In this document: positions 1 to 28,588 of the stretch, one piece after another | How the letters are laid out: the number at the start of each line of letters is the position of its first letter | How positions within the stretch are numbered: the first letter of the stretch is position 1 | Made by a program: the position numbers and the translations under genes | From: a virus | Lineage: Duplodnaviria; Caudoviricetes | Reading direction: 5' to 3' (one strand) | Length of the DNA stretch: 28,588 bases | Virus record (IMG/VR): IMGVR_UViG_3300025137_000195 | Coordinates: 1 to 28,588 of that record | Notes under the pieces: model-generated | Told to the model about the DNA's origin: nothing | The model's input: only the letters and a program-made list of their open reading frames with translations | Databases searched by the model: none

Positions 1-14
1 TTTAAACTTATCAT
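1..14 (-). CDS. 5' end of a gene running off the window (MISL...)
   Basis: ATG at 14-12 lies 1 nt after the stop of the 101-aa ORF and reads ATG ATA AGT TTA. Only 4 codons are visible. Confidence 0.45.
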
Positions 15-15
15 A

Positions 16-321
16 TTATTTCATTTCAGGGTGAAAAAGGAATTTTATTATCTTAGCATCTTTTGATACTTCTTTACCATCTATTTCTATACCTATAGGA
101 TAAGGTTTAGTTTTATCATCTGCCCAATATGCTACATCGTAACTTTTATCTTCATTGCTAGTTACTAATAGTCCTCTATTGTAGGTATCTTCTTCTGCTT
201 GTAGAACAACCATTTTACCGGTAGGAAGAATCATATCTCCCATTAGTTTAATATCTCCTTCGTTATAACCGTCATCGTTATATCTATTTTCCTCTTTAAG
301 AATAATATCACTTAATTTCAT
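16..321 (-). CDS. hypothetical phage protein, 101 aa, with N-terminal MKLSDIILKEE motif
   Basis: ORF track; ATGA overlap with the upstream gene. The N-terminus resembles that of the 150-aa ORF (MKLNQLRTVIREE). Confidence 0.75.
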   Translation of the reverse strand: MKLSDIILKEENRYNDDGYNEGDIKLMGDMILPTGKMVVLQAEEDTYNRGLLVTSNEDKSYDVAYWADDKTKPYPIGIEIDGKEVSKDAKIIKFLFHPEMK

Positions 322-797
322 ATATCAAAATCTTTTCTATAAAATTTACCAAGTACATTATCGTTTATATAATTACTACGAGTTTCTAGTACTTCATTTA
401 TAAATAGGTACTTACACTCATAATATGTAAGTAATTTTTTATTAGGTACATAACATAAAATAGTTCTTTCGAAATCTGTAGCTTTACTTTCTTTAACTAA
501 TTTTAGTATATCTTTATGAGACCCGTAATAAGTTTTCCAATCAGATTCAGTAATTATCTTTTGTTTAAGAGGAACTCTACCTCCTATGCCTTTTGATTTA
601 CGTTCTTCCCTAAGAGCTTCTAATGCTCTTTTTCCTAGTCTTTTATTACGTTCAAAATAAAGTACTTTTTTACCTAGGTACATTTTACCTGAAGGTTTAT
701 GAACTGTTTTGTATATAAAACCAAATGTACCTTTAGGCATATCTGAAATATTTCCAACTGGTTTGCTTTCATATATCCAATCTGGGATTGATATCAT
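318..797 (-). CDS. GIY-YIG family endonuclease (phage-type, T4 endonuclease II/Seg-like)
   Basis: GFIYK...KMYLGKK bipartite GIY-YIG motif, followed by ESDWKTYYGS, FERTIL, a candidate catalytic E in LTYYE, and YINDNV. Confidence 0.8.
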   Translation of the reverse strand: MISIPDWIYESKPVGNISDMPKGTFGFIYKTVHKPSGKMYLGKKVLYFERNKRLGKRALEALREERKSKGIGGRVPLKQKIITESDWKTYYGSHKDILKLVKESKATDFERTILCYVPNKKLLTYYECKYLFINEVLETRSNYINDNVLGKFYRKDFDI

Positions 798-798
798 A

Positions 799-1677
799 CT
801 ATTGTTTAATTGAATTGATTATCTTTTGGGTATCAAATATATCTTCTAACTTACTGTAAGGGCAAGTAGTTATTTCTTGTGATAAACTAAAAGGTTGGTA
901 TAAGTTATTAGGGAAGTCAACTGAAAGGGTAAATTCGTTAGCCTTAATATTATCGTGCATATCGTATCCAAATATTTCAGGCTGTGTGGTTGACCAGCAG
1001 ACTGTTGATTTGAGGTTATAGGCAGTGGCAAGGTGCATTGCAAATGAGTCTATTAAGAGTCTCTTTTCAGATAATTGTAAGAGTATTGCTATACTTCTAA
1101 AATTATCTAATGCATGTAGAGTATCCGGGTATTTTTTTTGATCATCTCTTTTTATATGAACGATGGTATACTCTTCCTTAAATTCTTCTATAATTGCAGT
1201 TACAACCGGTTCAGGTATGTCTCTAGTCCAAGCATAGTTAAAACCCTGGTTAGATGGACCACCGTTCGGTTGTATAGCTAAAATAGGTTTATCTGTAGAA
1301 TAAAATGGTGTGAAGTAGTCAATTTCTGCTTGAGTAAGGTATATTTGTGGAGACTCTCCGTTGTATACTAAACCAAATTGATTAGCCCAAATTTCTAATA
1401 AGTGTTTTTGACTTAGAATAAAATCTGATTGTGTATAAGGGTCGTTATAGTATAGTTTGCAGGACGATTCTTTTCCTAAAATATTATCTTTATAAAATGA
1501 ACCGTGCTCTCCGTTTTTTATTACCTTATCTGCTAAAGGATTATGTTTAAATACGTCCGGGTATGCACAGACTACTATTATCTCATCTTTAGGGTGGTTA
1601 TTTTTGATTACTTTAAGAAGTGCAGTAGCCATGATATGCTTACCTAGACCTCCATCTATGTGAAATATAACTGTCAT
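799..1677 (-). CDS. glycosyltransferase, GT-B fold, GT9/heptosyltransferase-like
   Basis: N-terminal IDGGLGKHIMATALLK..P...IIVV..YPDVFKHNP, central PQIYLT...PILAIQP, and C-terminal IDSFAMHLATA..K STVCW.T.PE.FGY match the GT9-like pattern. Confidence 0.75.
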   Translation of the reverse strand: MTVIFHIDGGLGKHIMATALLKVIKNNHPKDEIIVVCAYPDVFKHNPLADKVIKNGEHGSFYKDNILGKESSCKLYYNDPYTQSDFILSQKHLLEIWANQFGLVYNGESPQIYLTQAEIDYFTPFYSTDKPILAIQPNGGPSNQGFNYAWTRDIPEPVVTAIIEEFKEEYTIVHIKRDDQKKYPDTLHALDNFRSIAILLQLSEKRLLIDSFAMHLATAYNLKSTVCWSTTQPEIFGYDMHDNIKANEFTLSVDFPNNLYQPFSLSQEITTCPYSKLEDIFDTQKIINSIKQ

Positions 1678-1696
1678 ATAACTTTAATTATCTTTT

Positions 1697-1725
1697 AATA
1701 TAGTAAAAAAACTTTTAAGATGCAA
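1697..1725 (-). promoter_or_regulatory. sigma70-like promoter (TTGCAT-N17-TATATT) upstream of the glycosyltransferase
   Basis: Minus strand reads TTGCAT (1725-1720), a 17-nt spacer, then TATATT (1702-1697). The same architecture occurs at 28063-28091. Confidence 0.55.
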
Positions 1726-2052
1726 CTACTCCCAAGGAGTTCCGCTTTTTTCGGTAATAGTTAATTTATATGCTACATTAGCTGCTATTGAAGCTGAGTT
1801 AGCTGTTTCTATATCGGTCTTTCCTATGCTACCGGTTATCCACCCTAAAACTAAAGGTTGAGTAAGATTAGCGTAATCTACAAAATCTGCATCTGATGGT
1901 GATTTAGCAGCTAAGTAGTAATCTCCTACAGTTCTAGACGATACATACCCGTTTGAACTAGAGTACTCTGTATTACAGGAATAAGAAGCCGTAGTAATCA
2001 GTCCGCTACTTATTTCTGTTTTTAAATCGTGTATTTTCCAAAAATTTTCCAT
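1726..2052 (-). CDS. small tail-fibre-associated protein (possible fibre assembly chaperone), 108 aa
   Basis: WKI..L N-terminus, FVDYANLT..LVLGWI and terminal PW motif resemble small proteins often found after phage fibre genes. It sits directly after the fibre cluster. Confidence 0.55.
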   Translation of the reverse strand: MENFWKIHDLKTEISSGLITTASYSCNTEYSSSNGYVSSRTVGDYYLAAKSPSDADFVDYANLTQPLVLGWITGSIGKTDIETANSASIAANVAYKLTITEKSGTPWE

Positions 2053-2074
2053 TTTATCTCTTTAAGTAATTAGT

Positions 2075-3796
2075 TTAAAATAATGCGTTCCAAGTAGTCC
2101 CGTTATAGTAGTACAGTTTATTAGTAGTTGCAGATCCTGATGCGATGATCATTCCTCTTTGTGGTGTTGGTGCTGTTGTTCTGACAGCTAGTTTAAGTAT
2201 TGCATCTGCTGTTGCTGATCCGGTAACTATTAAATTCTGTACGTAAGTTGTAGAAGTACCTATTGATTGCCCAGTTCCAACATTTATTCCACTTCCTAAT
2301 ACTAAAGCTGTCGCAGCTCCTGCACATATTTTATTATTGATACCTGCTATAAAAGAATTTCCACTTCCTGATATAGTATTTGTATGTCCTCCAGCAATGG
2401 TACTAGAATCGTTAGGTCCGTAAATTTTATTATTATAACCTCCCCCTATCGCACTTAAGGTTTGAGAACTATCATTTTTGCATCCTCCGGCTATTACACT
2501 ATGTGCGCCAGAGCCTGTGTTAAACTGACCAGCTCCTATAAATATTGAATTTCCATTTAGTGTATTACTTGCTCCTCCTCCTAAGAAACTATGATCACCG
2601 CTAAGAGTATTCTTACATCCTCCAACGATAGCTGAGAAGTAATCATTTGCTCCAAAGGTAATATTATTAGATTCACCGCCTCCGATAAAACTATAATATT
2701 GACATGCATGATTTAAATTACCTCCAACAACAGTGGCATACACCTCCATTGCTTTGTTATTTCTACCTGCTCCTATAAATTGAAATCCACTATTAGCTGA
2801 TCCTGCTGAACCTGATACGCAGTTATTACATCCTGCAACGATTGCTGCAAAACAGTCAGTTCCTAACATAATATGGTTAGATTGTCCACCTCCTATAAAT
2901 GTATAAGGAGACTCTGTACAGTTTGCGTTACCGCCAACTATTGATGAGTAGCTCCCAGATATTTCATTTGCATCACCACCTACTATTGAGGATCTACAAA
3001 CTGTGGAAGATATATCATTTTTACATCCGCCAACTACTACCCCGTAACAGGCATTATTATTGTTACAAAATCCTCCACCTACAAAAGATAAACATCCGCA
3101 AGCATCGTTTTGTCCTCCACCTACTAGTACGGCACCACCGTGTCCGAGAGTGTTAAGTTGACCGCCTCCTATAAAGCCAAATCCAGCACCATTTGGTGAT
3201 ATGATTATTTCATTAGACTGGCCGCCAGCAATTACTCCTAATGTTTCTGAGATTTTATTGTTGCATCCTCCTCCGATAAATCCGCAATTTCCTGCGGTTG
3301 TACCTGTAATCGAGTTCTTATACCCTCCTACTATTGTTGAACATTGTGCTGAACTACTGTTAAATTTACCTCCTACTACTACAGATGCTGCTGCATAAGC
3401 TAAGTTAGAACAACCAGCGCCTATAAAAGCCCAATCGCCACTACTTGATACTATATTATTTTGTCCTGCTACAATGGTTGCAAAGCAAGCCCCAGACTTT
3501 ATAGTATTAGTTCGACCTGCACCAATAAAAGATTCAGCAGTTTCTATTGTATTAAAACTACCCCCAGCAATTGTACTACAATCGGAAACTGAACTAAATA
3601 TTGATTGACTTACTCCTCCAAGAATGCTGGAAAAATTTCCTACATTTCTAAAAGATCCTGTTACAGGGATTATATTATCTCCTGTTGATCCGCTGATATA
3701 TACTTGATGCTGTTCACCTAATGTTGAACCAGATATTATAAATGATCCGCTTACTATTAATGAGCCGCTTACTGATAAATTTCCTACTGTTGGCAT
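2075..3796 (-). CDS. tail fibre/adhesin with ~15-aa beta-roll repeats (xxIxGGxxN), Cys-rich, 573 aa
   Basis: More than 20 tandem repeats such as STIAGGSFN, SFIGAGRTN, GFIGGGCNN; C-terminal KLYYYNGTTW motif; located in the fibre cluster. Confidence 0.8.
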   Translation of the reverse strand: MPTVGNLSVSGSLIVSGSFIISGSTLGEQHQVYISGSTGDNIIPVTGSFRNVGNFSSILGGVSQSIFSSVSDCSTIAGGSFNTIETAESFIGAGRTNTIKSGACFATIVAGQNNIVSSSGDWAFIGAGCSNLAYAAASVVVGGKFNSSSAQCSTIVGGYKNSITGTTAGNCGFIGGGCNNKISETLGVIAGGQSNEIIISPNGAGFGFIGGGQLNTLGHGGAVLVGGGQNDACGCLSFVGGGFCNNNNACYGVVVGGCKNDISSTVCRSSIVGGDANEISGSYSSIVGGNANCTESPYTFIGGGQSNHIMLGTDCFAAIVAGCNNCVSGSAGSANSGFQFIGAGRNNKAMEVYATVVGGNLNHACQYYSFIGGGESNNITFGANDYFSAIVGGCKNTLSGDHSFLGGGASNTLNGNSIFIGAGQFNTGSGAHSVIAGGCKNDSSQTLSAIGGGYNNKIYGPNDSSTIAGGHTNTISGSGNSFIAGINNKICAGAATALVLGSGINVGTGQSIGTSTTYVQNLIVTGSATADAILKLAVRTTAPTPQRGMIIASGSATTNKLYYYNGTTWNALF

Positions 3797-3803
3797 ATTC
3801 TTA

Positions 3804-6017
3804 TTATGTTAGTCTTATTGCTATAAAGTTCCCACTTCTATATAACCCTCCTAGCGGTACTCCACCAGCTGCTGCTGCTGTATCGTCATTGAAATTTAAT
3901 GACTGTGATACTTGAGCTAATATGGTATGTCCGTTTTGAACTGTTACTGCTGTTCCTGTAGCTGCACTTTGTGATACTATTAATGAGCCTGATATTCTTG
4001 CAATACCTGCATATGGAAATCCTGCTCCCGATATTCCAGTTAATCCAGATCCATCACCAACAAAAGAACCACTAGCTTGGGCAACTTTTAAACAGCTATT
4101 AATAGTTACACAATTTTCACCGAAATCTCCTTTTATAAGGGGGACAGGTGAAGCTCCAATTCCTATATATAGTTGACAGGATTCTGTTGATGCAGCGCTA
4201 TTACCTGCTTGACAACCTATATAAATATTCTTTTTTGAATCACCTTCTGCATTATGACCAGCTTCGTACCCTAATGCTGTATTACCGTCCCCGGTTATTG
4301 ATGAGTTGAAACTAACACCCTGTAGGGCTGCCTGCCCTACAACTGTATTTTGCTTTCCTCCATTTCCGTATTGATAAGCTTGTGAACCTATAACTGTATT
4401 CTGTCTACCTGATTCTGTACAAAATCCTGCACGGTGCCCAATAAAAACACCATCATTATCAGAATACTTATAAGCTGCGTTATGTCCTAATACTGTATTT
4501 TGTGTTCCTGTGTTTAGCCTTAAAGTACCATGTCCTACTGTTACATTGTTAGCCCCTTGGATATTACATTTTAAGGTCTCATTTCCAATAGCTACATTAT
4601 CACTGTGGGTATAACTTTGACCGAATTCGAACCCTAAGTAGGAGCAAAGTGATTCTCTTCCTATTGCGATGTTGTTACGAGACTTGATACTTGAACGCAA
4701 TGCGCAAACTCCGATAGCTAAATTATAAGAACCAGAAGTTGCATTTTCTGCAGCTTGGTAACCTATCGCTATAGAACACCTAGTAGTACATGTACTGTTA
4801 GGAAGAGCATTATACCCTATACCTATATCTCTAATACCGTCTCTATTAGAAATTTTAATATTTTCATCTATTGTGGTATCTCCCTGTAGAAGGACTGTTG
4901 TATCAGAACCTGATACTATTAAGGAGCCTGTCACTCTTGCTATCCCTACGAAAGGAAATGCTGTTCCAGGTAAGTTAGTTAAATTAGATCCATCTCCTAC
5001 GTAAGAACCGCTAAATATAGATGCAGATACTATTGAATTGATAGTTAAATGACCAGTAGATAGATTACCTCTTAATAAAGGTGTTTCTCCTGATCCTGAT
5101 CCTATATAAAGTTGATGGGATTGTATTGTTTTAATTGAAGGTCCGACAGATGCTCCTACATATATGTTCCCAGTTGAGCTACCGCAAGTATTCATACCTG
5201 CATGATAACCTATACCCGTATTGGCATTTCCTTGATCTACTTCTCTCAAAACTTTAGAACCTACTGCAACTGAGAGAGACTGCCTACAGCACCCTGTGAC
5301 ATTCCCTACGAATACAGATTCTACTGCTGTTGAGTTACTCTTTGCCGATTGGTACCCTATAGCAACATTAAAATTACCTGTAGCTGCTTCTAATGCAGTA
5401 TGTCCTATAGCGACTGATCCTGTTGATAAAAGAGCATTTAAAGATGCGTTTTTACCTATACCTATATTATGAGTACCTAAAGTTAGTTTATTTAGTGAAC
5501 AAGTACCAATTGCAATGTTACTAGTATCGCAGTTATTTCCTGTTATAGGACCTGTATTATTTTTTAATGCATCTAAACCTATAGCTACATTATTCATAGT
5601 TTTCACACCTAATGTACCTGCTCTATACCCTATTAGGACGTTTGAAGAACCTGATACTTGAGATTTTCCTGATTCAAACCCTACTGCTATAGTTTGTCTA
5701 TCATATGTTTGAGTAGTTTCCGGCAATCCATCGTGTCCGATTGCTATATTCTTTAAATCTCCTCTATTTGATATAGCTATGTTTTGATCTATTACTACAT
5801 CACCGTTTAAATCAGATATTCCGTCAACTCTAAGAATTGCACTGGATCCAGATACTATTAACGATCCTGTTATTGATGCATCTCCATTTCTAGAACCATC
5901 CCATTCAGCTGCTGCTGTAATACCGGTTAAACCGGCACCACTACCGAAAAATCCTATAGAAGAAGATACACTCCCTGTTATTATAAGATTATTTTGAAAT
6001 ACATGTTCGTTAGCCAT
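3804..6017 (-). CDS. tail fibre with YadA-head-like (trimeric autotransporter) repeats, 737 aa
   Basis: Two blocks of ~14-aa N[IV]AIGxxAL repeats, each ending in LYIG...PL[LI][RK]G; GDGSxLTG linkers; C-terminal DDTAAAAGGVPLGGLYRSG motif. Confidence 0.8.
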   Translation of the reverse strand: MANEHVFQNNLIITGSVSSSIGFFGSGAGLTGITAAAEWDGSRNGDASITGSLIVSGSSAILRVDGISDLNGDVVIDQNIAISNRGDLKNIAIGHDGLPETTQTYDRQTIAVGFESGKSQVSGSSNVLIGYRAGTLGVKTMNNVAIGLDALKNNTGPITGNNCDTSNIAIGTCSLNKLTLGTHNIGIGKNASLNALLSTGSVAIGHTALEAATGNFNVAIGYQSAKSNSTAVESVFVGNVTGCCRQSLSVAVGSKVLREVDQGNANTGIGYHAGMNTCGSSTGNIYVGASVGPSIKTIQSHQLYIGSGSGETPLLRGNLSTGHLTINSIVSASIFSGSYVGDGSNLTNLPGTAFPFVGIARVTGSLIVSGSDTTVLLQGDTTIDENIKISNRDGIRDIGIGYNALPNSTCTTRCSIAIGYQAAENATSGSYNLAIGVCALRSSIKSRNNIAIGRESLCSYLGFEFGQSYTHSDNVAIGNETLKCNIQGANNVTVGHGTLRLNTGTQNTVLGHNAAYKYSDNDGVFIGHRAGFCTESGRQNTVIGSQAYQYGNGGKQNTVVGQAALQGVSFNSSITGDGNTALGYEAGHNAEGDSKKNIYIGCQAGNSAASTESCQLYIGIGASPVPLIKGDFGENCVTINSCLKVAQASGSFVGDGSGLTGISGAGFPYAGIARISGSLIVSQSAATGTAVTVQNGHTILAQVSQSLNFNDDTAAAAGGVPLGGLYRSGNFIAIRLT

Positions 6018-7677
6018 ATCTATATTTTATTTACACTTGTCTTTTAAATGCTGTTATTATCATATTTAAATCGTAACTTCCTGCCGCTGCATTTAATTTT
6101 AATATAGCACTGTTAGTGGATGAAGCATCTATTGAAAAAGCTGTTGCTGAAATTGCTCCAGGTGCTTCTGTATGTGAATCATTAATAGTCGAATTACCTG
6201 ATCTATCCCAACCCCCTAATAATGTTCCTACTTTCTTTTGATTTTCTGCTGCATCTGTTAGAACGTAATCTGCTTTTAATCCTGTATACCCTGTTGTTGC
6301 GTTGATTGCAAAAGATAGTACGGTTATATTTCCTGCTAAACTACTTGAGTTAAAGTTTATTAATTCTACACCTCTACCTCCTGGGTAGTTTGTAGATGCT
6401 AAAGTAATAGTGTTTGAAACATCTAATGCTCCAGATACAATTAATGATCCGGTAATGTTTGAATTACCATTTCTAGAACCGTCCCATTCGCTGGTTACTC
6501 CTGTTAAACCAGCTCCATTGCCTATAAAAGAACCAGAAAATAACGATCCTGACACTACATCTACATCTGTAAGATTTACTACTGTACCTAAAGAACCTGA
6601 TACTGTAAATGATCCGGTAATGTTTGCATTTCCATTTCTAGTTCCGTCCCACTCTACTCCTGTTAATGCAGAACCATCACCTACGTGAGAACCACTTAAA
6701 ATAGAAGCAGAAACTATATTATTTATAGTAAGATGTTTTGTATTAAAATCACCAAATATTAGTGGTTTATCTCCAGGGGCGTTACCAATATACAGTTTAC
6801 ACATAGCTGTAGCACCGGTTGTGGCTGGTCCTGCTTTATATCCTATGAACACACTACAACGTGCTTCACTTACGGTACCTCCTGCATAAGCACCTATAGC
6901 TGTATTGTTAGAACTTTCAGTACCGTTTATATTAGAAGCACCATTGAAACTTAATGCTCGATAGCCTACTGCTGCATTTTTACCACCTAGTACAAGATTT
7001 TGAAGAGCCATGGTTCCTACTCCTGTATTTTGCATTGCATTTAATATCTGTTCTCCTGCTTTATATCCTACTAAGGTGGTATATGCAGCGGAGTTAGTTT
7101 GTGAACCACCAGTACCATGGTTACTCAGGGTATTAAATCCTAGAGTGACATTACCCATACTTGTTAAATACCTTCCAGCGTTATGCCCTATTATTAAATT
7201 ACAACGAGAATTATTTTGTAACGTATTAAGACCTATAGCTATGTTATGCTTATGAGTAGTAATCCCGCAACCGGCTCTATAACCGATAGCTATATTTCCT
7301 TGGGTTGAAGCAACTTGGTTTTTTAAAGAATCTTGTCCTATTGCTAGAGCTGTGAAATGACCTCTATTAGATATCTGGATGCATTTATCTATAGTAACCA
7401 TACTACAAACATTTAAAGGTCCTTGTACTAATGCAGACCCTGATAGGGTTGTTGAATCCTCTACGTATAAACTTCCTGATATTATTGCTGAGCCTGTATA
7501 TGGAAAGGTGTTAGCTTGAACTCCTGTTAGATTACTCCCGTCTCCGGTAAATGAACCTGAAAATAAAGAGCCAGAAATTACTGTTACTTTTGTAAAATCT
7601 ACTACTGTAGGTGTAGAACCTGATACTGTAAATGAGCCGGTAATATTTGCATTACCGTTTCTAGAGCCATCCCATTC
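5845..7677 (-). repeat. four dispersed ~60-bp repeats encoding EWDG[ST]RNG[ND][AS][NS]ITGS[FL][TI]VSG
   Basis: Copies at ~5845-5906 (737-aa gene) and ~6431-6489, ~6593-6654, ~7616-7677 (812-aa gene), visible at both DNA and protein level. Confidence 0.85.
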
Positions 7678-8469
7678 TGCTGTAGCTGTTATACCTGTAA
7701 GTTGTGAACCGTCTCCTATATGGGATCCACTAAAGAACGAAGCTGATACAGTCGAATTTATAGTTACGTGCCCTGTTGAAAAATCTCCTAATATTAGAGG
7801 AGTATCTGAGTTACTGTTGTTTATGTAAAGTTTATTACTTTTAGTTGCTGCTGAAGCTGGACCTGCTTTGAATCCAATTGTTACGTTACCGTTACCTGAA
7901 GATATTAATACTCCTGAGCAAGCTCCTATGGATGTATTTTGATTTCCAGAAGTTAATATACCTAACGCACTATCTCCTATAGCAGTATTTTCTGTAGAAG
8001 CAACTGCTGCGACTAAGCCATACCTTCCAAACACTGCGTTAGCATTCCCGGTCAAAGCTTTTGCAGCTTCACATCCTACTATTGTATTACGACAGCTAGT
8101 AAGATTTCCTGCTAAAGAACCTATTCTTAAGTTACTACAACTATCTATTATATCAAATGTACCATTTACATCTAATATGCATGAACTACCATCAAAAGTA
8201 AAATTTGTTTCTCCCTGTATTAATCCTACGGTATCTGTTCCTGTTATTACTCTATTATTTGCGTTTCCTTGTATAGATACACCTCCGGACCCGGCATTTA
8301 ACGGTATAATATACTTATCGTTATCAGCTGTATCAAAATGTAAATGTAGATTACTTCCTCCATCATGTAGTGAACTAGAATAGAACAACGACCTAAAGTT
8401 GTTGTTCATCTGTGTATGAGTTAACGGGCTACCTCCTGTTACTCTATATGTTAATCCCGGTATTGCCAT
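6031..8469 (-). CDS. tail fibre with YadA-head-like repeats, 812 aa
   Basis: N-terminal R..GSPLTHTQMNNNF anchor motif shared with the 552-aa gene; NTAIGxxAL repeat blocks; three EWDGxRNG modules. Confidence 0.8.
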   Translation of the reverse strand: MAIPGLTYRVTGGSPLTHTQMNNNFRSLFYSSSLHDGGSNLHLHFDTADNDKYIIPLNAGSGGVSIQGNANNRVITGTDTVGLIQGETNFTFDGSSCILDVNGTFDIIDSCSNLRIGSLAGNLTSCRNTIVGCEAAKALTGNANAVFGRYGLVAAVASTENTAIGDSALGILTSGNQNTSIGACSGVLISSGNGNVTIGFKAGPASAATKSNKLYINNSNSDTPLILGDFSTGHVTINSTVSASFFSGSHIGDGSQLTGITATAEWDGSRNGNANITGSFTVSGSTPTVVDFTKVTVISGSLFSGSFTGDGSNLTGVQANTFPYTGSAIISGSLYVEDSTTLSGSALVQGPLNVCSMVTIDKCIQISNRGHFTALAIGQDSLKNQVASTQGNIAIGYRAGCGITTHKHNIAIGLNTLQNNSRCNLIIGHNAGRYLTSMGNVTLGFNTLSNHGTGGSQTNSAAYTTLVGYKAGEQILNAMQNTGVGTMALQNLVLGGKNAAVGYRALSFNGASNINGTESSNNTAIGAYAGGTVSEARCSVFIGYKAGPATTGATAMCKLYIGNAPGDKPLIFGDFNTKHLTINNIVSASILSGSHVGDGSALTGVEWDGTRNGNANITGSFTVSGSLGTVVNLTDVDVVSGSLFSGSFIGNGAGLTGVTSEWDGSRNGNSNITGSLIVSGALDVSNTITLASTNYPGGRGVELINFNSSSLAGNITVLSFAINATTGYTGLKADYVLTDAAENQKKVGTLLGGWDRSGNSTINDSHTEAPGAISATAFSIDASSTNSAILKLNAAAGSYDLNMIITAFKRQV

Positions 8470-8482
8470 TTTATATCTTTAT

Positions 8483-8490
8483 TATAAATA
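8483..8490 (-). promoter_or_regulatory. putative late promoter TATTTATA
   Basis: GATATTTATAATAAA lies in the short intergenic gap just upstream of the ATG at 8469. The motif recurs in other intergenic gaps. Confidence 0.6.
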
Positions 8491-8503
8491 TCTTTTTTTA
8501 TTC

Positions 8504-10162
8504 TTAAGGAGCTATTCCTACGTACATAATATAACATAATGCATAGTATGGAGGTAAGTTCTTATTTGTTCCAGATTCTCCACCTGTAGCTGATTGAATA
8601 GTAACAGATATTCCTGTTGTTGCTTTATCCGTCTGCGCCGCCTCGAAAGATGAAGTTCCATCTTTAGCTCCACTTGCACCTAATCCTCTTGTATTTTCTT
8701 GAGTAAAACCATGTTGGTGACCATCTCCTTCGATTACAGTCGCACTGTGGCCGTGTGCAACAATTACTGCATCTTTAGAACCACCTACAGTTCCTACTGC
8801 TGATCCGGATACAGTTGGTGAGGCTGCTCCCATAATAAATCTAGAAACTAAATTAGGAGTTACTTGACTATTAGAAGTAGTTCCATCACATATAGCCCAT
8901 CCTGTTGGTATTGCATTGGCTGCTCCTGACCATATTATTATTCCACCTAAAGGTGTTAAACCTCCAACGGTTGAAGTGTTTACAAAACGTCCATCTGATT
9001 TAACTCCTAAGGGCATAAAATCTTGATACGAAACTGTTATATCAGGGCCGGCTAATTGATCTATTTCAACGAATCCTGAACCTGATATATTACCGGCTAC
9101 TGTTAAACCGTTAGTTGCAGGGTAATTTGTATTTACTCCAGTCCTACCTGCTGCTGTTACTGTAAGAAGTGTGTCAGCTTTTGGGTTATCAAATTCATTT
9201 TCTGTTGTAGATATTACATTAAATCCTTCTTTTTGATTAGTATCAGTATTAATATTTACTACCACATTACCCCCGTCCGGACCAGCAGGAGAAGATATAA
9301 GTAAACCTGCAGTATTTGAATCGACAGGGATTAAAGTTCTTCTACCGTTTGAAGATGCGGTATTTATGCTAGAAGGAATAGGTTTTATAAAAGATTCTAC
9401 TGCTATTCCAGTTCCTATACCTACACCAATACCGTGTTCACCTGCTACATTTAAATTTTTAGTTGGCGAGGTGGTACCTATACCCAGGCTTTTAATATCA
9501 TTATCAAAACTAAAAGTACCTACAATAGAATCATCTCCTTCAACACCGCCGCTATTATTACCTACTATAGAATTATGTATTTTGCCGTATTCTTTTCTAC
9601 TTGCATCAATTACTTTATTTTGAGAGATATAAAAATGAGAATTAACTGATGATATCTTTCCTATAACTGAATTACTTGCTCCATCTGCACTATCTTCTTT
9701 AAATCTAATTAAAGCTTTAGAACCCTCGTTTGCAAATATAGGATTAGCAGTTAATGAAATTCCTGCTGCGTGACTATCAGATATCACACCTATACTTAAT
9801 CTCTCCTGAGAATTTGATGCTAAAGAAAGGAATTTTTTAGTATTATTCCATACAAAATTACTGTCTGCTTTAAAAATATCAACTCCATTTACCGGACCGC
9901 CGTTAAACTGTACTTCTGTTATATCGCCGGCTGCAGATGTTGTTGATTGTTGTGCAGCTTGTGCTGGGAAATTTATTTCTTCATACCTTTCTGGCCCATA
10001 ATCTACACCTGCAAGATCTAGAGCATTACTACCGGTATAGTGAAGTCTCATTGTTTGTCCACTATTTCGTAACGAACTAGAATAGAAAAACTGAGCTTGG
10101 TTTCTATCCATTTCATCGTAGGTTAAGGCAGAGCCTTTATTTACTCTAAGAATTATACTCAT
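8504..10162 (-). CDS. tail fibre with C-terminal tail-collar domain and HxH metal-binding tip (short-fibre/gp12-like), 552 aa
   Basis: N-terminal IILRVNKGSALTYDEMDRN anchor; collar motif PLGGIIIWSG..IPTGWAICDG...TPNLVSRFIMGA; HGH and HQH motifs; terminal NLPPYYALCYIM. Confidence 0.85.
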   Translation of the reverse strand: MSIILRVNKGSALTYDEMDRNQAQFFYSSSLRNSGQTMRLHYTGSNALDLAGVDYGPERYEEINFPAQAAQQSTTSAAGDITEVQFNGGPVNGVDIFKADSNFVWNNTKKFLSLASNSQERLSIGVISDSHAAGISLTANPIFANEGSKALIRFKEDSADGASNSVIGKISSVNSHFYISQNKVIDASRKEYGKIHNSIVGNNSGGVEGDDSIVGTFSFDNDIKSLGIGTTSPTKNLNVAGEHGIGVGIGTGIAVESFIKPIPSSINTASSNGRRTLIPVDSNTAGLLISSPAGPDGGNVVVNINTDTNQKEGFNVISTTENEFDNPKADTLLTVTAAGRTGVNTNYPATNGLTVAGNISGSGFVEIDQLAGPDITVSYQDFMPLGVKSDGRFVNTSTVGGLTPLGGIIIWSGAANAIPTGWAICDGTTSNSQVTPNLVSRFIMGAASPTVSGSAVGTVGGSKDAVIVAHGHSATVIEGDGHQHGFTQENTRGLGASGAKDGTSSFEAAQTDKATTGISVTIQSATGGESGTNKNLPPYYALCYIMYVGIAP

Positions 10163-10187
10163 TTTTTTACTTTTTAATTTAATGTTA

Positions 10188-10232
10188 ATCCAGTGCGACG
10201 CTGTTATGTACCCATGCGGGGACGGCCACTCA
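10188..10232 (-). ncRNA. predicted 45-nt exon/circular RNA product of the permuted ribozyme
   Basis: UGAGUGGCCGUCCCCGCAUGGGUACAUAACAGCGUCGCACUGGAU lies between the omega-G (10233) and the IGS-paired U (10188). It is 27/45 GC in an AT-rich genome. Its release as a circle is inference. Confidence 0.55.
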
Positions 10233-10465
10233 CATTATTGTTAGCTTTATGTCTCCATAAAGATCGGACTATATCATCAGATTGCTAGTCTGCTGGGCGC
10301 TAATTCTGGTTATTAAGGGAAACCATTTTCCCTCCAGTAGTCTCTGAACCTTCTATAAGATGGCTTATAGCTTGGCTGCTGATTGTCTAATCTCTAACAT
10401 TGTTACGCTTTGGTAGTTAGAGCTCTAAAGAGTTTCCAGCAATTCACCCAGTTTAAATTGGACTG
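10233..10465 (-). ncRNA. group I intron ribozyme core (subgroup IA-like), ORF-less, intergenic, apparently circularly permuted at L1
   Basis: Conserved elements on the minus strand: P AAUUGCUGGAAAC (10444-10432), Q AAUCAGCAGCC (10384-10374), R GGUUCAGAGACUA (10350-10338), S GAUAUAGUCC (10275-10266). Helices: P3 CUGGGUG (10451-10445)/CGCCCAG (10299-10293); P5 extension CUCUAAC/GUUAGAG; P6a CUAUAAG-CCAU-CUUAUAG; P7 GACUA/UAGUC; P7.1 CUGG-AGGGAAA-AUGG-UUUCCCU-UAAUAA-CCAG; P8 CAGA/UCUG; P9 CUUUAUG-GAGA-CAUAAAG with a GNRA loop; P9.0 AU/AU followed by omega-G at 10233. Confidence 0.93.
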
Positions 10466-10504
10466 TTTTTTTATTGTTGTTTTTAATTTTTTATTTATGT
10501 TATA

Positions 10505-10512
10505 TATAAATA
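10505..10512 (-). promoter_or_regulatory. putative late promoter TATTTATA driving the ribozyme/tail-fibre transcript
   Basis: GATATTTATATATAA lies about 40 nt upstream of the IGS and matches the motif at 8483, 13901 and 23698. Confidence 0.6.
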
Positions 10513-10541
10513 TCTTACTTTAGTAATTAATTAGTTTATGT

Positions 10542-12182
10542 TTAAGCTTGCATTGGCGTATAAGTAGATTCAAATTCACAGGTCTGTTTATTCAACGCTA
10601 AATAGTTGTTTAATAAATTCCTATAGAACGATTCACTTCTTGAATTTTGATCGTTTGTATTATGTGTATTAAATGTATAATCGAATATTATTGCTCCGTC
10701 CTCGTTTTGGGATGTGACTACTGTTATATCTGTGTAGCATGGTGCTCTATTCCCATTATTTTGATTATCTACCAGTAGGTTGTAATTATTATAGGTATCT
10801 ATTCCTTTAATGATATTAGATGCAGCTGTATGATCTTTCTTTCTCCATAATTTGTATTCACCATTGTCACTAGTAATTCTTGTATCACCTCGGAGACCGT
10901 TGCGTTTTATACTTAACCCAGTTTCATAATACCAGTTTTGAATAGTAAAGTAGTAAGTACATGAAGTAAAATCTGGTGGAGTGTCTCCGCCTGGATCTGA
11001 AGGTTCAAATGAACCGCTTCTACCGCCTAATAGCCTATCTGAAGAGAAATTCATGTCAAGTTTAACTATTATAGACATATCAGTTTCTAAAGACTTGGGA
11101 GTTGGTCTTCCTAACTTACCTACTGCAATTAGTTGATTGCTGTCGTTATATAATCCGACAGTAGTGATATAAGGGTTATAATCTGACCCTGTAACAAATC
11201 CTTCAACTATACCGTTTTTATTAAAAGGAAAAAAAGCTGAGTTATTAATTTTCTGTAAGGTTGTTCTGTTTAGCGTATAGTTAAATTCGTTATTTTTTAA
11301 TTTACAGTGGTAGTTGTGAGTATATATAGGTAGGTTAGATTTCCATTTTAATACAGCATTGAAGTATGTGTTGTAGTATTGAGCTATTATACCATCTGTT
11401 ATAATTAACTGTCCGTGTGTATATATTGCATTTCCAACATAAACTCTAGGAGTAGAGTGTTTTAAAAATAATCTTCCTTCTCCATCATCTACTATTTCAT
11501 TACAGTTTCTTTCAGGAGTGGTTATTGAATTATCTATAAATTCTCCACCTCCTGATATAGTTTCATTAACATAGGTGCTTTCATTTTCTACGTAATCGGT
11601 ATTAGAAGGAGCACAGGTAGATTGAGTTTGACCAAATAGAAATTCTGTGTTTTCTATGTATAAATTATCTTCTGAGTTTATAGAATTTACTCCTAAGTCA
11701 GTGACGTAGTTGTTAGAAACATAGTTATCTAAACTACCGTTACTATCTGAGCCGTTAATATTATCTGGTGTGATAGATATGGATAGGGGTTCTATATGAG
11801 TCCCATACATTTCTTTAGGTAGAGAAAATATAGCTAGCCTATCGTTTATAATTCTTGAGCCACTAGCTTCAAAAGAAGATTGTAGATAATTATCATATGA
11901 ACTAGAAGTGGGGACTACTCCATCAACAAAATTAGAGTAGTAAAGGTGTTCTATACTTTCGTATATAAGCCTCCTATTGAAAACAGTACTTGAAGTAGTA
12001 ATTAAGTTTCCTGCAATAACATTTCCTGATGTAAGATCGTAAAAATTACCAGAACCGGATAATCCAACTATGTTGTTTATCCCTAGCTCCCTATATTGAC
12101 TTCCACTTGCTACCCATGATTTATGAGCTGTATAAGTCGATATATACGCATCCTGCTGATTGAATTTTTTGTAAGCAGTCAT
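10542..12182 (-). CDS. virion structural protein (baseplate/fibre-attachment), 546 aa
   Basis: PYITTVGLYNDSNQLIAVGKLGRPTPK...IIVKLD motif is paralogous to the C-terminus of the 342-aa neighbour; baseplate gene context. Confidence 0.65.
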   Translation of the reverse strand: MTAYKKFNQQDAYISTYTAHKSWVASGSQYRELGINNIVGLSGSGNFYDLTSGNVIAGNLITTSSTVFNRRLIYESIEHLYYSNFVDGVVPTSSSYDNYLQSSFEASGSRIINDRLAIFSLPKEMYGTHIEPLSISITPDNINGSDSNGSLDNYVSNNYVTDLGVNSINSEDNLYIENTEFLFGQTQSTCAPSNTDYVENESTYVNETISGGGEFIDNSITTPERNCNEIVDDGEGRLFLKHSTPRVYVGNAIYTHGQLIITDGIIAQYYNTYFNAVLKWKSNLPIYTHNYHCKLKNNEFNYTLNRTTLQKINNSAFFPFNKNGIVEGFVTGSDYNPYITTVGLYNDSNQLIAVGKLGRPTPKSLETDMSIIVKLDMNFSSDRLLGGRSGSFEPSDPGGDTPPDFTSCTYYFTIQNWYYETGLSIKRNGLRGDTRITSDNGEYKLWRKKDHTAASNIIKGIDTYNNYNLLVDNQNNGNRAPCYTDITVVTSQNEDGAIIFDYTFNTHNTNDQNSRSESFYRNLLNNYLALNKQTCEFESTYTPMQA

Positions 12183-12185
12183 TCA

Positions 12186-13214
12186 TTAATAATCAAGTTT
12201 GATTCTTACTAATGCTTCTTTAGTAAAATCTTTTAATAAAGGTCGTGATAATTTAGCAACTCCTAATAAATCATTATCGTCATTATACATTCCTACAGTA
12301 GTAATATATGCTTGAGGAGTATTAATCATAACATTATGTCTTAATTCACCTGAGGAGGTAATATTAGATGGATTAGTAGAATAGTTAAATTCTCCATTTC
12401 TCACTCTAACAAAAACAAAATTAGAACTAATAGTTTCTTCAGACTGTAAATCAAATGCTCTTGCTGTAGCTTGGTTCATTACATCGAATAATTTATCCGT
12501 ATTTTTTTGAGTTGCAGCTAATTGTGTAGTTTGAGTTTTTATATCTAGTCCTCTTCCAGCTGCATTTGTATTTAGAGCTTTACCTGACAGTACTATTAAT
12601 CCTACATCTGGTAGAAACTTTCCATAAGTTCCACCTGCTGCATTATATCCGTCGTCTATGTTTAATTGTTTAGTTCCATTAGAACCGCTAATAATATCAT
12701 ATACCCTACCTGCATCAACATACGATACAGTAGTAATGTCGTTACTATTATCTGTTAAGTGTAGATGTGGACCTGCTGAGCCACTGGATAACTTTAAGTT
12801 GAAAGTTCCAGGGAAAAGTTTTTCTTTAAATCTAGCCCTTTCTATAGAAATTACATATATATCGTCTGAGGTCTCACCTCCGAAAGTAAAATCTACTTCT
12901 TCATCACCAAATACTAAATTTCTATACTGTCCATAAATTGTAGAAGTAGGTGATTTAGCTGGAACATTTGAATTATAAGGTACGCTTCCTAGTCCATTTT
13001 TATGCCCATATGCTATAGAAAATTGAACTCTTGATGTTGAATCAGTTGTGACCTTATCATATGCATCAATATAGAAATTACCTGTATTACTTGCTACTTG
13101 TCCTGTGCTTTGGTATATTCGTCCCAACTGTACTGCCTGTGAGCTCCATGCTGGTTGTACAATTGATTCTGCACTGATTGAAATATCTTCTGGGTCTAAT
13201 CTTTTAAATGACAT
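12186..13214 (-). CDS. virion structural protein (baseplate/fibre-attachment), 342 aa
   Basis: NGEFNYSTNPS...YITTVGMYNDDNDLLGVAKLSRPLLK...RIKLDY resembles the E.GL[FY]D..G.L.AVA motif of fibre-attachment domains. Confidence 0.65.
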   Translation of the reverse strand: MSFKRLDPEDISISAESIVQPAWSSQAVQLGRIYQSTGQVASNTGNFYIDAYDKVTTDSTSRVQFSIAYGHKNGLGSVPYNSNVPAKSPTSTIYGQYRNLVFGDEEVDFTFGGETSDDIYVISIERARFKEKLFPGTFNLKLSSGSAGPHLHLTDNSNDITTVSYVDAGRVYDIISGSNGTKQLNIDDGYNAAGGTYGKFLPDVGLIVLSGKALNTNAAGRGLDIKTQTTQLAATQKNTDKLFDVMNQATARAFDLQSEETISSNFVFVRVRNGEFNYSTNPSNITSSGELRHNVMINTPQAYITTVGMYNDDNDLLGVAKLSRPLLKDFTKEALVRIKLDY

Positions 13215-13220
13215 ATCTTA

Positions 13221-13880
13221 TTAATTATTTACCTGTACAATTGTTAATGGAACTGTTACTCTAGCTCCTGAGTCTCTACCTATAATTGTTATGGTTGTTT
13301 GTAAAGTTGTTTGACCTGCAAATAAAGTATTCACAGTAGTACCTGTAATATTAATTGAAGTACCTATTACTGTTTTAGATACATTAGTACCTAAGGTAGT
13401 AGTTGAGTTTAGACGTTCTGCTTCTGGTGTGTTTACCCCTACTCCGTTGAATGTAGATAATACTCTAGCATCTGCTACAGTTGCTACATACCCGCCGGTT
13501 TCAAAAGTTTGAGATGAACCTAAGTAGTTTAGAGTTTGAGGAGTAATTGCAAGAGATGCTCCTTGTTTAAGTCTAATAGCTGTATATCCAACATCTAGTA
13601 TAGGAAGCCTAGCTGTTCCTCTAGGGAGAGTTGTAAGCTTATATTTCATTATTTGAGTTTCGTCAGGAAAAGCCTCTAGTAGCGGTAAGTTTTCTATAGC
13701 TTGACCGTAATACTGAGAGCCTAAAGGGTGAGTAGGATTATAAAGAGTATAATCTATCTCATCATCTGAAAGTGCGAATTGTGTTATTTTAAAAGAGCCA
13801 TCTCCTCTTGCTAGAAGTTCTCTACCTTTTTTAGTTAATATTGCATCAACTGTTACTATTGAATTATCTAAATATCCCAT
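13221..13880 (-). CDS. conserved virion structural protein, 219 aa
   Basis: DAILTKKGRELLARG...KITQFALSDDEIDY resembles the ILT..GR..LA...IT.FA.GD start of P2 gpH-type fibre-attachment domains; preceded by TATTTATA. Confidence 0.7.
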   Translation of the reverse strand: MGYLDNSIVTVDAILTKKGRELLARGDGSFKITQFALSDDEIDYTLYNPTHPLGSQYYGQAIENLPLLEAFPDETQIMKYKLTTLPRGTARLPILDVGYTAIRLKQGASLAITPQTLNYLGSSQTFETGGYVATVADARVLSTFNGVGVNTPEAERLNSTTTLGTNVSKTVIGTSINITGTTVNTLFAGQTTLQTTITIIGRDSGARVTVPLTIVQVNN

Positions 13881-13900
13881 ATCTTATTTGTTGTATATAA

Positions 13901-13908
13901 TATAAATA
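13901..13908 (-). promoter_or_regulatory. putative late promoter TATTTATA
   Basis: GATATTTATATTATA lies 20 nt upstream of the ATG at 13880. Confidence 0.6.
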
Positions 13909-13944
13909 TCTGTTTTTATCTTTTTACTTTAGTTATTAAATTTT

Positions 13945-15189
13945 TTAACCTCCTGCTTCGTCTGCAAAATTGGCATTAATAGGTTCAGGGCATAAGGAAG
14001 AGCTGAATATGGTTCCAAAATCGTCTGTATATAAAACCGAATTAGTTTCAGTAACATAAATTTGTGAATTATTTATTGCTGTTAATGATCTAACAAAATC
14101 TTCTATCTTATAATTATCTATTCTATCAAGCTTGAATAGCGCTGTATTGTTAGCCATTAATGCTGCTAAACCAGGTTTCATATAATTTCTCTGTATACTT
14201 ATTACTTTATTAAACCTATTATGAAATGTAACTCTCATTAACTCTTTATTATCACCTGCTACTTTTATAATATCTCCTACATCTATATCCGGTGTTTGCT
14301 GACCTGATGCAGATGAATAGTCGTATAAAATATTTGTATCAGTGGCTTGAACTGTTGCTGCAGTTTTAATTCCAAGACTAGTTGATGAAAATTTAGGAGT
14401 TCTATCAGGGCCTGTATGTATAAAATTACCTACTATTCTTTCAGCTCTAGTAAGTCCACATACTACGTCCTCTGCTGCATCTAGTGGATGTATTTCTCCT
14501 TTGTATTCCCTAGCTGATATTGCTGGTTTAACTCCAGCATAACCATCAGGTGTACTTTTAGATCCTTCGTATCTTGCGTTTATAATCCCTGTATCTGTAT
14601 AAAAACTATCCTGTACTGCTGCCTTAGAAGCTGAGGTAGATGCTATTGCGTCAAAGTTTGTTGGTTTTATAGCCCCTTCTTCTTTATCTGCTTCCATTCT
14701 TATACTACTTCTTCTCAATACATTCCCATTATTATATAGTGGGTTAAAATCTGATGAGTCAAATACTAAAGAGTTTATAAAAGGTTCAAAAAATACTGTG
14801 ATATTAAATTCAGGGCTGCCTAAAGCTCCAGCTAAAATATTTGGGACTAACGTTTCACATGTGACTTCAAAGTAAAAAAATGAGTTTATACCCTGGTCTC
14901 CGTAGAATGCTCTATTTACTACATTCAATAGATACTCTATATTATTGTTTACAAATCTAATAGTTTCACATTGGTTTAGTACTTCGTCTATATCGGTAGC
15001 TGAAAGTGTAGAAATTCCGTTAAAAGAAAGACATTCCTGAGTAACAGTAACTGCATCAATTCTGCCCTGCGTAAAGCCCGTATCTGGGTTTACTGCTGCG
15101 GGATTGTATAAAACGTTAATCCTTTGTCCAAAATTTATACTATTACCTTGCGGTAATAAATGTAAACTTATAAATTCACTAGTAGTCAT
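13945..15189 (-). CDS. putative virion structural protein, 414 aa
   Basis: Long ORF within the baseplate cluster. The motif VQDSFYT..G..NARYEGSK loosely resembles NEAKFDGE in the 1443-aa neighbour. Confidence 0.6.
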   Translation of the reverse strand: MTTSEFISLHLLPQGNSINFGQRINVLYNPAAVNPDTGFTQGRIDAVTVTQECLSFNGISTLSATDIDEVLNQCETIRFVNNNIEYLLNVVNRAFYGDQGINSFFYFEVTCETLVPNILAGALGSPEFNITVFFEPFINSLVFDSSDFNPLYNNGNVLRRSSIRMEADKEEGAIKPTNFDAIASTSASKAAVQDSFYTDTGIINARYEGSKSTPDGYAGVKPAISAREYKGEIHPLDAAEDVVCGLTRAERIVGNFIHTGPDRTPKFSSTSLGIKTAATVQATDTNILYDYSSASGQQTPDIDVGDIIKVAGDNKELMRVTFHNRFNKVISIQRNYMKPGLAALMANNTALFKLDRIDNYKIEDFVRSLTAINNSQIYVTETNSVLYTDDFGTIFSSSLCPEPINANFADEAGG

Positions 15190-15209
15190 TATTATTAGTT
15201 TTTATAGTT

Positions 15210-18200
15210 TTAAGGATCTCGAGTGTCACCTAAGTACGGATTGCTGCTGTCACCGGTAACACCATTATAATCTTGTTCTTGAATTATTCCATTTTCATCA
15301 TCATCATCATCATTATCTGCATCAGGTCCTTCACAGGCTAATCTACCGTCGTTAAACCAATATGTCCCGGCACTAAATCCAGAAACAGCATCAAAATTTG
15401 TTTCAGAATCCCATTCAATACCGGCTAAATTTGGATTTTCTCTCCACGCTCTTCCTCTTCTACCTATAGACCATCCAGAAGTATACTCATCTGGGTCTGG
15501 GTCGAACATATAATATCCTGTTGCAGCTAAAGTAGGGTCACCATCTGTACCATTTGCATAGATTGTATACTTTTGTGTTATAATTTGTGATGCTGTTGGT
15601 GCTGGTGCCGATACATTATGCTCAACGAATACTGTTCTGCTGGTGGTTTGGCCATGGTCTAATGGAGGTATTGCACAGGCGTTTACTGGATTGCCCCCAG
15701 TGGTAGAAGTATTGCTGTAGTACACGAACACAACTGCTGTTCTAGTTAACTGACCTCTCTTTATTAGAAATTCATGACCTTCAACAGAACAGGTTTCTGA
15801 ATTTACAGCTTTGAATTGTATAAAGTGTTGGAAGTTACCAGAGTAATTAATGTTGTTTGGATCAGCACTTGGTATAGGTAATCCAGCAGTTTCTAGTGGA
15901 TTATCTGCAGGGTAAATATTTTCAAACGAAGGTAAAACGTCTGGGAATACAGCACCTTCGTAGTTATTATCGGGATCACCGGTAATACTCGGTGAAGAGG
16001 AAGCTGCTGACCATGCATTCGGAACAACTGAGGCTTGGCCTATAATAAAAGAAACTTGTCCAGGATTACCAGCTTGAAAAGGTATTGGGAAATAGGTGTC
16101 GTTATCCCATCTTCGTTCATTTACCTTATTTATTACTCTTACTCTAAAAAAGAATACTGTTGTTGGGATAACATTTTCAAACATAAACGGGTACTGGTAG
16201 AATAGATTTCCAATAACATCTATGTTTAATTCAAAATTATTTCTATCAAATCCTTCATAACTATCTCTAAGAGGGCATGCTGTAAGTGGGATTGTATCAA
16301 ATATGTTACAGCTATTATCAAATTCATCTGCTGCTGATATGGTCAACTCGCTGGTTTCACTATCTAGGCCTTGGAATATGTAATTAGTAGGACTCCCTTC
16401 GGGTCCATTTACTGTAAAAGCAGTTAGAAGATTTAATGATTCTATATCAACAAAACCGATTGACTCTGCATTAACAAAAAATTCTAAGTTAGTATTTATA
16501 ATTGCATCTATAGCATCTTGTGTATTCTCAAAAAACCACCCTAAAAAATTATAGGGCTGGTTTTCTTGTATAAAGCTAGGGGGTGTTCCTGTTAGCTCTG
16601 TTAGCCCGCAATCTACGACTTTTACTACCCTTGTTCTCGTACAGGTATTTTCACCTGTTACAGCATTAGGAATTGGTGGGTTATCCGGATGGGTTGCTGT
16701 TATTACAAATTCTTCGTATTGACCAGCGTCTTCTGGTATTACTAATGTATCATTACTTAGTACTTCTCCATCTTCACTATACACGTAATAGGGTGTATCT
16801 CCTGAAAATAGAGTTGAAGAAGGTATATATAATGTAACATTAGGATTTGTTATATAGAAAGTATCTAGGGAGTTCAGTATACATACATTATTAGGTATAT
16901 TAGTCCAAAATTGAGTATCGTACTTTATAGTAGGGTACTCTATGTCTTTGAAAGGGTTATTTTGATTCAGTTCTCCGTTTGATATTAAAATAGAACTATT
17001 AGCAAGTTCTCCATCAAACTTGGCTTCATTAAATGTTTTTTTAATCTGAGGTGGTATATCTGGGTTGTCTTTATGAAAATGATTCAAATATACAAACGGT
17101 TTATGTAGAACCGATGGATTAGCTAAATTTCTAACTCCTAAGCTTCCTGTAAAGGGATTTGCTTTTCGTAAAAGGTATGCTGTGCTAAATTCTCTATCGT
17201 ATATACTATTTGATGTACCAAAGCTTCCCACAGCACTAGACCTAAAAATACCGCCGTCTGAGCCTGAGATAAATCCTGTTTTAATTGAAGCTGTGTATTC
17301 AGGTTGAGTCCATGTCATAACCGGAGCTTCGGCTTTATACCTTTCAAGTAAATGTGGTTTTATTATAATCCCTGCATCAGTTACTGCCCTAGCAGGAGTA
17401 AAGTCTCTAACCATTCTAAAGATAACATTATCAAAGAATTTTATCAACCTTACAAAGTCTTTTACATCGTATGCTGAGACATTAGCAAAAATTATTTCAG
17501 CGTACTTATACAGGTCTAGGTAGGTGTTTGTTTCATATCCCCTTGGGTCACCTATGTACTGATCTATATTAAAACCTTCGTTAGGGAAGAGTTCTGCTGA
17601 CTGTGATACTATGTAATCGTTTACATTATCTGATGGTGAGAAGCCAACTTCTATCCTATGTAAATCTTGTGTATACTTATCGTCTAGTCTTGTTATAGGG
17701 GTGTAGAATGATAATGTATCTCCCGGAACTATACTTCCTGTGTTGTTTATTCTAACTTTATCTAAAGAACCAGTCCATGCTTGTTCACCTCCATAAAATG
17801 GTAAGTTTTCTGCGGATTGACCACCGAATATTTTTATTTTTAATACATCAGAAGGTATTCCAAAACAGTTTATAAGTGCTCTCAACCCTCTTTCAGTTCC
17901 TTTACTTTTCATAAGTAGAGGAAGGTTGTGGTATATTCTTTTATATATCTCTTTCTGGTAATCGTTCTGTGATAGTGGATCTTCTCCGGACTGTATAGGA
18001 CTAGAAGAGTTTAATACTTCCTCTCCAGCTTCATAAGAATTTACAGTAAAGTATCTGAATAAGTCTTCTACTGATTTATTGCTTGTATATAGTTTAACTC
18101 CGAAATTTTTGAGCAACTGTTCTACTAAGTCTTTAGAAACTCCTACATCAAGTCTATTATCTGCGTCATATTTTTTAGAAACTGCATCTGTGTATGTCCA

Positions 18201-19541
18201 TAAATTATCAAAATGCTGACCTATCATATGTATGAACATTAAATAAGGGTCATTATCAGTATCTTCTCTCAAATACGATGGAATCGTATTAATTAGGATG
18301 TCTGGGTTTTGTGCATCGTAGGTATTTGCTTTTTCAATTTCAGCATTATACCATGCTATAGTTTCAGAAGTGTTAGAAGCCTGGTTAATAAATGGTTTTG
18401 AAGAATTTGATTTTGGCCATGATGTAGAACCGCTATTATAAAATAAATGTCTTTCGTAGTGGTCGAAATTGTTTACTACACCGTTTACTAAATTAGTATA
18501 ATATTCAGAACTTCCTGAGATACCTGTTCCTGAGTATCCTGTAGTAAGTGTAGAGTCGGCATTAAACTGATCTAAGCTAGTTTGGTAAGTATCTAATAAG
18601 TCTAACTTATATCTAAAATTTCGTATCCTCTCTTCTATTGAAGAAAAGTTAACAAAGTTAGCAAAATTATCGTATTGAATACCTAATTCAGCTCCTTTTT
18701 CATTAAAAAGGCTGTTTAACTGTCTATTACTGTTATTTGTAGGAAAGCTGAATAATTCGTTATAGTTATAGTAACCCGAAGGTTCAGTAGATTGATCTTC
18801 TATTTCAACACTAAAATTAGCTCCTCTAAGAGTAGGTTGAGCTATTTTTTCCTCTTCTACGGTAAAATCAACCTCATAAGCTACTGAATCAGCTACTTTG
18901 TCAATAAGGCTGAGGGTTGTCTTAACTCTTAATCTTGTTGAAATAGGGGTAGCTAGTTTTACTATAAGAGCATTAGTTTCTCTAAATTCTTGAGTCTTTA
19001 AATTTACTATTGGAAAAAATATGTTTTGACCAAAGTATATATTAAAATCACATTGATAGATATCGTTGTTGAGCTTTTCTAATAACCCTTCTGTTGTTTC
19101 TACAACAGCCGTTCCATCTAAACCGACAGCTACTAATCTTAACTCTGTCCTGTCGGCAGAAATGCTCTCTATGTAGAAGTCCTGCTTAACAGTGTTGTTG
19201 GAATAGAGGTAGTCTAAGAAGTTATATACAACTTTTACTTCTTCTCCTTCGTACCCATAGAATTTGTAATCTTCTAATACATCAATGCTTATTTCAGTAT
19301 TACCCTGTTGGTCGTTTAGCTCGCCTCCAGATAGAATAGAGTACCTATTGTAATTCGCTACTGTAGATATAGATACATCGTCTAAGGTAAAGTAAGTTAC
19401 CTCTACTACATTTTTATTAGGCGTAAAACTACTATTGACATTAGTAGAATATAACAAATTTAAATCTTCATCAGGCAGTGTTTTAAAACCGCTTAATGTC
19501 GAAGCATTTAATTCATTTATGTTGTAATTAACTTTCGTCAT
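15210..19541 (-). CDS. large baseplate wedge/structural protein (gp7-like position), 1443 aa
   Basis: IPSYLRED...FIHMIGQHFD and IYKRIYHNLPLLMKSKGTERGLRALINCFG contain a KGT motif typical of P2 gpI/T4 gp7-type wedge proteins; located downstream of the gp25/gp6-like genes. Confidence 0.7.
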   Translation of the reverse strand: MTKVNYNINELNASTLSGFKTLPDEDLNLLYSTNVNSSFTPNKNVVEVTYFTLDDVSISTVANYNRYSILSGGELNDQQGNTEISIDVLEDYKFYGYEGEEVKVVYNFLDYLYSNNTVKQDFYIESISADRTELRLVAVGLDGTAVVETTEGLLEKLNNDIYQCDFNIYFGQNIFFPIVNLKTQEFRETNALIVKLATPISTRLRVKTTLSLIDKVADSVAYEVDFTVEEEKIAQPTLRGANFSVEIEDQSTEPSGYYNYNELFSFPTNNSNRQLNSLFNEKGAELGIQYDNFANFVNFSSIEERIRNFRYKLDLLDTYQTSLDQFNADSTLTTGYSGTGISGSSEYYTNLVNGVVNNFDHYERHLFYNSGSTSWPKSNSSKPFINQASNTSETIAWYNAEIEKANTYDAQNPDILINTIPSYLREDTDNDPYLMFIHMIGQHFDNLWTYTDAVSKKYDADNRLDVGVSKDLVEQLLKNFGVKLYTSNKSVEDLFRYFTVNSYEAGEEVLNSSSPIQSGEDPLSQNDYQKEIYKRIYHNLPLLMKSKGTERGLRALINCFGIPSDVLKIKIFGGQSAENLPFYGGEQAWTGSLDKVRINNTGSIVPGDTLSFYTPITRLDDKYTQDLHRIEVGFSPSDNVNDYIVSQSAELFPNEGFNIDQYIGDPRGYETNTYLDLYKYAEIIFANVSAYDVKDFVRLIKFFDNVIFRMVRDFTPARAVTDAGIIIKPHLLERYKAEAPVMTWTQPEYTASIKTGFISGSDGGIFRSSAVGSFGTSNSIYDREFSTAYLLRKANPFTGSLGVRNLANPSVLHKPFVYLNHFHKDNPDIPPQIKKTFNEAKFDGELANSSILISNGELNQNNPFKDIEYPTIKYDTQFWTNIPNNVCILNSLDTFYITNPNVTLYIPSSTLFSGDTPYYVYSEDGEVLSNDTLVIPEDAGQYEEFVITATHPDNPPIPNAVTGENTCTRTRVVKVVDCGLTELTGTPPSFIQENQPYNFLGWFFENTQDAIDAIINTNLEFFVNAESIGFVDIESLNLLTAFTVNGPEGSPTNYIFQGLDSETSELTISAADEFDNSCNIFDTIPLTACPLRDSYEGFDRNNFELNIDVIGNLFYQYPFMFENVIPTTVFFFRVRVINKVNERRWDNDTYFPIPFQAGNPGQVSFIIGQASVVPNAWSAASSSPSITGDPDNNYEGAVFPDVLPSFENIYPADNPLETAGLPIPSADPNNINYSGNFQHFIQFKAVNSETCSVEGHEFLIKRGQLTRTAVVFVYYSNTSTTGGNPVNACAIPPLDHGQTTSRTVFVEHNVSAPAPTASQIITQKYTIYANGTDGDPTLAATGYYMFDPDPDEYTSGWSIGRRGRAWRENPNLAGIEWDSETNFDAVSGFSAGTYWFNDGRLACEGPDADNDDDDDENGIIQEQDYNGVTGDSSNPYLGDTRDP

Positions 19542-19872
19542 CTAGTTGTAATTCAAATATCTGTTCGTTAGCATCTAAAAGCTGCTGTCTTAATTGACCT
19601 ATTTCATCTAAAAGAGGTTGAATATCCTCAGATTGTGTTTCTAATTTTACTAATTCTGAGCTTCTTTTAATTAAAAACTCATGAGAGTCTTCTTCTCCTT
19701 CCGCGGGAATGGAAAAGTAGAGTTTATCGTATAGTCTAAATAATTCTTCTACTGTATCATTATCTACTTCTAAGATAGGTTCAGTAAAACTAGTAAACTT
19801 ACTATCAACAAGATTATTATATTGACTTGAATTATAAGAAGTTTTACTTATCTGTATTCTCTTTCTAGCCAT
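19528..19872 (-). CDS. hypothetical baseplate-region protein with C-terminal coiled coil, 114 aa
   Basis: ORF overlaps both neighbours, suggesting translational coupling; heptad pattern IQPLLDEIGQLRQQLLDANEQI. Confidence 0.7.
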   Translation of the reverse strand: MARKRIQISKTSYNSSQYNNLVDSKFTSFTEPILEVDNDTVEELFRLYDKLYFSIPAEGEEDSHEFLIKRSSELVKLETQSEDIQPLLDEIGQLRQQLLDANEQIFELQLDDES

Positions 19873-20998
19873 TCCTCACTACTTTAAATAAATTATCATT
19901 ATCTACTACTACTGTACTACTATCTAATTCAGTTTTTACAAGAATTCTATAGTACCTTTCAGGCTGTAGACCATCCATATATACATCAAAAAACGGCCCT
20001 GTAGAATCACAGCTAATCTTAGTAAAGTCTGTTGAAAAAGGAACAATCATTTCTTCTGTATTTTCATCTCTTAGTCCCCAATAGGATGCAGACGGTAGAA
20101 CGTTGTTAGTAAGGTAAATCGATGAGGTAGTAAACGTACGTTCAGGGTATGTTGGTCTGGCTGTAAGTCTAAATCTCTGTTTACCTTCGTCCGGATATAC
20201 TCCTTTGTTGTTCTTTACGTCAATAGAAGCAATATCAGTAGTAAGGAGTGATAATTTTCCTTGATCATAAGTTCTATCGTCCCATGCAAATTCTAAGAAC
20301 GGGGGATAAATTGTATTTGTATCTCTGCTAAAATACTTTAATCTTATAGAAGCAGTAGTATAAAATTCATACTGGTCTTCTAACTTTACTATAAAGCCTT
20401 TGTTAGGAAGAGTATTACTGTAAATTTGTTTTACAGCACGGGTAACGTTAATATCTAAATCATGATCTGTGGATAAAGACTGAGTCTGTAAAAACTCCAT
20501 ATTTTCACCGTTAGATGCTGTATACCAATTACCACCTCCTGCTTTACCTGTGATAAATGAACCTGTTGTATACTGGGTGAAACCGGATGTAGACCAAGCA
20601 TTAGCTTGCCCTGCATTTTTAAACAGCCAACTTACACCTGATGTATTTACTGGTGTATCTCCGAATTTACCAGTACCGTTATCCCATTGACCGGATCCTG
20701 CTATGTAGATTGGGTAAGCATATATTTTATATTCTACAGGCACCTCAGCTCCGTCAGCTAAATACATTTTTAAACTAGCACTCATGGCATTTATGTTACT
20801 AGCTCCAATTTTAGTATTAATTACACTATCTATATCTCCATCAGAAAATTTTAAAACAGTTCTAGAAGCTTGCCCAGTTCCGTCGTTAGTACCGGTGTAT
20901 CCTGCTATTTCGACTATTTCGTCTAATCCTGCGTTACCGGTGTTCTGCTCTGAGTATATTATTGAGTCTTTATCGGGAAATATTCTATAAATTGCCAT
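19865..20998 (-). CDS. DNRLRE/CBM96-like domain virion protein, 377 aa
   Basis: DSIIYSE..N.G.D, SRTVLKF, SASLKMY, W..G.G...VSW, DINVT, NKGFIVK and FSRDT...PP.LE follow the DNRLRE-like pattern. Confidence 0.6.
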   Translation of the reverse strand: MAIYRIFPDKDSIIYSEQNTGNAGLDEIVEIAGYTGTNDGTGQASRTVLKFSDGDIDSVINTKIGASNINAMSASLKMYLADGAEVPVEYKIYAYPIYIAGSGQWDNGTGKFGDTPVNTSGVSWLFKNAGQANAWSTSGFTQYTTGSFITGKAGGGNWYTASNGENMEFLQTQSLSTDHDLDINVTRAVKQIYSNTLPNKGFIVKLEDQYEFYTTASIRLKYFSRDTNTIYPPFLEFAWDDRTYDQGKLSLLTTDIASIDVKNNKGVYPDEGKQRFRLTARPTYPERTFTTSSIYLTNNVLPSASYWGLRDENTEEMIVPFSTDFTKISCDSTGPFFDVYMDGLQPERYYRILVKTELDSSTVVVDNDNLFKVVRNG

Positions 20999-20999
20999 A

Positions 21000-22832
21000 C
21001 TATAATGTTGTTGTTCTACCTTTAATATCTATGTCTGGGTATTTAATTTCAAATGCCATAGTATCATAAGAAGGATATACTATATTATTTCTAGTAGCTC
21101 CTTTAATATCATAAGCATATTGTGAATATTTACCTCCTGATTTATTTACTATTTCTATCTTACTTACTGTCTGCACTCCTACAACTTTATCTAATGTACT
21201 ATATATGTTAGAGATATTAATTGGTTGGTTAATATTCCATTTTTTAATATCGAAATACTCTTTTATAGTATTTGTACATGCTAAAAGTACATCTCTACTA
21301 TTAAAATTAGGTCTTACTAGTATATCGAAATTTAAACCAATATTAACTACAAATGCATCTTTTATGTTTAAAGCATCTGTAATAGGCATATAGTAAGACA
21401 TATAGGTCTTAAGATTTTCCTTTAAGGTTTCTGTAGCTTGTATTAGTTTAGTCCCGTTATCATAAGCTAGTACATATAGCGATAATGCTAAAGGATTACT
21501 ATCTACTATTGAGTCGGTAGATGACTTTGTACTAGAAAGCTCGTCTTGAGTAACAAATACTTTAGCTACTGTTCCAAACTTAGAGCTTAATGATAATGCT
21601 CTTACGGTGTAATCTTGAAGAGTAATTGTTCTTTTCTGTTCTGCAAAAGATCTTAATGAATTCTGTCTTATTTCTTCTACCGAATCGCCGTCTTTTCCTC
21701 CTGCAGCTGGAAGGGGGTTATTAAATGCTAATGTGTTTAGGTACGTATTGTTTCCGTCAATTGAATTAGCGGTCGCTGTATATCCGGTTAAAGTATTTGC
21801 AGTTACATTAGACTCTACTCCTCCACCTGTTAGGTACCTAATTGTAATAGTTGTATTTGATGGAGCTAAACCGTACGTTTGCGTGTAGGTAAAATTAGAA
21901 GGATCATAGGCTAAATCTAATGTATTTATTCCTTGAACTGTACCCATCCCTACGTTTTCAGGATTAGGAGTAAAAACTGTATCTTCTCCACCTACTGTAC
22001 CAGCCCCGAACTGAACTTGTAAAAAACCTTGAGATGTAAATCTAGTAACAAATCTTTTAGGCGCTGCTTGTAGTTTAATAGAATTCGGTACTCTATCTTT
22101 GTCTGAACCTACATTGGCTTCTTCAACAAAAATACTATCCTGTCCTAAGAAAGGTACTTCGTACCATCTATTTGAAGGAGCTGCTGTGGTATCGGTAATA
22201 TCTAAAATACCTATTATATTACTATCCTCTATTGTAATAGTAGCAAATTTTTCAGCTGCGGCATAGTTTTGAGTAGTACTTTTTACTGTACCTGAAAATG
22301 CTCTTACTCTTTTAGTTAGTTCAAATTCATTCGGCAATCCGTTGGATAAAGAACTTATTACTACTGTAGTAGGGTCTAGTGAGCTAGAAAATGAAAAATC
22401 TATTTTATCCTGCACAAAGAAATTTGCATTTCCTGATGCTGTTGAAGTTATTATTGCATTTTCGTCAACTACTAGCGCATCTTCCCAGTTAGGGGCATTA
22501 GATGACGGTAAAGCGCCTACTTTTTGAACTACGCTTAAGTCTACAGTTGCTGCTGTAGTAGCTTTAGGGGTATATCCCATCATGTATGCTAGGCTGTAAA
22601 GATTAGCGGGATTCTTAGCATACTGTAAAAAGGTTTCTTGTAATTGGGTATCTTGATAAAAAGAAAGTACATCTCCTACGTAAGCAGCCATTTCTATAAA
22701 CATCATACCTGGGGATGTAGGAGAAAAATCATTATAACTATCAGGAAAGTAATTTTTTGCAAATTCTACTAACTCCTGTCTGTAGTCCGAAAATTCTCTA
22801 GCAACGTATTTTATATCTCTTATTTCTGCCAT
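21000..22832 (-). CDS. baseplate wedge subunit, T4 gp6-like / baseplate J, 610 aa
   Basis: REFSDYRQELVEFAK.YFP..YNDF...SPGMMFIEMAAYVGDVLSFY.D....ETFL..A, LAYMMGYTP, VQFGAG, and AAGGKDGDSVEEIRQN...QKR.ITLQDY. Confidence 0.9.
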   Translation of the reverse strand: MAEIRDIKYVAREFSDYRQELVEFAKNYFPDSYNDFSPTSPGMMFIEMAAYVGDVLSFYQDTQLQETFLQYAKNPANLYSLAYMMGYTPKATTAATVDLSVVQKVGALPSSNAPNWEDALVVDENAIITSTASGNANFFVQDKIDFSFSSSLDPTTVVISSLSNGLPNEFELTKRVRAFSGTVKSTTQNYAAAEKFATITIEDSNIIGILDITDTTAAPSNRWYEVPFLGQDSIFVEEANVGSDKDRVPNSIKLQAAPKRFVTRFTSQGFLQVQFGAGTVGGEDTVFTPNPENVGMGTVQGINTLDLAYDPSNFTYTQTYGLAPSNTTITIRYLTGGGVESNVTANTLTGYTATANSIDGNNTYLNTLAFNNPLPAAGGKDGDSVEEIRQNSLRSFAEQKRTITLQDYTVRALSLSSKFGTVAKVFVTQDELSSTKSSTDSIVDSNPLALSLYVLAYDNGTKLIQATETLKENLKTYMSYYMPITDALNIKDAFVVNIGLNFDILVRPNFNSRDVLLACTNTIKEYFDIKKWNINQPINISNIYSTLDKVVGVQTVSKIEIVNKSGGKYSQYAYDIKGATRNNIVYPSYDTMAFEIKYPDIDIKGRTTTL

Positions 22833-23242
22833 TATTGTTCAAAATTTATTGCTACCTCGTCTGTTATATTAGTATCTTTGATAGCGTATCTTAGTGATAA
22901 TGTAACTGTATTTGAATCAGGAAGAGCTTTGACTTCTAATTCTGTTGTCTGTACTGTAGGGAAGTAAAAAGATAATCCCTGTCTTACAACTGCTTTTAAA
23001 TTACTTACCATTTCTTGATTAATATTTTCGAATACTAGAGACCTTACTTGTGTTCCAAAGCTCGGATTAAGGTACCTTTCTTTTTGTCCAGTTAGGAAAT
23101 AATTAATAATATTTGTCTTAATAGCATCCTTAGTCTGAAAAGTAGAGTTAAATACAGCTTTACCAGAAAGCGGTAATGAAACACCCACAGCTTTTCTAGG
23201 CTGTAAATCTATCGGGTCTATTCTTCTACTATTAAATGCCAT
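22832..23242 (-). CDS. baseplate wedge subunit, T4 gp25-like (GPW_gp25)
   Basis: DAIKTNIINYFLT.Q.ERYLNPSFGT..RSLVFE motif; TAATG overlap with the gp6-like gene. Confidence 0.88.
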   Translation of the reverse strand: MAFNSRRIDPIDLQPRKAVGVSLPLSGKAVFNSTFQTKDAIKTNIINYFLTGQKERYLNPSFGTQVRSLVFENINQEMVSNLKAVVRQGLSFYFPTVQTTELEVKALPDSNTVTLSLRYAIKDTNITDEVAINFEQ

Positions 23243-23694
23243 TATGCGAATCCGTGTTTTTGTTTATCTTTCTCTATTGAAGCTTTATAGACATCTCCTG
23301 CTTTTTTAACAAAATCAAACTTAGATAGATCTAAACCCGGGTAATTGCCTGGGTTAGGTCCCATTCCCATTTGGTTGGCCATTGATGAAGCAAAATTTGG
23401 TTTTGAGACCATATCTGAGTTCCCATTAAAAATATTCTTATATTCTTCCGGGGTCATCTCTGCTCTTGTTTGGTCTAAAGCTTCTGCTATTGGATTAACA
23501 GGTCCTTTATTCTGTTTTGAAGTTCTAGTGTTAGTAAGTATACTTTCTTTTATTGATTCACTAGTTTTATGACTGCTTTGATCCGTCGGAGTACTTGCTA
23601 CTTTTACTGCTTCATTTAGCATATCTTGTAACTCCTCCTTAACTGCAGCTCTTACTTCTTCTCTTATTACAGTTCTTAATTGATTTAGTTTCAT
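23242..23694 (-). CDS. hypothetical late protein, 150 aa, with N-terminal MKLNQLRTVIREEV motif
   Basis: ORF preceded by TATTTATA and coupled to the gp25-like gene. Confidence 0.75.
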   Translation of the reverse strand: MKLNQLRTVIREEVRAAVKEELQDMLNEAVKVASTPTDQSSHKTSESIKESILTNTRTSKQNKGPVNPIAEALDQTRAEMTPEEYKNIFNGNSDMVSKPNFASSMANQMGMGPNPGNYPGLDLSKFDFVKKAGDVYKASIEKDKQKHGFA

Positions 23695-23697
23695 AAT

Positions 23698-23705
23698 TAT
23701 AAATA
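23698..23705 (-). promoter_or_regulatory. putative late promoter TATTTATA
   Basis: CTATTTATAATTATG: the motif fills the 17-nt gap and lies only 3 nt from the ATG. Confidence 0.5.
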
Positions 23706-23711
23706 GTTGTG

Positions 23712-24539
23712 TTATGGAAGTTGGTTGTTAATTCTAAATTTTATCTCTTCTAGCAGTACATTAGTGTCGGAACTAAATGATGGTTGCCCTCTAAGTACTA
23801 TAATACCTCTACTATCTTTTGCTACTGCTATTCTCCTTAAAAGGGGACCGTCTACAGATGCATCTTTAATAATTTCTAATTTATATACACTTCCGCTTTC
23901 AGATCTGAAGGTAGTATTAGCAGCTGTTCCACCTAGGGTTAATTCACTTTCTAGCGGTTGAGTTGAATCTAATAAATCTTTAAGTGCAGCTTTATCAGAT
24001 AATTCTTTTGCGCAATCATTAATACTGAAATCAATTGATGTTAGAAGCTCTTTAGTATTATTTATACTTGGTTGAACACCTGCTAAAAGGCCGTTTACAG
24101 CAGCTAAATCATCTTCTAAATCCTCTAAAAGTAAAGTAACCTTAACTAATCTATCTGCTTGCTTATTAGTAAAGCCAGCTGTTTTAGCTGCGATTAATCC
24201 ACCTTTATCGAAGTCCGAAAAGGAAGGTTTAGCTCCAATGGCTAATTTTGTAGGATTTCTTTTAAGTAATTTAATCAACTGCTTAGCAGCAGAAATAGGA
24301 GGTTTTAATTTTTTAGGAATAGAACTAAAGCTATTTGTAGTTTTTTGAAATCCGTTTATAGCTTTGAGAATATTATTCCTTATTTTAGCAACCTGTTTTA
24401 AAGTCTTGACGTTAGGGCATTCACTCGCAAACTTCTGGAGCTGTTTTACTACTTCAGTCTGGATTCTAGATTCTAGTTCTCCTTGAATCCTCCCCATATT
24501 ATTTGCTACTATAGCTGCTATTTGAGATCTTAATGGCAT
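23712..24539 (-). CDS. hypothetical, largely alpha-helical baseplate-region protein, 275 aa
   Basis: ORF coupled by TAATG to the spike-like gene; amphipathic helices followed by a small C-terminal beta domain (YKLEI...RRIAVAKD..GIIVLRG.PSFSS). Confidence 0.7.
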   Translation of the reverse strand: MPLRSQIAAIVANNMGRIQGELESRIQTEVVKQLQKFASECPNVKTLKQVAKIRNNILKAINGFQKTTNSFSSIPKKLKPPISAAKQLIKLLKRNPTKLAIGAKPSFSDFDKGGLIAAKTAGFTNKQADRLVKVTLLLEDLEDDLAAVNGLLAGVQPSINNTKELLTSIDFSINDCAKELSDKAALKDLLDSTQPLESELTLGGTAANTTFRSESGSVYKLEIIKDASVDGPLLRRIAVAKDSRGIIVLRGQPSFSSDTNVLLEEIKFRINNQLP

Positions 24540-25720
24540 TATTCAGTAAATACTTTTTTAGACTTCAAGGTAGAAGGGCCGTTGGGATTTATTAATTTTT
24601 TAAGACTCTGTATTACGGGTTTAGCTTGTATACCCCTTTTATTAATACTAGGTATTGGATGATTTTTTATAGTTCTTGCTCTTGCCATGTCATCAGCCAT
24701 ACCCTCTAATAGATTAAGAACATTAATTAGAAAGCCCTCAACCTGGTTACCTAACATTACCGGCTCTTTTCTTCTCTCTGATGCTGTTCTAGCTTTTTTG
24801 CCTAAAAATATCTGTGAACCGTCAAGAGACATATACTCTGTAGAATCTATATTAACAGTTCCTCCTGTATTTATTCCTATAGATTTTACACTAGAAAGTT
24901 GAATGTCATGTTCTTTTGCATTTAAAAAAAGCCTGCCAGCATTAAGTATAATCTGATTACCTTTAAATTCTTTAGCTGGGGTTGGTTTATCATCCCAAGT
25001 CTCTCTTTTATCGTTTGCCTCTTCTAAAGGTATTTGATGATCCGAGGTTAGGTATATAGAAGAAGCATCTTCATTTACATCTTCTCCGATAGAAATAAAT
25101 CCATTATCAGTAGCCTTCTGTCCATTACTTAGGATGGTAAGAGGTTTTCCTATATTTGAACCATCTACCCAAGGATTTGAAGTAGATTTACCACCTGTAA
25201 ATCTTAATGATTGCCCTTGTCTTCCTTCTATCTGTATGTCTCCTGGGCTTGATGCTATAGGATTTACATCCCCTAATTCTTTAAACTTACTGTTTTGAGA
25301 AAAATCTATATTAGGATTATTAACCGTGTCTGGGTAGAAATTACTATTGGGGCTGTTAAATATATTAACTATGCTGCTATAGTATCTTCTGGTTTTACCG
25401 CTAAAATCATTTTCAGAAGGGGTAGGCATTGGTTCTACTCTTACTATCTCACCTACTAGTGGTACTGTTTTAATAGTAGCATTAGACTGGTAAGCAAATG
25501 GTAGTTTAGTAGCATCTGTTTCTCCAACTAGAGATTCGATAGGTCTATAAAAAACTCCATTTAGAGATATTGACCCTCCTCTTACCGAGTATTGAGAATG
25601 ACTTTCATCTAATATAATATCTATAACCCTACCGTAACTAAACATAGAACCACCAGAACCTGCGCTACTTAGAGCGCTTGAACCTGCAGTTATTGTACTT
25701 TGGGAAAGTTTAAAGCTCAT
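24539..25720 (-). CDS. baseplate hub/central spike protein (gp5/gpV-like OB fold plus beta-helix), 393 aa
   Basis: GRVIDII...VPLVGEIVRV OB-fold pattern, GDIQIEGRQGQSLRF, GNQIILNAGRLFLNAK beta repeats, EPVMLGN; located upstream of gp25/gp6-like genes. Confidence 0.7.
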   Translation of the reverse strand: MSFKLSQSTITAGSSALSSAGSGGSMFSYGRVIDIILDESHSQYSVRGGSISLNGVFYRPIESLVGETDATKLPFAYQSNATIKTVPLVGEIVRVEPMPTPSENDFSGKTRRYYSSIVNIFNSPNSNFYPDTVNNPNIDFSQNSKFKELGDVNPIASSPGDIQIEGRQGQSLRFTGGKSTSNPWVDGSNIGKPLTILSNGQKATDNGFISIGEDVNEDASSIYLTSDHQIPLEEANDKRETWDDKPTPAKEFKGNQIILNAGRLFLNAKEHDIQLSSVKSIGINTGGTVNIDSTEYMSLDGSQIFLGKKARTASERRKEPVMLGNQVEGFLINVLNLLEGMADDMARARTIKNHPIPSINKRGIQAKPVIQSLKKLINPNGPSTLKSKKVFTE

Positions 25721-25725
25721 ATTAA

Positions 25726-26091
25726 TTAATCTTCTCTACTACCTGATGCTGAAGATTTAACTTCATGTTTAACTTCTTCTTGTTCTTCTAATAAATCCTG
25801 TAAGTCTGAAAAGTCAAACATTTCGCCGTCTCCGCCTTTAGCTTGGATTGCTTCTAATCTCTGAATCACTGTAGCTAATTTTATTAGATGTTCATCGTTC
25901 TTCACACCTATCTCCATATACTCTTTAATCATAGGTACTAATAAAGTAGCGTCTCCTATATTTTCTATAAGGGGTTTAAGTTCTCCTATCAAACCTTTTA
26001 CTTGAGATTTAGTTTCTCTAGAGTTATTATATATTTCTTCAAAAAGGTCAGATAGCTTCTTGCCGTTAAATATTTCTTTATCTGATTCCAT
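25726..26091 (-). CDS. hypothetical helical protein, 121 aa (possibly terminase small subunit-like)
   Basis: The ORF is clear and follows a TATTTATT motif. Two long amphipathic helices and an acidic tail; the TerS assignment is a weak inference. Confidence 0.55.
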   Translation of the reverse strand: MESDKEIFNGKKLSDLFEEIYNNSRETKSQVKGLIGELKPLIENIGDATLLVPMIKEYMEIGVKNDEHLIKLATVIQRLEAIQAKGGDGEMFDFSDLQDLLEEQEEVKHEVKSSASGSRED

Positions 26092-26101
26092 ATCTTTTTA
26101 T

Positions 26102-26109
26102 AATAAATA
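26102..26109 (-). promoter_or_regulatory. putative late promoter variant TATTTATT
   Basis: CTATTTATTATAAAAAGATATG lies in the 20-nt gap just downstream of the sigma gene, at the head of the structural module. Confidence 0.5.
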
Positions 26110-26111
26110 GA

Positions 26112-26816
26112 TTATAGTTCTTTTATTACAATTTTTCCTTTTTCGTGATATCTATGGTATATTTCATAAAAATCATCTTTTAGTATAGAGATTACTTTTG
26201 TTAAGTGGGGAGTTTCACAATCAGTCATCTCCCTAATGTATATATAAAGAGCTTTTTTCTTAAAAATATCTAAATCATATCTAGTTTTAAAAATCGTTAA
26301 TACTGCATCTGCTATCCTCTTTTCACTATCTTTTGCAAATAAAGAGTCTAATTTATCGTAAGTTTTTTCAACCCACATGTCTAAGAACTGGCTTAAGGTA
26401 ATGCCGCCTGGGAGTTTTAAGTTTAGGCTTCCTTCGAAGGATTCTTCCATATCGTCGAATGAACCTATCTGTTTTAATTTTTTATAATTTTTATTATTAT
26501 AGTTTATTAACCACCTTTTTACAATAGTGCCAAAGTATGAATAAGCTTTGGCGCCATTAGTTGCATCAAATTTCATAATTTTTTCTTCTAGTAACATAGA
26601 GACTACTTCATGCTTTAAATCTTCTATACGCTCTACATCGGTATAGTAAAACTTAAAAGTGTGAATAATGTTTTCTGCTAACTTATAAAAAGGTATGTAG
26701 ATGTGATCTGTAAAAATCCGTGCTCTATAGTCTGTATCAATAGAGAGGTTGTATCTTACAATGTATTCTTCTGTTTCTGCTGTAAAGTAGTTTGCTTTAC
26801 TCTTCTTTCTTGCCAT
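26112..26816 (-). CDS. phage RNA polymerase sigma factor, T4 gp55-like (late transcription)
   Basis: N-terminal RKKSKANYF, KLAENI, EDLKHE, and KFDATNGAKAYSYFGTIVKR matching the sigma region 2 / gp55 FD.....AYFT.I pattern. Confidence 0.7.
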   Translation of the reverse strand: MARKKSKANYFTAETEEYIVRYNLSIDTDYRARIFTDHIYIPFYKLAENIIHTFKFYYTDVERIEDLKHEVVSMLLEEKIMKFDATNGAKAYSYFGTIVKRWLINYNNKNYKKLKQIGSFDDMEESFEGSLNLKLPGGITLSQFLDMWVEKTYDKLDSLFAKDSEKRIADAVLTIFKTRYDLDIFKKKALYIYIREMTDCETPHLTKVISILKDDFYEIYHRYHEKGKIVIKEL

Positions 26817-27090
26817 AATTATCGGGGAGCATGTATCGGTCTAGCTCTTTTTGTACTAATTTTAGTTGTTCAAAAAAATAACCGACTTCATCATCCGACT
26901 GAAAAACTCCACGTTCGTCTAAACTCTGTAAGTGCTTTTGTGAATCTTTTACTATTTCTGATATAGATTGAAGATATTTTGTTTGATCCACTGTTACATC
27001 TTCATATTTTTCTACCTTTACCAGGAGATTGCGTATAGCAACACTTAAAATTATTATTAATATAGTAAGAATAATGATTGCTACGAGCAT
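26797..27090 (-). CDS. membrane-anchored coiled-coil protein, 97 aa
   Basis: Hydrophobic N-terminus MLVAIIILTILIIILSVAI followed by a helical segment; overlaps the sigma gene start. Confidence 0.75.
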   Translation of the reverse strand: MLVAIIILTILIIILSVAIRNLLVKVEKYEDVTVDQTKYLQSISEIVKDSQKHLQSLDERGVFQSDDEVGYFFEQLKLVQKELDRYMLPDNYGKKEE

Positions 27091-27091
27091 A

Positions 27092-27823
27092 TTATAGGTT
27101 TTTTAACATTTTTGATAAACCTTCTGAGGAATTTACTTTCTTTCCAGTAGAAGATTGAGTTTTTTTAGCTTTAGGATTTGAATTCCCACCGTTTCTTTTC
27201 CAAATATCGTACTCAACTTTAGAAGCTAGAAAGTCAGCAGTATGTAAAACTGATATTATAGATGTTTTCTGTCTAGATGATTCAACATTGCTGAAGAAGT
27301 AGGCTTCGTTTGCTTTATCAAATACTCCATCGTGAAGTCTAATACCTAAGAACTCTTTTTGAGAAACTTTAATTCCGAATTTTTGAAGTATAAATAGAGA
27401 TCTATCTGGGATCAACATAAAATCTAAATCTGGATTGTATGTATACATTTCTGATAGTTTATCTTGTCTCCATTTATCAGTCTGAGGTATATAATTTGGC
27501 TTATCACCGTCCCCCATTTTACCTAAATCGTGAAATAGTGCTGCGAATACTAATTCTTCCTCTTTATAATCTACACTACCGCCCATTTTAATGTAGAGTT
27601 TATGCTGTTCTAACGCATACTGTACTACTCTATTAACATGATCTACGTATCCACCGGCAAAAGCATTATGAAACCAAGTCTTTCCTGATGCAGGAGCCAT
27701 AACGTAGTTGTCTTCCATGTGTTTTAACATCTCTTTACAAGCTATAGCACGACCACCAAGGTAGTGTTCTATAATTTTAAGATGTTTGTCGTAGTTATTT
27801 TGTATTTGCTCTGCTGTTAACAT
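27092..27823 (-). CDS. HD-domain phosphohydrolase (YhaM/TraI_2-like HD domain, no OB fold)
   Basis: APAS...FHNAFAGGYVDH, ALFHDLGK, RLHDG and LHTAD metal-ligand motifs. Confidence 0.85.
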   Translation of the reverse strand: MLTAEQIQNNYDKHLKIIEHYLGGRAIACKEMLKHMEDNYVMAPASGKTWFHNAFAGGYVDHVNRVVQYALEQHKLYIKMGGSVDYKEEELVFAALFHDLGKMGDGDKPNYIPQTDKWRQDKLSEMYTYNPDLDFMLIPDRSLFILQKFGIKVSQKEFLGIRLHDGVFDKANEAYFFSNVESSRQKTSIISVLHTADFLASKVEYDIWKRNGGNSNPKAKKTQSSTGKKVNSSEGLSKMLKNL

Positions 27824-27826
27824 AGT

Positions 27827-28000
27827 TTAATCTTGAGTCTCTCTATTAAGAAACGTTAAAATATCGGATAGATTTTCTTTTATAGAATCCAAATGAACAT
27901 AGGAAGTAGCTCTTTCGTTAGTACCTATAGTAAAATTAAGTTTACTAATAGAAGATTCTATACGTTGTATCTTTCTAATAATATTTTCTTTAGTTATCAT
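27827..28000 (-). CDS. small hypothetical protein, 57 aa (not in the supplied ORF track)
   Basis: Translated by hand: MITKENIIRKIQRIESSISKLNFTIGTNERATSYVHLDSIKENLSDILTFLNRETQD*. It fills the gap and ends 3 nt before the HD gene ATG. Confidence 0.75.
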   Translation of the reverse strand: MITKENIIRKIQRIESSISKLNFTIGTNERATSYVHLDSIKENLSDILTFLNRETQD

Positions 28001-28062
28001 ATCAATTTAAAAAATAATTAATTTATTAATAATAAAATTATAATTACTATAATAATATCTAT

Positions 28063-28091
28063 AAGGTAATAAAAATAATTCGAAAAAGCAA
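28063..28091 (-). promoter_or_regulatory. sigma70-like promoter (TTGCTT-N17-TACCTT)
   Basis: TTGCTT (28091-28086), a 17-nt spacer, then TACCTT (28068-28063). Same layout as 1697-1725. Confidence 0.55.
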
Positions 28092-28588
28092 CTATTCTAT
28101 AATAAATTTTTCTTCAAAATATTGAGAATTACTTTTTGAACCTCCATCCCAATATATTTCTGCTCTAATTACGATTGTATCCCCTATAAATTCATTAGGA
28201 ATAGGACCAACTATACGTTTAGCCCATTTTCTACCTTGAATTGCTGGTAAATATTCTGTATTCTGAGGAGAATTATTAAGGTATATGGTAGTACTCTGTA
28301 CTATATCTACTGTTACCCCGTTACTAAGAGTCCAAAAAGAACCTGATTCAAAAGCTGCTTGCACAACTCCAATATCATTATAGTAATAATAAGGATCTAC
28401 ATCATCTGCTTCTATAAAGATATCAAATCTAGGTAAGTACTCTCCGTTAAAATCTAAATCTACATGGTAAATTCCATTTGAATCCTTAGGATACGGTATA
28501 AACAACCTTCCATCACAATTTCCATCAGGGCATAGTGAAGGATTAATCTCTTCTTTAGTACATGATACAGTTAACACCGTAAGCACTA
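28092..28588 (-). CDS. lipoprotein, probably 5'-truncated by the window edge
   Basis: Hydrophobic stretch, lipobox TVSC, then TKEE. The frame is open to the window end, so the true start is likely outside the window. Confidence 0.7.
   Translation of the reverse strand, partial: VLTVLTVSCTKEEINPSLCPDGNCDGRLFIPYPKDSNGIYHVDLDFNGEYLPRFDIFIEADDVDPYYYYNDIGVVQAAFESGSFWTLSNGVTVDIVQSTTIYLNNSPQNTEYLPAIQGRKWAKRIVGPIPNEFIGDTIVIRAEIYWDGGSKSNSQYFEEKFIIE

Follow-up and report, generated by a model that had tools for sequence, protein, structure and literature searches.

We identified, in a 28.6-kb phage contig, a group I ribozyme that appears to be opened in the loop of P1 and to back-splice the exon enclosed between its reversed splice sites as a small circle. 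The reading as a whole has in our estimate a probability of roughly 0.85. The element belongs to what is likely a natural family of circle-making permuted group I ribozymes, and one that is apparently undescribed. In RNA engineering, circular RNA is routinely made with permuted group I introns. The family reported here would be an evolved, compact one of at least 52 variants, with sequence evidence of reaction in natural samples and a cultured phage-host pair.

The element and its genomic context

The contig, referred to below as the window (the whole stretch of 28,588 nt that was analysed), has a CheckV completeness of 17% and carries baseplate and tail genes on its minus strand. An Rfam search of the window matched RF00028 at 10518-10245 (-) with 79.7 bits (cut-off 50, E 5.8e-19), the sole Rfam match at E<=1. 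The element is thus a group I core, and group II domain structure is absent; no P2 follows the guide, and no tRNA or tmRNA genes were found in the window. An earlier reading of the letters without database searches (the sequence-only reading) had placed a complete group I core between two intact genes, interrupting no ORF. This was borne out, as both flanking ORFs (Table 1) are whole and the same two genes are adjacent in five relatives that lack the element. Its coordinates were also all correct (CAGUCCA 10465-10459, G10463, omega-G 10233, exon 10232-10188 and UGGAUU 10192-10187). Its list of parts was right for the core and missed a conserved helix (Px) and a partner protein domain, both described below.

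Table 1. Features of the element and of its flanking genes, in window positions
Feature	Position	Strand	Remarks
Upstream gene, 546 aa, likely structural	10542..12182	-	N-terminal ~385 aa common to phages without the element
Partner domain (residues 407-534), C-terminal fusion to the upstream protein	10581..10964	-	Without known family
TATTTAT motif, likely phage late promoter	10506..10512	-	49 nt before guide G
Internal guide sequence (IGS), 5′ strand of P1	10458..10464	-	Wobble G is G10463
Group I core	10245..10451	-	Rfam match and alignment of 40 sequences
P3	10451-45/10299-93	-	
P4	10441-37/10381-77	-	
P7	10344-38/10271-66	-	
P9	10262-56/10251-45	-	GNRA loop
P5, P5a, P6, P6a, P7.1, P7.2, P8	within 10245..10451	-	
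P9.0 3′ strand (A10235, U10234) and omega-G 10233	10233..10235	-	Partners A10264, U10263; 3′ splice site
45-nt exon, predicted release as circle	10188..10232	-	Terminal stem; GGAU is the loop at the junction
P1 3′ strand	10187..10193	-	Predicted 5′ splice site between U10188 and U10187
Clamp helix Px, 3′ strand	10180..10185	-	Partner 10237-10232, across omega-G
Downstream tail collar/fibre gene	8504..10162	-	AUG 26 nt past predicted cut

A search with the upstream protein recovered 23 viral loci, several of them near-duplicates. The ribozyme is at the same place in 17, the two genes are adjacent without it in five, and one locus is cut off. Scans of viral and metagenome contigs with a core pattern gave at least 144 complete matches, which comprise 49 variants. 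Three later variants (L269 and L272 from protein searches and L279 from a cultured phage) raise the number to at least 52, and all three fit the layout. GTDB genomes yielded three core-pattern matches, all in a psbA-like coding context by eye and none permuted.

Based on neighbour genes shared with distant members of the family and on the habitats of the sequencing runs, the window phage is probably a marine Bacteroidota myovirus, broadly like immuto_2-6A (see below). Elsewhere in the window, 318-797 (-) encodes a free-standing SegE-type GIY-YIG domain protein (Pfam PF19835, E 6e-24).

A downstream P1 that covaries with the guide

In the sequence-only reading, P1 forms between AGUCCA and UGGAUU, the latter lying downstream of the omega-G. 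We found that this helix forms unprompted in the MFE fold of 10470-10160 (z -2.3). A 6-bp match is weak by itself, given that the same strand of the window has 12 copies of TGGATT; the downstream P1 is beyond chance because of covariation in the relatives. Each of the 49 variants has, at most 90 nt past the omega-G, a site that its own guide matches perfectly (the G-U plus four Watson-Crick pairs), compared with a mean of 17.1 and a maximum of 31 variants in 10,000 shuffles of the guides among variants, which are related and whose counts are therefore non-independent. The wobble at the cut is G-U in 48 of the 49 and A-U in L214.

The variable position of P1 was also examined without reference to the guide. 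Taking simply the first GGAU past the omega-G, with one manual exception (L166), this position is Watson-Crick in 45 of 49 variants, as A-U (16), U-A (16), G-C (12) or C-G (1); the four misses are variants whose first GGAU is inside the exon. In an alignment of 40 variants the pair holds in every one, again with four pair types, and the pairs flanking it also change on both sides. P1 scores 0.344 for covariation, where shuffling gives 0.085 and sliding no more than 0.054. The ends of this alignment follow our own choice of sites, a bias towards aligned GGAU columns, and nine of the 49 variants were left out (L034, L236, L228, L166, L094, L165, L180, L217 and L255). On a core-only tree, which is weakly resolved, the guide base changed about 16 times. 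The covariation between IGS and downstream site in homologs, which the sequence-only reading had put forward as a check, was thus recovered.

Upstream of the guide the picture differs. None of 47 variants has a perfect own-guide site within 90 nt upstream, and in the window the nearest upstream TGGAT on the same strand is at 12066, with no site within 1.6 kb, in agreement with the earlier claim that no 5′ exon there could form P1. Guide-matching sites occur in 5 of 47 variants within 130 nt upstream and in 14 of 33 within 600 nt, at scattered distances. The five matching sites found 105-111 nt upstream show no covariation with the guide across the family, and L012, L040 and L153 retain the upstream AGGAU despite a guide mismatch, so this site tracks codons rather than the guide. 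We consider it close to certain that the guide is at the 5′ end of the element and the 5′ splice site downstream of the 3′ splice site; in the window, comparative sequence evidence supports a cut after U10188 and an omega-G at 10233.

A conserved core and a proposed clamp across the omega-G

Among the 40 aligned sequences, 98.5% of core cells are paired and 25 pairs change on both sides. P4, P6 and P7 are invariant in all 40, including the P7 guanosine site (bulged A and G-C pair), and P8 is a short closed hairpin. The P9.0 pairs hold in 49 of 49 variants, with one position A-U throughout and the other U-A in 40, A-U in four, C-G in four and U-G in one. This covariation fixes the omega-G at 10233, as originally proposed, and the junctions found in RNA from relatives begin directly after this G. 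An omega-G at 10229, which would restore P10 in some relatives, was ruled out on both grounds. The 2-bp P10 of the sequence-only reading is present in the window, but we rejected it as a conserved element, as its two positions pair in just 21 and 25 of the 49 variants (seven sites were re-picked, and the count is independent of the pick).

A further helix, Px, joins the 3′ end of the intron, omega-G included, to a stretch a few bases past the cut, and in some variants it extends into the start of the exon. Of the 49 variants, 46 have a Px of 4-8 bp, and both of its strands vary (for example, UAAUG/CAUUA and AAGUG/CACUU). Px and the terminal stem of the exon together make a long hairpin with GGAU in its 3′ bulge. 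Ordinary introns use a P1 extension and a switch to P10 to keep the omega-G from the G-site before the first cut. Px may act as a clamp that bars the omega-G from the G-site until the cut by free guanosine has been made. Assigning the cut site by the longest Px helix was wrong in five variants, mostly placing it inside the next ORF, and a mean Px length of 6.2 bp versus 3.85 bp shuffled was discarded as inflated, because it was obtained from such picks. In L166 (1022-1339, -) part of the P9 region is repeated inside the exon, which also has two GGAU sites; a sequence that could serve as clamp partner lies after each of them.

Predicted products in natural RNA

Thirteen marine runs recorded as RNA contain part of the stretch, with shares of 0.20-0.36 and none with half or more of its words. 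Six of the 21 listed runs were examined, as contigs rather than reads, and compared with the window and with its relative L015. The exon of the window is outside these data (no run covered 10176-10217, and X1 yielded nothing), which say nothing on its absence.

In L015 the predicted omega-G is 4689 and the exon 4690-4766. A 107-nt contig from run X5 (record 12) consists of L015 4737-4766 followed by 4690-4766 (77+30 nt). Run X2, from a different study, includes a 109-nt contig (record 8) with a 79-nt exon and then 30 letters that match the start of the L012 exon without a difference. In both cases the contig is 30 letters longer than the exon, the length that a closed loop should have in a 31-mer graph, and both junctions are exactly at the predicted splice sites; the short side of 30 letters is one below the 31-letter bridging rule, as expected for a closed unitig. 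The exon junction occurred in two of the four runs compared with L015, and X8 and X10 had no exon circle. Unspliced pieces spanning both sites are also present in the RNA runs. No tandem exon junction was found in the 410 fetched DNA sequences. The junctions themselves come from metatranscriptome runs, where reverse-transcriptase switching may also give rise to such joins. The search of metatranscriptomes for junctions suggested by the sequence-only reading therefore succeeded for 77- and 79-nt circles of relatives, in two studies, in the form of contigs rather than reads. We regard back-splicing as a highly probable chemistry for these elements.

Two other closed contigs join the omega-G to sequence upstream of the guide. 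In X2 record 3 (341+30 nt) it is joined to the base after the upstream AGGAU, a site in the last codons of the upstream gene that had been predicted before X2 was compared with L015. In X10 record 1 (248+30 nt), which runs through letters matching the L006 leader, the junction is about 17 nt before the guide G. We read both as cyclisation of the released ribozyme at guide-matching upstream sites. The freed ribozyme thus appears to be reactive in cells, as judged from contigs that join it to such sites. No contig joining the upstream AGGAU to the exon start was seen, although contigs cannot prove absence.

A protein domain that accompanies the ribozyme

The upstream protein is approximately 160 aa longer than in relatives without the element. 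A domain of ~130 aa recurs directly upstream of the ribozyme, either behind at least five unrelated N-terminal proteins or as a free-standing gene. It is upstream in 34 of the 35 variants with enough flank, and absent from all five element-less relatives. The ribozyme lies within 260 nt of all 135 domain matches in the fetched loci, a redundant set that was mostly found through the RNA. Protein-led searches returned eight loci, all with a permuted ribozyme, of which four (two variants) were new. In a wider intron sample (121 loci; 74 matches without anchors were dropped and 41 unique ones scored), a downstream site with no upstream one was found in 14 of 14 introns with the domain, compared with 2 of 27 without it. 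On these associations in sequence, ribozyme and upstream domain travel as a two-part cassette.

The domain, represented by 56 cluster representatives, mostly ends at or near the C-terminus and has a mean column identity of 27%. Its predicted fold (pLDDT 85) is a beta-sheet of long strands with a C-terminal helix. There was no sequence match in Pfam, PHROGs or PDB sequences and no fold match in Foldseek PDB, BFVD, VIA-wide (best Z 4.7) or the ESM Atlas, and such absent matches show neither a new fold nor a function.

One contig holds two cassettes, ~3.5 kb apart, with different guides and exons (L098 and L099). In L214 (598-864) an A replaces the wobble G and the reading frame of the domain is broken. 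In L156 (665-977) the ribozyme is intact, and the domain is reduced to a tail remnant behind an unrelated repeat protein.

The element in a cultured phage and a likely late promoter

Flavobacterium phage vB_FspM_immuto_2-6A (MW353175.1), which infects Flavobacterium sp. LMO8, carries the element at about 145030-145300 of its record. Here the domain stands on its own as the gene immuto26A_225 (E 3.4e-5 in a profile match). This gene is followed by TATTTAT, the guide (3442 in L279), the core, the omega-G at 3644, an 18-nt exon, the matching site at 3662 and then Px. A terminator hairpin with a U-run occupies 3673-3696, 11 nt past the cut, and a new TATTTAT precedes the next gene, as is the case in L272. 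In the 160-kb genome the domain and the group I core were each matched once, next to one another. The element of this phage has the appearance of an RNA gene in its own right. Trimming of the next mRNA is thereby weakened as the reason for its existence, and 5′-end remodelling of that mRNA was demoted as a general purpose after the terminator was found. An annotated hypothetical protein of 44 codons (immuto26A_226, L279 3488-3622) lies over the ribozyme core and is probably not a gene.

The TATTTAT motif is likely a phage late promoter: five of its nine minus-strand copies in the window fall in the 2.6% of the sequence that is intergenic. In other variants it often overlaps Tyr-Leu codons of the partner domain. 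In L099, L184, L193, L230, L041 and L272 it starts 11 nt ahead of the guide G. The AUG at window 23694 has a TATTTAT at an equal distance, and transcripts of these six may start almost at the guide, without room for a 5′ exon. A candidate reader of the motif is a 234-aa ORF at window 26112-26816 (-), which has no Pfam or PHROG match and which we take, from a motif, to resemble phage late sigma factors.

Possible mechanism and purpose

In the mechanism that we propose, the precursor would fold with Px holding the omega-G and the G-site left free, and the guide would dock on the GGAU bulge. Free guanosine would then cut after U10188 and remain on the downstream RNA, the short Px helix would release, and the new 3′-OH would attack after G10233. 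The predicted products are a circle (45 nt from the window exon), a 3′ piece tagged with G, and a linear ribozyme with a free omega-G end. The junctions seen in RNA of relatives are consistent with a guanosine-dependent transesterification in two steps.

As to purpose, our preference, held tentatively and at well below even odds, is that the exon is a disposable leaving group and that back-splicing matures the ribozyme to its free-omega-G form. Putative maturation is favoured because the exon shrinks to a hairpin of 17-19 nt, the core is nearly fixed and the freed ribozyme appears to react again. The free-omega-G ribozyme and the partner domain would then constitute an RNA-cutting or RNA-joining particle late in infection. 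Against a single, long and fixed target outside the element speaks that guide positions 5-6 vary with its own exon.

The sequence-only reading instead took the ribozyme as dedicated to making the circle. As a working product, the circle would be a stable stem with a GGAU loop, to which the partner domain would bind. Circles can be picked up in metatranscriptomes of the ordinary kind. When 51 exons were folded as circles, the four GGAU bases were unpaired with a mean probability of 0.82-0.94, and many of these circles have a stem that closes directly at the junction. None of the aligned variants departs from GGAU. However, exons range from 17 to 80 nt without a shared interior, docking by the guide likewise requires an open GGAU and a closing stem, and G-C-rich P1 helices are similar in conventional relatives. 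The circle as the end in itself is a rather unlikely purpose, less so than any of those that follow. A translated circle was rejected: in the two frames inspected by eye the 45-nt circle has stops, within it or across the junction, and exon lengths are not restricted to multiples of three.

A more far-reaching version of the maturation reading is a new phage ribonucleoprotein system. In it, release of a minimal exon as a circle would arm the ribozyme, and the domain, which is often fused to virion proteins of the tail or baseplate, would bind either this ribozyme or the circle. We consider it unlikely as it stands. If true, the phage particle may carry the ribozyme or circle, which would cut or join RNAs with GGAU sites in the infected cell.

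The point of the reaction may conversely be the 3′ piece, whose guanosine-derived 5′ end and short, open, A-rich leader would serve as a switch for capping or timing. Of the 49 variants, 42 have an ORF that begins 22-36 nt past the cut, and Px pairs the first bases of the leader in the precursor. The terminator and new TATTTAT of immuto_2-6A and the new motif in L272 speak against such a switch, as do 3 of the 49 variants, in which the next 80 nt contain no ORF; we find it doubtful.

No more probable is a selfish mobile cassette, with the domain as an unrecognised mobility protein and a ribozyme that removes itself just to render the insertion harmless, in the style of collaborative homing or of IStrons (PMC4227781, in the accessible part of that source). 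Such a cassette would fit the variety of proteins in front of the domain, the two copies in one contig, the patchy presence among the 23 loci and the decay in L214 and L156. On the other hand, an intergenic insertion is harmless without splicing, and the core is far better conserved than the domain, which suggests selection on the RNA. By far the least probable is an ordinary group I intron with its true 5′ splice site upstream in the protein gene, a reading that could draw on the five variants with a perfect site 105-111 nt upstream, on the X2 junction there and on the long P1 loops of conventional relatives (L069, L070, L074 and L077), and that appears largely refuted by the covariation, by the absence of an upstream site in the window, by the upstream AGGAU that persists despite mismatched guides, by the lack of any ORF that continues past the omega-G and by the exon circles.

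Relation to known systems

Among conventional phage introns, the nearest by blastn is the psbA intron of cyanophage S-PM2 (77% over 124 nt). Conventional phage introns with P7.1/P7.2, which we take to be subgroup IA (cf. T4 td), share the core, G-site, P9.0 and 3′ end with the permuted elements. In the conventional relatives inspected, by contrast, the U-G site precedes the guide and the intron interrupts a gene or a tRNA. The c-di-GMP-II riboswitch-ribozyme of C. difficile reportedly undergoes an alternative GTP attack downstream. It likewise reshapes the 5′ end of the downstream mRNA, but keeps an upstream 5′ exon and a riboswitch. The lariat-capping ribozyme, also group I-derived, reshapes a downstream mRNA 5′ end by branching (PMC8637638, in the text available). 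In the sources consulted, formation of an exon circle is described for neither of these two.

Natural circularly permuted group II introns are, in the portion of the source available, stand-alone and ORF-sparing, associated with the protein AcpG and of unknown biological role (PMC8637638). The elements reported here resemble them functionally, without belonging to them, in having reversed splice sites less than 100 nt apart, a small and poorly conserved exon circle and an associated protein without known function. They differ in their group I chemistry, with guanosine attack expected and no branch, and in being phage-borne. The protein link is also tighter than in that account (PMC8637638), as the domain is on the same strand, directly upstream and often fused. 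Moreover, the contigs described above suggest reaction in cells, which the available text of that paper states was not shown.

The sequence-only reading knew of no natural phage equivalent among group I introns. We found no permuted group I intron of a phage or bacterium in the literature searched, mostly outside subscription papers, but there is a natural group I precedent in coral mitochondria. There, the gene-splitting ND5-717 intron holds most of the genome in P8, and back-splicing restores ND5 (PMC6545197, according to the accessible part). In comparison, the phage elements have a whole core with a short, closed P8, are opened in L1 and restore no gene.

Engineered self-targeting (STS) constructs have the same order of parts, namely guide, core, omega-G, cargo and target, and P1 alone can suffice in them (PMC11394858, in the sections available). 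Relative to STS and PIE designs as presented there, the phage elements are natural and compact (about 230 nt, no P2), have the Px clamp built in across the omega-G and have exons predicted to be as short as 17 nt. Both this helix and the minimal size of the exons may offer a template from nature for circularising RNA without scars. If the reading is right, both large classes of self-splicing introns have reached stand-alone back-splicing with a partner protein, and in the phage setting the timing of infection and a tightly linked protein would provide handles on the purpose of the ribozyme.

Phylogeny of the family and conventional relatives

On a tree of core sequences, 48 of the 49 permuted variants form one clade (SH-aLRT 98) beside conventional phage introns, and L041 is unresolved at the base. 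This is consistent with a single origin of the permuted family. The window core is 100% identical to that of L255 over 209 columns.

Several conventional group I introns were recovered along with the family. In L001 (1375-2595, -) and L080, four of them are arranged in tandem over ~1.2 kb with very short exons between, and one intron in these arrays forms P1 from GUGGAU and GUCCAC in the normal order. The permuted layout may have arisen by way of such arrays. L049, L061, L065, L085, L054, L066 and L072 are conventional introns in protein genes, without P2 and with a GGAU/GUCC P1 in normal order; their recovery reflects a search pattern that required GTCC. In L069, L070, L074 and L077, the long P1 loop ends in a Cys/His-rich frame that is HNH endonuclease-like by eye. 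Finally, the introns of L104, L119, L196, L211, L305, L333 and L395 are apparently located in the T-loop of tRNA- or tmRNA-like genes.
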